A stretch of DNA of 64,000 bases, taken from contig JBBAAS010000002.1 of the NCBI GenBank assembly GCA_041658125.1, forward strand, positions 8,951 through 72,950, given 5' to 3'. A program made the position numbers and the translations under genes. How positions within the stretch are numbered: the stretch's first letter is position 1; each line of letters begins with the position of its first letter. Below, one piece after another: positions 1-64,000 of this stretch. Origin of the DNA: Candidatus Shapirobacteria bacterium (GTDB lineage: Bacteria; Patescibacteriota; Microgenomatia; UBA12405). The notes beneath the pieces were generated by a model, which worked only from the letters and a program-made list of their open reading frames with translations, ran no database searches and was not told the origin of the DNA.

Positions 1-1660
<1,660 letters not shown>

Positions 1661-1733
1661 CTAAATCTCCCTTTGAAGAAAGGGAGACTTGTTAGATTAT
1701 TTGGTTAATTTTTAACATTTAATAAAAAATAAA

Positions 1734-2033
1734 TTACTTAATGACAGCCATTATGTCGTCGAATTTTAAAATTAAGTATTCTTCGGTACCATCTTTATAT
1801 TCTTTGCCGCCCCATTCACGGTAAACAACAACGTCGTCAACGGCACAGGGAGCAGAAATTTCCCGTTTATCCTGATAAACAGAATCGCCAACGGCTAAAA
1901 CAGTCCCTTGTTGGGGCTTGTCTTCGTGAGAATCGGGTAAAACGATACCGGAAGCAGTGGTTTTATCCTGTTTTTGAGGCTTAACTAAAAGGTAACCGGG
2001 GACGGGATGAATACGGATAGTTGATTTGGACAT
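1734..2033 (-). CDS. groES: Co-chaperonin GroES (Cpn10)
   Basis: 99 aa. Sequence IRIHPVPGYLLVKP...ASGIVLPDS...GTVLAVG...YKDGTEEYLIL is typical GroES. It lies immediately upstream of groEL on the same strand. Confidence 0.9.
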   Translation of the reverse strand: MSKSTIRIHPVPGYLLVKPQKQDKTTASGIVLPDSHEDKPQQGTVLAVGDSVYQDKREISAPCAVDDVVVYREWGGKEYKDGTEEYLILKFDDIMAVIK

Positions 2034-2050
2034 AGATGGTTAATTAATAA

Positions 2051-2083
2051 ATAGCACTAAATTTTTCGACTGCTAATATTATA
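2051..2083 (-). promoter_or_regulatory. Degenerate CIRCE (HrcA operator)-like inverted repeat plus -10 box upstream of groES
   Basis: ATAGCACTA-N9-ACTGCTAAT at 2051-2077 matches the consensus TTAGCACTC-N9-GAGTGCTAA at 7/9 plus 7/9 positions with the correct 9-nt spacer. A minus-strand TATAAT at 2078-2083 is directly adjacent. Confidence 0.5.
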
Positions 2084-2097
2084 GCGAGGAAGGGGGT

Positions 2098-2463
2098 TTG
2101 GTCAAGGGGCAAAGTGGTAAAATCGGAGAAATGCCAAAAGAAAACAGAACAGAAAGGTACGGAAGGGCGTTAGCTAACTGGATTAATTTTACGATAGGAT
2201 CAATCCCAGAGACAGAGAAAACTGTCTACCGGCAAACAGTTATCGAGGGGCTAGAAAATTTTGCAGTAGTACCAAGAAAAAGAGGCGAACCAAATGGAAA
2301 TTCTTGTGAACTTGAAGGCATGGAGGAGATTGAGATAAGAAATCCGGAAAATTTAGTGAAAATAATACGGGAGGGAATTCACTTGATGTATCAAAAAGAT
2401 ATAGCAAGAAGAGTGGTGAAGGCAACACTGCAGGAACTTAAGAGGGGTAAAATTGATCAATGA
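2098..2463 (+). CDS. Hypothetical protein
   Basis: 121-aa ORF with no recognisable motif. It overlaps the start of the next gene by 4 nt. Confidence 0.35.
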   Translation: MVKGQSGKIGEMPKENRTERYGRALANWINFTIGSIPETEKTVYRQTVIEGLENFAVVPRKRGEPNGNSCELEGMEEIEIRNPENLVKIIREGIHLMYQKDIARRVVKATLQELKRGKIDQ

Positions 2464-3263
2464 AATTAGTAAAAACAAAACTTGACGGAAGAGAGTTTTG
2501 GTATCGGGAGGATGACAGGTATATCGGGCAAAGAATTGCCTTAGAAAAATATGAGCCGTATTTGACGAAATTGATTTTGGAAAATATTGATATTAATAGT
2601 ATGGCGGTGGATGTGGGAGCAAATATTGGCTATTACACGGTATTATTGGCGAATAAAATTAAAAATGTCTGGGCGGTGGAACCGGAAGAAAAAACATTTG
2701 AAATATTAACGAAAAATTGTGAAGAGTTAAAAAATGTAAATTTAATAAAGGCGGCGGCCGGGAGTAAGGATGGAGTAACAGAATTGGAAGTTTCAAAAGA
2801 AAATTATGGAAACCACAGGATAATTTCAAATTTCAAATTTCAAATTTCAAAAACAGAAAAAGTAAAAATAAAAAAACTGGGTAGCTTAGTTAAAGAACAG
2901 GTTGATTTGATGAAGATTGACGTGCAGGGATGGGAAAGCGAGGTGATAAAAGGAGCGAAAGAGTTGATAAAAAAATACAAACCGACGATATTTTTTGAAT
3001 TGTCAAAAAAGGAAAATTATGACAAAGATAAAAAAATGTGGATATTTTTAAAAAATATTTATAAAAATATTTATTTTATTGATGAATATATTCAAATTTA
3101 TTATCCGGTAAGTTTTGAATGGGTAAAAAAGTATGTAGAGAAAAAAGAACAGGGCAATTTGGTGGTATTTCGGGAAAACAATTTGGAAACAAAATGGGGA
3201 GGAATAAAGGATTTTTGGCCGAAAAAATGGATAAAAAGAATTATCGGCAGACTGGAAACTTAA
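2460..3263 (+). CDS. FkbM-family SAM-dependent methyltransferase
   Basis: VDVGANIGYYT glycine-rich SAM motif typical of the FkbM family. It contains an in-frame (AATTTCA)x3 repeat encoding ISNFKFQISK. Confidence 0.65.
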   Translation: MKLVKTKLDGREFWYREDDRYIGQRIALEKYEPYLTKLILENIDINSMAVDVGANIGYYTVLLANKIKNVWAVEPEEKTFEILTKNCEELKNVNLIKAAAGSKDGVTELEVSKENYGNHRIISNFKFQISKTEKVKIKKLGSLVKEQVDLMKIDVQGWESEVIKGAKELIKKYKPTIFFELSKKENYDKDKKMWIFLKNIYKNIYFIDEYIQIYYPVSFEWVKKYVEKKEQGNLVVFRENNLETKWGGIKDFWPKKWIKRIIGRLET

Positions 3264-3281
3264 ATAGGATATAATTTTGAC

Positions 3282-4589
3282 ATGGCAAAAATCAAAAACA
3301 TCAAAGCAAGAGAAATTTTAGCGTCGGGAGGAGAACCGACTTTAGAAGCTACAGTAATTTTAGAGAATGGAACTGTGGGCGAAGCGTCAGTCCCCTATGG
3401 GGCATCGGCAGGAAGCCATGAAGCAACAGTACTTTTTGACGGCGATAAAAACCGGTATAACGGCAAGGGAATGTTAAAAGCGGTAGCTAATATTAATGAA
3501 ATTTTAGCCAAAGAAGTGGTGGGGATAGAAGCCGAAGATCAAAGAAAAATTGATGAAAAAATGATTTTAATTGATGGAACGGAATATAAGTCCAAAATCG
3601 GAGGCAATGCGATGCTGGGAGTATCCATGGCTGTGGCCCGAGCGGCGGCCGAGGAAAAGAAACTACCGTTATATGAATATTTGAGAAAATCTTTTGGAAC
3701 GGATAATGAAAAAATAAAATTGCCAAGACCGATGACCGTGATGATTGAAGGAGGAAAACATGCCGATAATTCGACCGATTTACAGGAATATATAGTGTCA
3801 ATGCAACTGAACGACAGTGCCTCGGAAAATATCAGAAGAGAAATGGAAATATACGGAAAACTTAAGGCGTTGTTTAAAGAAATGAGACTGAATATTAATG
3901 TCGGAAATGAAGGTGCGTTTGCCTATGCCGGAGTAAAACAACCGGACGTGACGATAACCGGGGCGTTTGCACCATTGGCGATGAAATCAAACGAGGAGCC
4001 GCTTGGGTTATTATTAAAAGCAATTGAAATGGCCGGGTATAAACCGGGAGTAGAAGCGGCATTGTCAATTGATGCGGCGGCATCGGAATTTTTTGAAGAT
4101 GGAAAATATCACTTGAAAACGGAAAACAGAGTGTTAACCGGAGATGAATTAATTGATTATTACGTATCGTGGCTGAATAAATATCCGATTGTAACGATAG
4201 AAGATATGATGGCTGAAGATGATTGGGAGAATTGGGTAAAACTGACAGCCAAGGTCAACGGCGAAGCGACAGTGATTGCCGATGATTTGACGGTAACCAA
4301 TGTTAAAAGATGGCAAAAGGCAATTGAAATGAAAGCGGCGACGGCAATCTTGATTAAATTAAATCAGGCGGGAACAGTGACGGAAACAGTCGATTGTTGT
4401 CTGTTGGCCAAAAAACACGGATTAATGACAGTACCGTCACACCGGGGTGGTGGCGAAACAAATGATACATTTATGGTCGATTTGGCGGTAGCGATGGGGA
4501 GTGAATATATCAAAGTAGGTCCAACGCGAGGTGAAAGAGTCTGCAAATATAACAGACTGATGAGAATAGAAGAAGAGCTGAAGGGCTAG
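3282..4589 (+). CDS. eno: Enolase (phosphopyruvate hydratase)
   Basis: 435 aa. N-terminus IKNIKAREILASGGEPTLEATV and the C-terminal SHRGGGETNDTFMVDLAVAMG motif are both enolase hallmarks. Confidence 0.95.
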   Translation: MAKIKNIKAREILASGGEPTLEATVILENGTVGEASVPYGASAGSHEATVLFDGDKNRYNGKGMLKAVANINEILAKEVVGIEAEDQRKIDEKMILIDGTEYKSKIGGNAMLGVSMAVARAAAEEKKLPLYEYLRKSFGTDNEKIKLPRPMTVMIEGGKHADNSTDLQEYIVSMQLNDSASENIRREMEIYGKLKALFKEMRLNINVGNEGAFAYAGVKQPDVTITGAFAPLAMKSNEEPLGLLLKAIEMAGYKPGVEAALSIDAAASEFFEDGKYHLKTENRVLTGDELIDYYVSWLNKYPIVTIEDMMAEDDWENWVKLTAKVNGEATVIADDLTVTNVKRWQKAIEMKAATAILIKLNQAGTVTETVDCCLLAKKHGLMTVPSHRGGGETNDTFMVDLAVAMGSEYIKVGPTRGERVCKYNRLMRIEEELKG

Positions 4590-5188
4590 ATTTCGTACTG
4601 AAAAAATTGATCGTAGGGAATAGTCCAGGAACAGGCATCAGATTCGGTTGCGTTTTCCATAATTTTTCGGAATAAGCGAATAGAATTGCTGCTACCGGAA
4701 ATGGCAATATGGGTATCTTTGCCGGAATAATTAGCTTTTAGGTCGTCGATAAAAGATTGGAGGCGGACTTGAACGTCAGCATAGCTTTCCCCGGCCGGGG
4801 GGCGATCAGTCCAACCGCGGTGCCATTTATCAAACTGCTCTTGACCATATTGGCCGATAATTTCCTGATGAGGATGACCGGAAAGATCACCATAATTTCT
4901 TTCCAAAATACGGTCATCGACAATAGTTTTTTGACATTCGGGATGATATTGGAGAATGATCTTCAAAGTTTCCTGACAGCGTTTAAGATGGGAAACATAA
5001 GCCAAATCGATTTTTTTGTCCTGAAGAAGAAGAGAAAGGCCTTGTGCTTGCTGCCGACCTAAATCGGTAAGATTGGATTCCAGCCAACCGGTAAAAACTT
5101 TATTTAAATTGTAATCAGTTTGACCGTGACGAAAAATGTAGATGGTAGACATATGCTTAATTTTTAATTTATAATTTTTAATTTTCAA
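4586..5188 (-). CDS. Histidine phosphatase superfamily protein (phosphoglycerate mutase family)
   Basis: IYIFRHGQTDYN carries the RHG catalytic motif. An alternative start at MSTIYIF (about 5152) would give a canonical N-terminus. The track start at 5188 would form an ATGA overlap with the upstream AlkD stop. Confidence 0.7.
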   Translation of the reverse strand: MKIKNYKLKIKHMSTIYIFRHGQTDYNLNKVFTGWLESNLTDLGRQQAQGLSLLLQDKKIDLAYVSHLKRCQETLKIILQYHPECQKTIVDDRILERNYGDLSGHPHQEIIGQYGQEQFDKWHRGWTDRPPAGESYADVQVRLQSFIDDLKANYSGKDTHIAISGSSNSIRLFRKIMENATESDACSWTIPYDQFFQYEI

Positions 5189-5892
5189 GAGGATAAATGT
5201 AGATAGTATTGTCTTTGAGCTTCCGGGAGCTTTTCAATAGAGTAGCGGAGGGCCGTGCGGGGAAGACGGGTGGCATACTCGTCAAGAAAATTTAGCAGGG
5301 TTTTTAAGTCGCACTTACCGACCTCGCGGAGCATCCAACCGACGGCTTTATGGAGGAGATCTTCGGGGTCATTAATGAGAGTCTTACTGATAGCTAAAGT
5401 GTCGCCAAACTGACCGTTTTTGATAAAAGTAAGGGTGGAAATGATGGAAATACGGCGTTCCCATATGCTTTTGGATTGGGACAAAGTTGTTAGTATTGAT
5501 CTATTTATTTGTTCTAAAAGATAAGCGCCGACAATATTGAGAGCGGAAATGTCAACCAGATCCCAATTGTTGATGCGGGAAGTGTGTTTTAGATAAAAAT
5601 TAAAAATGCTTTTTTGTTGATTTTTAAATTTGGAAAATTGATGACAAAGGGAGGCGAGAGCGACAGTCCGATGTTCATGATAAGGACTTCGGAGCAATTG
5701 ATCGAGGTCGGCAAGGGTTAAAGATTGCCAATATTTTTTGACAACCGAGCGGATTTGAGGAACGGTCAGACCTAAAAATTGATCCCCGGCTCCATATTGG
5801 CCGGGAGCGGTTTTGAAGAAACGCTTAAAGATTAAAACTTTGGCGGGGTTAGAAAGGGATTGGAGTTCGGAGAGAACATCGTTAATAACCAT
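5185..5892 (-). CDS. DNA alkylation repair enzyme (AlkD/AlkC-like HEAT-repeat protein)
   Basis: 235 aa. The all-helical repeat pattern with a WMLREVGK-like motif is typical of the DNA alkylation repair family. Confidence 0.6.
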   Translation of the reverse strand: MVINDVLSELQSLSNPAKVLIFKRFFKTAPGQYGAGDQFLGLTVPQIRSVVKKYWQSLTLADLDQLLRSPYHEHRTVALASLCHQFSKFKNQQKSIFNFYLKHTSRINNWDLVDISALNIVGAYLLEQINRSILTTLSQSKSIWERRISIISTLTFIKNGQFGDTLAISKTLINDPEDLLHKAVGWMLREVGKCDLKTLLNFLDEYATRLPRTALRYSIEKLPEAQRQYYLHLSS

Positions 5893-6036
5893 TTTGGCGG
5901 AAGGAGAGGGAGTCGGACCCTCATGTCCTTTCGGGCGCGGGTTTAGCGAACCCGTGGCTTACCATTCGCCGCATCCTTCCAAAAGTAGATACTATTATAC
6001 TATGCCAGATAGCCTTCGTTATGTTATATTTTATCA

Positions 6037-6582
6037 ATGGCTGATTCCTCAAAAAGTATCAAAATTGACAACTTCGAAGAAATCAACGAGGAAAAGTCTC
6101 TTTTTGAGTGGGATGCTCCCGAACGTGCCTTTCAAAAACGGAACCGTGATTTTTGGATTACTGCCATTGCTATTTTAGTTTTAGTCTCGGTCATCCTGTT
6201 TTTTATCAAAGAAATGTTTTTAATTATTGCCCTTGGTTCGGTTTTATTCCTCTATTACGTTTTGTCTACTATCCCTCCGGAAAATACTCACTACAAAATC
6301 ACCAACCGCGGTCTTTATTTTGGTGAAGCTTTTTACCCATGGAGCTGGGTTTCCCGGTTTTGGTTTAAAACCAGTTTAAGTAGCCTTTTACTAGAACTGG
6401 AGACCAATCTTCGTTTTCCCCGTCAAATATCACTCGTTATTCACCAAGAGGACGAAGAAATTCTTAAAAAAATTATTCTCAAACGCCTTCCTATGGTTGC
6501 CAGTTCTCCTACATTTATCGACAAATTAACGAAGTGGTTTTCGGAACGTCTGCCTTTGGAAAATAGGGAAAAAACGAAGTAA
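6037..6582 (+). CDS. Hypothetical membrane protein
   Basis: 181 aa with two predicted TM helices (ITAIAILVLVSVILFFIKEMFLIIALGSVLFLYYV). Confidence 0.4.
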   Translation: MADSSKSIKIDNFEEINEEKSLFEWDAPERAFQKRNRDFWITAIAILVLVSVILFFIKEMFLIIALGSVLFLYYVLSTIPPENTHYKITNRGLYFGEAFYPWSWVSRFWFKTSLSSLLLELETNLRFPRQISLVIHQEDEEILKKIILKRLPMVASSPTFIDKLTKWFSERLPLENREKTK

Positions 6583-6607
6583 TTAAGGTATAATCAGAAA
6601 GTTGCAC

Positions 6608-6682
6608 GCGCCCATAGTTTAATGGATAGAATAGCGGTTTGCGGAACCGTTGATCTGAGTTCGATTCTCAGTAGGCGCACCA
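6608..6682 (+). tRNA. tRNA-Arg (anticodon GCG, tentative), CCA encoded
   Basis: Cloverleaf folded by hand. T arm CTGAG-TTCGATT-CTCAG. D arm GTTT/GAAT with loop AATGGATA. Anticodon stem GCGGT/ACCGT with loop TTGCGGA. The acceptor stem has one C:A mismatch at 6:67. The 3' end is GCACCA. Confidence 0.65.
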
Positions 6683-6685
6683 CTT

Positions 6686-6770
6686 GGAGGGTGGGCAGGA
6701 TGGTAATGCGCTGGTTTCGAAAACCAGTGTCCGCAAGGACTAACAGGTTCGACTCCTGTACCCTCCGCCA
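6686..6770 (+). tRNA. tRNA-Ser (anticodon CGA), CCA encoded
   Basis: Perfect 7-bp acceptor stem GGAGGGT/ACCCTCC with discriminator G. Anticodon stem CTGGT/ACCAG with loop TTCGAAA. Long variable arm with GTCC-GCAA-GGAC. T arm CAGG-TTCGACT-CCTG. Confidence 0.85.
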
Positions 6771-6848
6771 ACTGGGAAAAGCGGGCGAATTCAGCAAAAT
6801 TCGCCAGCCAATATTGCCCTGAAATCCGAAATTTTTATCTTTTAAAAC
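6765..6848. repeat. IR-A left copy (84 bp), overlaps the last 6 nt of tRNA-Ser
   Basis: Exact reverse complement of 8226-8309 by direct base-by-base comparison. It contains an internal hairpin GGCGAATT-CAGCAA-AATTCGCC. Confidence 0.9.
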
Positions 6849-7073
6849 GAAGTTCGAGCCGATATTTTTTAAGAAACTCCTAAATTCATAAGGATTGTTT
6901 TTCTTCAATAACATTTTGGCTTGGCTGGCGGATAAAATCATTTCTTTCACAAGTTCGAGCCAATTATTTCCTTTTGATTCAAAATCTTTTAAACCCTGCT
7001 CGATGACAGCTTGTTGATTGATAAACAAATTTTTCTTGGTAAGGTATTGTCGGTTGTCAATTAAGTTGTCGAG

Positions 7074-8201
7074 TCAGAAATTTAGCAGGTCGTCGAGTTT
7101 CCGATTGATTTCCACTTTTTGGGATAAAAGATTTTGAATCAATGGTTGAGACTGATTTTTAGCTTGATTGGTTTCTTTGTCCAACTCTACCAACATCTTT
7201 TTTACCCAGTCTTTAGGCAAAGAAACTTTTTGAATTTTGATTTTGATTTGGTTGATCAATTCTTCCTCTCGCAAATATTTTTCGGGACAATTACCTTTCT
7301 TTTTGGTACAACGATAATAGTTGTGGCCTTTTTGAGTTTCGGCAGTAATTAAGCAACCACAGCCACCACACCTCATTAGTCCCGAAAAAATAAACTCGTG
7401 TTTACGTTTTCGTTGTTTTTTGCCACGGTTACTCATCACCTCTGCTACTAAATCAAAAAGTTTCTTAGAAATAATTGGCTCATGAACTCCTTTGTATAAT
7501 TCACCATTGAATCGAATCAGTCCGTAATAAATTGGATTTTGCAACATAAATTGGACACGGGATTCAGATAAAGTTTTATCCTTGTAACTTTTAAGGTTTG
7601 ACTTAGCGAAAAATCCGGCAATACCTTTCAGGGTACAATCTCCCGATGAGTACATTTCAAATGCCTTTTTAATTAACTTTGCCTTGGGTATATCAATATC
7701 AATTCCTTTGGTTTTACGATTATTGATGTAGCCTATCGGTGCAAAAGACGGCCACAAACCATTCTTTAATTTTTGTCTAATTCCTCGCCGGATATTTTCG
7801 CTTAAATTGTCAACATAATATTTACTCTGACCAAAGGCAATATTTAACATAAACTTTCCCTGTGGAGTTGAGTCAAACCAAAAAGTGGGAAACTTTAAAT
7901 CAAGAATTTTCCCCGTGTCCAATAAATAAATGATTTTTCCGCCATCAATAGAATTTCTTGCCAATCTATCAGGGTGCCATGCAACAATGCCCTGCGCTTC
8001 GCCCTTTTCCATTCTTTCAATCATTTGATTAAAAACAATCCTTCCTGGTTTCTTGGCAGTTTTTGCCTCGGTAAACGAGGCAACGATTTCAATTTTTTGA
8101 ATTGTGGCAAATTCTTTTAATTCAGCAATTTGATCGCCAATACTTTTGATTTGTCTTTCCTCACTGTCAGTTGATTTTCTAGCGTATAAAAAGTATTTCA
8201 T
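7074..8201 (-). CDS. Large serine recombinase (resolvase/integrase family)
   Basis: 375 aa. N-terminal YARKSTDSEE...DRLARN serine-recombinase catalytic motifs. Recombinase domain and a zinc ribbon CGGCGC...YYRC...C, followed by a C-terminal coiled coil. Confidence 0.85.
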   Translation of the reverse strand: MKYFLYARKSTDSEERQIKSIGDQIAELKEFATIQKIEIVASFTEAKTAKKPGRIVFNQMIERMEKGEAQGIVAWHPDRLARNSIDGGKIIYLLDTGKILDLKFPTFWFDSTPQGKFMLNIAFGQSKYYVDNLSENIRRGIRQKLKNGLWPSFAPIGYINNRKTKGIDIDIPKAKLIKKAFEMYSSGDCTLKGIAGFFAKSNLKSYKDKTLSESRVQFMLQNPIYYGLIRFNGELYKGVHEPIISKKLFDLVAEVMSNRGKKQRKRKHEFIFSGLMRCGGCGCLITAETQKGHNYYRCTKKKGNCPEKYLREEELINQIKIKIQKVSLPKDWVKKMLVELDKETNQAKNQSQPLIQNLLSQKVEINRKLDDLLNF

Positions 8202-8225
8202 TTTTTTAAGCCCGCATTTGGCCTT

Positions 8226-8309
8226 GTTTTAAAAGATAAAAATTTCGGATTTCAGGGCAATATTGGCTGGCGAATTTTGCTGAATTCGCCCGCTTTTCCC
8301 AGTTGGCGG
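8226..8309. repeat. IR-A right copy (84 bp)
   Basis: Reverse complement of 6765-6848. It abuts IR-B and overlaps it by 4 nt. Confidence 0.9.
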
Positions 8310-8424
8310 TGTGCATTCGAAAAAATTCGAACAGAATTTTTAAATTTATAATGACGGGCGAGGTCGCCCCCACCCGACCTGCCCGCCGTGGTGGGACTGC
8401 CCGCAAAAAACAGAGGATTTCAAT
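8306..8424. repeat. IR-B left copy (119 bp) with GC-rich structured core
   Basis: Reverse complement of 13398-13516 with one mismatch at 8412. The core at 8356-8404 contains the hairpin GGGCG-AGGT-CGCCC, the dyad CCCACC...GGTGGG and a tandem CTGCCCGC. Confidence 0.9.
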
Positions 8425-8496
8425 AAAACTGCCAAAATATCGGCTCAAACTTCTTTCGGGCCAAATGCGGGCCTTTGAAAAAATTAATATTCCACT

Positions 8497-8766
8497 TTGG
8501 CATATTACATTATGGAATATATGATAGTAATTATCAAGATGATGGATAAAACGATATTTACCAGAGAACATAAGCTACTTACCAAACTACTTAGACAAGC
8601 CCGAATAGACGCGGGTTTGGATCAAATCCAGGTCGCAAAACTTTTGAAAAAAACTCAATCCTATGTATCAAAAATCGAATCAGGCCAAAGAAGAATTGAT
8701 ATTATTCAACTTAAAGAATTCGCCAGAATCTATAAGAAAAACATTAATTATTTTTTAGATAAATAG
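8497..8766 (+). CDS. XRE-family HTH regulator (R-M controller C-protein-like)
   Basis: HTH_XRE signature QIQVAKLLKKTQSYVSKIESGQRRID. A likely start at MMDKTIF gives about 75 aa. It ends 3 nt before the next ORF, which is the typical C-R arrangement. Confidence 0.6.
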   Translation: MAYYIMEYMIVIIKMMDKTIFTREHKLLTKLLRQARIDAGLDQIQVAKLLKKTQSYVSKIESGQRRIDIIQLKEFARIYKKNINYFLDK

Positions 8767-8768
8767 AT

Positions 8769-9608
8769 ATGGATACCCTTTTAACGAAAAAAGATGCAAT
8801 AAAATTGATTGGTTTAGATTCAAAAACTTTTGATAACTACTTTCGAAATGCCGATGAATTTACCAGTCAAAAGAGAATTAATGGTAAAGGTAGATTTTTA
8901 TTCAGTAAAAGTTTGCTTGATAAATGGCTAACTAGTTATGAGTGGAGAACAATTGAACTTACCTACGATGATTATGTGTTGTGTTTAGATTTCGCGTTGG
9001 CTCAGCATTTTCGAGGATATGTTCTATCTGATTGGGGTACTGCCAGACAAAGAGAATTTGGTCAAAAAATTACCAATTGGATAAAGGGTCAATTGGCCGA
9101 AGTAGCAGTAAAAAAATTTTTTAAGAGGGAATTTAACGCTGATATCGAGCTCGATTTTGGAATTCACAAGAATATCGTACCTCAAGATATTATCAGCGTA
9201 TCCATAAATGGATCAAAAAGATTACCCAGGGTTGGTATCGGTATTAAGGCCTCAAAACCAAAAAGTTCATATTTAGTTTTGGGAGAAAATGAAATAATTA
9301 TTTCAGAAAGAAGATCTGACTATTATATTTTTTGCAGGCCGGATATCCCCGATGACCATCTACTTAGACTGACTAAAGAAAAAATAACCAAAATTGTTAG
9401 TCAGCAACCCCATTTTGATAAATATAAAGATGATATTCCAAGTTTCGAAAATATATTCTGTGAGATTAGCGGGTGGTGCGGAGTTGATGAACTTGAAAGG
9501 GTTACAAGTATTCCAGGTCAAGATTTTACGGGGGTTAGGTATGTTAAAAAATCCGGACACTTACACAAAAATAAATCAGATTGGCAGAGATTAATCGACA
9601 AACTTTAA
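8769..9608 (+). CDS. Putative restriction endonuclease with N-terminal excisionase-like (HTH_17) domain
   Basis: N-terminus LLTKKDAIKLIGLDSKTFDNYF...INGKGRFLFSKSLLDKWL fits the HTH_17 pattern. It is convergent with the C5-MTase and directly downstream of the C-protein. The REase assignment is inference from context. Confidence 0.35.
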   Translation: MDTLLTKKDAIKLIGLDSKTFDNYFRNADEFTSQKRINGKGRFLFSKSLLDKWLTSYEWRTIELTYDDYVLCLDFALAQHFRGYVLSDWGTARQREFGQKITNWIKGQLAEVAVKKFFKREFNADIELDFGIHKNIVPQDIISVSINGSKRLPRVGIGIKASKPKSSYLVLGENEIIISERRSDYYIFCRPDIPDDHLLRLTKEKITKIVSQQPHFDKYKDDIPSFENIFCEISGWCGVDELERVTSIPGQDFTGVRYVKKSGHLHKNKSDWQRLIDKL

Positions 9609-9612
9609 AGAC

Positions 9613-10725
9613 CTAAAAAAGTGATTTTTGTCCGTTGCCATTTCCATTGGTCAGTTTTGGTAGCACCCATTCGTAGGGTATTTTGGCAAATGTTTTTAAG
9701 ACAGCTTCTACTATGACTTTTGCACCTTTCGGCGGCACTGCCATTCCGATTTGCTTCCTCACACTTTCCTTTGAACCTTCAAACACAAAATCATCAGGAA
9801 AAGTTTGTATCCTTGCTCTTTCTCTATTAGTCAACGCTCTGTTTTCATTCCAATGATATACATGCGTTCCTCCTCCACCGCTACCGGTAATAGTATACGA
9901 TGGTTTGTCTGGATGGAGTCGACGATATATCTGACTCATCCTAGCACCTTTTACATTTAATCTAAGATATTCTGGAATACCTTCATACCATGCGTTTTCT
10001 CCCGGGGGAATATATTTTAATCTTTCGATGACTAGTTTACCTTGTCTTGTAGTTTCATGGTTTGGAGCACTTGGACTAATTGGAGGGCTTTCAATGGCCT
10101 CTTTTGCTGTCAAGTATTTATTTACGGTTATCGGCTTCGGTACCTTAAACTTAAGTCCTAAATCCTTTCTGATACCTACAATTACCACCCTGTGTCTTGT
10201 TTGAGGTACACCATATTCTTCAAATTTATAAAGATGAGCGGTTATTGTATACCCCTTACCTGCATTTTCTAAATCCTCAAGAATTTTTATAAAAGAGTTT
10301 CCATCGTTAGCACTTTGTATACCACTCACATTTTCAGCCATAAACCACTGTGGATTGCGAATATTAATAGCTTTTAATCCATAGGTATATAAAGGACCGT
10401 ATTTCCCATTGAATCCTTTCTGCTCACCGACAACACTAAAGTCATTACAAGGGAAACCAAAGGCTAGGACGTCAAAATCAGGAACATTATTAAAATCAAT
10501 AGTTTCTACAGGAGCGCAAACAACTTTTGAGGAGGAATCATTATGGTGAATGTTGCGAGCATACGTTTTACAAGTGCTTTCATCTATATCATTGGACCAA
10601 ACTGGTTTGACTTGGATAAGCTTCCCGAACCGATCAATTACTTGAGCTTGTGTTGCACCTAGAGATAACCCCCCTGGACCACAAAACAACTCTGCAAGTT
10701 TGAATGTTTGAGTATTTTTTTTCAT
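9613..10725 (-). CDS. DNA (cytosine-5)-methyltransferase
   Basis: Motif I FCGPGGLSLG, motif IV GFPCNDFS, motif VI ENV, QTRHR. The start is set at MKKNTQ, whose ATG forms an ATGA overlap with the vsr stop. The track ORF extends to 10800. Confidence 0.9.
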   Translation of the reverse strand: MKKNTQTFKLAELFCGPGGLSLGATQAQVIDRFGKLIQVKPVWSNDIDESTCKTYARNIHHNDSSSKVVCAPVETIDFNNVPDFDVLAFGFPCNDFSVVGEQKGFNGKYGPLYTYGLKAINIRNPQWFMAENVSGIQSANDGNSFIKILEDLENAGKGYTITAHLYKFEEYGVPQTRHRVVIVGIRKDLGLKFKVPKPITVNKYLTAKEAIESPPISPSAPNHETTRQGKLVIERLKYIPPGENAWYEGIPEYLRLNVKGARMSQIYRRLHPDKPSYTITGSGGGGTHVYHWNENRALTNRERARIQTFPDDFVFEGSKESVRKQIGMAVPPKGAKVIVEAVLKTFAKIPYEWVLPKLTNGNGNGQKSLF

Positions 10726-11123
10726 AGTAACTTTTTTAGTCTTTTTATTAAATCCCCCTCTTCTCTTGTTTGACATTCCCAAATTATAGACGTTTTCCAT
10801 CCCAATCTTCTTAAATCTGTTATGGCTAGTCTTTGCAGTAGTAGATTTTTCTGAAGTTTTTCTTTCCAGTAAACTTTATTTGTTTTTGGAACTACACTCT
10901 TTTTACATCCTTTATGTTGATGCCAAAAACAACCGTTGATGAAAAGTGCGGTTTTGATCTTCGATATCACAATGTCCGGTTTGCCGGGTAATTTATTATT
11001 ATGAAGACGATACCTCATTCCCAAACTTGTTAGCATCTTTCTGGTAATTACTTCCGGTTTTGTATGCTTACTCCTAATTCTGGACATACAAAAACTTCGT
11101 TGTTTCTCTGTTAAATCATCCAT
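10722..11123 (-). CDS. vsr: Very-short-patch repair endonuclease Vsr
   Basis: 133 aa. SRIRSKHTKPE...LPGKPDIV...ALFINGCFWHQHKGC...PKTN..YW..K...N..RD...LGWKTSIIWECQ matches the Vsr signature. Confidence 0.85.
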   Translation of the reverse strand: MDDLTEKQRSFCMSRIRSKHTKPEVITRKMLTSLGMRYRLHNNKLPGKPDIVISKIKTALFINGCFWHQHKGCKKSVVPKTNKVYWKEKLQKNLLLQRLAITDLRRLGWKTSIIWECQTREEGDLIKRLKKLL

Positions 11124-11164
11124 CTTTTGTTATTTTGTCTAAGATTACTATTTTTAATTTTTGG

Positions 11165-11776
11165 TTAGAAAATGTTTGGATTGTATGTAAATACACTTTT
11201 TACAATTCCTTCTATACGAAAATCGGATGAAGCAATAAAAGTAGGAAATTTTTGATTAAATGAAGTGAGCAATATTTGTTTATCAAAGTGTTGATATTTT
11301 TTTATTAGCACTTCTTCATTATTAACACATACAATGATGTCTCCGTTATTAGCTTTGTTTGATTTTTTTGCTATTACTAAATCACCCGGATTTATTTTTG
11401 GTTTCATGGATTCACCTTTAGCTTTAACCATAAAGGCATCTGTTGATGAAAATCCTAGAATTTTACTCGAAATAGGTATTTGATCAATCGGGTTTCCGTC
11501 TAAAATCGATCCGTTTGGCCCACACTGAGCCATTCCATAAAGATTTAAATAAGTGATCAACTTTTCTGGTGTGTCACCGATAATTTGATAATCTTTTGAA
11601 TTACCGGGGTTTCTTCTCAAATATCCTAATTTTTCCAATTGAGTAATGTGGTGAAACACAACGCTTGGTGAGGATGCTCCCAGTTCTTCCTGAAGTTCTC
11701 TCATTGTGAGAGGGTTTAGTTGATATTTCTTAAGCAGTTGTAATAACTTTTGTTGGACAGGATGGATGTTTTTCAT
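11165..11776 (-). CDS. LexA/CI-like S24 peptidase repressor
   Basis: N-terminal winged-HTH (SVVFHHITQLEKLGYLRR) and a C-terminal S24 domain with GESM serine and a downstream Lys (KAKGESMKPKINPGDLVIAKK). It is divergent from the NTase operon. Confidence 0.8.
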   Translation of the reverse strand: MKNIHPVQQKLLQLLKKYQLNPLTMRELQEELGASSPSVVFHHITQLEKLGYLRRNPGNSKDYQIIGDTPEKLITYLNLYGMAQCGPNGSILDGNPIDQIPISSKILGFSSTDAFMVKAKGESMKPKINPGDLVIAKKSNKANNGDIIVCVNNEEVLIKKYQHFDKQILLTSFNQKFPTFIASSDFRIEGIVKSVFTYNPNIF

Positions 11777-11811
11777 TTATATATAACCATTTTAATCTAT
11801 ACTTTTTACCA

Positions 11812-11853
11812 TGTCAAGAACTTGTTGACTTGTTCTACTATTTGTTCTACAAT
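11812..11853. promoter_or_regulatory. Back-to-back divergent promoters overlaid with GAAC/GTTC-type repeats (putative operator)
   Basis: Plus-strand TTGACT (11825-11830), 17-bp spacer, TACAAT (11848-11853). On the minus strand, TTGACA (rc of 11812-11817), 17-bp spacer, TAAAAT. The inverted pair AGAAC (11817-21) / GTTCT (11832-36) and three direct TTGTT[CG] repeats (11822, 11831, 11843) overlie both -35 boxes and the spacer. Confidence 0.5.
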
Positions 11854-11881
11854 GGTGTTATTTAATAAAACAATTAATAAT

Positions 11882-12664
11882 ATGGATTCTGAAAATTATT
11901 TGCTTCAAATTTTACAAAAATATCAAGCTCGAGATCTATCAAATAGTTCTCCCGCTATATCTCAGTTATTTAGTGTACTTAGGACTTGGGCTAATACTGG
12001 ATTTATCGATTTAGTTATTTCTGGATCACGGGCAAAAGGAACGGCTATATCTTTAGCCTCTGACGTTGATTATCTGGTATCCCTGACAAATGGCTGTGAT
12101 GAGAATAATGGAGGTCTAGAGTATATCTATAATTCTCTTTTCAATACGCTCAATACCACCTATCAAAATGTTCGCAAACAAAATGTTTCCATAAGAATAA
12201 ATTTGTCAGGTCTAGAAATAGACGTAACTCCTGCTAGAAAACAACCTGGAAACACAAATGATCATAGTTTGTTTGTTTCTAAACAAGGAACATGGAAAAA
12301 GACAAATATTCAAAAACACATTACCGATATATCTCAGTCTGGAAGAATTAACGAAATTAAATTAGTAAAAATTTGGAGAGAGCTAAATAAACTTGACTTT
12401 CCGTCGATATATTTGGAATATTTACTGGTAGATGTCGTGTTGTCTGGTAAATCCAAAGGTGATAACAATATTGCAACTAATTTTCTTTTTGCTCTTTCAG
12501 AACTTGGCAGGAGTACAAACAATCCATTACTTACTAGAGTAGTCGATCCGGCTAATTCTACTAATATACTCTCTGATTTACTGACAAGTAGTGAAAAAAA
12601 CTTAATTATTAATAAAGCAAGAGAGTCATCCCAAAAATCAAATTGGGGTTATATCGTATGGTAA
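11882..12664 (+). CDS. Pol-beta superfamily nucleotidyltransferase, CD-NTase/SMODS-like
   Basis: GSRAKGTAISLASDVDYLV fits the GS-x(n)-DxD motif, and LEIDVTPA gives a third acidic residue in an h[DE]hhPA context as in cGAS/DncV/OAS-type NTases. The length is 260 aa. The start is chosen downstream of the mapped promoter; the track ORF starts at 11750. Confidence 0.6.
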   Translation: MDSENYLLQILQKYQARDLSNSSPAISQLFSVLRTWANTGFIDLVISGSRAKGTAISLASDVDYLVSLTNGCDENNGGLEYIYNSLFNTLNTTYQNVRKQNVSIRINLSGLEIDVTPARKQPGNTNDHSLFVSKQGTWKKTNIQKHITDISQSGRINEIKLVKIWRELNKLDFPSIYLEYLLVDVVLSGKSKGDNNIATNFLFALSELGRSTNNPLLTRVVDPANSTNILSDLLTSSEKNLIINKARESSQKSNWGYIVW

Positions 12665-13380
12665 AAAATATAAACAATAAAATTGATATGAAGAAATTAT
12701 TTTCTGCTCTAGACGAAGAGATGAGCCTGAAATTGTCCAGTAAGATTGACGAGATACATCACCCTGTGGCTAAAGGTAATGAGACCGAACTAAATTGGAT
12801 AGGACTATTGAAAAAGTATCTTCCAGAGAGATATAAGGTAGATAGTGGGTTTGTTGTTGACCATGAGGGAAGTTTTAGTGACCAGATTGATTTAATCATT
12901 TATGACCGGCATTTTACTCCGTTTATATTCCGTGGTGAGAATGTTGCCTATATACCCGCCGAAGGGGTGTACGCGGTTTTTGAAATCAAACCAGATTTGA
13001 ATAAGACCTATTACGACTATGCTGTAAAAAAACTTAATAGCGTTAAGGGATTAAAAAGAACTTCCTCAAATTTCACTCATATCATGGGGAATAGTAAGAA
13101 AGATCCGTCTGAGATAAGCGGAGGTATATTAACTAAAAAAATTAGTAGTCAAAAATTTTTTAATGGTTTAAAAACTGGAGAAGAACTATCATTTGTCTTA
13201 TGTCTCGATTGTGGTGTGAAAATTATTGGTCAGGATAAAATTGAGATACAGATCAATAAACCAATATTAGCCTTCTTCTTGCTAAAACTAATTGAAAAAC
13301 TACGATCGATGGGGTCTGTATCGGCATTAGACGTCGACAGTTATTTGGAACAAGTAAGAGATAAGCCCGAAGTCAAATAG
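12658..13380 (+). CDS. PD-(D/E)xK (Mrr-cat/NucC-like) nuclease-fold protein, putative effector
   Basis: ELNWIGLLKKYL...SDQIDLIIYD...VYAVFEIKP matches the D...ExK restriction-endonuclease-like core. Its ATG at 12658 overlaps the NTase stop (ATGGTAA), which indicates translational coupling. Confidence 0.45.
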   Translation: MVKNINNKIDMKKLFSALDEEMSLKLSSKIDEIHHPVAKGNETELNWIGLLKKYLPERYKVDSGFVVDHEGSFSDQIDLIIYDRHFTPFIFRGENVAYIPAEGVYAVFEIKPDLNKTYYDYAVKKLNSVKGLKRTSSNFTHIMGNSKKDPSEISGGILTKKISSQKFFNGLKTGEELSFVLCLDCGVKIIGQDKIEIQINKPILAFFLLKLIEKLRSMGSVSALDVDSYLEQVRDKPEVK

Positions 13381-13397
13381 GAGAATTTGCCACAAAA

Positions 13398-13516
13398 ATT
13401 GAAATCCTCCGTTTTTTGCGGGCAGTCCCACCACGGCGGGCAGGTCGGGTGGGGGCGACCTCGCCCGTCATTATAAATTTAAAAATTCTGTTCGAATTTT
13501 TTCGAATGCACACCGC
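13398..13516. repeat. IR-B right copy (119 bp)
   Basis: Reverse complement of 8306-8424 (118 of 119 identical). Confidence 0.9.
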
Positions 13517-13552
13517 AGTCCGTCTGATATGTATAAAATTGTAGAATAGCTT

Positions 13553-14173
13553 ATGAAACAACTTTTTTTGACATCGAGCGGCGATTATGTGATGGATGAT
13601 ATTGTTAAAAAATTACCTAAAAAACCAAGTGAGTTGAATTTGGCTTTTATCAATACGGCGGCCGAGGTAGAAGAGGGCGATCATTGGTGGGTTTTGGCTG
13701 AAAAAAAGAAATTAGTAGAAGTGGGTTTTAAGGTCGATGAATTTTCAATTAAAGGAATGACGAAAGAAGAAATTGAAAATAAATTAAAGAATAAACAGAT
13801 TATTTATTTTTGCGGGGGAAATACCTTTTATTTACTGGACCAAGTGATAAAAACCGGCTGTGACGAGATTATTACTAGGAAAATTAACGAAGGAGTAATT
13901 TATATGGGATCCAGCGCCGGGTCGATGATTGTCGGAACGAGAATTGATTTGATGTCTACGATTGACGAGAAGTCAAAAGCGCCGGATTTAAAGTCGACTG
14001 GCTTAAATATTGTCGACCTGTCAATTTTACCCCACTGGGGTAATGATACTTTTAAAGAGGGATATTGTGGTGATTTTCAATCGATGTATACCGAAGGAGT
14101 GAAAATAATTTCCCTAACTAATCAACAGTATGTTTGGATAAAAGACGATTCGATGCAAATAATTCAAGTTTAG
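13553..14173 (+). CDS. Peptidase S51 family (peptidase E / cyanophycinase-like)
   Basis: N-terminus MKQLFLTSSG, plus GGNTF and GSSAGS motifs. Confidence 0.7.
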   Translation: MKQLFLTSSGDYVMDDIVKKLPKKPSELNLAFINTAAEVEEGDHWWVLAEKKKLVEVGFKVDEFSIKGMTKEEIENKLKNKQIIYFCGGNTFYLLDQVIKTGCDEIITRKINEGVIYMGSSAGSMIVGTRIDLMSTIDEKSKAPDLKSTGLNIVDLSILPHWGNDTFKEGYCGDFQSMYTEGVKIISLTNQQYVWIKDDSMQIIQV

Positions 14174-14215
14174 AATTATAAAAACTGATTAGCTTTGGGG
14201 TTATCAACTCCGTAA

Positions 14216-14719
14216 CTAGATTATTAACACCGCTTCTTTTCTATCATTTAATTTAAAACCAGCTTTAAGATGAGCTTTTATGGAATTTGGGTTATCTGTA
14301 TTAATTAAACTCCAAATCTTTTTGATATTATTTTTTTTAGCAATTTCAATAAGGTTTTTGTAAAGAAGAACGCCAATTCCCTTCCCCTGCCAGGAGGGAT
14401 CAATGGCAAGATATTCACAATAGATTTCTTGAGATATAGGAACGGTCTCAAAGGCCAAAATAAATCCTATTATTTTATTTTCCGACTCGATCAGCAAACT
14501 GTAACCTGACTTTACAAAACCGTCGAAATTAGGTTGTCGACATACGAGATGGGTTTCTTTCTCTGCCAAAATAAATTCATCCCATTTTTTCTGGCCTAAG
14601 TATTGAATTTGAGTGAGTATGTCGATCTCCCTAATTGAGGAATAATCGTCAGAAGTTATGGGTCTAATAAAATAATCAGCCATATTACCAGCTCCTTTTT
14701 CCAATGGTAATGTTTCCAT
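14216..14719 (-). CDS. GNAT family N-acetyltransferase
   Basis: Sequence ...QGKGIGVLLYKNLIEIAKKNNIKKIW... contains an acetyl-CoA binding Q/RxxGxG/A motif. Confidence 0.6.
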   Translation of the reverse strand: METLPLEKGAGNMADYFIRPITSDDYSSIREIDILTQIQYLGQKKWDEFILAEKETHLVCRQPNFDGFVKSGYSLLIESENKIIGFILAFETVPISQEIYCEYLAIDPSWQGKGIGVLLYKNLIEIAKKNNIKKIWSLINTDNPNSIKAHLKAGFKLNDRKEAVLII

Positions 14720-14800
14720 TATTCCATAATTTTATGTCGTCGTTATTTAATTTTAGAGGTAATAAATAAGTTAACCGTTGGTCTTTAAGAATTCCTTCTA

Positions 14801-15220
14801 CTACGGTAAAGATTTTGCCACGTTCTTTTTTTGCCAGCCTGATTGGGTATAAAAGTCATGAAGTTTGGGGTGACAAAAAAGAACCCCTACGTCATAATCT
14901 TTTGATTTGAGTAGGTTATTAACTTCTATCATTAATTTGGTACCCAACCCCGTATGCCTTAATCCAGACTTAATGGCTACATCACCAATACCGGCAACCA
15001 AATATTTGTTAATTTTGTGTTCGACTAACCTTCGAGTTATGCCAACGTGTCCAATTAATTCTTGATTTTGATATAGCAACACACAAGTGTCCAAATCGGG
15101 ATTGGTGTAAACAGATTTTTTATAACCGGAATTATCTGAAAAACAGTCGACCAGAAAATTAATTATTAATTTTTTCTCGGAAGACTTTAAATCTTTAATT
15201 TTTTTTATAAAAATATTCAT
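14801..15220 (-). CDS. GNAT family N-acetyltransferase
   Basis: LRHTGLGTKLM motif. 139 aa. Confidence 0.55.
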   Translation of the reverse strand: MNIFIKKIKDLKSSEKKLIINFLVDCFSDNSGYKKSVYTNPDLDTCVLLYQNQELIGHVGITRRLVEHKINKYLVAGIGDVAIKSGLRHTGLGTKLMIEVNNLLKSKDYDVGVLFCHPKLHDFYTQSGWQKKNVAKSLP

Positions 15221-16068
15221 TGACTCAATTTTTCTTTAATTAGTTTGACGGTTTGGGCTTTGCCGGGACGGTTTTGGTAGAAATGCAATTCGGTTTGGAG
15301 GGAATTGACGGGAATGGGGATATTTTGAAACAAAATGGTTGCAGGGGTACTAAGGTCTTTGATGGCGAGAACTTCGACTTCGATGACATTTATTTGTAAC
15401 TTAAGCCAGTCGGCTTCGGTGCTAACAATAAATTTTTCAAATTCTTTGGCTATTTTTCCAAAATTTTCAGGTGTAGTGAGGATGTCGAGGTCCCAAGGAA
15501 CAATATCGATTCCATGAATCATTAGGGCACCGCTGGAACTAAGGATCCAAGGGACATTGATAGAATTTAATTTTTGAGCAATAAAGACAAGAGTTTGGTG
15601 GATTTTTTCGAGACGGGGATGCTGGTTTATTTCCATAGTTCGTTTGACAATGGCGTCGCCGATAGCGCCCCAGTTTAGGTATTTATTTAGTTCTAATATC
15701 GGAACAAATTGGCGTTCGTATAAAAGACCGGTGTCCGGATCAAGAGTTTGAGGAAGAATTTTTTTAACCCGACAGTAAAAGCGGGCTTGATAATAAATAG
15801 GACTTTCAGGGATAGTTACTTTTTGAACTCCTATTGGCTCGATTTGAGTAAGCTTGACATCAACTTCCTCCATAAATTCCCGCTCTAAAGTTTCAATCGG
15901 CGACTCTTCCCCTTCCGGAGTGCCTCCGGGTAAGCCCCAATTGGTTTTGCCCGGTTCACGACAAATTAGAGCTTCGTTTTTAGCATTTAGACAAACACCA
16001 TAAACTTGGGTTATGGGTTGAAATTTTTTAATATCATCAGTCGGAATCCAGGTATAAGGAGAATTCAT
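15217..16068 (-). CDS. Nudix hydrolase fused to C-terminal minimal nucleotidyltransferase-like domain
   Basis: Nudix box GLPGGTPEGEESPIETLEREFMEEVDV in the N-terminal half. The C-terminal half carries SSSGALMIHGIDIVPWDLDILT, a pol-beta hG[GS]...DxD pattern. Confidence 0.6.
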   Translation of the reverse strand: MNSPYTWIPTDDIKKFQPITQVYGVCLNAKNEALICREPGKTNWGLPGGTPEGEESPIETLEREFMEEVDVKLTQIEPIGVQKVTIPESPIYYQARFYCRVKKILPQTLDPDTGLLYERQFVPILELNKYLNWGAIGDAIVKRTMEINQHPRLEKIHQTLVFIAQKLNSINVPWILSSSGALMIHGIDIVPWDLDILTTPENFGKIAKEFEKFIVSTEADWLKLQINVIEVEVLAIKDLSTPATILFQNIPIPVNSLQTELHFYQNRPGKAQTVKLIKEKLSQ

Positions 16069-16074
16069 AAGTTT

Positions 16075-16620
16075 TTAGAGTAGTTTTAAATAATTCAACC
16101 CTAAGTAGCCAACTTCAACATCAGTCATTTGGCCACTTTGGAGAATTTTTTTAAATTCAGCCAAGTCAACCAAAACAATGTCGATAAACTCATCTTCGTC
16201 CCAGTGCGGTTCTGACACTTTCTGACAATCGGTAATGACAAAACAATATCTTTCCATGGTTGAGTAAGCGTCATCAAGACAAGTTGTCACCAGTTGGATT
16301 TTGCCTTCGTAACCAGTTTCTTCCAGGAGTTCTCTTTTCATCGAAGCTTCCGGCTGGTCGTTTGGATCGGCAAATCCACCGGGTAATTCCATCACGATTT
16401 TTTTAGGACCGGGGCGAAATTGTTTGGCTAAAATCACTTTGTTGTCGGAGGTTAAAGCCAGTCCACAGACAGCCGGACCTTCTTTTTTGAGATAATAATC
16501 AGACTCTTTACCATTTGGAAGTTTGAAGATTACTTTTTCAATTTTGCGAGAGTATTTTTTGAAAGCTTCTTCACGAGAAATTTCCTGCCAGGGTTGGATT
16601 TTATTTGTCATACAGATCAA
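16075..16620 (-). CDS. Nudix hydrolase (ADP-ribose pyrophosphatase-like)
   Basis: Nudix box LPGGFADPNDQPEASMKRELLEETGY. Confidence 0.7.
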   Translation of the reverse strand: MICMTNKIQPWQEISREEAFKKYSRKIEKVIFKLPNGKESDYYLKKEGPAVCGLALTSDNKVILAKQFRPGPKKIVMELPGGFADPNDQPEASMKRELLEETGYEGKIQLVTTCLDDAYSTMERYCFVITDCQKVSEPHWDEDEFIDIVLVDLAEFKKILQSGQMTDVEVGYLGLNYLKLL

Positions 16621-16664
16621 TTATATCGTGAGACAGAAATTAAGGCTTCGTTTTATAATGAATT

Positions 16665-17351
16665 ATGGAGTTGGGAGAATTTAGAAAGAAAAATAAGATT
16701 GAGTTGAGTGAAAAAACCAGATTGATGTGGGGGAAAGCGATGGTGGTGGCCACTAAAAACAAAGACGGGGTGCATGGGCCGGAGCATATGGAGAGGATTT
16801 TGGCATCTTTGGACGAATTACTAAAAAGCGAAAAGGGGTTGAGGGAAAAAATTGATTTTGAAGTGTTGTTGACGGCGATCGGGTGGCACGACTGCTGGAA
16901 ATCGAAAAGAAACCCGACGAATGTTTTTAGCTTTTTATTTGATATGTTTCACGAAGGCAGGGCTTCGGCAAAAATTTTTGGAAGAATAGCCAAAAGAAAC
17001 GGCTTGGAGAAAAAAACTATAAGTAAAATAAAGTATGCCATCAGAAAGCATTCGGCTTTCCAATTAAAAAAACATAAAACTATAGAAGCCAAAATACTTT
17101 GGGATTTGGACAGCTTGGATATTTGGAGTTGGGAGCGGGTGGAAGCGCTAAAAGAAAAATATTTAGCCGGAGTGGCAAGTAAAAAAACCCAAAAAATGAT
17201 CCGGGTGGGAATATTTTATTTTGAAAAAATCATGATGAGTTGGGAGGAAAAGAAAAAGTTTTATTTCAGATGGACTAAAAAAAGGTTGGCAGAGAAGAAA
17301 AAAATATTTTTAGAAAAACTGAAGGAAGAGATAAGACAAATTAAAAAATGA
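16665..17351 (+). CDS. HD-domain phosphohydrolase
   Basis: GPEHMERI...GWHDCWK contains an HD motif. The C-terminal region is Lys-rich. Confidence 0.5.
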   Translation: MELGEFRKKNKIELSEKTRLMWGKAMVVATKNKDGVHGPEHMERILASLDELLKSEKGLREKIDFEVLLTAIGWHDCWKSKRNPTNVFSFLFDMFHEGRASAKIFGRIAKRNGLEKKTISKIKYAIRKHSAFQLKKHKTIEAKILWDLDSLDIWSWERVEALKEKYLAGVASKKTQKMIRVGIFYFEKIMMSWEEKKKFYFRWTKKRLAEKKKIFLEKLKEEIRQIKK

Positions 17352-17848
17352 AGATACTTTTACATGCCTGTTGTGCTGATTGCTTGTTAAAAATTGCTGA
17401 TGGGGAAACAAAAACGACGGCGTTTTTTTATAACCCAAATATCCACCCAAGATCAGAATATCAATCGAGATTAAAGGCAATTAAGCAAGTTGCTGAAAAG
17501 CAAAAAATTGAGTTATTGGTACCGGATTGGCGGCCAAAGGAATATTTTGAGGCAGTAAAAAATAATAAAAGTCGGTGTAAAAATTGCTGGAAGCTAAGGA
17601 TAGAAAGAACGGCGAAAGAAGCTAAAGCAAAAGGATTTACCGGATTTTCGACCACGCTTTTAGCAAGCCAATATCAAAATCAAAAGGTAATTGAAAAAAT
17701 CGGACAGGAAATGGCGGAAAAATACGGAATTAAATTTTGGGTATCAAAAGAGATTAAAAGAGAGCTGAAAACAAGCGGATTTTATAAGCAGTTTTTTTGC
17801 GGGTGTGTGTATTCGCTACGGGAGAGATTGGAGGAAAAATACCGATAA
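17348..17848 (+). CDS. queH: Epoxyqueuosine reductase QueH-like (DUF208)
   Basis: N-terminal ILLHACCADC resembles the QueH LLHxCCAPC motif. It also has a CKNCWKLRIE Cys pair and a C-terminal CGC. Confidence 0.5.
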   Translation: MKILLHACCADCLLKIADGETKTTAFFYNPNIHPRSEYQSRLKAIKQVAEKQKIELLVPDWRPKEYFEAVKNNKSRCKNCWKLRIERTAKEAKAKGFTGFSTTLLASQYQNQKVIEKIGQEMAEKYGIKFWVSKEIKRELKTSGFYKQFFCGCVYSLRERLEEKYR

Positions 17849-17967
17849 ATCGTGCGTATCGGTTATGTACGTGAATACTTGACTATTATAGGATACTTTG
17901 GTAGAATACTGGGTAATTCACGCAATAGCGCGAGAAGGTAACTTAACATATAGAGGAGAGGAGAGAA

Positions 17968-18429
17968 ATGAAGATCTTTACAACGGCACACGCCGATGCA
18001 CAAAAGATACTTTGGCGAGCAGTCTGGACGGCTTCAGTCTTGATTTTATTGTTTCAGATAGCAACTACCGGCTGGTTTTTGTTTACCCAATCTGGTGGAG
18101 AAAGATGGATTCTCTTTTGGGCCGGATGCGGGCTGGGGTTTGTGATTGCCGCATTAGAGTACGCGACAGTTGAAGGATTGCGGGATCAGTGGCAACAAAC
18201 TATAGTAGACGGAAAAATCACCCGATGGGAATGGTTGTTGTTACTGGGAATTGTCTTACTGCTTACTGTGGTAGCTTTTGTTGATACCTACGCAACGGCG
18301 AATGGAGCTTTACAGCTAGGTTTTAGCAATACTATTTCTTGGATTTGGGCGGTAGGGCAACTGTTCGCTTTCGAGTTTTTGTTCAACATGGCTTATCACC
18401 TACGTGATGTGTGCGAGGTTCAACATTAG
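17968..18429 (+). CDS. Hypothetical membrane protein
   Basis: 153 aa with four predicted TM helices. A TTGACT-N17-TAGAAT promoter-like element lies at 17879-17906. Confidence 0.4.
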   Translation: MKIFTTAHADAQKILWRAVWTASVLILLFQIATTGWFLFTQSGGERWILFWAGCGLGFVIAALEYATVEGLRDQWQQTIVDGKITRWEWLLLLGIVLLLTVVAFVDTYATANGALQLGFSNTISWIWAVGQLFAFEFLFNMAYHLRDVCEVQH

Positions 18430-18577
18430 TAATTCTTCTGCTTCCCAGGTGGGATCAGTGCAACCAAAAGGTTACTCTGAGAGTTGGTTCGAATCCAGCG
18501 GCAGGAAATCTTTCCTTTCAACCCCGAGAGGCGGAATTTTGATGACGAAAGTCTAAAAATTTTGACCTCTTGGGATT

Positions 18578-18640
18578 TTGAACGTTATCCTAATGATGGG
18601 TCTGATGAGTCCCGATGTAACGTCGGGATGAAACGTTCAA
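18578..18640 (+). ncRNA. Hammerhead ribozyme-like motif (type III topology), candidate
   Basis: CUGAUGA (18602-18608). 7-bp stem II GTCCCGA/TCGGGAT with a 7-nt loop. GAA (18630-18632). 8-bp stem III ACGTTCAA (18633-40) pairs with TTGAACGT (18578-85). GUU triplet with the predicted cleavage after 18586. Short stem I ATCC-TAATGAT-GGGT. The caveat is G10.1-U11.1 in place of the usual G-C pair. Confidence 0.4.
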
Positions 18641-18721
18641 ATTGGCTATCGGATTAATTGATTAGATAATTGGAGCTTACCTTCGCATGAGCTTCGGAGG
18701 ATGCGATAAAATAGGAGTATT

Positions 18722-18793
18722 GTTTCCGTAGTTCAATGGATAGAATACGGGCCTCCGAAGCTTGAGATTCGGGTTCGACTCCCGACGGGAACA
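18722..18793 (+). tRNA. tRNA-Arg (anticodon CCG), no encoded CCA
   Basis: Acceptor stem GTTTCCG/CGGGAAC (one G-U pair) with discriminator A. D arm GTTC/GAAT. Anticodon stem CGGGC/GCTTG with loop CTCCGAA. T arm TCGGG-TTCGACT-CCCGA. Confidence 0.8.
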
Positions 18794-18811
18794 CAGTGTA
18801 GTTTATAAAGT

Positions 18812-19333
18812 TTGAAAGTACCAATGAAAACAGAGATTAATAATTATGATGAAAGATCGGCGGGAGGGGTGGTTTATAAAATAGAAAAAGGGAAAGTGGA
18901 GTGGCTAGTGATTAAAACCGGAACCAGTAAGGGTTTTGGAAGGCAAGGAGGTGGAAAAGCACCAAAAACAGCGTATAAGTTCCCAAAGGGACATTTAAAA
19001 ACCGGGGAATTTTTAAAACAAGCGGCATTGCGGGAAGTGGAGGAAGAGGGCCGGGTAAAAGCTAAAATTGTGACAAAAATCGGATCGAATAATTATTTGA
19101 TTTGGGATAAGTTAAAAAAGAAAAAAATAATTAAAAAAGTAACGTTTTTTTTGATGGAATATAGGGAAGAGAGCCGACTTAAGTATTTTGATGCGGAAGT
19201 GGTGTTGGAAAGAGTGTGGCTCCCCTACCAGGAAGCGGCAGAAAAATTGGAATATCATTCGGAAAAAGTGCTATTGGGAAAAGCGGAAAAAACACTACAG
19301 GCTTTATTAAAAGGCCAAAAAGCCGTAAAATAG
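18812..19333 (+). CDS. Nudix hydrolase
   Basis: Nudix box FPKGHLKTGEFLKQAALREVEEEGRV. Confidence 0.65.
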   Translation: MKVPMKTEINNYDERSAGGVVYKIEKGKVEWLVIKTGTSKGFGRQGGGKAPKTAYKFPKGHLKTGEFLKQAALREVEEEGRVKAKIVTKIGSNNYLIWDKLKKKKIIKKVTFFLMEYREESRLKYFDAEVVLERVWLPYQEAAEKLEYHSEKVLLGKAEKTLQALLKGQKAVK

Positions 19334-19343
19334 GTCGTTTGAT

Positions 19344-19428
19344 GGAGAGGTCGGATAGTGGTTCATTCCACAGACCTGGAAAGTCTGCGGCCCAAAAGGC
19401 CTCGCGGGTTCGAATCCCGCCCTCTCCG
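19344..19428 (+). tRNA. tRNA-Ser (anticodon GGA), no encoded CCA
   Basis: Acceptor stem GGAGAGG/CCTCTCC with discriminator G. Anticodon stem CAGAC/GTCTG with loop CTGGAAA. Long variable arm CGGCCC-AAAA-GGCCTC. T arm GCGGG-TTCGAAT-CCCGC. Confidence 0.85.
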
Positions 19429-19462
19429 CTCAATATAGTAACCATCAAAATTGATTGTATAA

Positions 19463-19945
19463 TTGGGTATGAATATAAGCTTGGTTCCAATAAAAATTAG
19501 CGAGAAAGATGTCTTGAAGGAAATGCTTTATGAATATGAGAAAGAAATGTCGGATGGAGAACCTGGTGAATATAAGTATTTAGATTCGTACTGGCAAAAA
19601 CCTGATCGATTTCCCTTCTTTATTGAAGTTGACGAAAAAATTGCGGGGTTTGTTTTAGTTAATAGTTATAATTTGGTGATAGATGAAGGTAAAAATATTG
19701 CTGAATTTTACGTTGAAAAAGAATTCAGAAAAAACGGGATTGGAAGAGAAGCGTCAAGACAAATTTTTAACTTGTTTCCAGGAAAATGGGAAATCAGACA
19801 GATTATAGAAAATCCTAAAGCTCGTTTGTATTGGTTGAAGTTAATGACGGAATTTACAAAAAATAATTTTACTGAAAAATTTGTTGATAATGACAAGTGG
19901 CATGGATGGATTCAGGTGTTTAATATGAACGGAAATAAGTTCTAA
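19463..19945 (+). CDS. GNAT-like acetyltransferase
   Basis: IAGFVLVNS...FYVEKEFRKNGIGREA pattern. Confidence 0.5.
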   Translation: MGMNISLVPIKISEKDVLKEMLYEYEKEMSDGEPGEYKYLDSYWQKPDRFPFFIEVDEKIAGFVLVNSYNLVIDEGKNIAEFYVEKEFRKNGIGREASRQIFNLFPGKWEIRQIIENPKARLYWLKLMTEFTKNNFTEKFVDNDKWHGWIQVFNMNGNKF

Positions 19946-19995
19946 TTTCGTTTCAGACTCTCTGCCAGGTAAGGTGAGTTTGCTACAATTTTGTA

Positions 19996-20808
19996 ATGTC
20001 AGGAATAGCTATGCCCAATAAAGAAATATTAGAAGCGTTTGGGTGTAAGGGAGAGGCCAGATTATTATCAGGAGGAGAAGGAAGATCGTATTTGGCGAGA
20101 GATATCGTGTTAAAGCCGATTGATAATATTGAAGAAGCGATTTGGGTAGCTGACTTAATGAATGCAATCGTTGAAGATGAGTTTAGAGTGGCCAGGCCAA
20201 TCAAGGCAAGAAATGGAAGCTGGATTTATCAAAGTTGGACAGCGTTTAAATATTTGGAAGGTGAGGCGTCAAAACAACGGGCGAGGGAGAAATTTGAGGT
20301 GGCGCGTAATTTTCATAAAGCGCTAGCGGGTTGCAAACGACCGGTTTTTTTGGATACCAAAGTTAATCCGTATGTAACTGCGGACCGGATGGTGTGGGGA
20401 AAACAACTTTTTACAATGAGCGATCAGCTGAAACCGTTTTTGACGCCAATAGCGGCGAAATTAAAACCTATTGAATTGGAAGAGCAATTAATTCACGGAG
20501 ACATGACGGGTAATATTTTATTTCACGAAACATTACCGTCGGCAGTGGTTGATATGACGCCTTATTGGCATCCGGCAAAATATGCCGAGGCAATTATTAC
20601 AGTTGATGCGATGGTTTGGGACGGGGCCGACGATACGTTGCTTGACATGCTTGATAATACCTTTGAAATGAACCAGTTAATGCTCCGGGCGGCTATTTGG
20701 CGGATTAAAATAACCGATGAATTTTTTTTGGAAGGTAAAAAAAGCGATTTGGATTTTGAAAATTACAGACATTTTTTTGAGTTGCTTTTGAAAAGAATGA
20801 ATATCTGA
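19996..20808 (+). CDS. Aminoglycoside phosphotransferase (APH)/protein-kinase-fold phosphotransferase
   Basis: IHGDMTGNILFHE matches the HxDxxxxN catalytic loop of the APH/ePK fold. Confidence 0.55.
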   Translation: MSGIAMPNKEILEAFGCKGEARLLSGGEGRSYLARDIVLKPIDNIEEAIWVADLMNAIVEDEFRVARPIKARNGSWIYQSWTAFKYLEGEASKQRAREKFEVARNFHKALAGCKRPVFLDTKVNPYVTADRMVWGKQLFTMSDQLKPFLTPIAAKLKPIELEEQLIHGDMTGNILFHETLPSAVVDMTPYWHPAKYAEAIITVDAMVWDGADDTLLDMLDNTFEMNQLMLRAAIWRIKITDEFFLEGKKSDLDFENYRHFFELLLKRMNI

Positions 20809-20825
20809 AGAGATGTTAGAATTTA

Positions 20826-21986
20826 GTGGCTATGGATTATAAAGAAGAGTCACTGAAACAACATTTGAAGTTTGGGGGCAAGATCGGGATTAAAAGTAAA
20901 TTCCCGGAAATAAAAACGAAGGATGATTTGGCGGTGGCTTATACGCCGGGAGTAGCGGCGGTGTCGTCGTTTTTGGCGGCAAATCCGGACGAAGCATATG
21001 GATATTCGATTAAGGGCAATACAATTGCGGTAGTGTCGGATGGATCGGCGGTGCTGGGACTCGGTAACATCGGGCCTTATGGAGCTTTGCCGGTAATGGA
21101 GGGAAAAGCACTTTTGTTTAAAGAATTTGGCGATGTGGATGCTTATCCGATAGTGTTGTCAACTCAAGAGACCGAGGAAATAATAGAAACAGTAAAAGCA
21201 ATCGCGCCGACCTTTGGGGGAATAAATTTGGAAGATATTTCATCGCCACGGTGCTTTGAGGTGGAGGAAAGACTGATAAAGGAACTCGATATCCCGGTTT
21301 TTCACGACGATCAGCACGGAACGGCAATTGTGATTTTGGCGGCCTTGATTAACGGCTTGAAACTGGCTAAAAAGCAAATGGGAAAAATCAAAATGGTGAT
21401 CAGCGGCGCCGGGGCGGCGGGAATTGCCACAACTAAACTTCTCCTAAAATACGGCATTAAAAATATTACTTTAGTTGATTCGCAAGGAGTAATCAGCAAA
21501 AAACGGACTGATTTAAACGAAGTAAAAATGAAAATGCTTCCGGTTACCAATCCGGAAAATAGTGAAGGTGGTTTAGAAAATGCTTTAAAAGGCGCGGACG
21601 TGTTTATCGGGGTGAGTGCGCCGGGAGTATTAAAGCCGGAATTTATTAAAACTATGGCCGAAAAACCGATTATTTTTGCCATGGCTAATCCGGTGCCGGA
21701 AATTATGCCTGATTTGGCAAAAGAAGCCGGAGCCTTTGTGGTCGGAACAGGCCGGAGTGATTTTCCAAATCAAATAAATAATGTGCTGGTTTTCCCGGGA
21801 TTGTTTAGAGGAGTTTTAGATAACAAAATTAAATTGATTACCGATGAAATGAAAATTGCAGCGGCGGAGACGTTGGCCGGTTATCTGAAAGATGATGAAT
21901 TGAGTGTCGATAAAATACTGCCAAGTGTACTGGATAAAAAAGTGTCGACAGCGATTGCCGAAAGAATGGCGGAGTTTAAGGAGTAA
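20826..21986 (+). CDS. NAD(P)-dependent malic enzyme (short form)
   Basis: LAVAYTPGVA, VVSDGSAVLGLGNIGPYGALPVMEGKALLFKEFGDVDAYP and the Rossmann motif GAGAAGIA. Confidence 0.85.
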   Translation: MAMDYKEESLKQHLKFGGKIGIKSKFPEIKTKDDLAVAYTPGVAAVSSFLAANPDEAYGYSIKGNTIAVVSDGSAVLGLGNIGPYGALPVMEGKALLFKEFGDVDAYPIVLSTQETEEIIETVKAIAPTFGGINLEDISSPRCFEVEERLIKELDIPVFHDDQHGTAIVILAALINGLKLAKKQMGKIKMVISGAGAAGIATTKLLLKYGIKNITLVDSQGVISKKRTDLNEVKMKMLPVTNPENSEGGLENALKGADVFIGVSAPGVLKPEFIKTMAEKPIIFAMANPVPEIMPDLAKEAGAFVVGTGRSDFPNQINNVLVFPGLFRGVLDNKIKLITDEMKIAAAETLAGYLKDDELSVDKILPSVLDKKVSTAIAERMAEFKE

Positions 21987-22044
21987 AAAGAATAATCTGA
22001 ATATCTCCCTTGTACACTTTAATAGTTTGTCGATAGACTGAAGA

Positions 22045-23436
22045 GTGTTAGATGAAAAGTGTGCGGTATTTGGAGTTTACGGCACCAATCCGTTGATTGA
22101 GGCCGCCAGGCTGGTTCACACCGGTCTGTGGACATTGCAACACCGCGGGCAGGAAAGCTCGGGAATAGTCAGTTCTGACGGCAAGGACTTGTGGTCTCAA
22201 AGAGGAATGGGGTTGGTATCCCATGTTTACAACGAACAAAGTTTTGATGCGTTAAAAGGAACAATAGCCATCGGGCATAATCGCTATTCTACTTGTGGAC
22301 CGTCAGATGCGAGTCATATACAGCCAATAATTTCAGAAGACCGTAATTTGGCTATGGCTCACAACGGAAATTTACCGGCGACACTACGACTTTGTAAATT
22401 CTTAACCAGCAAAGGGGTTAGCCCGCGGTTTAACAATGATTCTGAACTGATGTACAAGGCGGTGGCTTATTATTTTGTTAAAGGATTATCTTTGCCCGAA
22501 GCCGTAGCCAAAGCTTTTCCACTTTTTACCGGGGTATTTTCAGCTCTTTTTATGTCAGCCGATACGATAGTTGCTGTCCGCGACCGGCGGGGAATCAGGC
22601 CGTTGTCTTTGGGAAAAATTGACGGCATTGGCTACGTAATTTCTTCGGAAACCTGCGCGATCAATACCATTGACGGTAAATATGTCCGGGATATTAAACC
22701 AGGAGAAATGCTATTTATTGACAAAGAAGGGCTTCACTCCCGGCAATTGGTAAAAGGCAAGGAAATGCTTGACGCTTTTGAATTTGTTTATTTTTCCCGA
22801 CCGGATAGTTACTTGGCCGGACGGAGCGTTAATGAAGTACGCAAAGAATTAGGCCGACAACTGGCACTGGAAAACCCAAAGATCAAAGCCGATGTGGTTA
22901 TTCCAATTCCTGATTCGGGAATACCGGCAGCGATTGGCTTTGCACAAGAATCAGGAATACCTTTTGATATGGGATTGATAAAAAACCGATATATTCACCG
23001 GACTTTTATCCGACCGGCGCAAAGTATGCGAAAAAACGATGTCAGACTGAAGCTAAATCCTCTGCCTTCGGTATTAAAAGGCAAGCGGGTAGTGCTGATT
23101 GACGATTCAATAGTCAGAGGAACGACCAGTGAAAAAATAGTAAGCCTGTTACGGCAGGCAGGAGCAAAAGAGGTTCATTTTTTGGTAAGTTCACCACCGG
23201 TAAAATTTCCTGATTTTTACGGCATTAATACGCCGGACCAAAATGAGCTGATTGCGGCCACCAAAACAATCCCGGAAATTCAGGAAATTATTAAAGCCGA
23301 TGGCCTGGCTTATTTATCGCTGAAAGGGTTGATAAAGGCGATTGGTCTGCCGGTAAGCAATATTTGTACCTCCTGCTTTACCGGCAAATACCCTGTCGAT
23401 ATTGGTCTGAATAAAAAGAAAATTAAGTATTGTTAA
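22045..23436 (+). CDS. purF: Amidophosphoribosyltransferase
   Basis: N-terminal CAVFGVYG nucleophile-Cys motif (after a short propeptide) and a C-terminal PRTase domain (VVLIDDSIVRGTT). Confidence 0.85.
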   Translation: MLDEKCAVFGVYGTNPLIEAARLVHTGLWTLQHRGQESSGIVSSDGKDLWSQRGMGLVSHVYNEQSFDALKGTIAIGHNRYSTCGPSDASHIQPIISEDRNLAMAHNGNLPATLRLCKFLTSKGVSPRFNNDSELMYKAVAYYFVKGLSLPEAVAKAFPLFTGVFSALFMSADTIVAVRDRRGIRPLSLGKIDGIGYVISSETCAINTIDGKYVRDIKPGEMLFIDKEGLHSRQLVKGKEMLDAFEFVYFSRPDSYLAGRSVNEVRKELGRQLALENPKIKADVVIPIPDSGIPAAIGFAQESGIPFDMGLIKNRYIHRTFIRPAQSMRKNDVRLKLNPLPSVLKGKRVVLIDDSIVRGTTSEKIVSLLRQAGAKEVHFLVSSPPVKFPDFYGINTPDQNELIAATKTIPEIQEIIKADGLAYLSLKGLIKAIGLPVSNICTSCFTGKYPVDIGLNKKKIKYC

Positions 23437-23508
23437 AAAATAATTGATTTTGACTTTTGAAGATTGACAAATTTAAAATAAGTGAATGGTAGAAAATAAT
23501 AAAAGATT

Positions 23509-23964
23509 TTATCTTATTTTACCGAGATATTCTCCGGTCTTCGGGAAACCGACTTGATAGTCGGCAAGTAAAATCGAGGAAAGTTCATGGGGGTAAAGAT
23601 TATCGGGTAAGTTTTTAATATCCAACCAAGTACACCAAACCGAGCCATCGGGGTGTTGGGGGTCGTGAAGATGTTCCAGCTCCTCAAATTTATTGATATC
23701 TCCAAGAATAAATAACTCTACTGCGTGTTCGTTTTCTTCAGGCATAATAAAATCACGAAGGTAAAGAATTTTTTTAAATTTAAATGAGTCACCGGCACAT
23801 TCTTCGGCAACTTCGCGAAGACAACCCTCTAAAATAGTTTCCCCATATTCTAAATGTCCGCCGATATAATGGTAATAATTTTGTTTCTGACGATACTGAA
23901 CTAACAACTTACCATTTTTGATGACTATCGGTCTTACCCTGACGTTAATGAGATGATTTTCCAT
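23509..23964 (-). CDS. Nudix hydrolase
   Basis: Nudix box GGHLEYGETILEGCLREVAEECAG. Confidence 0.65.
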   Translation of the reverse strand: MENHLINVRVRPIVIKNGKLLVQYRQKQNYYHYIGGHLEYGETILEGCLREVAEECAGDSFKFKKILYLRDFIMPEENEHAVELFILGDINKFEELEHLHDPQHPDGSVWCTWLDIKNLPDNLYPHELSSILLADYQVGFPKTGEYLGKIR

Positions 23965-23998
23965 ATGGTAAGATCATATCATTAGTTTTGGTGAATTT

Positions 23999-24619
23999 AT
24001 GAAAGTTTATTTTGTCCGACATGGATCAACGGATTCGCTGGAAAAAAGGATCAGTCAACCTGACGATGAACCCTTGAATGAGAATGGTAGGATACAAGCT
24101 AAAGAATTAGGAAAACGGTTTGTTAAAACTAATTTGGATTTGGTAATTTCCAGTCCTTATACCAGAGCGGTAGAAACGGCCAAAGCGATACGGGAGGAAG
24201 TGGTGACTAGTGAACTTTTTAAAGAAGTGAAAAAACCGACCGAAGTAGTCGGCAGGTCAAAGGATGAAGAAGAAGTAAAAAATATTTTAAAAAAGATCGG
24301 GGAAATGTATCTGACAGATCCAAGTTGGCACTTTTCCGATGAAGAAAGCTTTGAAGATTTAAAAAAGCGGGGATTAGAAGCGTTGGAGTTTTTAAAAGCA
24401 CAAAACAAAGAGAATATTTTGGTGGTATCGCATGGAAATTTTGTGGCTTTATTAGTCGGATTAATGCTGTATGGGGAGAATTATCCGGTGGATGTTTCGT
24501 TGCGGTTGAAAAATTTTTTAAGATTTGGGAATACCGGAGTATCGATTGTTATTTATGAAGAGGAAAGGTGGCGATTAGTATGCTGGAATGATACGTCGCA
24601 TTTTTTAGAACGGAATTAA
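23999..24619 (+). CDS. Histidine phosphatase superfamily protein (phosphoglycerate mutase family)
   Basis: N-terminal [13 protein letters not shown] motif, and VVSHGNF near the C-terminus. Confidence 0.65.
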
Positions 24620-24639
24620 TTTAGACGAAGGGTCCGAAG

Positions 24640-24891
24640 GCGAAGGGAGTTGGTGACAACGGAAACACTGCTGAAGGACATAGCCAAACCGGCGAAGATG
24701 GGGTTGAGGGTAATCCCAAAAAAAAGATAAAGAGCACCGGCGGCAAATATGATACCAGATTAGGTGAGGACACAACTTTAGCCAGTTCACTGGGCGTGAA
24801 TGGAACACCAGGATTCTTTTTGAATACGACTAACTTTTCCGGGGCATACAGCTGGACGGAAATGAAATCAGTTGCTGATGCAGCACTATGA
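24640..24891 (+). pseudogene. DsbA/thioredoxin-fold protein remnant, N-terminally truncated and frameshifted at homopolymers
   Basis: Translation spliced across frames gives ...[54 protein letters not shown], which is a DsbA-like C-terminus. The frame breaks at an A7 run (24718-24724) and a G5 run (24840-24844). There is no CxxC-containing N-terminal part. Confidence 0.45.
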
Positions 24892-24903
24892 TAAGGCAGT
24901 TTG

Positions 24904-26943
24904 TTAAATTGTGATCAAAGATTTTTCGGCACGTTTCAATAAAACCGCATTGGTAGCGACAATAATTGATGAAACAGACATTAATAATGCTGAAACTTCA
25001 GGACGTAGAGTTATACCTAAACTTGGGTATAAAACTCCGGCGGCTACTGGAATTGCCAGGACATTGTAAACACTGGCCCAAACCAGATTTTCTTTCATCT
25101 TTCGAACAGTGGCCTTGCTTAATCGGATAGCTCTTAAAATGTCAGCTGGATCAGATTTCATTAAAACAACATTGGCGGTTTCAATAGCGACGTCAGTCCC
25201 TGCTCCAATAGCAATCCCAATATCTGCTTGAGCGAGAGCCGGAGCATCATTAACTCCATCTCCAACCATAGCCACAAATTTACCCTCGTCTTGAAGTTTC
25301 TTGACATAATTGGCTTTATCTTCTGGTAATACTTCAGCAAAAATTCGGGTGATTCCCAATGTCTTACCAATATTTTCAGCCGTTTTTTGATTATCTCCGG
25401 TAATCATGGCAACTTCAATCCCCATTTCCTGCATTTTTTTAACGGCTATTGACGAACTTTCTTTGATTGGATCGGCTACACCAACAACTCCGGCGATTTG
25501 ACTATCCACTGCCAACAACATAATAGTATTGCCCTCATCTAAAAGTTTCTGAATTGAGGTTTCTATTGGTTTAATATCAATATTTCTATCTTTAATCAGT
25601 TTTAAATTACCAACTAGTATTTGTTTTCCATCAACCACCGCCTCAACCCCATGGCCGGAAATAGCCTTAAAACTTTTGACATTATTTGAAATCAATAGCC
25701 CACGTTTTTCTACCTCAGTTAAAATTGCTTTACTTAGCGGGTGGCCTGACATTTTTTCAACAGCAGCATCATAGATCAATACTTGGTCTTCACTAAAACC
25801 AGCAGAGGCAATAACTTGAGTTACTACTGGTTTTCCTTCGGTCAGTGTCCCTGTTTTATCCATAACCACAGCATTAATTTTGGACACTTGCTCTAAAGTA
25901 GTCGCATCTTTGATTAAAATGTTGTGTTTGGCACCCAAACCAGTTCCAACCGCTACGGCAGTAGGAGTGGCCAAACCAAGTGCATCGGGACACGCTATTA
26001 CCACGGCAGATATGGCAAATGTCAGAGCGAATAGTAACGACTGTCCTAAAACAAAATACCAAATGACAAAAGTAATTAATCCTGAGCCCACAGCGAGGAT
26101 AACTAAATATTGAGCGGCTTTGTCGGCAATTCGTTGGCCGGGAGCTTTGGAGTTTTGGGCAGTTTCGACCAACTTTACAATTTGGGCTAGGGCAGTATCG
26201 GCTCCAACTTTGGTGGCTTTGAATTTGAGTGAACCCATTTGGTTTATCGAACCACCAATCACCAAATCACCAACTTTTTTCTCAATTGGCATTGACTCTC
26301 CAGTTACCAATGATTCGTCAATTGAAGTTTCACCTTCGACTACTTCACCATCAACGGGGATTTTGTCACCCGGTTTGATAATGACAATATCACCCATCAA
26401 AACTTCGGCTGTAGGAACTGTTAGCTCCTGACCATTACGAAAAACCCGAGCCTGAGGAGGAACTAAATCAAACAAAGCCCTGAGAGCATCTGATGTACCG
26501 CGACGTGATTTCATTTCCATCCAGTGACCAAACAAGACAAATGTGACTAGCATGGCGGCGGCTTCAAAAAATGTCTCACCACCAATAAACAAAGTAATAA
26601 CAACGCTAAAAATGTAGGCGGCCAAAACTCCGGTAGCTATCAAAACCATCATATTTAATGTTTTTTTCTTGAGTGCCTCATATGCTCCTACTGGGAATAT
26701 CGATCCAAATTTAAAAACTATCGGGGTTACCAAAAGAAATAATAGCCAATTTTTAGGGATAAAAGTTGGAAGTGGAAGATAGGTAATAAGTAATGTTGGA
26801 ATAGTGAGGGCAAGTGACCAAAAAAAACGATTACGCATGTCTTTTTCCATAAATTCAGCCATTTTGGGATCGATCATGGTAGATTCGTGATCCATCGGCT
26901 CCATTTTGGACATATTGTGCATTTGATGTTGTGAATGATCCAT
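24904..26943 (-). CDS. P1B-type heavy-metal ATPase with His/Met-rich N-terminus and non-canonical CPD motif
   Basis: DKTGTLT and GDGVNDAPAL are present. TM6 reads IACPDALGLATP where CPC or CPH is usual. N-terminus MDHSQHQMHNMSKMEPMDHESTM. Confidence 0.8.
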   Translation of the reverse strand: MDHSQHQMHNMSKMEPMDHESTMIDPKMAEFMEKDMRNRFFWSLALTIPTLLITYLPLPTFIPKNWLLFLLVTPIVFKFGSIFPVGAYEALKKKTLNMMVLIATGVLAAYIFSVVITLFIGGETFFEAAAMLVTFVLFGHWMEMKSRRGTSDALRALFDLVPPQARVFRNGQELTVPTAEVLMGDIVIIKPGDKIPVDGEVVEGETSIDESLVTGESMPIEKKVGDLVIGGSINQMGSLKFKATKVGADTALAQIVKLVETAQNSKAPGQRIADKAAQYLVILAVGSGLITFVIWYFVLGQSLLFALTFAISAVVIACPDALGLATPTAVAVGTGLGAKHNILIKDATTLEQVSKINAVVMDKTGTLTEGKPVVTQVIASAGFSEDQVLIYDAAVEKMSGHPLSKAILTEVEKRGLLISNNVKSFKAISGHGVEAVVDGKQILVGNLKLIKDRNIDIKPIETSIQKLLDEGNTIMLLAVDSQIAGVVGVADPIKESSSIAVKKMQEMGIEVAMITGDNQKTAENIGKTLGITRIFAEVLPEDKANYVKKLQDEGKFVAMVGDGVNDAPALAQADIGIAIGAGTDVAIETANVVLMKSDPADILRAIRLSKATVRKMKENLVWASVYNVLAIPVAAGVLYPSLGITLRPEVSALLMSVSSIIVATNAVLLKRAEKSLITI

Positions 26944-27002
26944 AATTAATAATACTCTACAAAATAGTTAGAAACTATTGACCGAATGATTGGAAGATTA
27001 AA

Positions 27003-27446
27003 CTATTTTACGATAATAGTTCCGTGAGGGATTCCCATGGCACAGGTGATTGAGTAAGTACCCGGAGTTGTTGGAGTAAATTCAAAAATATTGGTTTGGC
27101 CTTTGGTAAATCCTTGGATATTACCGGGTAAAAGTTCCGGGAGCATAATACTGCCCATACATCCTCGGCCATTTTCAGCGGCATAAACTTCAAGTCGTAC
27201 CGGAATACCTGCTTTAACATTAAGCTCGGCAGGAACAAATCCAAACGGCGGACCATAAGTGGCTTTAATTATTTGAGCTTTCGAAGTTGGGGTAGAAGTC
27301 GGAGTGGGACTTACTGGTATTGGTATTGGTGTTGGAGTATTGTTTGGTACAGAATTAACAGGTTGAATCTTAGTAATTGAATGGAACAAAACTAACCCTC
27401 CGATAACGATCATTGTTGAGAATATTAGAATGTAGGCAGTTTTCAT
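27003..27446 (-). CDS. Membrane-anchored cupredoxin-like protein
   Basis: N-terminal TM helix, a Pro/Thr-rich linker (TPTPIPIPVSPTPTSTPTS), and a C-terminal ITCAMGIPHGTIIV cupredoxin_1-like Cys/His/Met pattern. Confidence 0.55.
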   Translation of the reverse strand: MKTAYILIFSTMIVIGGLVLFHSITKIQPVNSVPNNTPTPIPIPVSPTPTSTPTSKAQIIKATYGPPFGFVPAELNVKAGIPVRLEVYAAENGRGCMGSIMLPELLPGNIQGFTKGQTNIFEFTPTTPGTYSITCAMGIPHGTIIVK

Positions 27447-27470
27447 ATATATTTCTTTTTCACTAACTTA

Positions 27471-27502
27471 CAGAAACACTCCGTCTGTGCGGAGTGTTTC
27501 TG
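27471..27502. other. Perfect 13-bp stem / 6-nt loop hairpin between the cupredoxin and CopA genes
   Basis: CAGAAACACTCCG-TCTGTG-CGGAGTGTTTCTG, followed by TTT on the plus strand only. It may be an intra-operon attenuator or a plus-strand terminator. Confidence 0.35.
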
Positions 27503-27511
27503 TTTAACTAT

Positions 27512-30500
27512 TTACGGAGTTGGAGTGACTCCTGGAGCCAGAGATTTTTGATAACTATCCCTAAAAATTTTTGGCACGAAATGCATCATATCGAGACTTG
27601 TCAGTGTCTTTTTGGGAAGACCGGTAATAATTACATTATTTCCAAATAGACCTTTAATAGTGTCGTATTTCTTGGAAAAAAGTTTTTCCTCCATCATCAT
27701 TTTGGCCTCATCATAGCCAATGGCCGTTGACAAATAGGTTACGCCATCTATTACGTAGGAGGTTTTAGCAGGATTGATAAGCGAAGCTAAAGCCTGAGGA
27801 ACGTTGTTGCTATCGTACAAATAGAACATCTTGAGGTCTTCCAAAGGAGTTTCAGTGACAAGTAGATTGTCACCTGCTTTAGTTAGTCCTGCTAAATTAG
27901 CTTTGCTAAAGATATGATATTCGTCCAAAATAGTGCCGGTTGGGGCTAATATGCCGACAACTTTTAATTTTGAAAGACCAAAGAAATCAGGGATTTCAGA
28001 GTTAACGCCTCTGATAAGTCCTTCTTCTTTCATCATAGCTGCCTCTTTGGCACCTAAAATGACACTACCTTGACCGGATAGATCAGCAGAACCTTCTTCT
28101 AGCTTTATTGATTCCGGTAATTTATCTATTCCGACGAACAGTTTGGGAAAGTTCTCAGCGAAGGCAATCTTTGATGGATTGTCAACCAAAACTCTATTGA
28201 TAGCCGTTTTGGTAGCCGGAGCTGCCTGAATATAAGCAGCCAAGCCTGATTTCGCTTGAACCTCTAACCCACCCATTTGGGATGAGAACCGGGCGAATTC
28301 AACGAAAACCACCAAAAAGATTGTTACCATAGCAAATGGTGCTAATCTGGAAATCCAATTAAATTTACCGGGTCGGTACAATTTGAGAGTCAACGAATTG
28401 GTAACGACCGAAACTGATGATAGAGCCATAGCTAGCCCAGCCAACTCAGGCTTGAGAATTAGACCGGCAAAAGCCAAGGTACGAGCGGCTATGGGAATTC
28501 CCAGCACATTGTAAAACAGGGCAAAAAACATGTTTTGGCGGATTTTGCCAACAGTTTCGCGGGATAAACTAATAGCGGTTAGAACGCCATTTAGGTCGTT
28601 CGTCATTATCACAATTCCGCCCGATTCCATGGCTATATCAGCGCCGGAGGCCATAGCAATTCCAAGATCGGCTTGGGTTAAGGCAGGAGCATCATTAATG
28701 CCATCACCCACCATAGCTACTTTTAGTCCTTTGTCTTGAAGTTTTTTGACTTCTTCGGCTTTGTTTTGAGGTAAAACTTCTGCCAAAACATTGGTAATCC
28801 CAACTTGCTTGGCAATAGCCTCGGCGGTGCGACGATTGTCACCGGTAATCATGTAGACCTCAATACCCATTTTGGTTAATTTGGCGACAACGGAGGCTGA
28901 CGATTCTTTGACTTGATCAGCTACGGCAATTAGTCCCAATATTTTTTCTTTATTGGCGATAATCATGGCCGTTTTACCCTCGTTTTCCATTCGTTCCATA
29001 TCGTATCCGGAGGTTAGAGGTATCTGGTTCTCCTCGAGAAGTTTGCGATTACCAACGAAGTAGATCTGACCATTTACGGTAGCCTTTACTCCGTGACCGG
29101 GAATAGCTTGAAAATCATCGATAGCATAATTTATAGCCCCAGTGTTTTGACCATAACGAACGATGGCTTCAGCCAAAGGATGCTCTGATTTTTGCTCAAT
29201 TGAGTACAAAATCGAGAGGACTGTTTGATCACCTGGTAGGTAATTTATAAAGTCGGTTACTTCGGGTTTTCCCTTGGTCAAAGTCCCGGTTTTATCAAAA
29301 ACGATTGCTTTGATTTTCTCGGCCATTTCCAGAGGTTCACCACCTTTGATGAGAACTCCGTGTTTAGCCCCTTTTCCAGTTCCCACCATAATAGATGTGG
29401 GAGTAGCTAGTCCTAAAGCACAAGGACAGGCGATGACAATAACGGCCACAAAAGCGAGAAGTGAATAAGTTAATGTGGCACCGAGTAGGAAATACCAAGT
29501 GATAAAAGTAAGAATAGCTATTCCAATAACGACTGGCACAAAAATTGAAGAAATTTTGTCAGCCACTCCTTGGATTGGTGCTTTACTCCCTTGAGCATCT
29601 TCAATTAATTTGACGATCTGGCTTAAGGCGGTATCAGCCCCAATTTTAGTGGTTTTAAATTCAAAAGAGCCAGTTTTGTTAATCGAGGCGGTATAAACTT
29701 TTGAGCCAATTTGCTTTTCAACCGGAAGTGATTCACCTGTCAAAATTGATTCGTCGACAGCTGAATAACCGTTTATTACTTCACCATCAACAGGAATTCT
29801 CTCTCCCGGACGTACCACAATAATGTCGTCAACCACCACCTGCTCAACAGGAATATCAATTGGTTGTCCGTTGCGCATTACCCGAGCGGTTTTGGGTGCT
29901 AACCCCATTAATTTTTCGATAGCTTCGGAAGTTTTACCCTTGGCTTTAGCTTCTAGAAATTTACCTAAGGCCACAAAAGTAACCAAGAAAGCGGCCACTT
30001 CAAAATAAAGGTTGGGGACTTTGGTGCCATTAAGTCCAATAATTGAACCGGTTTCACTTAAATATTTAATAAATTCATAAACACTATATGTAAAAGCAGT
30101 ACCAGTACCGATAGCGATTAATGAATCCATTGAAAAAGTTCGCATTTTTAGAGCTGACCAAAAGCCGGCAAAAAAGTTGGAACCAACATAAAAGAGAACT
30201 GGGGTTGCCAATAACAGTGATACTATTCCGGCATAAGGCATGATAGTGGTCTTTAGAGGAATGGCATTGGTAAAGTCATAAGCCATAAACAAGATCATGG
30301 GTAAACTAAGGACAAATCCCATGACAAATTTAGAAAACCAATAGCTAATTTCATGTTGGCGTTTTTCTTTTTGATCCTCTTCTTTTTCACCAGGCATCGT
30401 AGCTTTGTATCCGGCATTTTCCACACCTTTGATTAAATCTTCAACTTTAGCGGTCATTGGGTTGTAAACAATTCTGGCTTTTTCGGAGGCAAAATTAACA

Positions 30501-30937
30501 TTGGCTTCAGTCACACCCGGGACTTTTTTAAGGGATCTTTCAATCAACCCGGCACATGAAGAACAATGCATTCCACTCAAACTTAATAGTGCCACTTGAG
30601 TATTTGAAGAGGCGATAACTTTCAGGGGTAATTCTGAGTGCCCATTACTTTTGATGTTTACAGAACCGTCTTCTTGAGGAACAGCCGTATATCCGGACTC
30701 TTTAACATTGGCGACTAAATCGGTAACTTTTATTTTAAATGGATCAAAATCGACCACCACCTGTTTGTTTTCTAAGGACGCCGCTACAGAAGTAACTCCT
30801 TTTTGATCTTTGAGACCCAAGGTTATCAACTTAGGGCATGAAGGACAGTGCATATCGGAAACCGATAAAATCACCTGCTTTGATTTTATTGTTTTTGCCA
30901 TAGTTTCAGTTGAGACTGGCGGTATAGCCAATTTCAT
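27512..30937 (-). CDS. copA: Copper-translocating P1B ATPase (CopA) with two N-terminal HMA domains and about 340-aa C-terminal extension
   Basis: Two HMA domains with MHCPSC and [23 protein letters not shown] and [10 protein letters not shown] are present. After the last core TM (..LKLYRPGKF) come one more TM helix and about 300 soluble residues. The likely start is MAKTIKSK at about 30901. Confidence 0.85.
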
Positions 30938-31124
30938 GAATTGAATTTATAAGCGCATCTGTTGAAGTTTTTTGTGGATCAAAGTTAACAACGACAGTCT
31001 TACTATCAAGTGATGCCGATGCTTCGGTAACACCATCAATTTCCAGTAAAGTTATTTTTATTAACTTAAGACAAGAATCGCAGTGCATATCGGGAACGCT
31101 AAGAGTGATATTTTGGTTTGACAT
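30906..31124 (-). CDS. copZ: Copper chaperone CopZ (HMA domain protein)
   Basis: 72 aa, MHCDSC metal-binding motif, ferredoxin-like HMA fold. Confidence 0.8.
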
Positions 31125-31147
31125 ATTTAGTTAAAAATAATTAATAA

Positions 31148-32677
31148 TTATTTACTACCTCCGCAAGTGGAGCCACCTCCGCCGCCACAACCACAACCTT
31201 TGGCGCCTGATCCGACTGGTTGGACTCCGGCAGCAGTTCCGGTTGAACCACTGGCATCAACAATTTCGACAGTACCGGAAACCATACCCATCCAACAGCT
31301 GAACTTGTAGACTCCGGGTTTTGGAGAAGTAAATTCCTTAACTGATGTGGTGCCATCGACCAAATCGATTTGGCCGTCAAAGAGACTGCGGGACATAATG
31401 GCATTGGTACAGCCGCTTATATTGTTGGTAGCAATTTCCCATCTGGTAGGAGTGTTGGCACGCATACGAATTCGATTAGGTACATAACCACTTGAAGAGG
31501 CATCTATTTTGACTACCTGCTTGCCATTAACCATTGGAGGTAATTCACCTGCAGTTAGGGAAGTTTGAGCACTAGTCGGTGCTGAAATAAGATCGTTAAC
31601 GTTGGAGATTCCTAGAACTGATAACTGTGAATTGATATTGAAGGCGGCGAAAAATAATACTAATAACCCTGCCACCATGGAAAATTGTTTTGATGACTTT
31701 GGATTACTGTGGAATTTAACACTGCTAAGACCAATGGCTAATAACCCCGGCACTGTACCAAGAGCAAACAGACCCATAATCAGTGCTCCTTGAAGTGGAT
31801 TACCAGAGGCCAGAGCTAGAGCTTGAGCCGTAATAGTAAAACCGCAAGGTAAAAAGAAAGTTAGTGCACCCATAAGTAAAGGAGCAAACCGACCTCGGAA
31901 GTTTGATTCATCGGCGACTTTCCTGGTAATCGATTTAGGTAATCTAATTTGAAAATTACGAAGTGCTTTGACCCCGACCATTTGTAGACCAAGTAAAACC
32001 ATGATGAGCGAAACCCCAATAACTAGTCCGGCAGAGACTATTGGAGATAATCTAAAGAAGTTACCTGCCATACCTAAAATAGCACCAAAACCAGCATAAC
32101 CCGCCACCCGACCAATGTTAAAGAGAAAGTGGGGCTCAGCTTTATTTAAGATTGAGTCAGAGTCACTATAAGATGAGAGCCATTGTTTACTTAAAGACAA
32201 AATTATTCCACCAACCAAGGCGGCACAACTGGAAACTCCAGCCAATAATCCAAATAAGAAAAAAATGGGCAGAGATGACTGAGCGTTAACTGAAATTAAT
32301 GAGGACAGACCTGTTTTTGAGAGAAAAATGTATCCAATGATAAAAGCGGCGGCGATAAATAATAAAGTGTATGGATTCGATGGTTCTTCATCCGGCATAG
32401 CACAATGACTATCAGTCGCAATTTGTGTAGATTTCTTAAATGGATTTGGAGAAAAGCGGTAACCATCTTCGGCAAAAATATTATTTAGATATTCCGGAGT
32501 AATTTTTTTATCCGCCTGATATTCAATTGTGACTGTTCCTTTTGAAAGTGAAACATCAACCATTTCCACCGAGTCCTCTTTAACTATTTTCTTTTCGATT
32601 AATATTTCGCAGGATGCGCAATGCATCCCCCGTACATAGTAGGTGGAGGTCGTGAGTGTTGGTTTTTGTTTTAACAT
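31148..32677 (-). CDS. Fusion protein: HMA domain, polytopic membrane domain (CcdA/DsbD-like?), cupredoxin-like domain, Cys/Gly-rich tail
   Basis: N-terminal MHCASC HMA domain. About 8 TM helices with a LPCG motif. C-terminal FSCWMGMVSGTVEIV cupredoxin-like motif. Terminal GCGCGGGGGSTCGGSK. Confidence 0.5.
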   Translation of the reverse strand: MLKQKPTLTTSTYYVRGMHCASCEILIEKKIVKEDSVEMVDVSLSKGTVTIEYQADKKITPEYLNNIFAEDGYRFSPNPFKKSTQIATDSHCAMPDEEPSNPYTLLFIAAAFIIGYIFLSKTGLSSLISVNAQSSLPIFFLFGLLAGVSSCAALVGGIILSLSKQWLSSYSDSDSILNKAEPHFLFNIGRVAGYAGFGAILGMAGNFFRLSPIVSAGLVIGVSLIMVLLGLQMVGVKALRNFQIRLPKSITRKVADESNFRGRFAPLLMGALTFFLPCGFTITAQALALASGNPLQGALIMGLFALGTVPGLLAIGLSSVKFHSNPKSSKQFSMVAGLLVLFFAAFNINSQLSVLGISNVNDLISAPTSAQTSLTAGELPPMVNGKQVVKIDASSSGYVPNRIRMRANTPTRWEIATNNISGCTNAIMSRSLFDGQIDLVDGTTSVKEFTSPKPGVYKFSCWMGMVSGTVEIVDASGSTGTAAGVQPVGSGAKGCGCGGGGGSTCGGSK

Positions 32678-32721
32678 ACTACATAGTGTAGTATGTGTCT
32701 AGAGTACTGTCAATGGGCAAA

Positions 32722-33666
32722 TTATTGGCAATGATCGGAAGTAGAAAATACGTTACTTTGGGGGTGTATTGCAGTAACTAAAGGTTGGCTATTGGGAGTG
32801 ACTAACAACTCAATACATTTAAGTAAATGCTGGCAATCATAAAAGATATTGGTGTTTTTCACAAACAATGCTCCGGATAAAATTACCATCAAAACTAACG
32901 AATAGTAAGCCATTGGTATTTTTAAAAACTGCTTCTTTTGACCTACTAATATTTTAATTCTTTCGCTTTGACTATTAAAATAACTCATGCCGGGCTCAAA
33001 ATTTTGACTCTGAAACTTTAATAGAGCTGAGACTAAAGGTAACTTATTATTTATTTTATCTTCAGAAAATTGATCCGAAGATACCTCAACTAAGGTTAAG
33101 TAGTTTTCGATTAACCAATTCTTTCCGGGAATAACTGGTAGAACTGATTTAACAAAATTAGCCACAAATATTTTCAGAGGATGCAAGTTGTTTTTGTGGT
33201 TTATTTCGTGTTCGATCATGGCACTTATTTCCTCTTGGTTGTGAGTTTTAAAAATAGCTGATGATATAAAAATCTTGGGTCTAAAAAATCCTAAAGTAAA
33301 AATAGAGATTTCACTTGATTTAAACCTAGAGAACTCCTTGGCCATACCAACAATCTCAAGTTTATTTGCAATCGCTTTGGCCCCACCAGCACTTTTAATT
33401 GATTTAACTAGAGTTTTGATATATCTAATCATAAGTCCAATTAAAATTATTCCCGGAACAACATTGAGTAAAAATAATTTGGAAGTTACCAACCCAATGA
33501 GGCTGTTGTCAAATTTTAAAGCATCCAATAAAAAGATTATTTGCATCATAAAAGCCGGAATGATCTTTTCCGAGGCAAAAACAAGCAGGGCAGTATAAAA
33601 AAGACCGGAAAAAGCAATTAAATAAAAATAAAGATTAGAAATTAAATTTAATCTTTTGGAGTTCAT
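32722..33666 (-). CDS. M56-family (BlaR1/MecR1-like) membrane zinc metallopeptidase sensor
   Basis: HEINH matches the HExxH motif, within a polytopic membrane protein. It is directly downstream of a BlaI-family repressor gene and overlaps it by 4 nt. Confidence 0.55.
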   Translation of the reverse strand: MNSKRLNLISNLYFYLIAFSGLFYTALLVFASEKIIPAFMMQIIFLLDALKFDNSLIGLVTSKLFLLNVVPGIILIGLMIRYIKTLVKSIKSAGGAKAIANKLEIVGMAKEFSRFKSSEISIFTLGFFRPKIFISSAIFKTHNQEEISAMIEHEINHKNNLHPLKIFVANFVKSVLPVIPGKNWLIENYLTLVEVSSDQFSEDKINNKLPLVSALLKFQSQNFEPGMSYFNSQSERIKILVGQKKQFLKIPMAYYSLVLMVILSGALFVKNTNIFYDCQHLLKCIELLVTPNSQPLVTAIHPQSNVFSTSDHCQ

Positions 33667-34037
33667 TTATGTGATTCAAGATATTTCTTTAATAAAGTCA
33701 TATCTTCTTTATTATTTTTGACGACATCAACAAAGTTGGCAATGGCTGTTTTTCCATAAGAATTAACCAAATCGCCAAAGATATCTTTTAAATTTGTTTC
33801 GACGAATACTTTTCGACATGAGACGGGTGAATAAAGATAGACTTTACCCTCCATTTTTCGCTTAAGTATTTTTCTTTCAGATAACCTCTTTAAAATCGTC
33901 ATCACAGTGGTGTAGGCATAGCCCTCACCGAGTTGTTCCAAAACTTCGGCTGGCTTTAGCGGATTTTCTGTTTTCCAGATAATATCCATTATCTTTGTTT
34001 GGAGAGAACCGAGCATCTCTGTATTTACGTGCTTCAT
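33663..34037 (-). CDS. BlaI/MecI/CopY-family transcriptional repressor
   Basis: Winged-helix penicillinase-repressor pattern (LGSLQTKIMDIIW...YAYTTVMTILKRLSERKIL...GKVYLYSP). Confidence 0.75.
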   Translation of the reverse strand: MKHVNTEMLGSLQTKIMDIIWKTENPLKPAEVLEQLGEGYAYTTVMTILKRLSERKILKRKMEGKVYLYSPVSCRKVFVETNLKDIFGDLVNSYGKTAIANFVDVVKNNKEDMTLLKKYLESHK

Positions 34038-34101
34038 ACTACATAGTGTAGCACTTGAAAATAAAATATCAACAACAGGGGAAAAGATGGAGTAAAATAA
34101 G

Positions 34102-34722
34102 ATGATGAGAAAGTATTTGGGGTTGCTGGTTTTGACAGCAATATTGCTTGCCGGCTGTGTTAAAGAAAAAGAAACTGAAATAATGAAGGTGGGGACCGAA
34201 ACGGGGAAATGTAAAGAAGAAGCGGTGGCGATTACCGGTTACGGAGATAAAGGAAAAAGATTAAGTAATTGTTTTGTTGAGTATCCGGGAGAACCGACAA
34301 GAGAAGATAAAAGTTACTATGTATTGGAAGATATTTGTGGGCAGTTTACCAAAGAATTTATGGAAAGGGTTTTAGAAAAGCCGGTAGTGAGGGTAGAGCC
34401 ATCAAAGATTAACAGCCTTTATAATTGCAGTTATTATGTAAACGACAGCGGAGATTATGTAATGCTGGTGCTGGATTATTTAAAAGCGGAAAACCAAAAA
34501 CTAGGGCATGAAGCGATAGGAAGAAGAGTGGAGGTGAGCGATAAAATCCCGATGAAAAATATGGTGGTGTGGCAAGAAGACGGAGCAATTAATTCGATTT
34601 ATTTGGTGCTGGGAGAGGAAAAATTTATCAGCATTCAGCGATCGTCAACCAAGGCGTTAACCAATGAGGAAGATTTGAATTTGGCGGCAAAAATCGGAGA
34701 AACAATAAAAAACTACAAGTAA
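34102..34722 (+). CDS. Predicted lipoprotein, hypothetical
   Basis: Signal peptide with a lipobox (LLAGC). Confidence 0.4.
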   Translation: MMRKYLGLLVLTAILLAGCVKEKETEIMKVGTETGKCKEEAVAITGYGDKGKRLSNCFVEYPGEPTREDKSYYVLEDICGQFTKEFMERVLEKPVVRVEPSKINSLYNCSYYVNDSGDYVMLVLDYLKAENQKLGHEAIGRRVEVSDKIPMKNMVVWQEDGAINSIYLVLGEEKFISIQRSSTKALTNEEDLNLAAKIGETIKNYK

Positions 34723-34801
34723 GCACCGGTGATTAGGAATAAAATTCAGCTAATTTTCAGAATTAACAAATAAACTTGAGTCATTAGAGATTATAAATAA
34801 A

Positions 34802-35242
34802 ATGAAAAGTACAAATATATTATTGGCGGTGTTAATTTTAATTTTAGTTGGTGGCGGAGCATTTTTCGCAGGGACAAAATATCAGCAAAGTAAAACACCA
34901 CAAGTCGGAGCAAGAGGACAATTTGGAAACGGACAAACGGGAGGTAATAGACAAGGAACGGGAATGAGAGGAGGAGCGGTTGTGGGAGAGATTCAAAGCC
35001 TGGACAGCAATACTTTAACAATAAAGACTCAAGATGGCGGTTCAAAAATAGTAATATTGTCAGATTTGACAAAAATTAATAAAGCGGCAGAAGCAACTAA
35101 AAATGATTTAATGACAGGACAGACGGTAAGCATATTTGGAACGGCTAACACTGACGGAAGTGTGACGGCTCAAAACATTCAGCTAAATCCGATAATGCGA
35201 GCGCCGGGAAACAGCACCGGAACACCAACGCCGACAAAATAA
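34802..35242 (+). CDS. Secreted/membrane-anchored Gly/Gln-rich hypothetical protein
   Basis: N-terminal TM/signal segment and a low-complexity GQFGNGQTGGNRQGTGMRGG region. Confidence 0.35.
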   Translation: MKSTNILLAVLILILVGGGAFFAGTKYQQSKTPQVGARGQFGNGQTGGNRQGTGMRGGAVVGEIQSLDSNTLTIKTQDGGSKIVILSDLTKINKAAEATKNDLMTGQTVSIFGTANTDGSVTAQNIQLNPIMRAPGNSTGTPTPTK

Positions 35243-35419
35243 CTAGCTAGCCAATTTGGTAATTGAAATTCGGGTTTAGTTCGGGTATAATAAGGCTGTG
35301 AAGGTAGCTACCGGATGGATTATTAAAGTAATTTTAGGGTTGGCTTTAATTGACTGGATAGTGTTAAAAGATTTGGCAGGGACAATAACAAAGTTAATGG
35401 AGTAAAATAAGAATAAGTT

Positions 35420-36088
35420 ATGGGTTTTGAATTTAAAATGAAAAAACTATTTCTAGGATTAGTAGTGGCAGGAGGAGCGATATTTTTAGGAGGGTGTACT
35501 TTGTTTAATAATTCCAAAACGGAAATTAAGGAAGAGATAAATTCAGAAGAGTTGACACAAACACAAAAACAGGAAGGAGGCCAAATGAGCTTGGGAGAAA
35601 TTTTGGGGGGAAAGTCACAAAAGTGTAGTTGGACCGTTACAGACACAAAGGGAAATATGAACGGAATAATTTATGTGGATGGAAAAAATTTTAAACAAAC
35701 AATTAAAATTGAAGGGCAGAATATGGAAAGTTATGTATTAAGCGACAGCAAGTGGTTGTATATGTGGAGCTCGGCAAATCCAAAAGTCGGAACAAAAATG
35801 CAAATTCCTGACCAAACTAAGGGCGGGGAAACGGCAACTTTGGGAGCGGCAATTGATTGGCAGAAAAAATATGACTATAAGTGTGAAGGATGGACGCCAA
35901 CGGGAAAAGAGTTTGAATTGCCAGTGGGAACAGTATTTAGCGATTTATCAAAACAACTACAGAGCCTGACAGGCACTCCCGGCTTTTCAATGGACGAGGT
36001 TAAAAAGAAAACATGTGAATTTTGCCAACAAATAGGAACAGAAGCGGAGAAAAAAAGTTGCCTTGAAGAGTCCGGGTGTAACCAATAG
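35420..36088 (+). CDS. Predicted lipoprotein, hypothetical
   Basis: MKKLFLGLVVAGGAIFLGGC lipoprotein signal. Several Cys in the mature part. Confidence 0.4.
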   Translation: MGFEFKMKKLFLGLVVAGGAIFLGGCTLFNNSKTEIKEEINSEELTQTQKQEGGQMSLGEILGGKSQKCSWTVTDTKGNMNGIIYVDGKNFKQTIKIEGQNMESYVLSDSKWLYMWSSANPKVGTKMQIPDQTKGGETATLGAAIDWQKKYDYKCEGWTPTGKEFELPVGTVFSDLSKQLQSLTGTPGFSMDEVKKKTCEFCQQIGTEAEKKSCLEESGCNQ

Positions 36089-36107
36089 GATTTGGTAGAA
36101 TTGGAAA

Positions 36108-37319
36108 GTGAAAAAATATGTTTTTTGGGGGGTAGTGATCGCATTTTTTGTGTTTCTAAGGTGTTGGAAGATTGAAGAAAGAATTAATTTTTCGATGGAT
36201 CAAGGAGAGTCCCTGTTAAAAGTGAGAGAGTTATGGAAAAATAGGGAATTGACACTATTGGGTCCGCCAAGTTCGTTGACGGTATTTGGCAGGCAGTTCT
36301 TTTTCGGACCAATGGTTTATTACCTGTTGATGGGAATAATGCTTTTAGCTAATTGGCAACCGATCAGAGGAGCAGTGATATTGGTACTGTTAAATTTGGG
36401 GTCGATGATATTTTTATATCTGGGGGTAAAAAAACTAATAAATAAGGAGGTGGCAAGATTAAGCTGTCTTTTGTGGGTTTTTTGCCCGGCAAGTATTGAT
36501 TATTCAAATAATTTATGGAACCCAAGCTTAATGTTGCTGATAATACCAGTGGCAATATATTTCTTTGCCTTAACAGCAAAGAGAGGAAAATTTTTTGATT
36601 TTGGATTATTAGGATTAAGTTTAGGGGTAGGGTTACAGCTTCATTTTCAAGTGGCAATACTGATTGGACTGACGGCGTTTTTCGTAATTATTAGAAAAGA
36701 AGGAAAGGGGATATTTTGGTATTGCCTGGGTTTAATAATTGGATATGCTCCATTACTTCTGTTTGATATAAGAAATAATTTTTACAACGTAGAAACAATG
36801 TGGTTGTGGTTGAATGAGGGGAATAAAACGAGATTGACGTTATCTGATCATTATTTTTTAAGTTGGTGGCCAATAATAATAATTGGCTTGGGATGGTTGG
36901 GTAAAAAGTACCGATACGTAGGTATAATAACGATAATTGTTTTGATGGTAATGGCAGGAAAAACTTTAACAAGAAGCCAAGCTAAAGGAATGCCTGATTT
37001 TTGGAATTATAAAGACTTAAAGAAAACGGAAGAAATTATATCGGAACAAAAAAATGAGAAGGATTTTAATATAGTTAATTTACTATCCGGAGATACAAGG
37101 TTTTACCCCCTGAGATATTTATTAACGATTAAGGATATAAAACCGATGCCGGTCAACAAGTACAGTGAAGCAGAACAGTTGTGGGTGATAGCAGATAATA
37201 ATCAAAAGGTGACGGATAATCCGGTTTGGGAAATCAGTAGTATGGGAAAAAGTAAAATCAGTAACGTTTGGCAAATAAATGAAAAAGTAAATTTATATAA
37301 GTTGATGAAAGACAAATAA
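36108..37319 (+). CDS. Polytopic membrane protein, GT39/ArnT-like glycosyltransferase candidate
   Basis: About 10 TM helices plus a C-terminal soluble domain. The overall architecture resembles PMT_2/GT39-family proteins; the assignment is weak. Confidence 0.35.
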   Translation: MKKYVFWGVVIAFFVFLRCWKIEERINFSMDQGESLLKVRELWKNRELTLLGPPSSLTVFGRQFFFGPMVYYLLMGIMLLANWQPIRGAVILVLLNLGSMIFLYLGVKKLINKEVARLSCLLWVFCPASIDYSNNLWNPSLMLLIIPVAIYFFALTAKRGKFFDFGLLGLSLGVGLQLHFQVAILIGLTAFFVIIRKEGKGIFWYCLGLIIGYAPLLLFDIRNNFYNVETMWLWLNEGNKTRLTLSDHYFLSWWPIIIIGLGWLGKKYRYVGIITIIVLMVMAGKTLTRSQAKGMPDFWNYKDLKKTEEIISEQKNEKDFNIVNLLSGDTRFYPLRYLLTIKDIKPMPVNKYSEAEQLWVIADNNQKVTDNPVWEISSMGKSKISNVWQINEKVNLYKLMKDK

Positions 37320-37335
37320 AAAGTGATAGAGAAGA

Positions 37336-38388
37336 TTAGGGGCTGAAAATACCGCGATTGAGATTTTCGTGGGTAATTGAGGGAGTAACACGAAGAAACT
37401 TGGCTTTTTGATGAAGTTCGGGGATGTTAAAAGCGCCGCAGTAGGAAAGGCCGGAACGGATACCCATTTCCAATTTTTGAAGAGTGTCAGCAATCGGACC
37501 AGTAGACGGAACTAAGCCTTCAATACCTTCGACATAACTTGTATATTCTGCCGATTTATCGGCAGGATTTTGGGCTAATTGACTAAGTTTTTCAGTTTTA
37601 GAAGTAGAGCCATTGTAGGTTTTGTAGGGCTGACCATTAACCTCAACCGGCTTACCGGCAGACTCATCGGCTCCGGCAAGTAGAAAACCGGTAGAGATAG
37701 CGTCAGCACCAGCAGCCAGAGCTTTGACGATATCGCCAGAGTTTTTAGTACCGCCGTCGGCAATAAGAGGTCGATTAAATTCCCGGGCCGCTTTGGCGGT
37801 CTCGAGAATGGCAGTAATTTGAGGAACACCACAGCCGGTAGTCATTCGAGTGGTACAAATGGAACCGGGACCGACACCAACCCGAACAGCATCGGCACCG
37901 GCATCATAGAGGTCATAAGCGCCGTTATAGGTACCAACGACACCAGCAATAATTTCCAAATCGGGATAACGTTTTTTGACGTCCTGAAGAAAAGTGAGAC
38001 AAGATTCCTGATGGCCGTGAGCAATGTCAATAGTAATAGCCCGAATGCCGAGAGAATAAAGTAAATCAACCCGGGCGTGTTCCAGAGGCTTAATACCAAC
38101 AGCAGGAATAGTCAAAAAACCGGCGTCTAAAATTTGCTTGATTTCCGCGGCCTGAATGGGCGGTGGGGCAAAACGGGGGTAAAAACTAGTACCGCCATAT
38201 TTGGCCATAGAAACAGCCAGATTGACTCCAGTGACACAGTCCATATTTTCAGCAATCAGGGGAAAATCGATGGCGATTTTGGGAGTTAAATGAGTTTTAA
38301 GAGAAATTTGACTGCGGGAAGAAACCCTAGAACGCTGTGGTTCCAAAAGGACGTCAGAAAAAGTTAAAGCCAAAGGAAAATCAGTCAT
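37336..38388 (-). CDS. guaB: IMP dehydrogenase/GMP reductase family protein (CBS-less)
   Basis: Catalytic loop GVGPGSICTTRMTTGCGVPQ. The N-terminus at MTDFPLALTFSDVLLEPQRS is typical for IMPDH. The track ORF extends to 38484. Confidence 0.75.
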   Translation of the reverse strand: MTDFPLALTFSDVLLEPQRSRVSSRSQISLKTHLTPKIAIDFPLIAENMDCVTGVNLAVSMAKYGGTSFYPRFAPPPIQAAEIKQILDAGFLTIPAVGIKPLEHARVDLLYSLGIRAITIDIAHGHQESCLTFLQDVKKRYPDLEIIAGVVGTYNGAYDLYDAGADAVRVGVGPGSICTTRMTTGCGVPQITAILETAKAAREFNRPLIADGGTKNSGDIVKALAAGADAISTGFLLAGADESAGKPVEVNGQPYKTYNGSTSKTEKLSQLAQNPADKSAEYTSYVEGIEGLVPSTGPIADTLQKLEMGIRSGLSYCGAFNIPELHQKAKFLRVTPSITHENLNRGIFSP

Positions 38389-38427
38389 AGATAATTTAAG
38401 TCTAGCAGAAATTGATAAAATAGACCG

Positions 38428-40209
38428 ATGAACGATAAAGACAGTAAAAAATGGAACCTCGACGATGTACTGCCGATGAGTCAATTTGATAATTTTTATC
38501 AGGAAATTGAGAGGAATATTGAGGAAATAGATAAATGGTGGAATAAACTTGGACCGGAAATGGAAAAAAAGGATTTCGGAGAATTGATTGAATTTACCGA
38601 AAACTTGGGAGAGAAAATAACAAGAATAGTGGATTTACCATACTTGATGGAGGCGGCTGATGAAAAGGATAAAACAGCAAAACTATTGAAGACTAAGGCT
38701 AACGACTTGGCAATTAAGTGTCAAGAGAAAACCAGAAAAATTAATCATTGGTTAAGAGGGCTGGAAGTAGAAGGCAAAAAAAGACTGGACGACAAAAATG
38801 CTAAAAGATTGTTTGCGGCGATAACGGATTTGGAATATGGCTTGAGCCGGATGAGAGAAGCGGCGAAACATACTTTGAGTCAAAAAGAAGAGAATGTTGT
38901 CACCAATAAAGACGTAAATGGCATTGAGACATTGAAGGATTTGAGAGAAATAATTGAAGCCGAATTTGAATATGAGCTGAAGATAGAAGGTAAAGAAATC
39001 AGGGTCATAAAGACCCAATCAGAACTTTTAGCCTTAACCCACTCGGTTGATAAGGAGGAAAGAAAGGCGGCTTATGAGGCATTGTTAAAAAAACAAAAAG
39101 ACAATCTTGATAAGTTGTTTTTGGTGTATCAGGCGGCAGTAAAGGACTGGGGGTATGAAGCTAAAATAAGAGGATTTAAGTCGCCGATAACGGTGAGAAA
39201 TTTTGCCAACGATATCGAAGATAAGGCGGTAGAAACGATGATGGCGGTGTGTCAAGAAAAAAAGGAAATATTTCTAAAATATTTTGAGTGGAAGGCAAAG
39301 AAGTTAGGAGTGAAAAAACTGACAAGGTTTGATCTTTATGCACCGATAGAAACGAAAACAAATCAGGTAATGAGCTACGAAAAGGCTAAGGAGTTGGTCT
39401 TGTCGACCTTGGATGAATTTTCAGCCGATTTTAAAAGACTGGCAGAAAAAGTAATTGAAGAAAAACATGTTGACGTGGAACCAAGGGTTAATAAAAGAAG
39501 CGGAGCTTTTTGCGCGACAATCGGACCAAAAATTACGCCATACATACTGCTAAACCATACCGGAACAATCCGGGATGTGTATACCCTGGCCCACGAATTG
39601 GGGCATGCAGTTCACTCACTTTTAGCCAATAAACATTGGCCATCAGTCCAACAGGCCAATTTACCGCTGGCAGAGACAGCTTCGACATTGGCAGAAATGG
39701 TTTTATTTGAAAAAATACTAGAGAAGGAAAAAGATAAAAAAACAAAAACGGCAATGGTGAGCCAAAAAATTGATGATACTTACGCGACGACGTTAAGACA
39801 AATTTATTTTGTATTGTTTGAAATGAGAGCACACGAAGAGATTAAAAAAGGAATTACAGATGAAGGACTGGCAAAAATTTGGCTGGAAATGTTATCGGAG
39901 CAATTAGGAAAAAGTGTCGAGGTTGATCCCCTGTTTGCATATGAGTGGGGATATGTGTCGCACATAGTGGAATCGCCGTTTTATTGTTACGCCTATGCTT
40001 TTGGAGAATTGTTAACAATATCGTTATATGGAAGATATAAAAAAGAAGGAAAAGGATTTTTGCCAAAGATTGAGAAGTTGCTGGCGGCAGGAGGATCTAA
40101 AAGTCCAAACACAATTTTGAAGGAGGCGGGAGTGAATATAAATCAAAGAGCGTTTTGGGAGGAGGGCTTTGGAATAATAGAAAACTGGATAAAATTGTTA
40201 GACAATTAA
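38428..40209 (+). CDS. pepF: Oligoendopeptidase F (M3B peptidase)
   Basis: YTLAHELGHAVHS carries the HExxH motif. 593 aa. Confidence 0.8.
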   Translation: MNDKDSKKWNLDDVLPMSQFDNFYQEIERNIEEIDKWWNKLGPEMEKKDFGELIEFTENLGEKITRIVDLPYLMEAADEKDKTAKLLKTKANDLAIKCQEKTRKINHWLRGLEVEGKKRLDDKNAKRLFAAITDLEYGLSRMREAAKHTLSQKEENVVTNKDVNGIETLKDLREIIEAEFEYELKIEGKEIRVIKTQSELLALTHSVDKEERKAAYEALLKKQKDNLDKLFLVYQAAVKDWGYEAKIRGFKSPITVRNFANDIEDKAVETMMAVCQEKKEIFLKYFEWKAKKLGVKKLTRFDLYAPIETKTNQVMSYEKAKELVLSTLDEFSADFKRLAEKVIEEKHVDVEPRVNKRSGAFCATIGPKITPYILLNHTGTIRDVYTLAHELGHAVHSLLANKHWPSVQQANLPLAETASTLAEMVLFEKILEKEKDKKTKTAMVSQKIDDTYATTLRQIYFVLFEMRAHEEIKKGITDEGLAKIWLEMLSEQLGKSVEVDPLFAYEWGYVSHIVESPFYCYAYAFGELLTISLYGRYKKEGKGFLPKIEKLLAAGGSKSPNTILKEAGVNINQRAFWEEGFGIIENWIKLLDN

Positions 40210-40246
40210 CCGACATTCCTTAAGAGTAAGAGTATAATTTAGGGTC

Positions 40247-40927
40247 GTGACTAAAGGAAATCTAATAAGTTCGATGGACGAAGGGGTAAAGAAAAAACTG
40301 ATGACTTTTTTTGAAAACTACAAACTGGTAGGGTTCAAAAAGGGCCAAATAATTTTTCAGCCGGGAGATGAATTACACCAGGTAATGTTTGTAAAAAGCG
40401 GTTATGCCAGGATGTACTCGCTGACAAAAAATGGAAAAGAAATGACCTTGCCATTAATGCGACCATTGTTTTTTGCCTCAATGGTCTATGCTATGACAGG
40501 AATGGAAAACCATTGTTTTTTTGAAGCGATAAGCCCGACAGAGGTTTGGGTAGCACCGACAAGCGAATTAAATGATTTTTTGAAAAAAAATAAAAAAACT
40601 AAGGATGATTTGGTTAGGCTGGTGGTAAATGAATTTGTGGATATGACCTGTAACATGCAGCAGTTAATATCAAGCGACGCAGCGGCAAAATTAGCAAGAA
40701 TAATAGAAATTATTGCGGCGAGGTTCGGAGAAAATAAGGATGGCGGAGTATTAGTAAAATTCAACACGCCTCACCGATTGCTGGCCTCAATGACCGGATT
40801 GACGCGGGAGACAATAACCCTACAACTGATCAAAATGGAAAAAGAAGGGATAACCGAAAATAAAAATAAAAGGATTTTAGTGAAAGACTGGAAAAGATTG
40901 AAAGAAATGGCAGGAATAGAAAATTAA
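40247..40927 (+). CDS. Crp/Fnr-family transcriptional regulator
   Basis: cNMP-binding-like N-terminal domain and a C-terminal HTH (RLLASMTGLTRETITLQLIKMEKEGI). Confidence 0.7.
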   Translation: MTKGNLISSMDEGVKKKLMTFFENYKLVGFKKGQIIFQPGDELHQVMFVKSGYARMYSLTKNGKEMTLPLMRPLFFASMVYAMTGMENHCFFEAISPTEVWVAPTSELNDFLKKNKKTKDDLVRLVVNEFVDMTCNMQQLISSDAAAKLARIIEIIAARFGENKDGGVLVKFNTPHRLLASMTGLTRETITLQLIKMEKEGITENKNKRILVKDWKRLKEMAGIEN

Positions 40928-40954
40928 TTAATTATAGAGATTTTCTAACGAGAA

Positions 40955-41485
40955 CTATTCGCGGCAACAATCAAGAATTTTACCAATAACACCGGAGATT
41001 TTACCTAAAAAATCAGATTTTTTTAGCTCAACGGGTTGGTCTTGAGAGTTTTCTGCTACAAGACTTTTTGAATCCGACTTGACGATGCCAAGGTTAATCC
41101 CCCAAAAAAGATTGTAAAGATCATAGGATTTTTTGAAAAAATTGTCGGCCTTTTTTTGATCGCCCTGATGGAGAGCTTTGGTACCGACTTCAAAAAGACG
41201 CATGGAGGCGGCTAATAAATGCTTACTGGTGCACCAAACTTCACCTTCGGGATCTTTGACAATGAGCTTGAGAAGTTCTTTGCGCATTTCCCGGGTTTGA
41301 TGAAGGAGATCAAGATAGCTAGACTTGCCGGTTTTTTGAGAGGTGAAAAAAAGATGTTCTTCAATGGAAATTAAGTTCATGACGGCGATAGACAAATCTT
41401 CGTCGGAAGAAAGATCGAGCTTGTTGCCGGCTTCAGCCTGTTTAATTTTGGCCATGAATTTCTGAAGATCGGAGTTGGTGATCAT
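40955..41485 (-). CDS. Hypothetical protein
   Basis: 176-aa helical protein with no recognisable motif. Confidence 0.35.
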   Translation of the reverse strand: MITNSDLQKFMAKIKQAEAGNKLDLSSDEDLSIAVMNLISIEEHLFFTSQKTGKSSYLDLLHQTREMRKELLKLIVKDPEGEVWCTSKHLLAASMRLFEVGTKALHQGDQKKADNFFKKSYDLYNLFWGINLGIVKSDSKSLVAENSQDQPVELKKSDFLGKISGVIGKILDCCRE

Positions 41486-41504
41486 GAGGGTATTTTAGCA
41501 ATTA

Positions 41505-42008
41505 CTACAAACTAAAGCCGAATTTGAAAACGAGAGTGGCCAATAACAGCAAACCGACGGGAAAAATGACTTTGGCATAAAGGAAAAGAGCGCGGTGGTG
41601 ATTTTTGGCTTTGGTATCGGCATAAATAATGTTGCCGGCGATGACCGTGAGAAGACCGATGGTTTGGCCAAAAATGATTTTGTCAAAACCCAAAAGACGA
41701 TTGTCAACAACACCAAGTTGACCAGTAAATTGGAAATAAGCAAGAGTAGTTAAAAAGAGAATTAGAGAAAGAACAATCCGTTTTTTGAGAAATTTAATTT
41801 TGATTTTAGGGGCCAACCAATAAGCAATAACAGTGTTGAGACCAGAAATCCAAATAGAAACTAAAAGATCGTCAATACCGAGCTTTTTGGCTAAAAACAT
41901 TCCCCCACCAACAGTGACAATACAAACAGGGCATTGGGCGAACGTTGTTTGAACGTTAGTTAAAAAAAAGACAATGAAACTTAATAAGAGGAGAAAAACC
42001 GATGGCAT
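41505..42008 (-). CDS. Hypothetical membrane protein
   Basis: 167 aa with about 5 TM helices and a CPVC motif. Confidence 0.35.
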   Translation of the reverse strand: MPSVFLLLLSFIVFFLTNVQTTFAQCPVCIVTVGGGMFLAKKLGIDDLLVSIWISGLNTVIAYWLAPKIKIKFLKKRIVLSLILFLTTLAYFQFTGQLGVVDNRLLGFDKIIFGQTIGLLTVIAGNIIYADTKAKNHHRALFLYAKVIFPVGLLLLATLVFKFGFSL

Positions 42009-42072
42009 GAATTTGATTATATCTGATGAAAAATTAAGTGTTCCACCTGCTTTGTACTACAAGTGTAGTTGT

Positions 42073-42438
42073 TCACTTTTTATTTGTCAAGGGAGAGAAT
42101 TTTTTGGAGACAGACTGGAATCTTTCTATTACTAGATTACCATAAGATCCGTATAACCGGTTAAAGAGATCGTCAAGGCAACGGGAAGCAAAAACCTGTT
42201 TGGTTTCAACGGGTGAATAAAAATAAACCTTGCCTTCCTGGCGACGACGAAGAAGCTCTTTGTCGGTCATGCGCTTAAGAACGGTCATAATAGTGGTGTA
42301 GGCATGTTTTCCTTTCAGAAAAGAAAGGACATCGGAAGGCTTGAGGGGATCTTTTGAAGCCCAAAGAATTTCCATAACTTTTTGCTCAAGACCACCGAGA
42401 AGATGACATTTGACATTGCAGTGGCCGACACATTTCAT
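42073..42438 (-). CDS. BlaI/CopY-family repressor with Cys/His-rich N-terminal extension
   Basis: Core KVMEILW...HAYTTIMTVLKRMTDKELL...GKVYFYSP, preceded by MKCVGHCNVKCH. It is divergent from rubrerythrin. Confidence 0.65.
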   Translation of the reverse strand: MKCVGHCNVKCHLLGGLEQKVMEILWASKDPLKPSDVLSFLKGKHAYTTIMTVLKRMTDKELLRRRQEGKVYFYSPVETKQVFASRCLDDLFNRLYGSYGNLVIERFQSVSKKFSPLTNKK

Positions 42439-42492
42439 TACTACGATTGTAGCAGGAGGGAATATATTTTACCAGAGTGCTAAAATCTTGAT

Positions 42493-43053
42493 ATGACAAA
42501 AACACAACAAAACCTACTCAAAGCATTTGCTGGAGAGAGCCAAGCGAGGAACAAATACTTGGTATTTGCCAAAATGGCGAGAAAAGAAGGGATGGAGTGG
42601 ATAGCCAGAGTGTTTGAAGAAACGGCCGACAATGAAAGAGCCCATGCCCAAGAATTGTTTGAATTAATTTTAGGACCGGTAATAGTGACTGGAGAACTGG
42701 CAATTGCACCATTTAGCGATAAGACGGCAGAAAATTTGGTAACGGCGGCGGAGGGAGAAAAATTTGAATGGACAACAATGTATCCGGATTTTGAAAAAAT
42801 AGCCAAAGAAGAGGGAGAAGCAGGGCCGGAAAGGCTATTTAGAGAGTTAAAAGAAGTGGAGGAAAAACACGAAGAAAGATATTTGATATTGGCAAAAAAA
42901 GTAGCGGATAAAACGCTTTATACAGCCGAAACCGAAGTAGAGTGGAAATGCCTAAATTGCGGATATATTCACAAAGGAAGCACAGCGCCGACAAAATGTC
43001 CATTGTGCCAAAAAACGCAAGATTGGTATCAACAACTAGGACTTATCCGATAG
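42493..43053 (+). CDS. Rubrerythrin
   Basis: Ferritin-like diiron domain (QARNKY...ADNERAHAQE) plus a C-terminal rubredoxin-like CLNCGY...CPLCQ. Confidence 0.85.
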   Translation: MTKTQQNLLKAFAGESQARNKYLVFAKMARKEGMEWIARVFEETADNERAHAQELFELILGPVIVTGELAIAPFSDKTAENLVTAAEGEKFEWTTMYPDFEKIAKEEGEAGPERLFRELKEVEEKHEERYLILAKKVADKTLYTAETEVEWKCLNCGYIHKGSTAPTKCPLCQKTQDWYQQLGLIR

Positions 43054-44134
43054 CCTGAATTTTCAAAGGGGAAACAATTTGACCGGTTAGAGTCAAAGGA
43101 ATGGTGTCGAAACGATGGTCGTGGTGACGGGTAGCAAGAAGATATTTGCCGTCGTAAAGAGGAGTGGTAGTCTTGAAAAGACCAAGGATATTGGAACGTA
43201 AAACCCGAGACGGATGACCTTTGTCGTCCTGAATTTCGATAATGGCTTCTTCGATGATTTTGCCATCGGGAGTGGTAACCATACCGGCAATGATGTTGGG
43301 TTCAGTTGGAGTATTGGGCATGGGAATGTCACCAAATTTGGCTTTACCGGTGGCTTCTAATTTAACATGAGTAACGAGAGGAGCCGGTTTAAAAACAGCT
43401 TTTTTAACTGAAGTTAATTTTTGAAAAAGTTGATCGGAAACTGACGGCTTGGTATTAACAGTCGGAGAAGAGACGACAGAACTAGGTCGTGATAAGGGTG
43501 GAGCCGGTGAAATAATCTTTTCTTCGGGAGTTAGAAGAAATTCGTTGAGAGCTAGGATAAGATCCGGGTAATTTTTATAGAGAACGGCGTTGATGCCAAA
43601 TTTTTGAGCAGCGACGATATTGGACAACTTATCATCAACAAAAACGACTTCAAGCGGATTCCACCGACCGTGATTAAAAATAGCTTTATAAATAAAAGGC
43701 ATGGGTTTACGAAGTTGATACTCCCAAGAATAGATAGAATAGTCAAAAAGAGGACTGATCCATTTTTGGTAGAAAGGAGCAAGAAAATATTCAGCATTGG
43801 AGATACAGCCAATTGAAAATTTTTGGGAACGAAGATAGGCAATAAGGTCTACCAATGATTGGTTAAGATGTGACTTGAAAGCAGATTCATTGCTAAAAGC
43901 TTGATCGATTAGGGCGACAAGTGGCCGGGGATCAACCTTTGGATTGATGGTTTTGAACCAATCTTCAAGCTTAAGATGGCTAGTTTCAAACTGGGCATAG
44001 ACATCTAAATAGAGATTTTCGATTACTTCAGAGGTAATGCCAAGAGACTGGGCCCAAGAAGAACGAAGAATTTGAGAAAGCGGCTGATAGTTCCAAATAA
44101 CTTTACCTACATCAAAAACAATGGTTTTAACCAT
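43043..44134 (-). CDS. HAD-superfamily hydrolase fused to C-terminal beta-rich domain shared with ORF 49502-50365
   Basis: N-terminal FDVGKV is the HAD motif I. A Pro/Ser-rich linker follows. The C-terminal 115 aa are about 50 percent identical to the C-terminus of the 49502-50365 protein. Confidence 0.55.
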   Translation of the reverse strand: MVKTIVFDVGKVIWNYQPLSQILRSSWAQSLGITSEVIENLYLDVYAQFETSHLKLEDWFKTINPKVDPRPLVALIDQAFSNESAFKSHLNQSLVDLIAYLRSQKFSIGCISNAEYFLAPFYQKWISPLFDYSIYSWEYQLRKPMPFIYKAIFNHGRWNPLEVVFVDDKLSNIVAAQKFGINAVLYKNYPDLILALNEFLLTPEEKIISPAPPLSRPSSVVSSPTVNTKPSVSDQLFQKLTSVKKAVFKPAPLVTHVKLEATGKAKFGDIPMPNTPTEPNIIAGMVTTPDGKIIEEAIIEIQDDKGHPSRVLRSNILGLFKTTTPLYDGKYLLATRHHDHRFDTIPLTLTGQIVSPLKIQAIG

Positions 44135-44161
44135 GCAGTTTTATTATAGAGGATACTTTAG

Positions 44162-44545
44162 TTAAAGTCCGTGATAGAAGGAGTTCATTTTGGGTAAGAA
44201 AATAACTAAGGCAACGATAAAAGAAACAACGGCTAAAACTAAAACAGCGGCAGCAGCAAGATTGCGCATGTTGGTGGTGTCATCGTAACCAAGCTTGAAC
44301 TTGAGCTTGAGCATATCAGCGATATTTTCAATAGAAGAATTAATAAGCTCGGCAGAAAAAACTAAACCGATGCAAAGAATAATTATTAACCACTCAAAAG
44401 AAGAAAGATGAAAATAAAAACCGGCAAGAACTACCACAATGGTGGCCAGACAATGAACCTTGAGATTGCGCTCGGTGCGAAGACCATAAATAAGACCACG
44501 AAAAGCAAAAACAAAGCTACGAAGGAACTTTTTTAAAGAAATCAT
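44162..44545 (-). CDS. dgkA: Diacylglycerol/undecaprenol kinase
   Basis: 127 aa with three TM helices and the ELINSSIENIAD motif of prokaryotic DAGK. Confidence 0.7.
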   Translation of the reverse strand: MISLKKFLRSFVFAFRGLIYGLRTERNLKVHCLATIVVVLAGFYFHLSSFEWLIIILCIGLVFSAELINSSIENIADMLKLKFKLGYDDTTNMRNLAAAAVLVLAVVSFIVALVIFLPKMNSFYHGL

Positions 44546-44548
44546 TAT

Positions 44549-45379
44549 TTATCTTACTATTTTTTGACACTTGGGGCAAAAAAAAGTACCCCGGCCACCA
44601 AGCTTGATATATTTTATCGGAGTTTGACATTGAAGACATGGCTCCCTTTTTCGCTCATAGACCCGGAAATAAAACTGATTTGAACCAGATGAACCGTCGG
44701 GTTTCAGATAGCCATGGTCTTTGGCGGTAGAACCGCCAGCGAGAATGGATTGACGCATGATGGCAAGAAGAGAATGATAAAGCTTTAAGGCTTTGACGCG
44801 GGAAATTTTGTTAGCAGGAGACTCCGGATGAATTTTGGACAAAAAAAGAGAATCGTTGGCATAAATATTACCGATACCGGCAAACTTTGACTGGTCGAGA
44901 AGAACTGTTTTTACTGGACGGGAAGATGATTGAAGCTGAGAATGAAAATATTTTGGAGTAAATAAGGGATCCAAAACATCGAGACCAAGGTTTTTTTGAA
45001 ACTTGATAAGCTCTGCCGGGGTAAAAACCCGGGCCCAGCCGAATTTACGTTGGTCGTTAAAAAGTAATTTGCGGCCGTTGGAAAGGGTAAATATTAAACG
45101 AGCAGACCTGGCTGATGAAAGTGGGTGACCGAGAACGGTACCGGAATAGATAATTTGTCCGGTCATTTTGAGATGGAACAATAAAACTAAATTGTTTTTC
45201 AAAACTACCGAGAGTTGTTTGCCAAGGCGGGACAACTTGATAATTTTTTGGCCTTCGATAAGTTTGGGATTACCAATAAAAGATTTAGGGGTGAGAATTT
45301 TAAGACCAGAAATGGTTTGACCGATGATTTTTTTGGCTAAAAATTGATGAATGACTTCGACTTCAGGAAGTTCCGGCAT
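44549..45379 (-). CDS. fpg: Formamidopyrimidine-DNA glycosylase
   Basis: N-terminal MPELPEVEV and a C-terminal zinc finger CLQCQ...CPKCQ. Confidence 0.85.
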   Translation of the reverse strand: MPELPEVEVIHQFLAKKIIGQTISGLKILTPKSFIGNPKLIEGQKIIKLSRLGKQLSVVLKNNLVLLFHLKMTGQIIYSGTVLGHPLSSARSARLIFTLSNGRKLLFNDQRKFGWARVFTPAELIKFQKNLGLDVLDPLFTPKYFHSQLQSSSRPVKTVLLDQSKFAGIGNIYANDSLFLSKIHPESPANKISRVKALKLYHSLLAIMRQSILAGGSTAKDHGYLKPDGSSGSNQFYFRVYERKREPCLQCQTPIKYIKLGGRGTFFCPKCQKIVR

Positions 45380-45397
45380 GAGAGTATTATATCGGTC

Positions 45398-46333
45398 TTA
45401 TCGTGTATGTTCGAAATCGGTTAGGTCATCAAAGTCGACAGACGTTGTTTTGTTTTTGGAGAGACGGAAAATAGCAACCTTAGTATCGGCGAGACGGTCT
45501 TTGACTAAACTAATAGAGTTGAGAAAGACTTGAGTGGAGACAAGATAACTGGTGAGTAAAAAAACATCAGATATCTGTTTGTTGCCGACGATGACCGAAT
45601 AAACAAGGTAAATCAAGACCAGACTAAAAAAGACGACAGCAGTATTCTGAAGGCTAAACCATTCCCAAAAGCCATGGGCACAAAGCCGGTGATATTGTTT
45701 GAGAAGCTGAGAGGATTCAAGAGAGATGTCATTACTGCTTTGAAGTTTGCCGTAGTAATTTTCGATTTTTTTGTTTTGATCTTCTTTGATTTTGGCGTAA
45801 AGACCGGTAGTATATTCATCGGTAAAAAAATAGACCAGTATATAGGCTATTTGTAAAATAAAAACACGAAAATCCAAAAAAAAGACGAGGGTCGGAAGAT
45901 AAAAAAGGGAAACAAAACCGTCAATGCCCGGCTGATTGATAACTTCCATGGTCAAACGGGTAGCATCGGAAAAATTGCGGATGGTTTGGACAGCCTGATG
46001 ACGTTTTTTCTTGTCCTGAAGTTGAAGGTCTTGAGTAAAAAATTTCTGAATGTGGGATTCCGTTTTATAAATCAGATACTGAATCTTGTGGACGGACAAA
46101 AGACGAAGAAAATTGTCCAGAAGATAGAAAACAAAGGTAAGAAAAACTAAAAAATAAGTTCGATTGGGAGTACAGCTGGTTTCAAGGCAACGGATAATTT
46201 GAGAAAAAAGGTAAACAGCAAGAGGAGGAATTAAAACAGAAACGATGCGAATAAAAAACCAAAAGACAAATTGATTTTTTTCGTAAATCAGACGATAAAT
46301 ATATTTGATAGCTTCTCGGGTTTCACGGGTCAC
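45398..46333 (-). CDS. Polytopic membrane protein, possibly an ABC-exporter transmembrane domain without NBD
   Basis: 311 aa with six hydrophobic segments arranged like an ABC exporter TMD. No ATPase domain follows. The assignment is tentative. Confidence 0.3.
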   Translation of the reverse strand: MTRETREAIKYIYRLIYEKNQFVFWFFIRIVSVLIPPLAVYLFSQIIRCLETSCTPNRTYFLVFLTFVFYLLDNFLRLLSVHKIQYLIYKTESHIQKFFTQDLQLQDKKKRHQAVQTIRNFSDATRLTMEVINQPGIDGFVSLFYLPTLVFFLDFRVFILQIAYILVYFFTDEYTTGLYAKIKEDQNKKIENYYGKLQSSNDISLESSQLLKQYHRLCAHGFWEWFSLQNTAVVFFSLVLIYLVYSVIVGNKQISDVFLLTSYLVSTQVFLNSISLVKDRLADTKVAIFRLSKNKTTSVDFDDLTDFEHTR

Positions 46334-46392
46334 GAGTTAATTCTAAGTCAGGTAAGTTACTTAAGTAAAGATGATAGGATAAAATAGGTGTT

Positions 46393-47346
46393 ATGGATGA
46401 AGATATGAAAATATTTGACACGGTGATTATCGGTTCGGGACCAGCTGGGTTGACGGCGGCAATTTATACAGCCAGAGCTGATTTGAAAACCGTAGTAATA
46501 GCAGGAAACAGACCGGGAGGACAATGTACTATTACAACAGTAATGGATAATTTTCCCGGGTTTCCCGAAGGAATAGGCGGATTTAAGTTGGTGACAGACA
46601 TGCAAAAACAGGCGGTGCGCTTTGGGGCCGAGATTAAACAGGGAATAGTAAAAGAAATAAAAAACCAAGAGGAATTTGAAATTGTTTTGGAAAACGGAGA
46701 AATAATCACGACAAAATCGGTAGTACTAGCAACGGGAGCTCAAGCAAAATGGTTAGGACTACCAAAGGAAAAGGAATTAATCGGAAAAGGAGTGTCGGGG
46801 TGTGCCACGTGCGATGGAATGTTTTTTAGGGACAAAATTGTAGCCGTAATAGGCGGGGGAAATGTGGCTTGCCAGGAAGCGGTATTTTTAGCAAAATTTG
46901 CCAGAAAAGTTTATTTAATTCACCGAAGGGATCAACTTAGAGCCAGCGCCACCGAACAAAAAAGAGCTTTAGACGAGCCAAAAATTGAGCTGGTGTGGAA
47001 TAGCGAAGTAATAGAAATAATCGGCGAGTCGAAGGTTGAAAGTCTGAAAGTCAAAAACAATGTGACAGGCGAGGAAAAAATACTACCGGTCGACGGAATG
47101 TTTGTAGCTATCGGACATACGCCATCAACTGATTTTGTAAAAGGACTGGTAGAGTTGATGGAAGACGGACACGTAGTTATTGGCAAAAACAAAGAATTAC
47201 CAACAATGACGAGTGTGGAAGGAATTTTTGCGGCCGGAGACTGCGTTAATGAACATCATAAACAGGCGATAATTGCCGCCGGAGACGGAGCCAAAGCGGC
47301 GTTAGACCTGGAAAAATGGATAGGCAGAAGAGAGTGGAGAAATTAA
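46393..47346 (+). CDS. trxB: Thioredoxin reductase
   Basis: FAD motif GSGPAG, redox-active CATCDG, NADPH motif GGGNVA. Confidence 0.9.
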   Translation: MDEDMKIFDTVIIGSGPAGLTAAIYTARADLKTVVIAGNRPGGQCTITTVMDNFPGFPEGIGGFKLVTDMQKQAVRFGAEIKQGIVKEIKNQEEFEIVLENGEIITTKSVVLATGAQAKWLGLPKEKELIGKGVSGCATCDGMFFRDKIVAVIGGGNVACQEAVFLAKFARKVYLIHRRDQLRASATEQKRALDEPKIELVWNSEVIEIIGESKVESLKVKNNVTGEEKILPVDGMFVAIGHTPSTDFVKGLVELMEDGHVVIGKNKELPTMTSVEGIFAAGDCVNEHHKQAIIAAGDGAKAALDLEKWIGRREWRN

Positions 47347-48506
47347 AAAAGAGATGAAGTGAATTTTTTAATTTTTTGAACGAACTGATCACGGGAAAAG
47401 CGGACGGCGTTTTTTTGACAATCTTTTGGGTCAATTTTTAGTTTTTGGAGTTTTTGAATAGCAGTAGCACAAGAGGCGGGGGTGAGTTCGTCAAAAAGAA
47501 CACCGGTTTTATTATCGACAACAGTTTCTGTAATGCCCCCGCTTTTGTAGCCGACAACAGGACAGCCATAACCCTGAGCTTCGACAGAAACAATACCAAA
47601 ATCTTCCTGATCGGAACAGAAAAGATAGGCTTTGGCTTGAGAAAAGAGATCGGCTTTTTGTTCTTGAGTAACTTCACCTAAAAATTCAACTGTAAGGCCG
47701 GCGATTGATTTTAATTGGCTTTCAAAGCCAGCAAAATCACGACCAAAAATTTTGAGAGGTAATTTGAGTTGATTGCAGGCTTGGATAGCGATGTCATAGC
47801 GCTTGGCACGAGCTAATCTACCACCAGTCAGATAGAACCGCTCGCCTACCATTTTGCGGTGCTCACGCCCTTCGGAAGGAACCTCGGATGATTGCGCTCC
47901 GAAAATGGCAGGCTTCGCTATTTTAAAAATTTCGACAGGGGGGTTGATGACGATAGAATTGCGGCGATAGAATTTTTGAATACGGGCGGCGGTAGTGGAA
48001 GAGTTAGCGATGAATTGATCAACATTTTGGGCATATTTGAAATCGAGGAGCCGGAGAAAATGATTGGCAATTTGGGCCAGAGCGTTGAAAAAAGGATATT
48101 TTTTTAAATCACGAGCGGTGGGAAGACCGTAAAGATATCGAGGGGGAGTGTGGCAATAACAAATGAGTTTAGCGGATTGTTTGTTGACGGCATTAGGGAA
48201 ATAGGCGCCGGTAGCAGAGGAAATTATTAGGTCAAAGTTTTTAAAGTTCATAAAGTTAAAAGCCAGAGGAGAAAGAAGACGAAGGGGGCTGATAATTTTA
48301 TGAGCGAAAAGCAAATATTGAAAAAAACTGGGGTGAATGCGGCCCTGCCACTTTTTTTCAAGACGGGAACGGTGAGGACCAAAAGAAGCGGGGTGATAAA
48401 GGGCGGTATAGATAGGAGCATCCGGAAAAATGTCGGAAAGAGCTTCTAAAACAGATTCAGCCCCGCCGTATTCTTTGAGATAGTCATGAACTAAAGCGAT
48501 ACGCAT
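47343..48506 (-). CDS. Glycosyltransferase family 4
   Basis: EDFGIVSVEAQGYGCPVVGYKSGGITETV matches the GT4 signature (E-x7-E). Confidence 0.75.
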   Translation of the reverse strand: MRIALVHDYLKEYGGAESVLEALSDIFPDAPIYTALYHPASFGPHRSRLEKKWQGRIHPSFFQYLLFAHKIISPLRLLSPLAFNFMNFKNFDLIISSATGAYFPNAVNKQSAKLICYCHTPPRYLYGLPTARDLKKYPFFNALAQIANHFLRLLDFKYAQNVDQFIANSSTTAARIQKFYRRNSIVINPPVEIFKIAKPAIFGAQSSEVPSEGREHRKMVGERFYLTGGRLARAKRYDIAIQACNQLKLPLKIFGRDFAGFESQLKSIAGLTVEFLGEVTQEQKADLFSQAKAYLFCSDQEDFGIVSVEAQGYGCPVVGYKSGGITETVVDNKTGVLFDELTPASCATAIQKLQKLKIDPKDCQKNAVRFSRDQFVQKIKKFTSSLF

Positions 48507-48512
48507 ATAGGT

Positions 48513-49481
48513 TTAAAAAAGAGAGGTTTGGACGGAATTGTTAATGGAAGTTTCTTTTTTAGAAAGATTTAATTTTTTTTGAAGGCGGGAGGAAAGGGAT
48601 TTGAAATGGTATTGATCAAAAACCGGTAAAAGGTTTTGGGCGAGAACGGAATTCCAACGGGCGGAACGAAGGGTAAAAGTAAGAGGAATGTTGTCGATTA
48701 AGGTAGCGAGTTTCTGCGAAAGATAGGCATTATCTTTGCCTTTTTCAAGGCGTAAACGAACCGAGCCATTTAAATCACTCAAGTGAGAATAAACCCCGTC
48801 AAGAGAATCATATTTTTCTAAAAGTTCGACAGCGGTTTTGGGGCCGATACCTTCGACGCCAGGGTAGTTGTCGGACATATCCCCCATCAAAGCTTTAAGG
48901 TCGATAACCTGTAAAGGCAGAACGCCTAATTTTTCCTTAACTTCGCCGGGTCCAAAAATTTTGGTTTCGGAAAGGCCACGAATAGGAACAAAAAGGTCGA
49001 CTTGAGAGGTAACGAGTTGCATTAAATCTTTGTCGCCGGTGATGATAGTAATTTTGGAAATAAGTTTTTTGCGGGATGATTTAAAAATTTTTTGAAGAGA
49101 CTTTTTGGTGATGGTGGCGATAAGATCATCGGCTTCATAACCCCCCATGGAAAAATTGGAAATATGGGCTTGCTTTAAAGTTTCAGGAAGAAGAGGAAGC
49201 TGGACGATCAGGTCGCGGTCGGGAATTTTACGCTTGGCACGGTAACCAATAAATTCAGATTGACGAAAAGTAGGACCGGGAGAATCAAGACAAACGATAA
49301 GATAATTTGGGTGGAGATTATCAATGGCGGAAAGAAGCATTGAATAAAAACCGTAAAGGGCATTAACGGGTTGGCCATTAACGGTAAGAGACGGAATAGA
49401 ATGATAGGCACGGTGAGCGATCGCGTGGCCGTCAACGATAACAAGATGCATGTATCTGAAATTATAACCCGAAACAACCAA
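48513..49481 (-). CDS. 5'-3' exonuclease (PolI N-terminal/FEN-like domain, standalone)
   Basis: HLVIVDGHAIAHRAYHS...ALYGF...LIVCLDSPGPTFR. The likely start is MHLVIV at about 49451. Confidence 0.75.
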   Translation of the reverse strand: MVVSGYNFRYMHLVIVDGHAIAHRAYHSIPSLTVNGQPVNALYGFYSMLLSAIDNLHPNYLIVCLDSPGPTFRQSEFIGYRAKRKIPDRDLIVQLPLLPETLKQAHISNFSMGGYEADDLIATITKKSLQKIFKSSRKKLISKITIITGDKDLMQLVTSQVDLFVPIRGLSETKIFGPGEVKEKLGVLPLQVIDLKALMGDMSDNYPGVEGIGPKTAVELLEKYDSLDGVYSHLSDLNGSVRLRLEKGKDNAYLSQKLATLIDNIPLTFTLRSARWNSVLAQNLLPVFDQYHFKSLSSRLQKKLNLSKKETSINNSVQTSLF

Positions 49482-49501
49482 TTTACTGATAAAATTAAAT
49501 T

Positions 49502-50365
49502 ATGGAGCAACATCCGATTCCACAACCGATCACCTCGTATGAATTTAAATTGGTCGGAGAGATGACATTAAAGCAATTTTTAAAGGCCGGCGGAGGGATT
49601 GTGGTAGCCTTGCTCATAAACGCAACCAAATTGGTGTTTTTTATAAAATGGCCATTGATGATTTTGTTCGGAGGGGGAGGCTTGGCTTTGGCATTTGTTC
49701 CATTTCAGGACAGACCACTGGAAAAATGGATAGTAGCATTTATCAAATCGATATATTTTCCAACTATCTATACGTATAAAAAGAGAGCTAATAATGATTG
49801 GCTAGAAACAGACATGGTAAAAGCGAAAGCCACAGCAGAGGAAAAGAAAAAGAAGGAGGAAGAACTTCCCATAAAAGACCAGGGAAAGGTAGAAGAGTTC
49901 ATTGAATCACTGCCTTCGGTTAAAAAAGAAGAAAAAGTCCCGGAAAAAGAGGTAGTTAAAATAAATCCGGTAAAAAGCGAAGAGGAAACCGTAAAAAAGG
50001 AAACTAACTGGAGAGATCAAACGACTGATCTCAAGCTGAAAAAAGAAAAACTGAAAGCAACCGGAAGAGCAAGTTTTGGGTCAATCCCGATGCCGGACAT
50101 TCCGGAAATACCAAATATTGTGGTAGGAATGGTAACTGATACGGCAGGTAAGATTGTTGAAGGAACGATTTTGGAAATTCTTGATGCCGAAGGAAATCCG
50201 GTAAGAGTGTTAAAGACAAATGCTTTAGGCCAGTTTAGGATATCGACACCGTTGGCAAATGGACAATATTTAATAATTCCGGAAAAAAAGGGACTTAATT
50301 TTGACAGGGTGAGTATTGATCTTTTAGGAAAAATTGTTCAACCAATTAAAATACAATCTGTCTAA
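49502..50365 (+). CDS. Membrane-anchored protein with Lys/Glu-rich linker and C-terminal beta-rich domain (T4SS-locus associated)
   Basis: N-terminal TM helices. The C-terminal domain is shared with the HAD fusion at 43043-44134. Confidence 0.4.
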   Translation: MEQHPIPQPITSYEFKLVGEMTLKQFLKAGGGIVVALLINATKLVFFIKWPLMILFGGGGLALAFVPFQDRPLEKWIVAFIKSIYFPTIYTYKKRANNDWLETDMVKAKATAEEKKKKEEELPIKDQGKVEEFIESLPSVKKEEKVPEKEVVKINPVKSEEETVKKETNWRDQTTDLKLKKEKLKATGRASFGSIPMPDIPEIPNIVVGMVTDTAGKIVEGTILEILDAEGNPVRVLKTNALGQFRISTPLANGQYLIIPEKKGLNFDRVSIDLLGKIVQPIKIQSV

Positions 50366-50398
50366 GAGGGTAGTTTTTGCGTTATTATTAAATAGTCT

Positions 50399-51115
50399 AT
50401 GCCGATTGACCCATTAAAAATAGCTATCAGAGGGAGTACTCAAGACCATTTGCCGGTGGAGGATGTGATTAATGGAATCGTTCTATTAAAAGACGGTTCG
50501 GCAGCAATGATAATGCAGGTATCGTCGGTTAATTTCGACTTGTTGTCAGAAAGAGAACAATCGGCTCTGGTTTTTGCTTATGGAGGAATATTAAATTCTT
50601 TGAGCTTCCCAATACAAATTGTGATTCAAACGAACAGAAAAGATGTAAGTGCCTATTTGCAAAATCTAAAAACTGCCGAAGAAGAACAGGAAAATAAACT
50701 TTTAGGAGAGAAAATAAAGAGTTACCGAAAATTTATTGAAGAAACAGTAAAAAGAAATGACGTGCTATCAAAATCTTTTTATGTAGTGGTCCCGTTTTCG
50801 ATCTTAGAATTAGGGATTAAGACGGCATCGAGCCAATTAACAAGTAGCCTGCCGCTATTGGGAAGACAAACGGAAAGATCGCTGCCCTTTCCAAAGGAAC
50901 AAATTTTAGAAAAAGCTAAAGCCAGTTTGGAACCCAAAAGAGACCATTTGATGAGGCTGTTTTCCAGATTGGGATTGGAAATAAAACAATTAGATACAAA
51001 AGAAATGATTGAATTGTTTTACCGACTGTACAATGAAGAAACTGCTATTAATCAAAAGATTTCGAATTTGAGTTATGGAACGCCAGCGGTGATGGCAAAA
51101 ATTAAAAAAACATGA
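50399..51115 (+). CDS. VirB4-like N-terminal domain fragment (split gene or frameshift)
   Basis: DVINGIVLLKDGSAAMIMQVSSVNFDLLSEREQ resembles the VirB4/CagE N-terminal region. Its stop overlaps the next ORF start (ATGA) right after an A7 tract. Confidence 0.45.
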   Translation: MPIDPLKIAIRGSTQDHLPVEDVINGIVLLKDGSAAMIMQVSSVNFDLLSEREQSALVFAYGGILNSLSFPIQIVIQTNRKDVSAYLQNLKTAEEEQENKLLGEKIKSYRKFIEETVKRNDVLSKSFYVVVPFSILELGIKTASSQLTSSLPLLGRQTERSLPFPKEQILEKAKASLEPKRDHLMRLFSRLGLEIKQLDTKEMIELFYRLYNEETAINQKISNLSYGTPAVMAKIKKT

Positions 51116-53469
51116 AAATATTTAGTTTTGGCAAAAAAAAAGAAGAGATAAAAAAGACAGAGACACCGGTAACGGCGGACAATAAATTGACTGGAGCTAA
51201 AAAATTTGTTGAGGGATTGGTTTCGACGAAGGACATTATTGCCCCGGCGGCACTGGAAGTTGATTTTAACCACATAAGGATTGGTAACCGGTACTATAGA
51301 ACATTGTTTGTAGCCGGATATCCAAGATTTGTGGGAATAAATTGGCTGTCACCACTGGTTAATTTTGACGCGTCACTGAACGTGTCGATGTATATTTATC
51401 CGACGGACGGAAAAGAAATTCTAGATGATTTAAGAAGAAAGATTGCGGAAATGGAGGCTGAAATTAACACTGATTTACAGAGAGGGAGAGTGGTAAATCC
51501 GGCAACACAGGCAAAGCTGGAAGATGCTTTGAATTTACAAGCAGAATTGGTGAGGGGAGAGGAGAGATTTTTTCAATTTGGACTTTATGTAACGATATCG
51601 ACTGATTCGGAAGAAGAATTAGATAGAATCAATAAAAATATTGAAGCGGCGTTGGGATCGTTGATGATAATCAGTAAAAGAGCAACATTGCAAATGGAAG
51701 ATGGCTTTGTAACGACTCTGCCATTGTGTATAGACAGATTGGGAATCACCAGAAATATGGATACGACGTCACTGGCAACAACTTTTCCGTTTGTGTCATC
51801 GGATTTATCTGACGATAAGGGGATAATGTATGGAATTAATGAACACAACGGAAGCTTGGTAATTTTTGATAGATTTTCAATGCCGAATTATAATTCGGTA
51901 GTATTTGCCACGGCCGGAGCGGGAAAATCGTATTTGATTAAGCTGGAAGCAATAAGATCGCTGATGATGGGGACAGAAATCATTGTAATTGATCCGGAAA
52001 ACGAGTACCGAAACTTGAGCGACGCAGTGGGAGGACAATATATTGCGTTTGGGTATGGTGAAGAGTCAAAAATTAATCCATTTGATTTGTCATTAACGGA
52101 AGAAGAAGGAGAAAATGCTCTGAATGCAAAAATGTTGAATTTACATGGTTTGCTCAAGGTGATGCTGGGAGAAATGAACCCAATGGAAGAATCTATTATG
52201 GATAAAGCATTGATGGAGGCTTATAAGGCAAAAGGAATTACTCCTGACCCAACGACCCAAAATAAAGAACCGCCATTAATCGAAGATTTATATAAGTCGT
52301 TGATGGGAATGGAAGATAAGTCGGCACAAACATTAGCAGCACGAATGGAAAAATATATAAAAGGTTCCTTTGCCGGAATTTTTAACCAAAAAACAACCGT
52401 AAATTTAAAAAACAAAATGGTGGTGTTCGGCATCAGAAATCTGGAAGAAGCCTTAAGACCAATAGCGATGCATATTATTCTTGACTATATTTGGACGGTA
52501 GTGAAAAAAACCCTAAAAAAAAGAATAATGATTGTGGATGAGGCGTGGTATTTGATGCAGTTTCCGGATTCGGCGGCATTTTTGAGAGGAATTGTAAAAA
52601 GAAGCAGAAAATATTATTTGGGAGTAACAACAATTACCCAAGATGTGGATGATTTTTTAAAGACGCCGTACGGAAAAGAAATTGTGACCAACAGTGCAAT
52701 TCAAATTCTTTTAAAACAACACAGTGCGGCAATAGACCAAATAGGAGAGGTGTTTTACCTGTCAGAAGGAGAGAAACAGTTATTATTAACCGCTGATAAG
52801 GGGGAAGGAATATTTTTTGCCGGACAAAACCACGTAGCGATTAGGGTGATTGCCTCGGCAGATGAGCATAAACTGATCACCTCAAACCCAGAAGAAGTGA
52901 TGCAAATGAAAAAGACGGTGGAAGAAAAAAAGAAAGAACCGGAAAAACCAATGACAGTGGCAGAACCACCAAAGCCGATTTTGGTTAATAAACCTATAAC
53001 TGAAAATAGTAATCAAGTAGTAGAAATTGAAAGTGGTCCGGTATTAAACGCCATTTCCCCGAAGGTAGAAGATGTATTGCAAAAACGGATAAAAGAAATG
53101 GAAGAACAGGAGAAAAAAGAAATTGAAGAGCACAGGAAGGAAGTTGAGGTTGAAGAGAAAGAAAAAGAAAGTAAAAATCAATCTTTGGGCGGTTTTGGAT
53201 CTTTACCGAAATATCAGGATTTATTTAAGCCAACGGCAAACAAATTACCTCCCTTGCCCCCACTGCCGCCATTACCAAAATACGAACCGGTAATAAAGCC
53301 GATATTTATTACCCCCGAACCAAAAATTCCGCAACCACCGCAATTGGTTAAGAAAAATAAACCTGAATTTGTGGCACCAGAGCAAAACAAAACCGTGGCA
53401 TCACAAGCTCCAGCGGATAAAAAAACCGGACTAACCTACGACAAACTATTTGGCGACGGAATCGTTTAG
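51112..53469 (+). CDS. virB4: Type IV secretion ATPase VirB4/TraE family with Pro/Lys/Glu-rich C-terminal tail
   Basis: Walker A ATAGAGKSYL and Walker B IMIVDEAW. The upstream YYRTLFVAGYP region is VirB4-like. The tail carries PPLPPLPPLP repeats. Confidence 0.75.
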   Translation: MKIFSFGKKKEEIKKTETPVTADNKLTGAKKFVEGLVSTKDIIAPAALEVDFNHIRIGNRYYRTLFVAGYPRFVGINWLSPLVNFDASLNVSMYIYPTDGKEILDDLRRKIAEMEAEINTDLQRGRVVNPATQAKLEDALNLQAELVRGEERFFQFGLYVTISTDSEEELDRINKNIEAALGSLMIISKRATLQMEDGFVTTLPLCIDRLGITRNMDTTSLATTFPFVSSDLSDDKGIMYGINEHNGSLVIFDRFSMPNYNSVVFATAGAGKSYLIKLEAIRSLMMGTEIIVIDPENEYRNLSDAVGGQYIAFGYGEESKINPFDLSLTEEEGENALNAKMLNLHGLLKVMLGEMNPMEESIMDKALMEAYKAKGITPDPTTQNKEPPLIEDLYKSLMGMEDKSAQTLAARMEKYIKGSFAGIFNQKTTVNLKNKMVVFGIRNLEEALRPIAMHIILDYIWTVVKKTLKKRIMIVDEAWYLMQFPDSAAFLRGIVKRSRKYYLGVTTITQDVDDFLKTPYGKEIVTNSAIQILLKQHSAAIDQIGEVFYLSEGEKQLLLTADKGEGIFFAGQNHVAIRVIASADEHKLITSNPEEVMQMKKTVEEKKKEPEKPMTVAEPPKPILVNKPITENSNQVVEIESGPVLNAISPKVEDVLQKRIKEMEEQEKKEIEEHRKEVEVEEKEKESKNQSLGGFGSLPKYQDLFKPTANKLPPLPPLPPLPKYEPVIKPIFITPEPKIPQPPQLVKKNKPEFVAPEQNKTVASQAPADKKTGLTYDKLFGDGIV

Positions 53470-53485
53470 ATTGGTATAATTTCAA

Positions 53486-56218
53486 TTGATGGATCAGATT
53501 TTAACCAAAGAAGAAACAGTAATACAGGAGATAAATTCGAGAGACTGCCGAACAGTAAATGAAGTCATTAAAGCCCTGGGTGAATTAATTGCTAATCACG
53601 GAAAACTGATAAAAGGAAGACTGGAAGATAGAATTTTCCAAGTATATCTGGCGATAGGAGCCAGAGAAGATTTTGATGTAACCCAACCATTGACGGAAAT
53701 GGTAAAAACGCTGGATCGTTTGGACGATAAAACAAAAACAGAAAAAATTGAAGATTTGTCTAAACAAGTTAAAGAAAAGATAGATGAAGCATTGAAGGAC
53801 AAACCTTCAGAAGAAATAAAATTGGGGTCAAAACAGTTGACCAGAGATGAACTAAGAGTGCTGATAAGAGAATATGAAGAACATTTAATTAAAGAAAATG
53901 GAAATAAAGAAAAAGCAATGGCGAGGCTGGTGGAAGGAAACGCAAGAGGAAAAAAGAGCGCAGAAATAATCGCGAGATTAGAGGAAATAAAAATAGAAAT
54001 CAAAGAAAACGGGCTGGCCGAAAATAAGATTGAAAAAATGGCCATAGATTTAGTGATAGAAGAAAATTTATTGGTAGCTGAACTGAAAGAGAAATTGCCT
54101 GACGAAAAAGCTGAAGCAATTTCAAAAATGACAACAGAGGTGACGATGAATGAAATAGTAAAAGGAATAGGAGAAATTAATAAAGAAGAAGTGACAGGGC
54201 AAGTGTTAAAAAAAGTAAAAGAGATAGATATTCAAAAAAATGATCTAGAGACCATCGAAGAATTGGTGATAGAGGAAGTGATAGGGAGAGTAGCGGAAAA
54301 GAAAATAGAGATTGAGGCAAATAAGGTTGCAGTGGAAATGTTAAAAAGACTGAAAGATGAAGGAATAGTAATCTCCGAAAGAAAAGTTGATGAAAATAAT
54401 TTAACAGAAAGAATTGAAACTCAAATATCGGAAGTTTGGAAAGGAAAAAGAGAATCGCTTTCCGAAAGCCTAGTAGTAGAAGTGGCTAATGCCAGTAAGG
54501 TTAATGACGAAAATTCCTTACTTAGAATAAGTCAGATAGTAAAGGAAGGAGAAATACAGATAAGAGAGCACACTAGAAATAATTTTGCCTTGAGACAAGA
54601 AGCTAAAATGGCGGAATTGAGAGGAGAAATTATAGAGACAGTAAACAAGGCCGATTCGACAATAAGCCCAGCAGTTGTAAGAGAATACGGTCGACTAGTA
54701 AGTAGTTTTTATCGAGTACCCTTAAGTGAGTATCAGAAAAGTGCGGTAGAAAGCGTAGAAAAAGTTCATGGACCGGGAAAAGCAAAGGTGGCTTGGGGAT
54801 ATACGGAAGCTTATTTGGGAATGTTAACCGACCCAAATATCGTTCAAAACACTGAAAAACTGAATAAGATTCTTGATAAATATCCACAATTTGAAGGCAT
54901 GGTTAATGGAATTGAAAAAGCCAGAACAGTTAATGGATTAGCGAGAACTCTTCAAAAGAGTGAAGTAATGCAGGGGCTTTTAGGTTCTCAAAAATTCGCT
55001 CAAATAACAGGTTTTATAGATAATCCGTTTGGATATTTCGGACAAAAATTATTAACAAGCGAAGGAGTAAAGGCGTTTATCGGAAAAATTGGCGGTCAAG
55101 AGTTGGTGACCGGATTGACAAATATTTTTTCTAAAGGCGGAGGGACAGCAGAAATGTTGATGGCGGCAGGAAAATCGATTCTAGCTAAGTTAGGAGGAAC
55201 AGCGGCAACAACAGCTGTCGCAGGAGGAGCGGCAACAGCCGGAGGAACGGCAATAGCGGCGGCGACAGGGCCACCAGGGTGGATTGCTGCGGCGGCGATA
55301 GCAGTAATAAGCGTAGCAAAAAAGATATTTGGGAAAATAAAAGATTTATTTGGAGGTTTATTTGAAAGTTTAGGAATTGACAAAAAAGCCTTGGATTTGT
55401 TTGGCGGACTTAAAAGTTGGATGCGAAATAATTTAGGAGGAATATTTGGAAAAGCGGGAGAGGCGTTATTAGGAGTAGCTGAAATGCCATTGCAATTAGT
55501 CGAAATGTTGTCGATGGTAGCAATAGGAACCGTGGTGGCGTTAATAGTACCGCTGTTTTTTATTGGTTTTTTTGTTTATCAAATGTTGCAATCAAATCAA
55601 GTTTCAACGTTAGTCCCGCCGGTGGGGATGGGAGCCGGTGAAGAAGGAACATCTTCGACGATTCCGCCGTATTTATTAACTGATTGTATGAGCAGTCCGG
55701 CATGCGCCGTAATCGATTATCTTCGATATAAAAAAGGAATTACTAATGTGAATACGGGGAACGTAAACCAAGCGGCAAGTTATGTCCAAGAATGGGTGAA
55801 TCCACCGGTAGGATTTGACAAAGGATATTTTAATACAATAATGACGGCAAATACTGCCAGTTGGACTTATTTTCAATGTTTAGGATTTAGTTTTAGTATT
55901 GATAAAGAACTGGCAAGTTTAGGGGAAGAAATTGACGGATTAGTAGATGAAAATGATAGTACTCCCGGATGTGAACCGGTGACGATTGAAAATGCAGGAG
56001 CCGGTGATCATATAATGTACATGGGACCACATATTTTAGAATTATCAGTATTCAGGCCTGACGATGGAAGTGGAATAATTTCGGATGTTAACGGAGACAG
56101 GCAAGGTATGTTGAGAAATATGCACAAGGGGGCGAATGGAAGCGGTGACAGTATAAGAGATTTTTTGATCAGTAAAAAAAATCAGTATTCTCGGTTTAAA
56201 ATATTAAGATGCAGATGA
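53486..56218 (+). CDS. Large membrane protein with coiled-coil N-terminus, Gly/Ala-rich TM region and C-terminal CHAP-like peptidoglycan hydrolase domain
   Basis: The C-terminus carries WTYFQCLGFSF (Cys) and GDHIMYMGPHILEL (His) in a CHAP-like arrangement. This architecture is typical of T4SS-associated cell-wall hydrolases in monoderm conjugation systems. Confidence 0.5.
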   Translation: MMDQILTKEETVIQEINSRDCRTVNEVIKALGELIANHGKLIKGRLEDRIFQVYLAIGAREDFDVTQPLTEMVKTLDRLDDKTKTEKIEDLSKQVKEKIDEALKDKPSEEIKLGSKQLTRDELRVLIREYEEHLIKENGNKEKAMARLVEGNARGKKSAEIIARLEEIKIEIKENGLAENKIEKMAIDLVIEENLLVAELKEKLPDEKAEAISKMTTEVTMNEIVKGIGEINKEEVTGQVLKKVKEIDIQKNDLETIEELVIEEVIGRVAEKKIEIEANKVAVEMLKRLKDEGIVISERKVDENNLTERIETQISEVWKGKRESLSESLVVEVANASKVNDENSLLRISQIVKEGEIQIREHTRNNFALRQEAKMAELRGEIIETVNKADSTISPAVVREYGRLVSSFYRVPLSEYQKSAVESVEKVHGPGKAKVAWGYTEAYLGMLTDPNIVQNTEKLNKILDKYPQFEGMVNGIEKARTVNGLARTLQKSEVMQGLLGSQKFAQITGFIDNPFGYFGQKLLTSEGVKAFIGKIGGQELVTGLTNIFSKGGGTAEMLMAAGKSILAKLGGTAATTAVAGGAATAGGTAIAAATGPPGWIAAAAIAVISVAKKIFGKIKDLFGGLFESLGIDKKALDLFGGLKSWMRNNLGGIFGKAGEALLGVAEMPLQLVEMLSMVAIGTVVALIVPLFFIGFFVYQMLQSNQVSTLVPPVGMGAGEEGTSSTIPPYLLTDCMSSPACAVIDYLRYKKGITNVNTGNVNQAASYVQEWVNPPVGFDKGYFNTIMTANTASWTYFQCLGFSFSIDKELASLGEEIDGLVDENDSTPGCEPVTIENAGAGDHIMYMGPHILELSVFRPDDGSGIISDVNGDRQGMLRNMHKGANGSGDSIRDFLISKKNQYSRFKILRCR

Positions 56219-56649
56219 AAGAAAAAATAAAAAAATATTGGTGGATAGGGATTTTGTTAATAATATGGATAATAGTAGTTTTCTTTTTAAAGAAACCGGC
56301 AGAAGAAAAGAAAAGCGAAAATGAAGTATCGAGAACAACGCCAACGACGATAATAATTTCCGGACCAACGATATTTACCGGGGGAACCGGACCGGATGAG
56401 GCGTCGGCAAAGGAACTTATGAAGGAATATGAACAATCACTAAAAGATTATCCTTTGGCTGATAAATTACCTTACAGTGGAAATGGCTTTGTGATAGATC
56501 ATTATGTAGCCAGATTAAAGGTAGCGATTTATGTTGAGGAAGGAGTTAACAGAGAAGAAGTTGTAAAAGAATTTGACAAATGGTTGGGACAAAATGGTTT
56601 TAAAGCCGGATCACATCAGGTAGAATGGAGGTTGAAGGAGAAAAAATGA
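56209..56649 (+). CDS. Membrane-anchored hypothetical protein
   Basis: One N-terminal TM helix. 146 aa. Confidence 0.35.
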   Translation: MQMKEKIKKYWWIGILLIIWIIVVFFLKKPAEEKKSENEVSRTTPTTIIISGPTIFTGGTGPDEASAKELMKEYEQSLKDYPLADKLPYSGNGFVIDHYVARLKVAIYVEEGVNREEVVKEFDKWLGQNGFKAGSHQVEWRLKEKK

Positions 56650-56749
56650 ATAGAGGGGAATTTGTCAAGAAATATCAAATAATTTTAGTGCTGGGATTTG
56701 TGGCCGGAGCGATGGCAGTAATTAAGGTTTTGGTAGTACTGGGAAAAAT

Positions 56750-57871
56750 TTAGTCCTGAATACGGACAGGCATGATGATGTGGGTGAAGTTGGGATCGGA
56801 TTGGTCGTGAAAAAAGCCAGGAGTCAGAGGTTCGTTAAGCTCGATTATAATTTCTTCACCCTTACAAACAGTAAGAAAATCGGAAACGAATTTGTAATTA
56901 AAAGCAATTTCTAAAGGATCACCTTCAAACTTAGCCTCCACGGAGGCTTGGTTTTGACCAAGTTGGGGAGCATTAGCGGAAAGAATAAGCTTAGATTTTT
57001 GAAGACTGAATTTGACGACATTGGCCGATTTTTGAGCAAAAACGGAAGCAATTTTGACGGCTTGAACAAATTCGACTTTGTTGATAAAGATTTTTTTGGA
57101 AAAACTTTCCGGAATAATTCTTTGGTAATCAGGATAATCGCCATCGATGAGACGGGAGACGAGCTCCAGATCCTCTAAAACGAAGACGAGCTGGTGACCA
57201 TCTAATGTTAGACCCATTTGCAGCTTTTTAGCAGTCTTGGAAAGCTTGGTGATTTCCAGAAGGGTCTTTTGGGGGATAAGGAAAGAAATCGGATGGTCGT
57301 TTTTTAAAGAAAGTGGTTCGACCAGTTTAATAATTTTTTGAGAAAGACGAAAACCATCAGTAGTAACCAAAGTAATATTGTTGGGGGCAAATTGACAAAG
57401 GACAGCGGTTAAAACCGGACGGGTGTCATCGGCGGCGGCGGAAAAAGCAATTTGAGAAATGGCCTGATTAAATAAAGAAAGATCAATATCAAAAGCGGTT
57501 TTAGGGTCAAGTGACGGCAAAACAGGAAAATCAGCGGCGGGAATAGTAGCAAAAGTCGACTCGGCCCGGGAAGAAGTAATTTTTAAGAGATTTTTATCGT
57601 CTAAAGAAAGATCAATTTTGCCGGATGACAGATAAGAAATAAATTCAGTAATTTCGCGGTTAGGAATAGTAGTACTCCCCTCTTTTTCGATTTTGGCACC
57701 AATCCAATAGTTAATACCGACTTCTAAATTGGTAGCCGATAATTTGAGACGACCTTCATCGGTAGAAATAAGAATATTATTTAGAATCGGAAGCTGGCTT
57801 TTAGAAGAGACAAAACGGGAAACGTTTTGGAGAGCCAGATTAAAGTTTTCTTGAAGGAGGGAAAGTTGCAT
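56750..57871 (-). CDS. dnaN: DNA polymerase III beta subunit (sliding clamp)
   Basis: N-terminus MQLSLLQENFNLALQNVSRFVSSKSQLPILNNILI, three-domain length (373 aa), and position directly downstream of dnaA. Confidence 0.85.
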   Translation of the reverse strand: MQLSLLQENFNLALQNVSRFVSSKSQLPILNNILISTDEGRLKLSATNLEVGINYWIGAKIEKEGSTTIPNREITEFISYLSSGKIDLSLDDKNLLKITSSRAESTFATIPAADFPVLPSLDPKTAFDIDLSLFNQAISQIAFSAAADDTRPVLTAVLCQFAPNNITLVTTDGFRLSQKIIKLVEPLSLKNDHPISFLIPQKTLLEITKLSKTAKKLQMGLTLDGHQLVFVLEDLELVSRLIDGDYPDYQRIIPESFSKKIFINKVEFVQAVKIASVFAQKSANVVKFSLQKSKLILSANAPQLGQNQASVEAKFEGDPLEIAFNYKFVSDFLTVCKGEEIIIELNEPLTPGFFHDQSDPNFTHIIMPVRIQD

Positions 57872-58130
57872 TGGCTAATTATAATAAAAAGTAATTAATA
57901 AAATAGTAGATGTAGTTGTAGGACGGTGGAGAAGTTGATAGATTGATAATTAGTAAGCTGTAGGCGGTAAATTTTATGTTTAAAAGAAAGTATTTAGCGA
58001 ACAGTAGTTATTTATCGGGAAGTATTGGCTTATAAAGTGAAGCTTAATTTGGGTAAGCTTCGGGGGAAAAGAAGGGGGCTTCTGTGGAAAAGTCGGTGGA
58101 TAAACAGAACAGGAAAGTGGAAAACTAATT
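57872..58130. promoter_or_regulatory. oriC-like dnaA-dnaN intergenic region (AT-rich DUE plus DnaA boxes)
   Basis: AT-rich stretch at 57872-57910. Minus-strand DnaA boxes TTATCCACC (58095-58103) and TTTTCCACA (58083-58091). Confidence 0.55.
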
Positions 58131-59477
58131 TTAAAAAGAGCGCCTGATTTGGTCGACAAGTTGACGAAGAGAAGAATTGACGGCCAAATCAGAGTGAATT
58201 TTGTCACGGGCGTGCATAATGCTGGTATGGTCGCGACCGCCTAAAAGACGGCCAACTTCTTCTAAAGGAAGATTGATTTCGGTGAGAAGAAGGTAGGCGG
58301 TTAAGTGGCGAGCGAAAACCAAGTCTTTTTTACGACTTTTGCCGCAAAGCTCGCTAGTTTTAAGATCAAAGTGTTTGGCACAAAGAGAAATAATATGCCT
58401 AGGAGTAAGGTTGGTAGGAGAAAGATGGTTTTGACCGGAAGAGGACAAGGGATTGAGGTAGTTTTGCACAAAAGCCAAATCGATCTCCTCTACCCTACCG
58501 GATTGAGCTTTAATGGCGATCTGTTGGATATTACCTTCAATGTCGCGAATATTGGATTGGATATTTTCAGCTAAAAAGGTGACAGCCGGAGGTTGAAGTT
58601 TGAGTCCATAAACTTCTGCTTTTTGAGTGATAATGGCGCAGCGCATTTCATAATCAGGGGGTTGAATATCGACGGTAAGGCCGCCCATAAAACGGGAAAC
58701 CAGGCGATCTTCGAGATTTTGGATATCAGAGGGCTTACGGTCGGAAGTTAAGATGACCTGCCGACCGGACATGTGAAGAGCGTTAAAGGTATGAAAAAAT
58801 TCCTGTTGAATGTATTCTTTACCGGCGATAAACTGGACGTCATCAACCAGAATGCAATCAAGCTGGCGGTAACGGTCTTTGAAGAGATTCATATTTTTGG
58901 ATTTGAGGGCGGCGATTAAATCATTACCAAAGGTTTCGGCCGGAAAATACTTGATTTTAAGGGCAGAATTGTTTTTAAGTAATTCATGGCCGATGGCTTG
59001 CATAAGATGAGTTTTACCGACACCGACGCCGCCCCAAATAAAAAAGGGATTGTAGGTAGAGCCGGGGTTTTTGATGATACCTTGAGCGGCGGCAAAGGCA
59101 AAATTATTACTATTACCCACAATAAAATTTTCAAGGGTATAACGGGGATGAAGGTTGGGAGAGTAAGTTGATTTTGGGGAAAAATTAAGAAGAGGGGCGG
59201 AGAAGTTTTGGTTTTCGGTCTTGATGAGATCTTGGACAATAAAAGAAATAGAATTGTTAGTTTTAGTTTGATTGTCGAGAGCACTTTTGAAGAGGTGGTA
59301 ATAGCGTTTTTGGTTGATATCAGCTAGATAAGAGTTGGGGCAAGCAATAGTAGCGGCACTATCTTTGAAAATTATTAATTGGGTTTTAGAAACAAAGGTT
59401 TGAAAGACGGCCGGAGCCAAAACAATCTTGAGCTCTTCCTGGGCATTTTTCCAAAGTCTGTCGATATCCATGAACAA
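58131..59477 (-). CDS. dnaA: Chromosomal replication initiator DnaA
   Basis: AAA+ Walker A GGVGVGKTHL and the C-terminal DNA-binding domain signature. 448 aa. Confidence 0.9.
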   Translation of the reverse strand: MFMDIDRLWKNAQEELKIVLAPAVFQTFVSKTQLIIFKDSAATIACPNSYLADINQKRYYHLFKSALDNQTKTNNSISFIVQDLIKTENQNFSAPLLNFSPKSTYSPNLHPRYTLENFIVGNSNNFAFAAAQGIIKNPGSTYNPFFIWGGVGVGKTHLMQAIGHELLKNNSALKIKYFPAETFGNDLIAALKSKNMNLFKDRYRQLDCILVDDVQFIAGKEYIQQEFFHTFNALHMSGRQVILTSDRKPSDIQNLEDRLVSRFMGGLTVDIQPPDYEMRCAIITQKAEVYGLKLQPPAVTFLAENIQSNIRDIEGNIQQIAIKAQSGRVEEIDLAFVQNYLNPLSSSGQNHLSPTNLTPRHIISLCAKHFDLKTSELCGKSRKKDLVFARHLTAYLLLTEINLPLEEVGRLLGGRDHTSIMHARDKIHSDLAVNSSLRQLVDQIRRSF

Positions 59478-59661
59478 AATTTTTAATTTCTAATTTAAAA
59501 TTTATAAATAAAGAAAAGTCCAATGATAGGTAAAAAATACGACTCGGGGGAGAGAAGTGATTCGGGGTTATCCACAGGATAATAGAGGAGTTTCCCACAA
59601 GAGACAAGAGATCAAATTTTAATTATCAAAAAACAAAGAGAGTTATGGTAGAATTTGAGCC
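59478..59661. promoter_or_regulatory. dnaA upstream region with consensus DnaA box
   Basis: Perfect TTATCCACA at 59568-59576 and a TTTCCCACA variant at 59591-59599. Confidence 0.55.
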
Positions 59662-59802
59662 ATGAAAGAGAAAGGGACATACCAACCAAAAAAGAAGAGA
59701 AGAGCCAGAGTACATGGTTTTTTGGCCAGGATGGCGACTCATAATGGCAGAAAGATAATAAAAGGAAGAAGATTGAAAGGAAGAAAGAAACTAACGGTAT
59801 AA
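59662..59802 (+). CDS. rpmH: 50S ribosomal protein L34
   Basis: [46 protein letters not shown] matches the L34 consensus. Confidence 0.9.
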
Positions 59803-59806
59803 TGGG

Positions 59807-60139
59807 GTGATGCTAAAGAGAATCAACAGAATCGGAACAAAAAAAGAGTTTGAAGAAGTAAAAGAAAAGGGGAGAGTTTATCAGGCTCCCCTATTGGCGA
59901 TGGTAGTTTTAAAAAAAGAAGATGAGGAAAAAAAGTTTGGGCTGGTGGTGTCAAAAAGAATTTCAAAGAAAGCGATAATCAGAAACAAAATAAGAAGGGC
60001 AGTGTATGAAGCAATAAGGGGACAGTTGGGGAAAATCAGTAGTGGGGTAAGAGGAATAGTGCTGGTGAGAACGGCAATTGTCGGTAGAGAGGCAGAGGAA
60101 ATAGAAAGAGAAATCGGAGAAATAATAAAAAAGTTATGA
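59807..60139 (+). CDS. rnpA: RNase P protein component
   Basis: Basic 110-aa protein with the RNR-like motif KIRRAVYEAIRG. It immediately follows rpmH. Confidence 0.8.
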   Translation: MMLKRINRIGTKKEFEEVKEKGRVYQAPLLAMVVLKKEDEEKKFGLVVSKRISKKAIIRNKIRRAVYEAIRGQLGKISSGVRGIVLVRTAIVGREAEEIEREIGEIIKKL

Positions 60140-60339
60140 GAAAAATAGTACTTAAAATAATTTGGTTTTATAAAAGATATATCTCATCGGGGTACAATTG
60201 CCGGATGATTCCAAACTGCAGTGAATATACCTACGAAGCGGTAGAAAAATATGGAGTGATCAAGGGCTTGGGCTTGGGAATAAAAAGAATGTCCAGATGT
60301 CATCCCCGGGGAAAAAGCGGGATAGATTTGGTAAAATAG
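60136..60339 (+). CDS. yidD: Membrane protein insertion efficiency factor YidD
   Basis: YKRYISSGYNCRMIPNCSEYTYEAVEKYG...MSRCHP is the YidD family signature. Confidence 0.8.
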   Translation: MRKIVLKIIWFYKRYISSGYNCRMIPNCSEYTYEAVEKYGVIKGLGLGIKRMSRCHPRGKSGIDLVK

Positions 60340-60345
60340 AAACCT

Positions 60346-61131
60346 ATGAATATACTGATAGCCCCATTTATTAACATGTTGTTTGGATTTTATCACCTAA
60401 CTGGGAACTTGGGTTGGGCGGTAGTGGTAGTGACGGTGTTAATAAGACTCGTTTTGTTGCCATTGGTATTTCCAAGCTTAAAATCGGCTAAAAAGATGCA
60501 GGAATTGCAACCGAGATTAAAAAAATTGCAGGAAAAGTACGGCAAGGAGAAGGAAAAATTAGCAAAAGCCCAGATGGATTTGTACAGGGAAGAAGGAGTG
60601 AATCCCTTATCCGGGTGTTTACCGCAGATTTTACAAATAGCGGTGTTAATTTTGTTTTTTTCGGCTTTTAATATGGTGACGGCGCATATGACGGGAAAAG
60701 ACAATGTGGAAGAAATAAACAGAAACTTAATTTCCGTTTTTAGAATTAATAAAGAATTTAAATTCGGATTGGGATTTTTGGGAAGCGATTTAACGATGAC
60801 GCCGGCGAAAGAATTTGCCAAGGGTGTGGGTTTAAACTTGATATTGCCAATAGTGCTTTTGTTTGGATCAGGAGCATTGCAATACATCAGTACTAAATTA
60901 ATGATGCCGACGGTAAAAGTTGATAAGGAGGTGGTTAAAAAGACCGAAGGAAAGGAAGACGATATGATGTCGGCAATAAGAACGCAGTCACTGTACATGA
61001 TGCCACTCATGACAATCTTTATCGGTTGGGGTTTTTCACTCGGGATATTACTGTATTGGTTTGTAAATTCGGGAGTAATGCTTGGACAACAATTGTTGGT
61101 AAATAAGTTAAATAAGAAAGAACAGAAATAG
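60346..61131 (+). CDS. yidC: Membrane protein insertase YidC (short form)
   Basis: LYREEGVNPLSGCLPQILQIAVLILFF conserved YidC/Oxa1 core. 261 aa. Confidence 0.8.
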   Translation: MNILIAPFINMLFGFYHLTGNLGWAVVVVTVLIRLVLLPLVFPSLKSAKKMQELQPRLKKLQEKYGKEKEKLAKAQMDLYREEGVNPLSGCLPQILQIAVLILFFSAFNMVTAHMTGKDNVEEINRNLISVFRINKEFKFGLGFLGSDLTMTPAKEFAKGVGLNLILPIVLLFGSGALQYISTKLMMPTVKVDKEVVKKTEGKEDDMMSAIRTQSLYMMPLMTIFIGWGFSLGILLYWFVNSGVMLGQQLLVNKLNKKEQK

Positions 61132-61156
61132 CTTTGGACATGGTAGAATAGCCGGT

Positions 61157-61627
61157 ATGACAAACAAAGAAAGAAACGAAAAAATATTGGGAGCAACTTG
61201 TGAGCTTTTGGAACAGATGAATTTTGAAGTGACGAATGTGTTTGTGGAAGATGGGGAGGGAGAAGAAAATCAGGTGGTAGTGGGGGTGACAGTACCTAAT
61301 CCGGCAGGATTGATTGGTTTTAAAGGAAGAAATCTGGTCGCTGTTCAACTGATTTTGACGTTAATTGTAAAAAGCAGATTGGGAGAATGGACAAGAATAC
61401 TTTTGGATGTAAATGATTATAGGACAGAACAGAAAACCAGGTTGGAACTAATGACTAGAAATTTGGCCGAAAAAGTTAAAAGTACCGGAACGCCGGTATC
61501 GATGGCAAATATGAGCTCGTATGAAAGAAGAATTTGTCATATGATAGTAGCTTCGGTGGAAGGAGTAGTGTCGGAATCGGAAGGAGAAGAAGAAGAAAGA
61601 CATATCGTAATCAAACCTGCGGTTTAA
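61157..61627 (+). CDS. jag: Jag/KhpB-like RNA-binding protein (KH plus R3H)
   Basis: C-terminal R3H motif (SYERRICHMIVASVEG). Position downstream of yidC. Confidence 0.7.
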   Translation: MTNKERNEKILGATCELLEQMNFEVTNVFVEDGEGEENQVVVGVTVPNPAGLIGFKGRNLVAVQLILTLIVKSRLGEWTRILLDVNDYRTEQKTRLELMTRNLAEKVKSTGTPVSMANMSSYERRICHMIVASVEGVVSESEGEEEERHIVIKPAV

Positions 61628-61652
61628 TTACGATATAATGATATTATAGGGT

Positions 61653-62897
61653 GTGGAGAGAGTACGGGAAAAAATAGAAAAATTGCTTTTGATTTGGTTT
61701 TTGATTTTAATTCCAACACAGATAGGGAAGCATTTTTGGCCGGAGTGGAGCCAGGTAATGGGATTAAGAATAGACTATTTATCCCCTGTTTTGTATGTGG
61801 TGGACATAATATGGATCGGAATGTTTTTGAGCCGAGGTTTAAGAACAAAGAAAATAAATCGGGAGAAGCTTTTTTCCTTTGGAAACTTGGTGATAATAGC
61901 GGTGGTGGTAATAAATATAATTTTGGCAAAAAACAGGTGGATAGCGGGCTATAAATGGTTAAGGTTGGGACAATGGTGGTGGACAGTTTGGTATTTAAAA
62001 ACAAGAAAGGACTGGGGGAAAGAGATTTTACTTTGGGTGATACCGGTGTGGGTGACAGTTGAAGTTTTTTTGGGATTGGGCCAGTTAATTTGGGGTGGAA
62101 GCCTTGGAGGAATATTTTATTGGTTAGGAGAAAGAAGGTTTGCTTTGGGAACAGTGGGAATAGCCAGAATGAATATTTTGAATGAAAGTGTGTTGCGGGC
62201 ATACGGAACTTTTTCACATCCGAATAGTTTAGCGGGATTTTTACTGGTGAGTATGGGACTTTGGTGGTGGATAAGAAAAAAAAGAGAAATAAATAAATTG
62301 TGGTGGTGGGGAGTGTGGTGGATGATGATATTGGGGATAGTGATATCAGGAAGCAGATGGGTGTGGTTTTTGGGCTGGGGAAGCATAAATTGGTGGTTAT
62401 TTTGGCAAAAAAATGTGGGAGTGAAGAGAATTTTGGGAACTAATCTGGTGTTGCTGGGAGCGGTGATATTGGTTTTGGCGATGGTGAATAGTAATTATAG
62501 GCTGAATGATTTTTTTTGGGGATGGGATAAAGGAAGCTTGGATAAAAGAGCGGGGTTGAATATGGTGGCACTAAAAATGATTTGGAATAGACCCTGGTTT
62601 GGAGTGGGAGCGGGAAATTTTTTGACGGAATTGCCGAATTATCAGAGAAATAATGCCAGTTTTTGGTTGCAACCAGTGCATAACATAATACTTTTGGGGT
62701 TGGCGGAAATAGGAATGGTGGGGATGATTATGTTTTTGGGAATAACGAGAAAAATGGTTGATTTGAAGAAATGGTTGGCTAGCAAGGAAAGACTGATGCT
62801 AATGGGAATGGTGTTATTAACCGGGATGACGGATCATTTTTGGGTGACATTGCCACAAAATAGCTGGCTTTTAGCAGTAATGTTGGGGTTAGTGTAA
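61653..62897 (+). CDS. O-antigen ligase/polymerase family (Wzy_C-like) membrane protein
   Basis: About 10 TM helices with a large Trp-rich loop containing NSLAGFLLVSMGLWWW, as in the O-antigen ligase family. Confidence 0.5.
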   Translation: MERVREKIEKLLLIWFLILIPTQIGKHFWPEWSQVMGLRIDYLSPVLYVVDIIWIGMFLSRGLRTKKINREKLFSFGNLVIIAVVVINIILAKNRWIAGYKWLRLGQWWWTVWYLKTRKDWGKEILLWVIPVWVTVEVFLGLGQLIWGGSLGGIFYWLGERRFALGTVGIARMNILNESVLRAYGTFSHPNSLAGFLLVSMGLWWWIRKKREINKLWWWGVWWMMILGIVISGSRWVWFLGWGSINWWLFWQKNVGVKRILGTNLVLLGAVILVLAMVNSNYRLNDFFWGWDKGSLDKRAGLNMVALKMIWNRPWFGVGAGNFLTELPNYQRNNASFWLQPVHNIILLGLAEIGMVGMIMFLGITRKMVDLKKWLASKERLMLMGMVLLTGMTDHFWVTLPQNSWLLAVMLGLV

Positions 62898-62905
62898 ACT
62901 AATTT

Positions 62906-64000
62906 GTGTTTTTCAGGCCAATTTTAAATACAGCGGTACAAATTTTAGGAAAGATAGTAACGGTGGGAATTAGCTTGGTAACAACGGGAATTTTAACGAG
63001 GAAGTTGGGGGTTTCTGCTTATGGGAGTTTTACTTTGATAACGGCAACCTTTGTACTTTTGGATTCACTCGGTGACTTCGGAACCAGAATAATCGGGGTA
63101 AAACAGATAGCGGAAAAGGATAAAGAAGAAGAAAAAAGACGGATTTTTGCCCAAATAGGATGGCTGAGATTGGGGATGACGGGGGTAGCGTTTTTAATAG
63201 GCTTGGCTTTGTTTAGTTGGTGGCCGGGGTTTGAAGGGATCAAAACAGAAGCGACGATAGCTTTGTTAATGATTTGGTTGACATCGTTAACCGGAAATTT
63301 GGGAATATTTTGGCAAAGCAAAGAAAGGATGGAATACCGGGTAATAATTGACATCCTGTTTCCCCTACTCTTCTTAATTAGTTTGTGGTGGTGGAAAGAT
63401 ACGGTGACATTGAGATGGGTGTTTTGGGTGTATTTGGGAGCCAGAACGGTCAGTTTTTTGGTAGGACTTTGGATGTTGACAAACAACTTAAAATTCAAAA
63501 TTAAAGATTGGCTGATCAAAATCGATTTTAAAATTATTAAAAAGATATTTTCAGAAACATGGCCGATGGGGTTATACCTGTTAATATTTGCCAGTTATGA
63601 CCGAGCGATAGATTCAATGATGATTGAAAGATGGGTAGGAATAAAAGAAGTGGCGTGGTACGGACTCGGATATAAAATTTATTCGAACTTGTTACAGCCG
63701 GTTTATTTTTTTGTAACGAGCCTGTTTCCCCTACTCTCGGCTAAAAATGGTCAAAAAAGGAAATTATTTTTAGGGTCGCTTTGGTTAGTCACAGCCGGAG
63801 TACTGATTTTAATCCCAATAGTTTACTTTTTGGCACCACTAATGGTGAGAATACTGGCGGGGAATGACTTTGGGATGTCGGTGGTAGTTTTAAGAATTCT
63901 TTTGGTAGCGATGGCATTTTCTTATGTTGAGCACTTGGTTGGCTTTACTTTAATTGCCAAGGGCGGACAAAAAATAATGTTGAAGCTAGGATTGGTAGCA
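62906..64000 (+). CDS. Polysaccharide biosynthesis/Wzx-like flippase (MOP superfamily), 3'-truncated by window edge
   Basis: The open frame runs from GTG at 62906 to the window end. It is polytopic (ILGKIVTVGISLVTTGILTRKLGVSAYGSFTL...), typical of oligosaccharide flippases. It is not in the ORF track because it runs off the edge. Confidence 0.5.
   Translation, partial: MFFRPILNTAVQILGKIVTVGISLVTTGILTRKLGVSAYGSFTLITATFVLLDSLGDFGTRIIGVKQIAEKDKEEEKRRIFAQIGWLRLGMTGVAFLIGLALFSWWPGFEGIKTEATIALLMIWLTSLTGNLGIFWQSKERMEYRVIIDILFPLLFLISLWWWKDTVTLRWVFWVYLGARTVSFLVGLWMLTNNLKFKIKDWLIKIDFKIIKKIFSETWPMGLYLLIFASYDRAIDSMMIERWVGIKEVAWYGLGYKIYSNLLQPVYFFVTSLFPLLSAKNGQKRKLFLGSLWLVTAGVLILIPIVYFLAPLMVRILAGNDFGMSVVVLRILLVAMAFSYVEHLVGFTLIAKGGQKIMLKLGLVA

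What the first reader, a model, noticed from the sequence alone, without database searches (positions are those of the whole stretch)
6765..13516. Accessory island next to tRNA-Ser built from two adjacent modules, each bounded by its own long perfect inverted repeat (84 bp and 119 bp) that abut with a 4-bp overlap
Verified base by base: 6765-6848 is the exact reverse complement of 8226-8309 (IR-A), enclosing only a large serine recombinase gene. 8306-8424 is the reverse complement of 13398-13516 (IR-B, one mismatch), enclosing a 5-kb cassette of C-protein/REase-like, vsr/C5-MTase, a LexA-like gene, and the NTase-nuclease pair. IR-A starts inside the last 6 nt (CCGCCA) of tRNA-Ser(CGA). IR-A-right and IR-B-left overlap by GCGG, giving the layout a [LSR] a'b [cargo] b'. 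Serine integrases normally leave no long repeats, and DDE transposon terminal inverted repeats are much shorter. Inverted rather than direct orientation argues against simple att duplication. By eye the cassette is more AT-rich than the flanking housekeeping genes. This looks like a modular, foldback-like or invertible mobile architecture that I cannot match to a described element class.
Basis: seen in the sequence. Interest (0 to 1): 0.75.

Follow-up and report, generated by a model that had tools for sequence, protein, structure and literature searches.

The report
Serine-integrase island with inverted internal attP
The two "inverted-repeat-bounded modules" are one defence island inserted at the 3' end of tRNA-Ser by a large serine recombinase, and it belongs to a widespread family, which I could not find described, that keeps an intact inverted copy of its own attachment site between the recombinase gene and the cargo.

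Summary
IR-A (6765-6848 / 8226-8309) is 84/84. IR-B is 118/119, extending to 136 nt at 93%. The two abut with a 4-nt overlap.

The repeats are not transposon ends. IR-A is the last 28 codons of the recombinase (LSR) gene. Three junctions share the core CCGC:
- tRNA|X, which is attL.
- X'|Y, an intact attP in inverted orientation, 24 nt upstream of the LSR start.
- Y'|flank, which is attR.

The same layout recurs in 129 of 149 assessable related loci, mostly Patescibacteria. These carry different cargo and sit in different tRNAs, often in tandem arrays. Arms differ between elements but are about identical within each one, which indicates concerted evolution.

A T-loop-like GTTCGA motif lies 12 nt from the core on the tRNA side and 17 nt on the element side. 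That 5-bp offset is the known attB/attP offset.

Orientation is almost invariant. One population shows the LSR module flipped. Fossil copies are truncated exactly at a further short repeat.

In this window the LSR carries a premature TGA, so the island (type II R-M plus CBASS cargo) is probably immobile.

The purpose of the internal attP is unresolved. I favour a cis-regulatory LSR-binding site that is also a latent inversion partner. I rate this a new variant of a known kind.

The parts
6686..6770 (+). tRNA-Ser(CGA), the integration target (B half-site). Its T-loop GGTTCGA ends 12 nt before the core. tRNA-Arg(GCG) lies just upstream at 6608-6682.
   Evidence: ARAGORN; Rfam; motif spacing.
6765..6768 (+). 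attL core CCGC. These bases are shared by attL, the internal attP and attR, and contain the crossover dinucleotide.
   Evidence: Junction triplets.
6765..6848 (+). IR-A left arm (X), the P' arm of attP. On the minus strand it encodes the last 28 conserved codons of the LSR (VLKDKNFGFQGNIGWRILLNSPAFPSWR).
6765..8201 (-). Large serine recombinase gene, 479 codons up to the core. It is a pseudogene: an in-frame TGA at 7074-7076 sits where six close homologues (84-93% identical) have Arg. The called product is 375 aa (7074-8201).
   Evidence: The same TGA is present in all samples.
8202..8225 (.). 24-nt spacer between the LSR start codon and the internal attP.
8226..8309 (+). IR-A right arm (X'), an inverted non-coding copy of the LSR 3' end. 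It is the left half of the internal attP.
8306..8309 (+). Core (GCGG) of the internal, inverted attP (site S2 = X'|Y).
8306..8441 (+). IR-B left arm (Y), the inverted P arm. It carries GTTCGAAT 17 nt from the core and a GC-rich hairpin at 8353-8404.
8434..8456 (+). Repeat 'K': a copy of LSR nt about 1334-1356 (original at 6846-6868), located on the cargo side of the near IR-B arm.
   Evidence: I5. Family-wide in 40 of 54 loci.
8497..8537 (.). Divergent sigma-70-like promoter pair. The minus-strand site would place the internal attP inside the LSR leader. These are consensus matches only.
8521..9608 (+). Cargo: HTH control-protein-like gene (8521-8766) and type II restriction endonuclease-like gene (8769-9608).
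   Evidence: Gene calls.
9613..11123 (-). Cargo: C5 cytosine methyltransferase (9613-10725/10800) and Vsr nicking endonuclease (10722-11123).
11165..11776 (-). Cargo: LexA-like protein (LexA DNA-binding domain plus peptidase S24).
11882..13380 (+). Cargo: CBASS oligonucleotide cyclase (SMODS, 11882-12664) and NucC-like endonuclease effector (12688-13380).
13382..13406 (+). Repeat 'A': an LSR-sense-like copy of LSR nt +87..+117 (original at about 8085-8115), at the inner edge of the far IR-B arm.
   Evidence: I16. Family-wide in 39 of 39 informative loci.
13381..13516 (+). IR-B right arm (Y'), the P arm of attP in attR.
13513..13516 (+). attR core CCGC. The host flank (B') starts at 13517, and the peptidase S51 gene lies at 13553-14173.

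Best explanation
WHAT IT IS (shown). Positions 6765-13516 are one integrated genomic island of a large-serine-recombinase (LSR) element that targets the 3' end of tRNA genes. It contains three attachment sites that share the core CCGC:
- attL = tRNA|X (6765).
- An intact attP copy in inverted orientation, X'|Y (8306-8309), 24 nt upstream of the LSR start codon.
- attR = Y'|flank (13516).
IR-A is the P' arm, which is also the last 84 nt of the LSR reading frame. IR-B is the P arm. The '4-bp overlap' is the crossover core.

HOW IT GOT THERE (inferred). An LSR dimer on attP and one on the tRNA 3' end exchange strands at a dinucleotide at the last acceptor-stem base(s)/discriminator. The excised form would be a circle of about 6.7 kb. 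In that circle IR-A and IR-B merge into a single inverted repeat of about 216 bp, so the circle has two inverted attP copies that separate the LSR segment from the cargo segment. Only the copy at the LSR 3' end is used for integration.

WHAT THE INTERNAL attP DOES (inferred; about 0.35 for this particular role).
- It is a high-affinity LSR-binding site sitting in the leader/divergent promoter region. There it would let the LSR throttle its own expression, as res does for Tn3/gamma-delta resolvase.
- It has to be inverted, because a direct second copy would delete the LSR gene.
- It is also a latent recombination partner. Rare exchange with its own attL or attR flips the LSR or cargo segment without changing any junction sequence.
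- Flipped forms put short repeats (A, K) into direct orientation and collapse by deletion into immobile fossils.
- The arms are kept identical by gene conversion, not by selection on every base.

IN THIS WINDOW. The LSR carries a nonsense codon, so the R-M + CBASS island is most likely stranded unless complemented.

The confidence given (0.75) applies to the identity and att-site architecture. The functional role of the internal attP is much less certain.
For: (1) X is coding sequence.
- Read-through of the 375-aa ORF continues in frame through IR-A-left.
- Homologues of about 495 aa, 84-93% identical, cover 97-99% of the read-through. The conserved sequence ends at ..W-R.
- Beyond W-R the homologue tails diverge. 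Many read R-G-R-D-S-N-P, which is the antisense of a tRNA T-arm.

(2) X'|Y on the plus strand encodes the same C-terminus followed by CAFEKIRTEFLNL*. This tail is also found in homologue P0005 from another sample.

(3) Junction triplets: S1 equals S2 to the right of CCGC, and S2 equals S3 to the left of it. This holds in the window and in L002, L003 and L006, and in dozens more loci with cores of 3-12 nt.

(4) The family-wide architecture (plus for targets and hosts).
- 129 of 149 assessable loci have IR-A. One arm is the LSR 3' end and the other lies just upstream of the LSR start.
- 54 loci also have an abutting IR-B around 0.7-8.5 kb of unrelated cargo.
- Targets include tRNA-Ser, Leu, Val, Arg and Trp.
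- Hosts span many Patescibacteria lineages, Omnitrophota, Margulisiibacteriota and Ignavibacteriota.

(5) The GTTC[GAT]A motif ends 12 nt from the core on the tRNA side (71 loci) and 17 nt on the P arm (38 loci). This matches the 4-5-bp attB/attP offset of the zinc-ribbon-domain motif described for LSRs (PMC11722253).

(6) Concerted evolution. X differs at 7-12 of 84 positions between three distinct close elements (window, L002, L003; L006 shares L003's X arm), but at 0 positions within each. Y shows the same pattern.

(7) LSR ORFs are open up to the core in about 65 of 67 loci.

(8) Tandem arrays with hybrid Y'_c|X_a junctions show real, repeated integration at the same tRNA.

(9) Flip and decay.
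- In ENA sample ERZ27249422 the same host flank (99.985% identical) is joined via X to the LSR start, with the L segment identical and inverted.
- A second contig of that sample keeps the standard S2 junction.
- Fossils L012, L020, L142 and L154 are truncated at about LSR codon 28-29, the boundary of repeat A (sequence shown for L012 and L020; alignment start only for L142 and L154).
- L012 retains a single P arm and no internal attP.

(10) Promoter-like sites lie beyond Y, which would put S2 in the LSR leader.
Against: - No empty attB allele was found for this host. An exact-pattern scan of JGI metagenomes gave 0 hits.
- No circular junction has been demonstrated. L001 (LSR->X'|Y-A) could be a circle junction or a graph mis-join through the repeats.
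- An operator role does not need 150-480 bp of identity. It also does not explain repeats A and K.
- If both attP copies of a circle were equivalent, half of all insertions should have the LSR start next to the tRNA. None of about 87 scorable loci does.
- If the LSR accepts attL as a target, as the arrays imply, intramolecular attP x attL inversion should be common. Yet only one flipped case was seen.
- The one flipped contig ends in an arm with 2 SNPs plus 25 nt of unknown sequence, so part of it may be chimeric.
- L176 versus L169 suggests homologous rather than site-specific exchange at the internal site.
- Promoter calls are consensus matches, no more frequent than in shuffles.
Confidence: 0.75

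Rival explanations
1. Programmed isomerisation. The internal attP exists so that the LSR can invert the recombinase segment and the cargo segment. This would give four isomers, like a herpesvirus class E genome or the 2-micron plasmid. It could act as an expression switch, for example by placing the LSR behind the tRNA promoter and giving it its native C-terminal tail.
For: - The layout a[L]a'b[C]b' is exactly what a circle with two inverted recombination sites gives when opened at one of them.
- One population has the L segment inverted.
- Fossils require a flipped intermediate.
- Many MAG contigs end at the arms.
Against: - Orientation is essentially fixed. The LSR 3' end faces the tRNA in about 87 scorable loci.
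- Marker A sits at the far arm in 39 of 39 loci.
- Contigs normally traverse IR-A without a break.
- Classical LSRs do not recombine attP with attL or attR (my knowledge of phiC31/Bxb1).
- The flipped case occurs in an element whose LSR is a pseudogene.
Confidence: 0.15
2. Two independent mobile modules. One is an LSR-only element with 84-bp terminal inverted repeats and the other is a cargo cassette with about 120-bp terminal inverted repeats. Each would move on its own, in a foldback- or IS-like way, or through a palindromic attP.
For: - Each unique segment is flanked by its own perfect repeat.
- Cargo differs completely between close relatives with nearly the same backbone.
Against: - IR-A is LSR coding sequence, and IR-B carries the tRNA-mimicking P half-site. 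Together they form one attP.
- The crossover dinucleotide is not palindromic in many members (for example CA/AG in L068, GA/AG in L049), so a palindromic X'|X or Y'|Y site could not be made or used.
- No solitary cargo cassette was identified, though solitary cassettes were not searched for. An LSR module without an adjacent P arm was seen only between two convergent tRNA-Ser genes (L064).
- There is no target-site duplication.
- Repeats A and K tie the cargo ends to the LSR gene.
Confidence: 0.04
3. Single-strand intermediate. The inverted arms exist so that a single-stranded copy of the element (from transformation uptake or rolling-circle synthesis) folds into a stem that reconstitutes a double-stranded attP, as CTX-phi does for XerCD. 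Stem repair in that phase would keep the arms identical.
For: - It would explain perfect arm identity without inversion.
- It would also explain why both attP halves are duplicated in inverted orientation with the core in the middle.
- The elements have no transfer genes, and the hosts are thought to be naturally competent (my knowledge).
Against: - Serine recombinases cut all four strands in concert. Recombining a folded stem with attB would leave a chromosome with hairpin ends (my derivation).
- The loops are 1.4-8.5 kb.
- No rolling-circle or ssDNA-phage genes are present. Minimal elements carry only the LSR plus one unrelated gene.
- Mosaic elements tolerate 6-16% arm mismatch.
Confidence: 0.04
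4. One-off host rearrangement or assembly artefact. This would be an inverted duplication generated by replication or recombination error (duplication associated with inversion), or by a de Bruijn-graph mis-join.
For: - Inverted duplications at inversion breakpoints are known in other bacteria (my knowledge).
- The repeat lengths (84 and 119 nt) are near common k-mer sizes.
Against: - The same architecture appears in more than 120 loci.
- These loci come from MEGAHIT, SPAdes and other assemblies, from JGI, ENA and NCBI, with LSRs down to 48% identity.
- The window arrangement was recovered independently in several samples.
Confidence: 0.01

Closest known systems
Phage-type large serine integrases and their integrated elements (A118/LI, SPbeta SprA, phiC31, Bxb1)
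   Same: - Same domain set: Resolvase + Recombinase + zinc ribbon. There is weak but significant sequence similarity to A118 integrase (E = 4e-8).
- Short shared core.
- B-type versus P-type half-sites offset by 5 bp.
- attP lies adjacent to the integrase gene.
   Different: - attP overlaps the 3' end of the integrase reading frame, so integration swaps the C-terminal tail.
- The target is the CCA end of tRNA genes.
- A second, intact attP copy is kept inverted inside the integrated element, giving long perfect inverted repeats.
- No RDF candidate exists in minimal members.
- Elements are 3-10-kb islets without phage genes, and are almost absent from IMG/VR.
tRNA-targeting cargo islands that stack in arrays (tycheposons of Prochlorococcus; classical tRNA-linked genomic islands)
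   Same: - Small cargo-carrying elements integrate at tRNA 3' ends.
- Tandem accretion occurs at one tRNA, and arrays move as units.
- A minority of tycheposons use an LSR (10.1101/2020.12.28.424599).
   Different: - Tycheposons are mostly tyrosine-recombinase elements flanked by direct partial-tRNA repeats.
- No internal inverted att site is reported in that paper.
Tn3/gamma-delta res-resolvase arrangement
   Same: A serine recombinase whose own recombination site lies in the divergent promoter region immediately upstream of its gene, allowing autoregulation (my knowledge). Here S2 lies 24 nt upstream of the LSR, between divergent genes.
   Different: - res is the only site and acts in cointegrate resolution between direct repeats.
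- Here the upstream site is a spare inverted copy of the integration site.
- Its regulatory role is inferred, not shown.
Herpesvirus class E genome / yeast 2-micron plasmid (architecture only)
   Same: - Two unique segments, each flanked by inverted repeats that abut at an internal junction.
- That junction is the inverted copy of the joined termini.
- The circular form has one large inverted repeat carrying the cleavage or recombination site.
   Different: - Unrelated enzymes and biology.
- Those genomes isomerise freely, whereas here one isomer predominates by more than 99%.
RDF-independent LSR transposons and cassettes (Tn4451 TnpX, Tn5397 TndX, SCCmec CcrAB, XisF)
   Same: - The LSR lies at the edge of a small cargo element.
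- Best NCBIfam similarities are to XisF and CcrB/A, far below their cut-offs.
- Excision apparently occurs without a separate directionality factor.
   Different: - Different targets (GA dinucleotide, rlmH, fdxN).
- Only short imperfect terminal repeats.
- No internal inverted attachment site is known to me.

Membership tests
Large serine recombinase (serine integrase) element | Protein with an N-terminal resolvase catalytic domain, a recombinase domain and a zinc-ribbon domain. | tested here: met
   Pfam PF00239 (6e-21), PF07508 (1.5e-14), PF13408 (2e-10).
Large serine recombinase (serine integrase) element | Junctions attL, attR and attP related by exchange at a short common core. | tested here: met
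   S1, S2 and S3 share CCGC. Identity switches partner exactly at the core in the window and in more than 50 loci.
Large serine recombinase (serine integrase) element | Zinc-ribbon-domain motif 4-5 bp closer to the centre in attB-type than in attP-type half-sites. | tested here: met
   GTTC[GAT]A ends 12 nt from the core on the tRNA side (71 loci) and 17 nt on the P arm (38 loci). The rule is quoted from PMC11722253.
Large serine recombinase (serine integrase) element | An unoccupied attB exists in related genomes, with boundaries matching the predicted core. | tested here: inconclusive
   The exact reconstructed attB was not found in JGI metagenome contigs. All recovered copies of this host carry the island. 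Indirect support: the same elements sit at different tRNAs.
Large serine recombinase (serine integrase) element | An intact, active recombinase in this copy. | tested here: not met
   In-frame TGA at 7074-7076 where homologues have Arg. Relatives are intact. Catalysis itself cannot be tested here.
Large serine recombinase (serine integrase) element | A recombination directionality factor encoded by the element. | tested here: inconclusive
   No candidate in minimal elements that carry only one unrelated gene (L034, L031). RDFs are too diverse to exclude by sequence.
IS / DDE transposon, MITE or foldback element with terminal inverted repeats | Transposase acting on the repeat termini, a target-site duplication, and multiple dispersed copies. 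| tested here: not met
   No DDE or other transposase is present. The flanks ..CCCT and AGTC.. are not duplicated. The arms are unique in the window.
Hin/Gin/Cin-type invertible segment | Small (about 190 aa) serine invertase with a C-terminal HTH, about 26-bp crossover sites, a Fis-dependent enhancer, and both orientations present in a population. | tested here: not met
   The recombinase is a 479+-aa LSR. The sites are att sites at a tRNA. One orientation predominates. A single flipped population was seen.
CTX-phi-type folded single-strand attP | Two inverted att half-sites a few tens of nt apart on an ssDNA genome, recombined by tyrosine recombinases with single-strand exchange. | tested here: not met
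   The arms are separated by 1.4 and 4.9 kb. The enzyme is a serine recombinase. No ssDNA replication genes are present.
Type II R-M plus CBASS defence island (cargo) | REase, MTase, control protein and Vsr; oligonucleotide cyclase plus effector nuclease. | tested here: met
   PADLOC REase_II 5e-17, MTase_II 1e-117, Vsr 6.5e-25, Cyclase 6.5e-81, NucC effector 2.9e-74. Pfam results.

The most novel reading that the evidence does not exclude
These elements are a distinct, previously unrecognised class of RDF-less serine-integrase mobile elements. In this reading, the internal inverted attP together with the swapped short repeats A and K is a functional circuit.
- It would distinguish the integration-competent attP (K-X'|Y-A in the circle) from the resident copy.
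- It would let the LSR itself invert either segment.
- It would convert flipped copies into permanently fixed cargo by deletion between the then-direct repeats.
- The net effect would be a built-in deliver-then-lock mechanism for defence and metabolic genes in streamlined, uncultivated bacteria.
Probability: 0.25. Interest if true: 0.85.

Novelty: new variant of a known kind. Interest (0 to 1): 0.7.

Why it matters
(1) It turns a puzzling one-off into a rule. More than a hundred LSR elements in Patescibacteria and other uncultivated phyla share a layout, attL - LSR - inverted attP - cargo - attR, that the standard picture of serine integrases does not predict. In that picture no long repeats are left and attP is destroyed on integration. 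I could not find this layout described.

(2) It yields directly testable attP/attB pairs for a large, diverse LSR clade that targets the universal CCA end of tRNAs and appears to work without a directionality factor. That is of interest for genome-engineering toolkits.

(3) These islets carry defence systems, transporters and enzymes. They stack at tRNA genes, so they are probably a main route of gene flux in CPR genomes.

(4) The repeats explain why many MAG contigs break next to these recombinase genes.

(5) The concerted evolution of four separate inverted complementarities (X, Y, A, K) without visible inversion is an unexplained phenomenon worth an experiment.

Tried and rejected
- Palindromic central dinucleotide. 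The idea was that this would allow integration in either orientation. Rejected because the core narrows to positions -2..0 relative to the discriminator, and there it reads CA/AG (L068) or GA/AG (L049).
- Two circles, each with a palindromic attP. Rejected for the same reason, and because X is coding sequence.
- Dispersed repeat family. The arms are unique in the window.
- Assembly artefact. Rejected by recurrence across assemblers.
- Alternative genetic code (TGA as sense). Homologues have Arg at that codon and the host is a Shapirobacteria MAG. I did not check other genes of the window for in-frame TGA. A CGA-to-TGA nonsense mutation is the simpler reading.
- Empty-site search with the reconstructed attB: 0 hits.
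- Phage origin. There were only 3 marginal hits in IMG/VR, all at contig ends.
- Rfam. Nothing but the tRNAs was found.
- Terminator and promoter scans. Results were no better than shuffles.
- L176 and L064 (LSR flanked by tRNA ends on both sides) as proof that the internal attP is used site-specifically. Weakened, because L176 versus L169 shows a cluster of SNPs in the first ~30 nt of X, which suggests homologous exchange instead.
- L001 as a circular junction. It cannot be separated from a graph mis-join.
- I worked through several replication, fold-back and cointegrate schemes for generating the inverted copy at each transposition, LTR-like. None gives the observed order of X, Y, A and K with serine-recombinase chemistry.
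- Literature. 8 full-text searches and 3 papers read found no description of the layout.

Full report
**1. The observation**

- IR-A is 6765-6848 / 8226-8309, 84 nt, 100% complementary.
- IR-B is 8306-8441 / 13381-13516, 136 nt at 93%, with a 119-nt core at 99.2%.
- The only mismatch inside that core is at 8412. The others lie at the inner edge, 8425-8439.
- The arms overlap by GCGG (8306-8309).
- tRNA-Ser(CGA) is at 6686-6770, so IR-A begins in its last six bases.
- Neither repeat occurs elsewhere in the 64 kb.

IR-A encloses one gene with Resolvase, Recombinase and Zn_ribbon_recom domains.

IR-B encloses the following genes:
- an HTH control-protein-like gene,
- a type II restriction enzyme,
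- a C5 methyltransferase,
- Vsr,
- a LexA-like S24 protein,
- a CBASS cyclase,
- a NucC-type nuclease.

The island is more AT-rich than the left flank but not more than the right flank.

**2. The key to the repeats is the recombinase reading frame**

The called 375-aa ORF (7074-8201, minus strand) ends at a TGA. The frame stays open beyond it, through IR-A-left and into the tRNA.

I searched with this read-through sequence.
- It found about 495-aa homologues, 84-93% identical, that cover 97-99% of it.
- They have Arg at the TGA position.
- The window's LSR is therefore a nonsense-mutated pseudogene.
- The same TGA is present in every sample that holds this genome.
- IR-A-left is therefore the last 28 conserved codons of the LSR (..VLKDKNFGFQGNIGWRILLNSPAFPSWR).

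After W-R the homologues diverge. Many continue R-G-R-D-S-N-P, which is the antisense translation of a tRNA T-arm. This LSR family therefore sits with its 3' end against tRNA genes.

On the plus strand, IR-A-right followed by IR-B-left encodes the same C-terminus followed by CAFEKIRTEFLNL-stop. That tail is also present in homologue P0005 from an unrelated sample.

**3. Three sites, one core**

I write X for 6765-6848 and Y' for 13381-13516. The three junctions are:
- S1 = tRNA|X
- S2 = X'|Y
- S3 = Y'|flank

S1 and the reverse complement of S2 are identical to the right of CCGC. The reverse complement of S2 and S3 are identical to the left of it. This is the relation between attL, attP and attR of a site-specific integrase.

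The 'inverted repeats' are thus the P' and P arms of attP. Each is present once at an island end and once more in an intact attP copy that lies inverted between the LSR gene and the cargo, 24 nt upstream of the LSR start codon.

**4. It is a family trait**

Contigs encoding the closest homologues show the same layout.
- They have an 84-nt perfect repeat around the LSR.
- They have an abutting 94-108-nt perfect repeat around different cargo, 2.3-4.0 kb.
- The overlap between the two repeats is 4-7 nt.
- They sit at other tRNA-Ser genes.

I then fetched 80 loci from GTDB species genomes and 80 from JGI metagenomes, with LSR identity of 48-91%, and analysed them with self-BLAST.

IR-A results:
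- Of 149 loci with enough upstream DNA, 129 have IR-A.
- Median length is 88 nt, range 37-175.
- 57 are at 100% identity and 40 at 97-99.9%.
- One arm is always the LSR 3' end. The other lies just upstream of the LSR start.

IR-B results:
- 54 loci also show IR-B within reach.
- Median length is 112 nt, up to 334.
- Cargo is 0.7-8.5 kb, median 2.2 kb.
- IR-B mostly overlaps IR-A by 4-9 nt.

Most of the loci lacking IR-A have the LSR cut by a contig end or are truncated LSR fossils.

Other family features:
- Targets include tRNA-Ser, Leu, Val, Arg and Trp.
- Hosts are mostly Patescibacteria lineages, but also Omnitrophota, Margulisiibacteriota, Ignavibacteriota and others.
- LSR frames are open to the core in about 65 of 67 loci.
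- Minimal members carry the LSR plus a single unrelated gene and no HTH. There is therefore no obvious directionality factor.
- The family is nearly absent from IMG/VR.

**5. Independent support for the att assignment**

A GTTC[G/A/T]A motif, the tRNA T-loop, ends 12 nt from the core on the tRNA side in 71 loci. A matching motif ends 17 nt from the core on the P arm in 38 loci.

A 4-5-bp outward shift of the zinc-ribbon-domain motif is the defining difference between attP-type and attB-type half-sites of serine integrases (PMC11722253, text retrieved).

The crossover must lie in the bases common to all three sites. L016 narrows these to the last two acceptor-stem bases plus the discriminator. 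In L068 and L049 no dinucleotide there is palindromic. Polarity is therefore preserved, and my early idea of orientation-blind recombination is rejected.

**6. Concerted evolution**

Among three distinct close elements (window, L002, L003; L006 shares L003's X arm), X differs at 7-12 of 84 positions between elements and at 0 positions within each. The P arm differs at 21-32 of 94 positions between elements and at 0 within. Across the family, X arms of different loci are essentially unalignable (median 31% ungapped identity).

Something therefore keeps the two copies alike. It is not continuous or obligatory.
- Mosaic elements exist in which the core-proximal 20-40 nt of X differ between the two copies (L109, L129-L133).
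- L176 versus L169 (same host locus, 99.7% identical) shows an exchange point inside X.
- These cases show that homologous exchange does act on these arms.

I conclude that gene conversion is the most economical explanation for the identity. This is inference.

**7. Orientation, flips and fossils**

If a circle with two equivalent attP copies integrated at random, half of all insertions would have the LSR start next to the tRNA. That is not seen.
- In about 87 scorable loci the LSR 3' arm abuts a tRNA-type half-site.
- In 5 it abuts the P arm of another element, a tandem array.
- In none does it abut its own P arm.

Two further short inverted complementarities serve as orientation markers.
- Repeat A is the reverse complement of LSR nt +84..+120. 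It lies directly inside the far IR-B arm in 39 of 39 informative loci and never at the near arm. In the window it is at 13382-13406 versus about 8085-8115.
- Repeat K is the reverse complement of LSR nt about 1335-1362. It lies 10-50 nt inside the near arm in 40 of 54 loci. In the window it is at 8434-8456 versus 6846-6868.

One isomer therefore predominates. Flips do occur, however.
- In ENA sample ERZ27249422 a contig whose 6.8-kb flank is 99.985% identical to the window joins tRNA-Ser-X to the LSR start.
- The 1377-nt L segment in that contig is identical but inverted.
- A second contig from the same sample keeps the standard S2 junction.
- The flipped contig ends in an arm with 2 SNPs and 25 nt of unknown sequence. 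Part of it may be chimeric. Only reads can settle this.

Simple sequence algebra shows what happens when one segment is flipped relative to the other. Each attP copy becomes bracketed by direct repeats: K..K, and A..A around S2 plus the LSR 5' end.

Deletion between the A copies predicts exactly the fossils found.
- L012 has a single P arm, cargo, an LSR starting at codon 29, X' and tRNA-Ser. It has no internal attP and no repeats.
- L020 is truncated at the same codon.
- For L142 and L154 the tblastn alignments start at codon 28 and 29. Their junction sequences were not inspected.

**8. Tandem arrays**

Many S3 junctions read Y'_a|X_b and many S1 junctions read Y'_c|X_a. Elements therefore insert repeatedly at the tRNA-proximal site of a resident element. 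L002 carries a second, 577-aa LSR next to the tRNA. The same composite is found at different tRNAs (L120/L123 versus L121). Arrays can therefore move as units.

**9. What the internal attP is for**

This is not settled by my data. I commit to the following, with an explicit probability of about 0.35 for the specific role.
- The internal attP is a spare LSR-binding site retained in the leader or divergent promoter region. Promoter-like sites lie at 8497-8537, beyond Y; these are weak evidence.
- It would let the LSR limit its own expression, as res does for Tn3 resolvase (my knowledge).
- It must be inverted, because a direct copy would delete the LSR gene.
- Its long identity with the island ends would be a by-product of gene conversion.
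- Rare crossovers, or rare LSR-catalysed attP x attL/attR events, flip a segment.
- Flipped copies then decay.

Rival readings are listed with their tests:
- programmed four-isomer switching (0.15),
- a single-strand folded attP (0.04),
- independent modules (0.04),
- artefact or one-off rearrangement (0.01).

The following remain unexplained:
- why repeats A and K exist,
- why only the attP at the LSR 3' end is used for integration,
- how four separate complementarities stay matched with almost no visible inversion.

**10. Comparison with what is known**

It works like a serine-integrase element and passes the sequence-level membership tests:
- domain set,
- core logic,
- half-site offset.

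This particular copy fails the 'intact recombinase' test. No empty site was found.

It differs from characterised LSR systems in four ways:
- the tRNA-CCA target,
- the attP inside the integrase 3' end,
- the lack of an evident RDF,
- above all, the conserved internal inverted attP.

Full-text searches and three papers did not turn up this layout. The papers were a large LSR census, the tycheposon preprint and a structural study. That is absence of evidence in the searchable library, not proof of novelty.

**Verdict**

The finding is real, recurrent and mechanistically interpretable. I rate it a new variant of a known kind, with interest 0.7.

Noticed in passing
window 7074-7076 (minus strand): In-frame TGA in the LSR gene where six close homologues (84-93% identical) have Arg. 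The frame continues for another 104 conserved codons. The same stop is present in JGI, ENA and Logan assemblies of this genome, so the recombinase is a fixed pseudogene.
   Followed up: yes
window 13382-13406 vs about 8085-8115; 39 related loci: Repeat 'A': 18-57 nt directly inside the far IR-B arm is the reverse complement of LSR nt +84..+120. It always ends at +119/120 and is absent from the subfamily with long repeats. Fossil LSRs are truncated exactly at its boundary (codon 28-29).
   Followed up: partly
window 8434-8456 vs 6846-6868; 40 of 54 related loci: Repeat 'K': a segment just inside the near IR-B arm is the reverse complement of LSR nt about 1335-1362 (codons FLKNIGSNF). It contains a T-loop-like GTTCGAGCC. 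In the long-repeat subfamily this stretch is simply part of IR-A.
   Followed up: partly
window 8353-8404 and 13418-13469; L002, L003: GC-rich hairpin inside the P arm, about 45-95 nt from the core. Stem changes between elements look compensatory (AGGTCG/CGACCT, GGGTCG/CGACCC, GAAATCG/CGAGTTC). Fold z-scores are -2.2 to -3.5. In both copies it would be read in the same sense, by the LSR leader and by the last cargo operon.
   Followed up: partly
L088 = L093 (ENA ERZ27249422 k141_823276) and L096 (k141_17926): Same host and same island, but the LSR segment is inverted next to the tRNA in one contig, while the other contig keeps the standard internal junction. The flipped contig ends in X' with 2 SNPs plus 25 nt (GGCACCGTTGTAATTTGGGCGC) found nowhere else in my data.
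   Followed up: partly
L012 8048-11441; L020; L142; L154: Immobilised remnants: a single P arm, cargo, an LSR lacking its first 28 codons, and the tRNA. They have no internal attP and no repeats. This is the deletion product expected from a flipped isomer.
   Followed up: partly
L064 53-2044; L176 vs L169: The LSR segment is flanked by tRNA-Ser genes on both sides in convergent orientation (L064). L176 and L169 are the same host locus (99.7% identical), but in L176 the P arm of the internal site is replaced by another tRNA 3' end, with SNPs clustered in the first ~30 nt of X. This points to rearrangement through the internal site, probably by homologous exchange.
   Followed up: partly
L002 16687-18477; L106, L120/121/123, L126, L169, L173, L178: Tandem arrays of related LSR elements at one tRNA, with hybrid junctions (P arm of one element joined to the X arm of the next). 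The same two-element composite occurs at different tRNAs.
   Followed up: partly
about 30 of the 80 GTDB loci (e.g. L007, L008, L010, L021, L044, L047, L055): MAG contigs end 50-160 nt upstream of the internal core, at or within the near IR-B arm. Others consist of exactly arm-LSR-arm (L071, L036). These repeats are a systematic cause of contig breaks next to recombinase genes in CPR bins.
   Followed up: no
window 8521-13380: The cargo is a compact defence island: a type II R-M system with control protein and Vsr, plus a CBASS cyclase and NucC-type nuclease, with a LexA-like S24 repressor between them. Close relatives of the backbone carry quite different cargo instead (inositol monophosphatase plus MFS transporter; DUF6941 proteins).
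   Followed up: partly
window 2000-4600: Unusually strong purine skew on the plus strand (GC skew 0.3-0.46, AT skew 0.2-0.27) over about 2.5 kb upstream of the tRNA cluster. It is unrelated to the island.
   Followed up: no

Follow-up and report, generated by a model that had tools for sequence, protein, structure and literature searches.

A LexA-family repressor facing a Type I CBASS operon in a genomic island of Candidatus Shapirobacteria: a putative damage-responsive control module

How lethal immune operons stay silent and are then switched on is an active question. It is raised by a locus in the 64-kb stretch of Candidatus Shapirobacteria DNA that we analysed (the window), where a gene for a LexA-like protein (11165..11776, minus strand) lies 105 bp from, and divergent to, the genes for a nucleotidyltransferase (NTase; 11882..12664, plus strand) and a nuclease (12658..13380, plus strand). 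What does the two-gene operon encode, and could the repressor control it? The three open reading frames are as a preliminary description of this DNA had given them. Each has hundreds to thousands of homologues and significant family matches, so none of them is a chance open reading frame.

The 260-aa NTase contains G48-S49, followed after 11 residues by D61-V62-D63 and then by E-I-D114-V-T-P-A. This pol-beta NTase signature (G48-S49, D61-x-D63, D114) was invariant in 18 homologues. The PADLOC Cyclase model PDLC00803 matched the protein over its full length (residues 1-260, 3.7e-81), Pfam SMODS scored 34.5 bits against a threshold of 26.5, and the best solved relative in the PDB was CdnC (2.2e-9). 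Scores against the NCBIfam equivalogs CBASS_cyclase_a and CBASS_cyclase_b were 60 and 49.5 bits, below the cut-off of 200. The predicted structure, built with only close homologues as input, is of low confidence (mean pLDDT 60, N-terminal half below 50); its six best Foldseek matches in the PDB were CdnC/CdnD (4e-7 to 3e-4, TM about 0.54). We assign the protein on these matches as a short CdnC-like CBASS cyclase. The CD-NTase/SMODS identity first suggested for it is thus upheld by Pfam, PADLOC and the PDB, and an AbiEii, MNT or antibiotic NTase identity was rejected, as no such family was among the Pfam, NCBIfam or PADLOC matches.

The ATG of the nuclease at 12658 overlaps the stop codon of the CD-NTase (ATGGTAA), and the two genes are predicted to be translationally coupled. 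The nuclease reading frame is 245 aa long from a TTG at 12643 and 240 aa long from the ATG. It matched solved NucC structures at 5.7e-39 to 5.3e-32, including NucC from Serratia (7zgv, 5.7e-39, residues 7-237 of the 245-aa frame), Vibrio (6uxf, 1.5e-35) and E. coli (6p7o, 1.6e-35), and two PADLOC NucC models at 2.9e-74 and 5.2e-47. The active site of NucC is ID-x30-EAK, with Asp73, Glu104 and Lys106 in the E. coli protein (bioRxiv 10.1101/694703), and the window nuclease carries the matching motif ID-x30-EIK (QIDLIIYD...VFEIKP). We therefore classify this 240-aa PD-(D/E)xK nuclease as NucC. Its end-to-end alignment with solved NucC confirms the restriction-endonuclease fold that had been expected of the partner. 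A novel nuclease with an added ligand sensor in an extra C-terminal region of about 120 aa had also been suggested; this was rejected because the C-terminal half belongs to the NucC fold and the whole protein aligns.

HORMA and TRIP13/Pch2 genes are absent from the operon, which is bounded by the LexA gene upstream and by a repeat (R) and then an S51 peptidase gene downstream. Because it has none of these accessory genes, we file the operon as Type I CBASS. Type I CBASS consisting of just a CD-NTase and NucC has been described before, as in XpCdnC03-NucC (bioRxiv 10.1101/2023.05.21.541620). The earlier view that the arrangement is not a described CBASS type is therefore not supported for the gene pair: as far as its genes can be read, the operon is an unremarkable anti-phage system of a previously described kind, and its sole addition to the known type is one more member, carried by a CPR bacterium. 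NucC lies directly downstream of this CD-NTase family in 31 of 79 genome loci, and in other loci a CBASS 1TM effector lies directly upstream. A LexA-like neighbour was found in only 4 of the 79; LexA control is thus a minority arrangement in the family. Independent LexA lineages, no more than 23-29% identical to the window protein, stand divergent beside the same CD-NTase family at four loci (L005, L010, L014 and L023), and at L010 the first gene of a Cap5-CD-NTase-E2 operon is that for LexA. The more interesting part of the locus is the LexA regulator, not the CBASS operon.

The CBASS-LexA block is part of a genomic island of about 6.7 kb, which also carries a type II restriction-modification (RM) system and a degraded serine recombinase. 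The island adjoins a tRNA-Ser(CGA) gene (6686..6770, plus strand; ARAGORN, Rfam and sequence), whose 3' end (..CCTCCGC/CA) abuts its left end. Repeat P (84 nt; 6765..6848, plus strand) is 100% identical, in inverted orientation, to 8226-8309. The large serine recombinase gene (6828..8201, minus strand; Pfam Resolvase, Recombinase and Zn_ribbon_recom, tblastn and sequence) forms a single reading frame. It is probably a pseudogene, because it has an in-frame TGA at 7076-7074 and lacks about 110 C-terminal residues compared with its homologues (tblastn). Directly upstream of its start are inverted copies of repeats P (8226-8309) and R (8306-8441), with an attP-like R.P junction (8226..8441, minus strand). 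Repeat R (136 nt; 13381..13516, plus strand), of which 8306-8441 is the inverted copy, forms the right end of the island. The recombinase and the adjoining tRNA gene bear out the mobile-cassette setting that had been proposed. Both repeats were absent from all 164 other loci compared, and we rejected the idea that they are conserved ends of a cassette, or att sites, shared by a wider family of elements. Repeat R was also rejected as a structured RNA (fold z-score -1.8); Rfam matched only tRNA genes in the window.

The RM system comprises two units. The first encodes an HTH_3 controller (C) protein (8497..8766, plus strand; Pfam HTH_3 1.9e-12, PADLOC control protein/HTH) and a candidate type II restriction endonuclease (8769..9608, plus strand; PADLOC REase_II 4.9e-17, no Pfam match). 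The sole capH-like match in the PADLOC and Pfam scan was a weak one (2.5e-5) to this C protein. The second encodes a C5 cytosine DNA methyltransferase (9613..10725, minus strand; Pfam DNA_methylase 3.8e-75, PADLOC MTase_II 1e-117) and a Vsr very-short-patch T:G mismatch endonuclease (10722..11123, minus strand; Pfam Vsr 2.5e-31, TIGR00632 123.5 bits, above the cut-off). The likely ATG of the methyltransferase, at 10725, overlaps the Vsr stop codon (ATGA). LexA is the first gene of this lexA-vsr-methyltransferase operon. Thus, the preliminary description was right that LexA is divergent from the NTase operon, but it overlooked that LexA heads an operon of its own.

The LexA-like protein (203 aa) consists of a wHTH and an S24 domain (Pfam LexA_DNA_bind 4.2e-8, Peptidase_S24 6.3e-21), and its residues 7-195 align to residues 7-195 of E. 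coli LexA (PDB 1jhf). It scored 94.9 bits against TIGR00498, under the equivalog cut-off of 110.95. The Ser123/Lys159 dyad and Cys85-Gly86 are invariant in family alignments. Thus, the LexA-type S24 repressor identity stands, with the catalytic apparatus intact. At the position aligned with the cleavage site, the family has Cys85-Gly86 (A-Q-C-G-P), not the Ala-Gly of LexA. The cleavage site of UmuD is Cys-Gly, and by this analogy self-cleavage at Cys85-Gly86 is plausible. WYL, CapH, CapP and kinase models in Pfam and PADLOC did not match the protein, and no peptidase or kinase gene is adjacent to its gene. A phage CI-type repressor or a phage-borne cassette was rejected, as all matches in a scan of IMG/VR with the family alignment were S24 proteins of no more than 40% identity.

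Two sigma-70 matches, the best in the interval 11100-13600, lie back to back between LexA and CBASS and overlap GAAC/GTTC half-sites. These half-sites form a predicted tripartite operator (11817..11849), made up of AGAAC (11817-11821), GTTCTA (11832-11837) and GTTCTA (11844-11849), which on the lexA strand reads TAGAAC-N6-TAGAAC-N10-GTTCT; the family consensus is TAGAAC-N6-TAGAAC-N10-GTTCTTGAC. The predicted lexA promoter, P_lexA (TTGACA-17-TAAAAT, 11/12 match; 11789..11817, minus strand), overlaps half-site 3 with its -35. The predicted CBASS promoter, P_cbass (TTGACT-17-TACAAT, 10/12 match; 11825..11853, plus strand), holds the other two half-sites in its spacer and -10. The tripartite motif was found upstream of the LexA gene in 51 of 68 distinct loci and essentially nowhere else, as 973 kb of loci gave only 62 matches on both strands. 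The window has no further exact copies. A divergent sigma-70-like promoter (at least 9/12) is kept in 37 of the 51 motif-bearing loci, and 29 of them conserve the -35 of the cargo-facing promoter (TTGACT) between half-sites 2 and 3. The shared bidirectional operator-promoter envisaged earlier is thus both predicted here and conserved. A conserved putative operator at LexA's own promoter is an autoregulatory arrangement.

Relatives of the window LexA are about 200 aa long and 58-85% identical to it in the loci analysed. Encoded co-directionally after them are methyltransferases of at least five classes (C5 23, Eco57I 9, N6_N4 6, N6_Mtase 5 and D12 3, among 79 proteins), and in one locus (L006) LexA and methyltransferase are fused. 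On the other side, a divergent gene begins within 350 nt of LexA in 46 of 55 distinct loci. This cargo is hypervariable and includes CBASS, a Pycsar cyclase, ThsB-TIR, E1/E2-Bub and a caspase-helicase. CBASS is the cargo in at least nine loci, one of which (L114) has the same CD-NTase with NucC. For several of the cargo families that recur, neither Pfam nor PADLOC gave a match. These gene orders indicate that the regulator family heads restriction-methylase operons in many uncultivated bacteria, facing a swappable immune slot.

Based on these findings, we propose a model in which Type I CBASS is island cargo that is controlled by LexA and derepressed by DNA damage together with the lexA-vsr-methyltransferase operon. 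We consider this the best explanation and a probable one; SOS gating of CBASS is the part that we infer. As the sequence architecture and comparative genomics suggest, a LexA-family dimer would sit on the tripartite operator. There it would hold down both operons, because the operator lies within the spacer and -10 of P_cbass and over the -35 of P_lexA. DNA damage, in the form of RecA filaments on ssDNA, would cause LexA to cleave itself at Cys85-Gly86 by means of Ser123/Lys159, and both operons would be derepressed. Among the sources of this damage could be breaks that the restriction enzyme of the island itself makes in incoming phage DNA or in an under-methylated host chromosome.

The second part of our model is drawn from homology and concerns CBASS itself. 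A phage cue would lead the CD-NTase to make a cyclic oligonucleotide, most likely cyclic tri-AMP because this is the activator of characterised NucC. The cyclic oligonucleotide would bind NucC trimers, and the resulting paired hexamers would shred dsDNA and so abort the infection.

Because the module recurs with varied methyltransferases and immune systems, LexA may be a portable damage-responsive control unit and not a mere neighbour of CBASS. More tentatively, and with somewhat less than even confidence, we propose that this family of self-cleaving LexA/S24 repressors, with its conserved three-half-site operator and back-to-back promoters, is a portable damage-sensing module that heads RM methyltransferase operons and, in the other direction, drives a hypervariable slot for abortive-infection cargo (CBASS types I and II, Pycsar, TIR, E1/E2-Bub and caspase-helicase). 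It would then be a fourth class of immune-operon regulator, distinct in mechanism from CapW, CapH/CapP and CapK/CapS. If this is true, DNA breaks from first-line restriction, or from self-restriction in a new host, would boost methylation and arm a second-line suicide system. CBASS could also be a mere passenger with a promoter that happens to adjoin the operator, since methyltransferases accompany LexA more consistently than CBASS does.

Three other explanations were weighed against LexA control of CBASS. The first, which we regard as unlikely, is that LexA is a housekeeping SOS repressor beside which RM and defence genes have accumulated, so that its adjacency to CBASS implies no dedicated regulation. 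In favour of this, the protein matches LexA in length and architecture, JGI and NCBI give family members the name 'repressor LexA', and of two relatives one lies beside umuDC-like and SRAP genes (L082) and one amid housekeeping genes (L083). However, the gene for the window LexA is part of a repeat-bounded island that carries a recombinase and adjoins a tRNA gene, and about 12 unrelated metagenome contigs with differing flanks share a collinear C-R-M-Vsr-LexA block at 68-71% nucleotide identity. Named homologues from Patescibacteria/Parcubacteria and Margulisbacteria are 62-66% identical, closer than expected for a vertically inherited LexA across phyla. The divergent promoter built into the operator and the LexA-methyltransferase fusion also argue against a housekeeping role. 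Even under this explanation CBASS would be SOS-regulated, because the operator still overlaps P_cbass.

A still less likely explanation is that LexA controls only its own lexA-vsr-methyltransferase operon, as a restriction-damage feedback or a timer of RM establishment, and that CBASS is transcribed independently. In its favour are the diversity of methyltransferases behind LexA, the fusion at L006 and the hypervariable cargo. Against it are the presence of two of the three half-sites in the spacer and -10 of the cargo-facing promoter, the conservation of that promoter's TTGACT -35, and the closeness of the divergent gene in most loci. The last explanation, that the pair is a toxin-antitoxin or an antibiotic/MNT-type NTase with an unrelated nuclease and not signalling defence, is very improbable and effectively refuted: the sub-threshold NCBIfam cyclase scores favour it, but AbiEii, MNT and KNTase families were absent from the Pfam, NCBIfam and PADLOC matches, the PADLOC CBASS cyclase and NucC models matched at full length, and the closest relatives with solved structures, CdnC and NucC, come from the same E. 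coli MS115-1 operon.

If LexA does control CBASS, a compact module with a defined operator would tie abortive infection to restriction and SOS signalling within a single cassette. Its predictions are directly testable in E. coli with reporters. Additionally, new defence genes could be sought in the variable slot by 'guilt by association'.

E. coli MS115-1 carries a type III CdnC-HORMA-TRIP13-NucC operon (bioRxiv 10.1101/694703). The window CBASS, whose two genes overlap at stop and start, resembles this system and XpCdnC03-NucC in that its CD-NTase is closest to CdnC and its effector is a full-length NucC with ID-x30-E-x-K. Set against them, its CD-NTase is shorter (260 versus about 320 aa), it has no HORMA/TRIP13, its host belongs to the CPR, and a LexA-type repressor lies upstream.

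LexA and the SOS response control self-harming or mobile functions (the colicin operons, tisB and symE; SetR of SXT; lambda CI). The window regulator is likewise an S24 autoproteolytic repressor with operators predicted over the promoter of a potentially lethal gene set. Here, however, it would act on a cyclic-oligonucleotide immune system together with an RM methylase, GAAC/GTTC half-sites form a tripartite operator in place of a single palindromic SOS box, and the predicted cleavage site is Cys-Gly, as in UmuD.

Three classes of damage-responsive regulator have been described for CBASS and other immune systems, CapW (PMC9122588), CapH+CapP (bioRxiv 10.1101/2022.04.27.489752) and CapK+CapS (PMC13373217), and none has the classical LexA mechanism. 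Like them, the window LexA lies upstream on the opposite strand, its family accompanies several CBASS types and other immune systems, and it is predicted to lift repression upon DNA damage. Whereas they sense ssDNA through a WYL domain or rely on a separate metallopeptidase or on a kinase, the window regulator is a single wHTH-S24 protein for which self-cleavage on RecA filaments is predicted and, unlike them, it is probably co-transcribed with RM methyltransferases. In the open-access literature that we searched, no regulator resembling LexA was described for CBASS, for other immune operons or for RM.

Type II RM systems are controlled transcriptionally by C proteins and HTH-bearing methyltransferases (reviewed in PMC3874152). 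LexA enters that review only as the SOS regulator that unbalanced RM induces, and not as part of RM systems. Like these systems, the island has a C-protein/endonuclease unit and a separately regulated methylase unit; unlike them, its methylase unit is headed by a putative LexA-type damage sensor.

The LexA-like gene (11165-11776, minus strand, 203 aa), the nucleotidyltransferase gene (11882-12664, plus strand, 260 aa) and the nuclease gene (12658-13380, plus strand, 240 aa from the ATG at 12658, which overlaps the nucleotidyltransferase stop as ATGGTAA) were all located where the preliminary description had placed them, and the motifs that it cited (GS-x11-DVD, EIDVTPA and QIDLIIYD...FEIKP) were all present. 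The catalytic-motif residues of the nucleotidyltransferase did not vary among 18 homologues. This protein scored above the gathering score of Pfam SMODS (34.5 bits; gathering score 26.5), was covered end to end by the PADLOC CBASS cyclase model PDLC00803 (3.7e-81), and fell below threshold for the NCBIfam CBASS cyclase equivalogs. Its top solved relative by sequence was CdnC of E. coli MS115-1 (2.2e-9), and the six best PDB matches of a low-confidence AlphaFold model (mean pLDDT 60) were CdnC and CdnD. An AbiEii, MNT or antibiotic-nucleotidyltransferase identity was rejected, as none of these families was among any of the matches. By homology, the operon is a CBASS. An identical nucleotidyltransferase is recorded in a Candidatus Shapirobacteria MAG; thus, the host is a CPR/Patescibacteria bacterium.

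Judged by its sequence, the protein downstream of the CD-NTase is NucC. It matched the PADLOC model 'Effector, Endonuclease (NucC)' over its full length (2.9e-74) and Pfam DUF6602 (1e-31), and phmmer aligned residues ~7 to 237 to the solved NucC proteins of Serratia, Vibrio metoecus, E. coli MS115-1 and P. aeruginosa (5.7e-39 to 5.3e-32). As the alignment is full length, the C-terminal 120 residues, once thought to be an extra region that might act as a sensor, belong to the NucC fold. The window nuclease has the motif ID-x30-EIK, which was published for NucC as ID-x30-EAK (Asp73, Glu104 and Lys106), and NucC is a dsDNA cutter that is activated by cA3 and passes from trimer to hexamer (bioRxiv 10.1101/694703). 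Inspection of ORFs and Pfam matches revealed no HORMA, TRIP13, E1/E2 or SAVED genes at the operon, which is therefore a CBASS of Type I. Phage tests of a Type I CdnC-NucC operon have already been published (bioRxiv 10.1101/2023.05.21.541620). With its enzyme pair, the window adds one more member to a kind of CBASS that is already known.

The CD-NTase family, whose members are ~260 aa long, gave 1693 matches, the best 120 of which were 61-71% identical and had source names across several phyla. NucC lay directly downstream of the CD-NTase in 31 of 79 genome loci, and many of the closest relatives instead had a 175-aa CBASS '1TM effector' directly upstream on the same strand (PDLC00664, 3.4e-82). 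At four of these loci a LexA-like gene was upstream and divergent: it directly abutted the CD-NTase in L014 and L023, and was separated from it by the 1TM-effector gene in L005 and L010. Because the four LexAs have a canonical Ala-Ala-Gly and are only 23-29% identical to that of the window, the LexA/CD-NTase pairing arose more than once.

Several other arrangements were seen in this family. In L010 (3775-8774) the LexA-like gene heads an operon of a Cap5-like HNH-SAVED effector, a CD-NTase and an E2, and also faces the 1TM-effector and CD-NTase pair, so that one repressor lies between two CBASS systems. L006 encodes, ~1 kb from a CBASS of the window's CD-NTase family, a 508-aa fusion of a LexA-like N-terminal part with a type II DNA methyltransferase (9877-11403, minus strand; PADLOC MTase_II 1e-46, residues 197-504). 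A third gene of 244-261 aa, missing from the window, follows NucC in L013 (9496-10251), L009 (1603-2340), L038 (9477-10211) and L042 (6111-6896), and is Cas4-like in L013, the one copy scanned (PADLOC Cas4 4e-11). In a Candidatus Gracilibacteria contig (L037:7145-7687) the CD-NTase homologue appears as two ORFs under code 11, as expected if UGA is a sense codon there (code 25).

The block is flanked by a tRNA-Ser (6686-6770) on the left and an S51 peptidase gene (13553-14173) on the right, and contains two inverted-repeat pairs, P (6765-6848/8226-8309; 84 nt, 100% identical) and R (8306-8441/13381-13516; 136 nt, 93-99% identical), which were absent from all 164 other loci compared. Three junctions share the core CCGC: the tRNA-Ser 3' end with P (6765-6868), R with P (8226-8456) and R with host DNA (13381-13516). 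They look like the attL, an intact attP-like site and the attR of a serine-recombinase element. The R-P junction is internal, inverted and directly upstream of the ATG of a large serine recombinase (8201 down to ~6828, minus strand); this attP-like copy may be an assembly artefact. The recombinase gene is a single reading frame with an in-frame TGA (7076-7074), aligned to Q or Y of homologues, and lacks ~110 C-terminal residues relative to homologues 53% and 43% identical to it. A pseudogene is therefore probable, and with it an immobilised island. ORFs of 62-121 aa across P and R (8206-8571, minus; 8303-8524, plus; 13373-13561, minus), which have 'VCIRKNSNRIFKFIMTGEVAPTRPARRGGTARKK' in common, were rejected as genes and are by-products of the repeats.

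The window LexA has a LexA wHTH and an S24 peptidase domain (Pfam), and solved LexA repressors align across its entire length; it scored 94.9 bits against the TIGR00498 equivalog, below the cut-off of 110.95. Its family numbers over 1000 proteins of ~200 aa, the best 120 of which are 62-85% identical to it; named members come from Patescibacteria, Parcubacteria and Margulisbacteria. On the viral contigs of IMG/VR the family was not found; the best S24 matches there reached 40% identity at most. Ser123 (G-x-S-M) and Lys159 are invariant in the family, as is a Cys85-Gly86 cleavage site in place of Ala-Gly. UmuD cleaves at Cys-Gly.

A gene co-directional with lexA lay within 400 nt of it in 44 of 56 distinct loci. 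The 79 distinct proteins of the downstream chains included C5 methyltransferases (23), Vsr (10) and Eco57I-type (9), N6_N4 (6), N6_Mtase (5) and D12 (3) methylases. The window order is lexA, vsr and C5 methyltransferase, with the methylase start overlapping the Vsr stop (ATGA). The C-REase / methylase-Vsr-LexA block (8488-11855) is collinear at 68-71% nucleotide identity with ~12 metagenome contigs that have different flanks. On the other side, a divergent gene lay within 350 nt in 46 of 55 distinct loci. This cargo is hypervariable (145 proteins in 85 clusters). CBASS was the cargo at no fewer than nine loci: L114 carries CD-NTase and NucC as in the window, and the others mostly a 1TM effector and CD-NTase, followed in four by an E2 gene. 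Other cargo included a Pycsar cyclase (1e-62), ThsB-type TIR proteins (an 8xMP membrane protein accompanies one of them), E1/E2-BubE operons, a caspase-DEAD helicase, and DUF763, radical SAM and AbiTii proteins; several cargo families had no match at all. A recurrent pair (L142:185-1425, L132, L147, L109 and L115), consisting of a ~100-aa protein with weak GIY-YIG similarity and a 308-aa protein without a Pfam or PADLOC match, shares the LexA operator and is a candidate for a defence pair not yet characterised.

The two strongest sigma-70 matches in a 2.5-kb stretch stand back to back in the 105 bp between lexA and the CD-NTase gene: the predicted promoters P_lexA (11817 to 11789, minus strand, TTGACA-17-TAAAAT) and P_cbass (11825-11853, plus strand, TTGACT-17-TACAAT). 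Interlocked with them are three GAAC/GTTC half-sites: AGAAC (11817-11821) overlapping the P_lexA -35, GTTCTA (11832-11837) within the P_cbass spacer, and GTTCTA (11844-11849) running from that spacer into the -10. When upstream regions were aligned for 85 loci with members of this LexA family (68 distinct regions), the arrangement TAGAAC-N6-TAGAAC-N10-GTTCTTGAC occurred in 51 of the 68. With only 62 matches on both strands in 973 kb of LexA loci, the tripartite motif is essentially confined to lexA upstream regions; the 64-kb window has a single exact copy. A sigma-70-like promoter pointing away from lexA was kept in 37 of the 51 motif-bearing regions, with TTGACT as the -35 hexamer in 29. The conserved motif and retained outward promoter thus indicate that the predicted bidirectional operator-promoter belongs to the LexA module as such and is conserved with it. 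It is unlikely that the window LexA is the cell's ordinary LexA in an incidental neighbourhood, given the island context and the half-sites that lie within the promoter of the cargo; both also make it quite improbable that LexA controls the methylase operon only.

Only 12 nt separate the end of the P_lexA -10 from the lexA ATG (11776-11794), with no evident Shine-Dalgarno, and an obvious one is likewise missing from the CBASS leader; both mRNAs may be near-leaderless. Upstream of the L125 LexA (~670-790), TAGTAC/TAGTAC/GTGCT replace TAGAAC/TAGAAC/GTTCT, which may be a coordinated shift of half-site specificity.

The architecture and its recurrence suggest a regulatory link between LexA and CBASS, and knowledge of NucC and LexA points to cA3 as the product and to RecA dependence. 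We propose that LexA would repress both P_lexA and P_cbass, and that RecA filaments would induce its self-cleavage, de-repressing CBASS along with Vsr and the methylase. The filaments could arise from phage replication, from restriction of incoming DNA, or from self-restriction while methylation lags, for instance shortly after a move into a new host. To make the NucC-activating signal, the CD-NTase would still require a phage cue of its own.

In the open-access literature that we searched, we found no LexA/S24-type regulator of CBASS or other immune operons and no LexA-headed RM methylase operon; the regulators described there for CBASS and other immune operons are CapW, CapH/CapP and CapK/CapS. 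On this basis, the CBASS in the window is of a known type, and the damage-responsive control proposed for it appears to be a variant not described before.

Follow-up and report, generated by a model that had tools for sequence, protein, structure and literature searches.

The 105-bp gap between a LexA-like gene and a divergently transcribed CBASS operon in a Candidatus Shapirobacteria genome raises the question of whether the neighboring repressor controls both genes from this gap and, if so, whether it acts as the SOS regulator of the host or as a regulator belonging to the defence cassette. The initial annotation, made from the sequence of a 64-kb stretch of DNA (the window), had proposed two back-to-back sigma70-like promoters overlaid by GAAC/GTTC-type repeats, with an autoregulating repressor that also silences the NTase operon, and had left the choice between a host and a cassette-private regulator open. 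To answer this question, the promoters and repeats were checked base by base, the flanking genes were compared with protein family and structure databases, and the upstream regions of homologous genes were compared across phyla.

Promoters and repeats in the intergenic region

A consensus scan of positions 10500-14500 found only two promoter-like sites with at least 10 of 12 matches, and both are located in the gap. The minus-strand promoter (TTGACA-17-TAAAAT) scored 11/12 and the plus-strand promoter (TTGACT-17-TACAAT) scored 10/12, with the two -35 hexamers 7 bp apart. The total number of promoter-like hits in this region was not above that in shuffled sequences, so that the strength of these two sites is what counts. 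The use of the sigma70 consensus in Patescibacteria is inferred here from conservation. The coordinates of the features are collected in the table.

Table. Features of the control region and its surroundings (window coordinates).
Feature	Coordinates	Strand	Remarks
Shared control region	11777-11881		105 bp; start codon of the repressor (CAT on the + strand) at 11774-11776
LexA-like repressor gene	11165-11776	-	203 aa
-35 of the repressor's own promoter, TTGACA	11812-11817	-	TTG in 35/39 and TTGAC in 28/39 aligned homolog sites
-10 of the repressor's own promoter, TAAAAT	11789-11794	-	TAnnnT 16-18 bp from the -35 in 34/39 homolog sites; ends 12 nt before the ATG, so the mRNA is nearly leaderless
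Half-site C, AGAAC on + (GTTCT on the repressor strand)	11817-11821		shares one base with the repressor's own -35
-35 of the cargo (CBASS) promoter, TTGACT	11825-11830	+	between half-sites C and B; TTGACT in 20/39 and TTG in 32/39 homolog sites at the same position
Half-site B, TGTTCTA on + (TAGAACA on the repressor strand)	11831-11837		inside the cargo promoter spacer
Half-site A, TGTTCTA	11843-11849		last two bases are the first two of the cargo -10
-10 of the cargo promoter, TACAAT	11848-11853	+	TAnnnT at this position in 32/39 homolog sites
CBASS CD-NTase (SMODS cyclase)	11882-12664	+	260 aa; PADLOC Cyclase PDLC00803 E 4e-81, full model covered from the ATG at 11882; Pfam SMODS
NucC-like nuclease effector (DUF6602)	12688-13380	+	alternative TTG start at 12643; PADLOC Effector/NucC E 8e-73; Pfam DUF6602 E 9e-32
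Vsr (10722-11123) and C5 DNA methyltransferase (9613-10800)	9613-11123	-	co-directional with the repressor gene, starting 41 bp after it; probably in the same operon
HTH controller-like protein (8497-8766) and type II restriction endonuclease (8769-9608)	8497-9608	+
Island at the 3' end of tRNA-Ser	6765-13516		6.75 kb
Inverted repeats bracketing a large serine recombinase (7074-8201, -)	6765-6848 / 8226-8309
Inverted repeats bracketing the R-M + repressor + CBASS cassette	8306-8441 / 13381-13516

The inverted pair AGAAC (11817-11821) and GTTCT (11832-11836) noted in the initial annotation is present, with the cores N10 apart, but is not significant on its own, with 1 found against 1.9 expected at up to 1 mismatch. 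The direct repeat is really a 12-bp tandem, TTGTTCTAC(T/A)AT repeated twice, reported by a repeat search as a single direct family, TTGTTCTACTAT / TTGTTCTACAAT, at 11830 and 11842. TGTTCTA-N5-TGTTCTA occurs once in 64 kb against 0.02 expected, and the only two exact copies of TTGTTCTAC in the window are these two. The initial annotation counted three direct TTGTT[CG] repeats, but the first of these, TTGTTG (11822-11827), although it exists in the sequence, falls in the variable spacer plus the cargo -35 and is not conserved. The Gram-positive box GAAC-N4-GTTC is not present in the region, and its matches in the whole window are below the chance expectation. No structured RNA was found in the gap by a search of Rfam, which gave only tRNAs in the window.

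Conservation of the operator upstream of the LexA-like gene

The repressor gene product carries an N-terminal LexA-type winged-helix DNA-binding domain (Pfam LexA_DNA_bind, PF01726, E 4e-8, residues 1-60) and an S24 peptidase domain (Peptidase_S24, PF00717, E 6e-21). It aligns over its full length to the NCBIfam LexA equivalog TIGR00498 but scores below the curated cut-off (94.9 against 110.95 bits). Cys85-Gly86, Ser123 and Lys159 are invariant in an alignment of 35 homologs. These residues align with the scissile Ala-Gly, the catalytic Ser in GESM and the catalytic Lys of T. maritima LexA (3k2z), which is the best PDB sequence match (E 7e-12). An AlphaFold2 model (pLDDT 82.6) matched full-length LexA structures first, with full-length Foldseek alignments to 3k2z, 3jsp and 1jhh; the matches include the DNA complex 3jsp and the RecA complex 8trg. 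The self-cleavage apparatus is thus intact in sequence, although RecA dependence is assumed from family membership only.

The protein is 100% identical to a Candidatus Shapirobacteria MAG protein and has over 1,000 homolog clusters, the best 120 of which are 62-85% identical. A scan of one genome per species returned 202 stretches among 185,579 species representatives, which is a lower bound, and 80 loci were kept. Besides many Patescibacteria, these come from Bacteroidota, Gamma- and Alphaproteobacteria, Planctomycetia, Margulisbacteria, Omnitrophota, Elusimicrobia, Spirochaetes and others, and all are 53-67% identical to the window protein. The protein is 55-85% identical among members from many phyla, yet only about 27% identical to canonical LexA.

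Comparison with over 130 homologous loci defines the operator, read on the repressor's strand, as TAGAACA-N5-TAGAACA-N9-GTTCT, that is, two direct half-sites and one inverted. When the upstream regions were laid out against the start codon, 48 of 73 contained TAGAACA-N5-TAGAACA-N8-11-GTTCT with at most two mismatches and in the same register relative to both promoters, the last spacer being N9 in 40 of them. About a third of family members have variant or unrecognised operators. From 39 distinct sites the consensus is A...TAGAACAaA.a.TAGAACAagtCAA.a.GTTCTTGac, followed about 17 bp later by ta.aat, and the information content peaks on the three half-sites and on both sets of promoter hexamers. 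In a close relative, the 81%-identical L002, the own-promoter spacer has diverged while the half-sites and hexamers are intact, and homology among the window, L002 and another close relative, L001, stops exactly at the outer edge of half-site A. Bacteroidota members keep the half-sites but have no TTGACA, possibly reflecting a different promoter type in that phylum. The half-sites and not the hexamers are the constant element. In three loci (L009, L077 and L090) the module is flipped or rearranged relative to the gene but keeps the half-site set. A link between changes in the recognition helix and half-site variants was also sought: Rickettsiales members have TSTS with TAGATCA or TAGCACA, two Flavobacteria have ASTS with TAGAATA, and one member has KSPS with TAGTACA. 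This is only suggestive, as there are too few cases.

The operator is almost never found away from the gene. No further copy was found in the 64-kb window, and in 804 kb of locus and window sequence every good match but two lies upstream of a LexA-like gene. In a scan of metagenome contigs with the DNA pattern alone, 54 of 66 sites had a LexA-like gene starting 34-109 nt downstream, and three more had the gene flipped or cut by the contig end, so that 57 of 66 abut such a gene. A phage-borne GTAGAACA array was also recovered in six loci (L086, L097, L135 and L152-L154), but no LexA-like gene was found nearby and it was treated as unrelated or unknown.

Variable cargo beside the repressor

In the window the plus-strand cargo is a two-gene CBASS, as only the CD-NTase and NucC genes lie between the operator and the right inverted repeat of the island; no ancillary Cap2/Cap3 or HORMA/TRIP13 genes are present. 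The cyclase scores below the NCBIfam CBASS_cyclase cut-offs. Elsewhere the cargo varies from locus to locus: the first divergent genes of 52 loci fall into 36 sequence clusters and the second genes of 41 loci into 33 clusters. Recognised families include CBASS cyclases with AGS-C, 1TM/2TM effectors and STING-TIR, Pycsar cyclase and PycTM, TIR/ThsB, Shedu SduA, AIPR, caspase, Gabija-, Lamassu- or Septu-like ATPases, and multiubiquitin/ThiF sets. In contrast, the gene directly downstream of the repressor and co-directional with it is much less varied, and at least 28 of 48 are DNA methyltransferases or Vsr. In the window no minus-strand terminator was called between these genes, and the endonuclease beyond them is convergent. 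Six other loci share the whole repressor-Vsr-Dcm-endonuclease-HTH backbone with the window at 58-77% amino-acid identity, whereas none of 84 loci has a relative of the window's CD-NTase or NucC. The double inverted-repeat layout of the island recurs in other loci.

Interpretation and relation to known regulators

These results support the initial reading of an autoregulating S24 repressor whose operator overlies two divergent promoters, with the correction that the operator has two direct TGTTCTA units and one inverted AGAAC. The region is best explained as the bidirectional promoter-operator of a horizontally mobile LexA-family repressor, in which the repressor gene, its promoter and the operator travel together as one module and different anti-phage cargo operons are plugged in on the A side. 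We hold this explanation with reasonable confidence, on the strength of phylogenetic footprinting and not of experiment. It is inferred that repressor dimers occupy the half-sites, although the stoichiometry is unresolved, since A-B is a direct repeat with a 12-bp period and B-C an inverted repeat with a 14-15 bp core spacing. As two sites lie in the core of the CBASS promoter and one at the upstream edge of the repressor's -35, the cargo should be shut off more tightly than the repressor-Vsr-Dcm operon. It is further inferred that RecA-ssDNA filaments formed during DNA damage or phage infection trigger self-cleavage at Cys85-Gly86 by Ser123/Lys159, so that the DNA-binding domain leaves the operator and both promoters are derepressed. 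The frequent methyltransferase downstream of the repressor is not explained by a pure defence switch.

The possibility that the protein is the host's own SOS LexA, with CBASS as one regulon member that happens to sit next to lexA, draws on its full-length LexA architecture, on the name 'repressor LexA' given to several homologs by JGI, and on the resemblance of the GAAC/GTTC cores to Gram-positive and alphaproteobacterial SOS boxes (GTTC-N7-GTTC in PMC8565304). However, this appears unlikely given the score below the equivalog cut-off, the identity of only 26-30% to canonical LexA against 55-67% among Patescibacteria, Bacteroidota, Proteobacteria, Planctomycetia, Margulisbacteria, Omnitrophota and others, the sporadic occurrence, two paralogs in one MAG (L012 and L027), neighbors that are R-M and defence genes instead of repair genes, the near absence of the operator away from the gene in the sequence scanned, and the location in a recombinase-bearing island at a tRNA gene. 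No recA or uvrA was found among the ten largest ORFs of the window, and as only 64 kb of this genome could be scanned, a genome-wide regulon cannot be excluded; the evidence nevertheless leans clearly to a private and mobile regulator. That the repeats are chance or merely promoter-associated sequence could be argued from the lack of significance of the inverted pair alone and of promoter-like hits as a class, but the tandem pair occurs once against 0.02 expected, and this reading is effectively refuted by the conservation of three half-sites in register across dozens of loci from different phyla while flanks and spacers diverge.

It is also possible, though doubtful, that the repressor mainly maintains an integrative element, as lambda CI or SXT SetR do, with the defence genes as passengers under the 'early' promoter. 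The island with its serine recombinase and long inverted repeats, the recurrence of similar elements, and the way S24 repressors of prophages and ICEs work would fit this. On the other hand, the genes facing the operator are defence effectors and not excision, replication or transfer genes, a recombinase homolog lies within the fetched flanks in only 18 of 138 loci, the N-terminal domain is not of CI/XRE type, and the family is nearly absent from viral collections. There was 1 hit in IMG/VR, and GenBank phages and PLSDB plasmids gave only canonical LexA or CI, at 25-31% identity over most of the length for LexA and under 31% overall, apart from one partial C-terminal match at 39%. Similarly unlikely is a role mainly as a controller of the restriction-modification genes, setting methyltransferase levels as C-proteins do. 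The many downstream methyltransferases and the repressor-Vsr-Dcm-REase-C block conserved in 7 loci speak for it, but two of the three half-sites sit in the core of the cargo promoter, a separate HTH controller already precedes the endonuclease, and about 40% of loci have no methyltransferase directly downstream.

More tentatively, the module could represent a previously undescribed class of immune-operon regulator: a mobile repressor carrying its own three-half-site operator and bidirectional promoter as a socket into which unrelated abortive-infection systems (CBASS, Pycsar, TIR, STING, Shedu and others) are swapped across more than ten phyla, while the other arm expresses the repressor together with a restriction-modification methyltransferase. 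It would tie cell-killing defences directly to the RecA* signal, would gain a second input through DnaA boxes in part of the family, and would often ride in a serine-recombinase element built from two abutting inverted-repeat-bracketed segments. No description of it was found in the literature that could be searched, although some overlap with earlier work on the Patescibacteria SOS network (PMID 28618189) cannot be excluded. Because the repressor, operator and promoters are conserved while the cargo changes, the operator motif can serve as a genomic flag for new defence genes in uncultured lineages such as Patescibacteria. The module would also be a ready-made inducible bidirectional promoter. 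A LexA paralog that appears to have left the SOS regulon for a mobile element also bears on how LexA binding motifs diversify.

Compared with canonical LexA of E. coli and T. maritima (3k2z), the protein has the same two-domain fold, by prediction, a Ser/Lys dyad, a cleavage site in the linker and an operator in its own promoter, but is about 22-27% identical, has a Cys-Gly cleavage site, probably as in UmuD, instead of Ala-Gly, and is mobile, sporadic and paired with defence cargo and methyltransferases. The B-C unit, best written AGAACA-N8-TGTTCT, has the hexamer-N8-hexamer layout of the E. coli SOS box (probably TACTGT-N8-ACAGTA), but the operator has an extra direct repeat, and no SOS regulon was detectable in the sequence scanned. 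The alphaproteobacterial LexA box is a direct repeat of the same GTTC/GAAC core, but the spacing here is GTTC-N8-GTTC (12-bp period against 11) with a third inverted half-site; the Gram-positive Cheo box shares the core tetranucleotide, but no N4-spaced pair is present. Phage CI and ICE SetR are self-cleaving S24 repressors on mobile elements that control divergent promoters, but they have a CI/XRE-type HTH, whereas the N-terminal domain here hits LexA_DNA_bind and the MarR/ArsR-type wHTH families and not HTH_3, and the genes controlled are not lytic or transfer genes.

Toxic abortive-infection systems must be kept silent until they are needed, and three regulator classes linking them to DNA damage have been described: CapH/CapP, CapW and CapK/CapS (bioRxiv 10.1101/2022.04.27.489752; PMC11662680; PMC13373217). 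In each, a repressor gene is placed divergently from variable immune operons of many unrelated defence systems, and expression is thought to rise on DNA damage. None of those papers mentions LexA or S24 regulators, and the protein families are unrelated, being HTH plus metallopeptidase, wHTH-WYL-WCX, and kinase plus repressor, respectively. The protein described here has no WYL domain, and there is no metallopeptidase gene in the cassette. The locus points to a fourth and simpler solution, in which a single LexA-family polypeptide could read the RecA* signal directly and would cleave itself.

Regulatory sequences and genes next to the LexA-like gene

The -10 element of the repressor's own promoter ends only 12 nt before its ATG and no Shine-Dalgarno sequence is visible; the mRNA would be nearly leaderless. 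Upstream of the LexA-like start in the homologous loci (designated here by L followed by a number), a further element was found. DnaA-box 9-mers (TTATCCACA, with up to 1 mismatch) occurred within 130 nt of the start in 22 of 69 loci, as compared with 2.45 on average in random windows. The boxes sit at two fixed positions, one in the -35/-10 spacer and the other 11-12 nt before the start codon. Examples were found in L003, L014, L037 and L041, and, just before the ATG, in L040, L044, L048 and L078. In contrast, the boxes are absent from the window's own region. They may be a second regulatory input.

The gene directly after the repressor and co-directional with it was a DNA methyltransferase or Vsr in at least 28 of 48 loci, the methyltransferases being of the Eco57I/N6, C5, N4/N6 and D12 types; this link between a LexA-like repressor and a methyltransferase is unexplained. 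One Patescibacteria MAG carries two different family members (L012 and L027, on contigs JBDRHZ010000012.1 and JBDRHZ010000021.1), 66% and 60% identical to the query, each having its own operator and neighbours. Farther along the window, a TraG-like P-loop ATPase is followed by a 910-aa ORF with no Pfam hit, and the position of dnaA indicates that the window is probably near the replication origin.

Coordinates of the features in the window and in the homologous or pattern-matched loci
Feature	Sequence	Position
tRNA-Ser	window	6686-6770
84-nt inverted-repeat pair	window	6765-6848 / 8226-8309
Large serine recombinase	window	7074-8201
136-nt inverted-repeat pair	window	8306-8441 / 13381-13516
Region of the methyltransferase/Vsr genes downstream of the LexA-like gene	window	9613-11123
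Region between the repressor's -10 and its ATG, with the -10	window	11777-11794
TraG-like P-loop ATPase	window	51112-53469
910-aa ORF	window	53486-56218
dnaA	window	58131-59477
DnaA box	L003	5950-5960
GTAGAACA/GTTCTAC copies and iterons	L152	11380-11560
Tandem AGAACA-N8-TGTTCT palindromes	L117	70-200
AGAACA-N8-TGTTCT palindrome	L132	near 1052-1084

Half-site-like sequences with no LexA-like gene found nearby

A different region is conserved among six loci (L086, L097, L135, L152, L153 and L154), three of which are viral contigs. It carries five GTAGAACA/GTTCTAC copies followed by repeated cgtttaccgttttcttaa iterons, and no LexA-like gene lies in the DNA retrieved for these loci. The region could be a phage origin or control region that uses the same half-site. 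In addition, AGAACA-N8-TGTTCT palindromes, in tandem in the case of L117, were found in L117 and L132 without a LexA-like gene on the contig, and these hint that the inverted B-C unit of the operator can stand alone.

Inverted repeats around the cassette and the recombinase

The cassette carrying the R-M genes, the repressor and CBASS lies in a 6.75-kb island at the 3' end of tRNA-Ser. A perfect inverted-repeat pair of 84 nt brackets the large serine recombinase, and an abutting pair of 136 nt brackets the cassette. The three junctions share a CCGC(C) core and read as attL, an inverted complete attP, and attR, which is what a circle with two inverted attP sites would give after integration. 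The same architecture recurs among the homologs. Inverted repeats of 117-335 nt at 94-100% identity bracket the LexA-like cassette in 9 distinct loci of 115 tested (L003, L018, L048, L073, L074, L077, L122, L126 and L148), and in three of them, L073, L122 and L148, a second abutting inverted-repeat pair brackets a serine recombinase, while in L100, L106 and L129 the recombinase-bracketing pair alone was seen. This looks like a composite mobile or invertible element that has not been described.

Follow-up and report, generated by a model that had tools for sequence, protein, structure and literature searches.

The window analysed here, a 64,000-nt stretch of DNA, comes from a MAG contig of Candidatus Shapirobacteria, a lineage of the Candidate Phyla Radiation (CPR), in JGI metagenome 3300028032. 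Around the locus of interest all genes lie on the plus strand, in the order queH (17348-17848), ORF153 (17968-18429), an intergenic region of 292 nt, tRNA-Arg(CCG), a NUDIX gene and tRNA-Ser(GGA). Beyond tRNA-Ser(GGA) follow genes for GNAT, APH, malic enzyme and purF; the neighbouring genes are cellular. The intergenic region holds a type III hammerhead motif, encoded on the same strand as all flanking genes. It is identical in three contigs of the same population, which are the sole copies seen. The features discussed below are:

17849 to ~18650, plus strand: strain-specific segment (indel) of about 0.8 kb, delimited by blastn and pairwise comparison with the related locus L157
17879 to 17907, plus strand: putative sigma-70-like promoter of the cassette (TTGACT, 17-nt spacer, TAGAAT, TG just upstream of the -10), a pattern match only, scoring 10/12 in a consensus scan
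17968 to 18429, plus strand: ORF153, a small hydrophobic membrane-type protein of 153 aa, from translation, with a GGAG-rich ribosome-binding site ahead
18436 to 18507, plus strand: pseudo-tRNA (tRNA-like cloverleaf) of 72 nt, from ARAGORN -ps80 and minimum-free-energy folds
18523 to 18574, plus strand: long imperfect hairpin followed by AUUUUG, from folds
18578 to 18640, plus strand: type III hammerhead motif, from sequence reading, fold, descriptor and shuffles, with predicted cleavage at U18586/A18587
18651 to 18712, plus strand: spacer in common with L157, with promoter-like elements for tRNA-Arg(CCG), from the L157 alignment
18722 to 18794, plus strand: tRNA-Arg(CCG), from ARAGORN and Rfam (59.9 bits), a neighbour and not a part of the ribozyme unit

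Further downstream, the NUDIX ORF contains, in its 3'-terminal part, the -10 box of tRNA-Ser(GGA), and the order tRNA-Arg(CCG)-NUDIX-tRNA-Ser(GGA) is conserved across Shapirobacteria-like genomes (window 18722-19429). NUDIX homologues are annotated as CCA-adding enzyme in some sources, which hints at a tRNA-related role.

The closest comparison was provided by L157, a locus that a queH search brought up (91% protein identity) and whose sequence runs collinear to the window, with a nucleotide identity of 88-94%. There, an identical tRNA-Arg(CCG) begins 97 nt past the queH stop codon, and 94 nt (L157 2933-3026) stand in place of 870 nt of the window (17849-18718). Homology resumes at GGATTAATTGATTA, at about 18651, ten nt past the end of the hammerhead. 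The hammerhead sits at the 3' edge of the strain-specific segment, preceded within it by the promoter-like site, ORF153, the pseudo-tRNA and the hairpin. No clean target-site duplication was found at the segment ends, weak similarity alone, and 26 of 2,000 shuffles (~1%) scored as well as the two junctions. Since these junctions resemble each other only weakly, the comparison does not distinguish an insertion here from a deletion in L157. A second copy of the cassette was found neither in the window nor in the loci compared, and no phage genes are present within the cassette.

Further differences from L157 were observed upstream. A 6.8-kb segment adjoining tRNA-Ser(CGA) (6765-13534), 5 kb upstream of the cassette, is absent from L157. 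It carries a serine recombinase gene (7074-8201, minus strand) between perfect 84-nt inverted repeats (6765-6848 and 8226-8309), the left arm of which begins within the 3' end of tRNA-Ser(CGA). A second inverted repeat, 136 nt long at 93% identity (8306-8441 and 13381-13516), surrounds genes for HTH, DNA methylase, Vsr, LexA-like, SMODS and DUF6602 proteins, and the whole of 6765-13534 looks like an invertible or mobile defence island. Additional indels relative to L157, with extra GNAT and NUDIX paralogues, are located at 14174-15624 and 16070-16607, and small insertions make a patchwork of the region from 13 to 19 kb.

The region surrounding the cassette is a variable, tRNA-rich hotspot of strain-specific indels. 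With a segment that is absent from L157, an ORF that is rare and a recombinase island nearby, the hammerhead occupies the kind of location in which those of bacterial mobile DNA are found.

ORF153 itself has few relatives. A word-indexed protein search matched only ORF153, and Pfam, PHROG, NCBIfam and PADLOC gave no assignment. A HMMER scan of 1.84 billion representatives detected seven other proteins with E-values no higher than 0.001. Five of these, small proteins of 153-167 aa, align over nearly the full length at 30-43% identity. Loci fetched for five of the homologues (seven loci, L158-L164) have a hairpin-plus-U-tract terminator downstream of every homologue, and neither a hammerhead nor a pseudo-tRNA was found in them. 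Because it is absent from all seven, the ribozyme is not a conserved companion of the ORF153 family. A terminator scan of 17800-19600 called no canonical intrinsic terminator after ORF153. All homologues elsewhere have such a terminator and ORF153 does not, which makes it plausible that some other device forms the 3' end here, and the position of the hammerhead may correspond to that of the terminator in the relatives. The Rfam search gave no other ribozyme match upstream of ORF153 or at 17750-18450; that is, ORF153 is not flanked by a pair of ribozymes.

One of the homologue loci contains a disrupted tRNA duplicate. Near the distant ORF153 homologue in L163 (~2580-2738; the same in L164), an intact tRNA-Thr(UGU) is preceded by an incomplete copy of its 5' portion (GCCGACTTAGCTCAGCGGTAG). 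A 33-nt hairpin splits this copy, and a degenerate anticodon arm comes after it. This is a further case of a rearrangement next to a tRNA in the neighbourhood of the ORF153 family.

The hammerhead motif reads, in order, UUGAACGU-U / AUCC(UAAUGAU)GGGU-CUGAUGA-GUCCCGA(UGUAACG)UCGGGAU-GAA-ACGUUCAA. Three helices surround the core; the RNA begins and ends in stem III, and hairpin loops close stems I and II, which is the topology of type III. Stem III consists of eight Watson-Crick pairs between UUGAACGU (18578-18585) and ACGUUCAA (18633-18640), is closed by A15.1(18633)-U16.1(18585) and may gain a ninth pair, 18577/18641. The conserved core is complete, with C3 to A9 as CUGAUGA (18602-18608) and G12, A13 and A14 at 18630-18632. 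Position 17 is U (18586), one of the non-G bases that define H17, which gives a GUU triplet and a scissile bond between 18586 and 18587. Stem II pairs GUCCCGA (18609-18615) with UCGGGAU (18623-18629) over 7 bp and can be extended to 9 bp, leaving a UAA triloop. Stem I, formed by AUCC (18587-18590) and GGGU (18598-18601) around the loop UAAUGAU, has 4 bp. The right order and spacing of the core elements, the 7-bp stem II, the GAA, the A15.1-U16.1 pair and the 8-bp stem III agree with what the sequence-only reading had described. The two weak points that it had named also stand, namely the G.U at 10.1-11.1 and a stem I of 4 bp, which includes one U.G.

The pair at 10.1-11.1 is the sole departure from the canonical core environment. 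Here G10.1 (18609) is kept and C11.1 is changed to U (18629), so that a wobble replaces the canonical G10.1-C11.1. A G-C at this position is highly conserved in canonical hammerheads (PMC4209133), and the pairs that Perreault et al. excluded at 10.1-11.1 were solely outright mispairs (PMC3088659). We found no published activity data for the C11.1U change in the hammerhead literature searched. Inspection of loops I and II, which have 7 nt each, revealed no Watson-Crick pseudoknot between them and no Watson-Crick complement of 3 nt or more, with at most one A-U and two G.U pairs. The two loops could in principle still touch, in the kind of tertiary contact that fast cleavage at cellular Mg2+ would need.

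As a 63-nt RNA, the motif has the hammerhead as its minimum-free-energy structure (-22.4 kcal/mol, z = -3.2), and this fold was kept in the minimum-free-energy structure of a 376-nt context. Both strands of the window were scanned with a type III descriptor (CUGANGA, GAAA, U16.1, H17 (non-G), stems of at least 3/3/4 bp), and the sole match was 18578-18640, with stems of 4, 9 and 9 bp. The same descriptor matched once in 0.5 Mb of other loci, and that match was obviously spurious. Chance was assessed with 7,000 dinucleotide-preserving shuffles of the window (1,000 + 6,000). Relaxed descriptor matches occurred at a rate of 0.02 per shuffled window, and the best of the 6,000 shuffles had 19 stem pairs in total (versus 22 observed). 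In the separate set of 1,000, none reached the observed stem lengths (at least 4/7/8 bp).

The sequence-only reading had proposed an Infernal search as a check and had counted a score below threshold against the motif. Hammerhead_3 was the best Rfam family for the region, with an alignment spanning the full model (1-54), but it scored 24.5 bits against a gathering score of 48.5 (E-value 0.0066 in a 501-nt search). What lowers the score is U11.1, U17, the shortness of stem I and the long insertion in stem II. At the gathering threshold, Rfam found tRNAs alone in the whole window and no hammerhead, and an Infernal scan of the whole window by E-value left the hammerhead unreported, with no ribozyme at E-values up to 2. 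We conclude that the motif at 18578-18640 is genuine and no product of chance, yet an atypical member of its class that scores below the threshold.

The 292-nt intergenic region as a whole is highly structured (z = -4.2). Starting 6 nt past the ORF153 stop codon, 18436-18507 fold into a cloverleaf with a 7-bp acceptor stem (UUCUGCU/GGCAGGA) and a perfect T arm (GUUGG-UUCGAAU-CCAGC), a weak D arm and an anticodon loop of 6 nt (CAAAAG). This pseudo-tRNA was unseen by standard ARAGORN and by the Rfam tRNA model. A T-arm-like segment, GGTTCGAATCC (18487-18497), had been noted before as one that does not fold into a complete tRNA; with ARAGORN at reduced threshold and in minimum-free-energy folds, it falls within the cloverleaf. 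Among the 48 tRNAs of the loci compared, none stood above background as a parent. ARAGORN in tmRNA mode and Rfam returned nothing for 18436-18507 as a tmRNA, a YrlA-like or another known tRNA-like RNA.

The hairpin that follows (18523-18574) was not called as a terminator by the terminator scan. Its tip carries UGAUGA..CGAAA (18540-18553). Pseudo-tRNA and hairpin together (18436-18586) folded with z = -4.5, and 0 of 200 shuffles folded as well. While the hammerhead is unformed, the hairpin can be extended to 18517-18582 by pairing UUCAA (18517-18521) with UUGAA (18578-18582) in the 5' strand of stem III, and this modelled alternative could delay or gate folding of the ribozyme.

On its other side, the hammerhead ends 81 nt before tRNA-Arg(CCG), close to the 80 nt or so estimated earlier. 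The cleavage site is located 135 nt before the 5' end of this tRNA and 79 nt past the 3' end of the pseudo-tRNA. The spacer in common with L157 contains a conserved block, GGATTAATTGATTAGATAAT (18651-18670), and a -10 box, TAAAAT (18707-18712), which ends 9 nt before the tRNA and is downstream of the hammerhead. Similar hexamers (TAAAAT, TATAAT, TAGAAT, TACAAT) end 9-14 nt before each stand-alone tRNA of the window, and a -10 box at like distance precedes tRNA-Arg(CCG) in L004, L008, L009, L010 and L157. The NUDIX protein is well conserved, and the order tRNA-Arg(CCG)-NUDIX-tRNA-Ser(GGA) recurs in L004, L008, L009 and L010. These four loci have no hammerhead and just a 70-90-nt spacer upstream of the tRNA. 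With its -10 box downstream of the ribozyme, the tRNA thus has its own promoter, and in all relatives it is made without a ribozyme.

Relatives of the ribozyme were sought in several collections. A NUDIX protein-anchored scan of GTDB genomes found no hammerhead among at least seven close loci in the matches listed. The contig of P0002, a NUDIX relative at 94% identity, would begin just past the ribozyme position, and in L084, the locus of P0003, the element would not fit. When 17000-21000 and the 292-nt intergenic region were compared by BLAST with 50,697 phage records, the outcome was one tRNA-sized match and otherwise noise. A metagenome scan tied to the present stem II sequence (query CTGATGAGTCCC..GGGATGAAAC) yielded 47 loci, none resembling the type III motif of the window or its surroundings: a hammerhead-like repeat of coral metagenomes, in which stem III is palindromic, accounts for 40, and the others are unrelated. 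L088 alone of these loci reached 28 bits on Hammerhead_3. Viral scans found neither the U11.1 version nor a pseudo-tRNA T arm plus acceptor. The C11.1 version was matched in 25 phage contigs. Their type I hammerheads, at most four to a contig, directly follow stop codons, which is the classic setting in phages, and none of these resembles the window motif. Conservation, a further check proposed by the sequence-only reading, was not seen, as no homologous locus with the motif was found in L157, the four syntenic loci or the seven loci of ORF153 homologues. With no homologue in the collections scanned, there is no covariation and no sign of purifying selection for this single copy. Of the three outcomes that the sequence-only reading had named as refuting, two therefore formally apply, the score under the threshold and the lack of homologues with covarying stems.

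The coral family (L085, L089-L093, L095-L131; many Ga01263xx and Ga00998xx samples) reads CUGAUGAGUCCCUUGGC(A/C)GGGAUGAAAC, followed by the palindromic stem III. Its contigs sometimes carry two inverted copies, have ~38-40% GC and look eukaryotic. The family resembles dimeric retroelement-type hammerheads but differs from them by a U at 11.1; as far as sequence can tell, the coral loci show the GGGAUGAAAC version occurring in natural hammerhead-like repeats. Among the phage contigs, L148 (9603-11435) and L153 (6625-8240) each bear four canonical type I hammerheads directly after stop codons (..TAACUCCC-CUGAUGA..), and these arrays punctuate consecutive small phage genes.

How the motif is to be understood depends on several competing explanations. 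That the motif resembles a hammerhead by accident, without sharing descent with the class, is extremely improbable: scaled to the window and all families, the covariance-model E-value extrapolates to ~0.8, and the match is missing from the whole-window E-value scan, but the 22 stem pairs were not reached in the 6,000 shuffles, nor the observed stem lengths in the separate 1,000, and relaxed matches were rare. The main rival, unlikely in our estimate yet deserving real weight, is a decaying relic, that is, a genuine hammerhead that arrived with foreign DNA but now cleaves too slowly to be useful and plays no role. Decay would be consistent with the sub-threshold Rfam score, with the wobble pair at 10.1-11.1 and with the unbalanced lengths of the first two stems, as with the strain-specific occurrence of a singleton without conservation, and Perreault et al. 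state that some genomic hammerheads may be non-functional (PMC3088659). However, none of the 11 strictly required core bases is altered and no stem pair is lost, stem III having eight Watson-Crick pairs and stem II 7-9 bp. These are the places where neutral decay should strike first, and the G.U wobble still pairs and retains G10.1.

Two further explanations assign the ribozyme a role in tRNA-related processing. The sequence-only reading had placed self-cleavage in a transcript running into tRNA-Arg(CCG), and the ribozyme might process the 5' leader of this precursor, as ribozymes trim phage tRNAs. Both lie on the same strand, so that read-through transcripts would hold the two together, and tRNA-adjacent ribozymes do exist in the form of theta ribozymes (PMC10879173). 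Yet the identical tRNA occurs without a ribozyme in L157, four other relatives also lack one, and the conserved -10 box, 9-14 nt before the tRNA, is downstream of the ribozyme. The cut would moreover leave a 135-nt leader for RNase P, whereas theta ribozymes cut within 5 nt of their tRNA (PMC10879173). Leader processing thus appears largely refuted by the comparison with relatives, and we regard it as very improbable; a role in tRNA maturation is not supported. Slightly less remote, though still improbable, is a small-RNA module in which RNase P at 18436 and the hammerhead at 18586 would free a tRNA-like plus hairpin RNA of ~151 nt with a cyclic-phosphate end. An acceptor stem and T arm make up a minimal RNase P substrate, and both are intact in the pseudo-tRNA just behind the stop codon; the stability of the cloverleaf plus hairpin, unmatched by shuffles, also fits. 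Against this, no homologue of the arrangement turned up in the loci and collections scanned, and the pseudo-tRNA may be a decayed tRNA copy, as beside the ORF153 homologue in L163. Such a module would also terminate and insulate the cassette transcript, an outcome to which we give the same slim chance. This 3'-end formation by a ribozyme plus a tRNA mimic would conceptually resemble MALAT1/mascRNA and mitochondrial tRNA punctuation; to our knowledge, it has not yet been described in bacteria.

On balance, and with modest confidence, we favour a hammerhead, active now or until recently, by which transcripts of the cassette and those reading through it are trimmed at U18586/A18587 and thereby uncoupled from the host tRNA-Arg-NUDIX-tRNA-Ser unit. 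Transcripts starting at the putative cassette promoter, or reading through from queH, would fold the ribozyme co-transcriptionally and cut themselves between U18586 and A18587. The upstream product would be an ORF153 mRNA with a tRNA-like and hairpin tail and a 2',3'-cyclic-phosphate end, and everything 3' of the cut would carry a 5'-OH. The likely effect would be a cassette transcript that is ended or trimmed and uncoupled from a host unit with its own promoter. The motif is positioned downstream of the promoter-like site of the cassette and upstream of the -10 box of the tRNA; catalytic activity and an insulating or 3'-end-forming role are what we infer for it. Two observations speak against this reading: the hairpin and AUUUUG just upstream could already stop many transcripts, and known bacterial cases often flank their ORF on both sides, whereas none is found upstream of ORF153. 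A trimming or uncoupling role in a cassette setting would place the ribozyme among the intergenic hammerheads already known from variable or mobile DNA of bacteria, where small non-conserved ORFs adjoin them.

If active, the ribozyme would add a hammerhead to the Candidate Phyla Radiation. The searchable open-access literature held no relevant papers on hammerheads in CPR, and the papers mentioning both hammerhead and Patescibacteria were unrelated. It would also be a natural ribozyme exactly at the junction of an inserted gene cassette and a host tRNA operon, a position that would support the view of bacterial hammerheads as transcript cutters or insulators for mobile DNA. The motif offers a test case for relaxing the G10.1-C11.1 rule and the Rfam thresholds in searches. 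Otherwise it opens no new biological question, being one more ordinary instance of an established ribozyme class in familiar surroundings: a hammerhead beside a small non-conserved ORF in variable DNA is already known, and what is new is the context in a CPR host and the atypical singleton.

Compared with Rfam family RF00008 (clan CL00010), the motif has the same three-way junction open at stem III, the CUGAUGA and GAAA strands, the A15.1-U16.1 pair and an NUH triplet (GUU). It differs in the G.U at 10.1-11.1, in having U17 and not the commoner C, in a stem II of 7-9 bp and a stem I of 4 bp, in its score (24.5 versus 48.5 bits) and in that no family of relatives was found for it. Bacterial hammerheads are described as intergenic, often near integrases or prophages and often flanking small non-conserved ORFs, with a presumed role in dividing long transcripts into units (Perreault et al. 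2011, PMC3088659; de la Pena et al. 2017, PMC6155905). Like these, the window motif is intergenic, on the sense strand and beside a small ORF, in strain-variable DNA near a recombinase island, with transcript cutting as its presumed role. Unlike them, it is single and not part of a flanking pair or array, is of type III, has a CPR host and sits in a cassette without phage genes; the hammerheads right after stop codons in the 25 phage contigs are of type I.

Theta ribozymes, the minimal HDV-like, tRNA-associated ribozymes of gut phages, are found downstream of a tRNA and cut within 5 nt of its 3' end (PMC10879173). The likeness consists in a small self-cleaving RNA near a tRNA gene. Theirs is an HDV-like fold, whereas the site described here belongs to a hammerhead, 135 nt upstream of tRNA-Arg and 79 nt downstream of the pseudo-tRNA, and in neither case within 5 nt. 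A mechanistic parallel may be RiboJ, an engineered, synthetic insulator made of the sTRSV type III hammerhead plus a hairpin after the ribozyme. There, a type III hammerhead between transcription units strips the upstream RNA context from the downstream transcript. By analogy, the same insulating mechanism would operate at the window site, with the difference that here the hairpin comes before the ribozyme.
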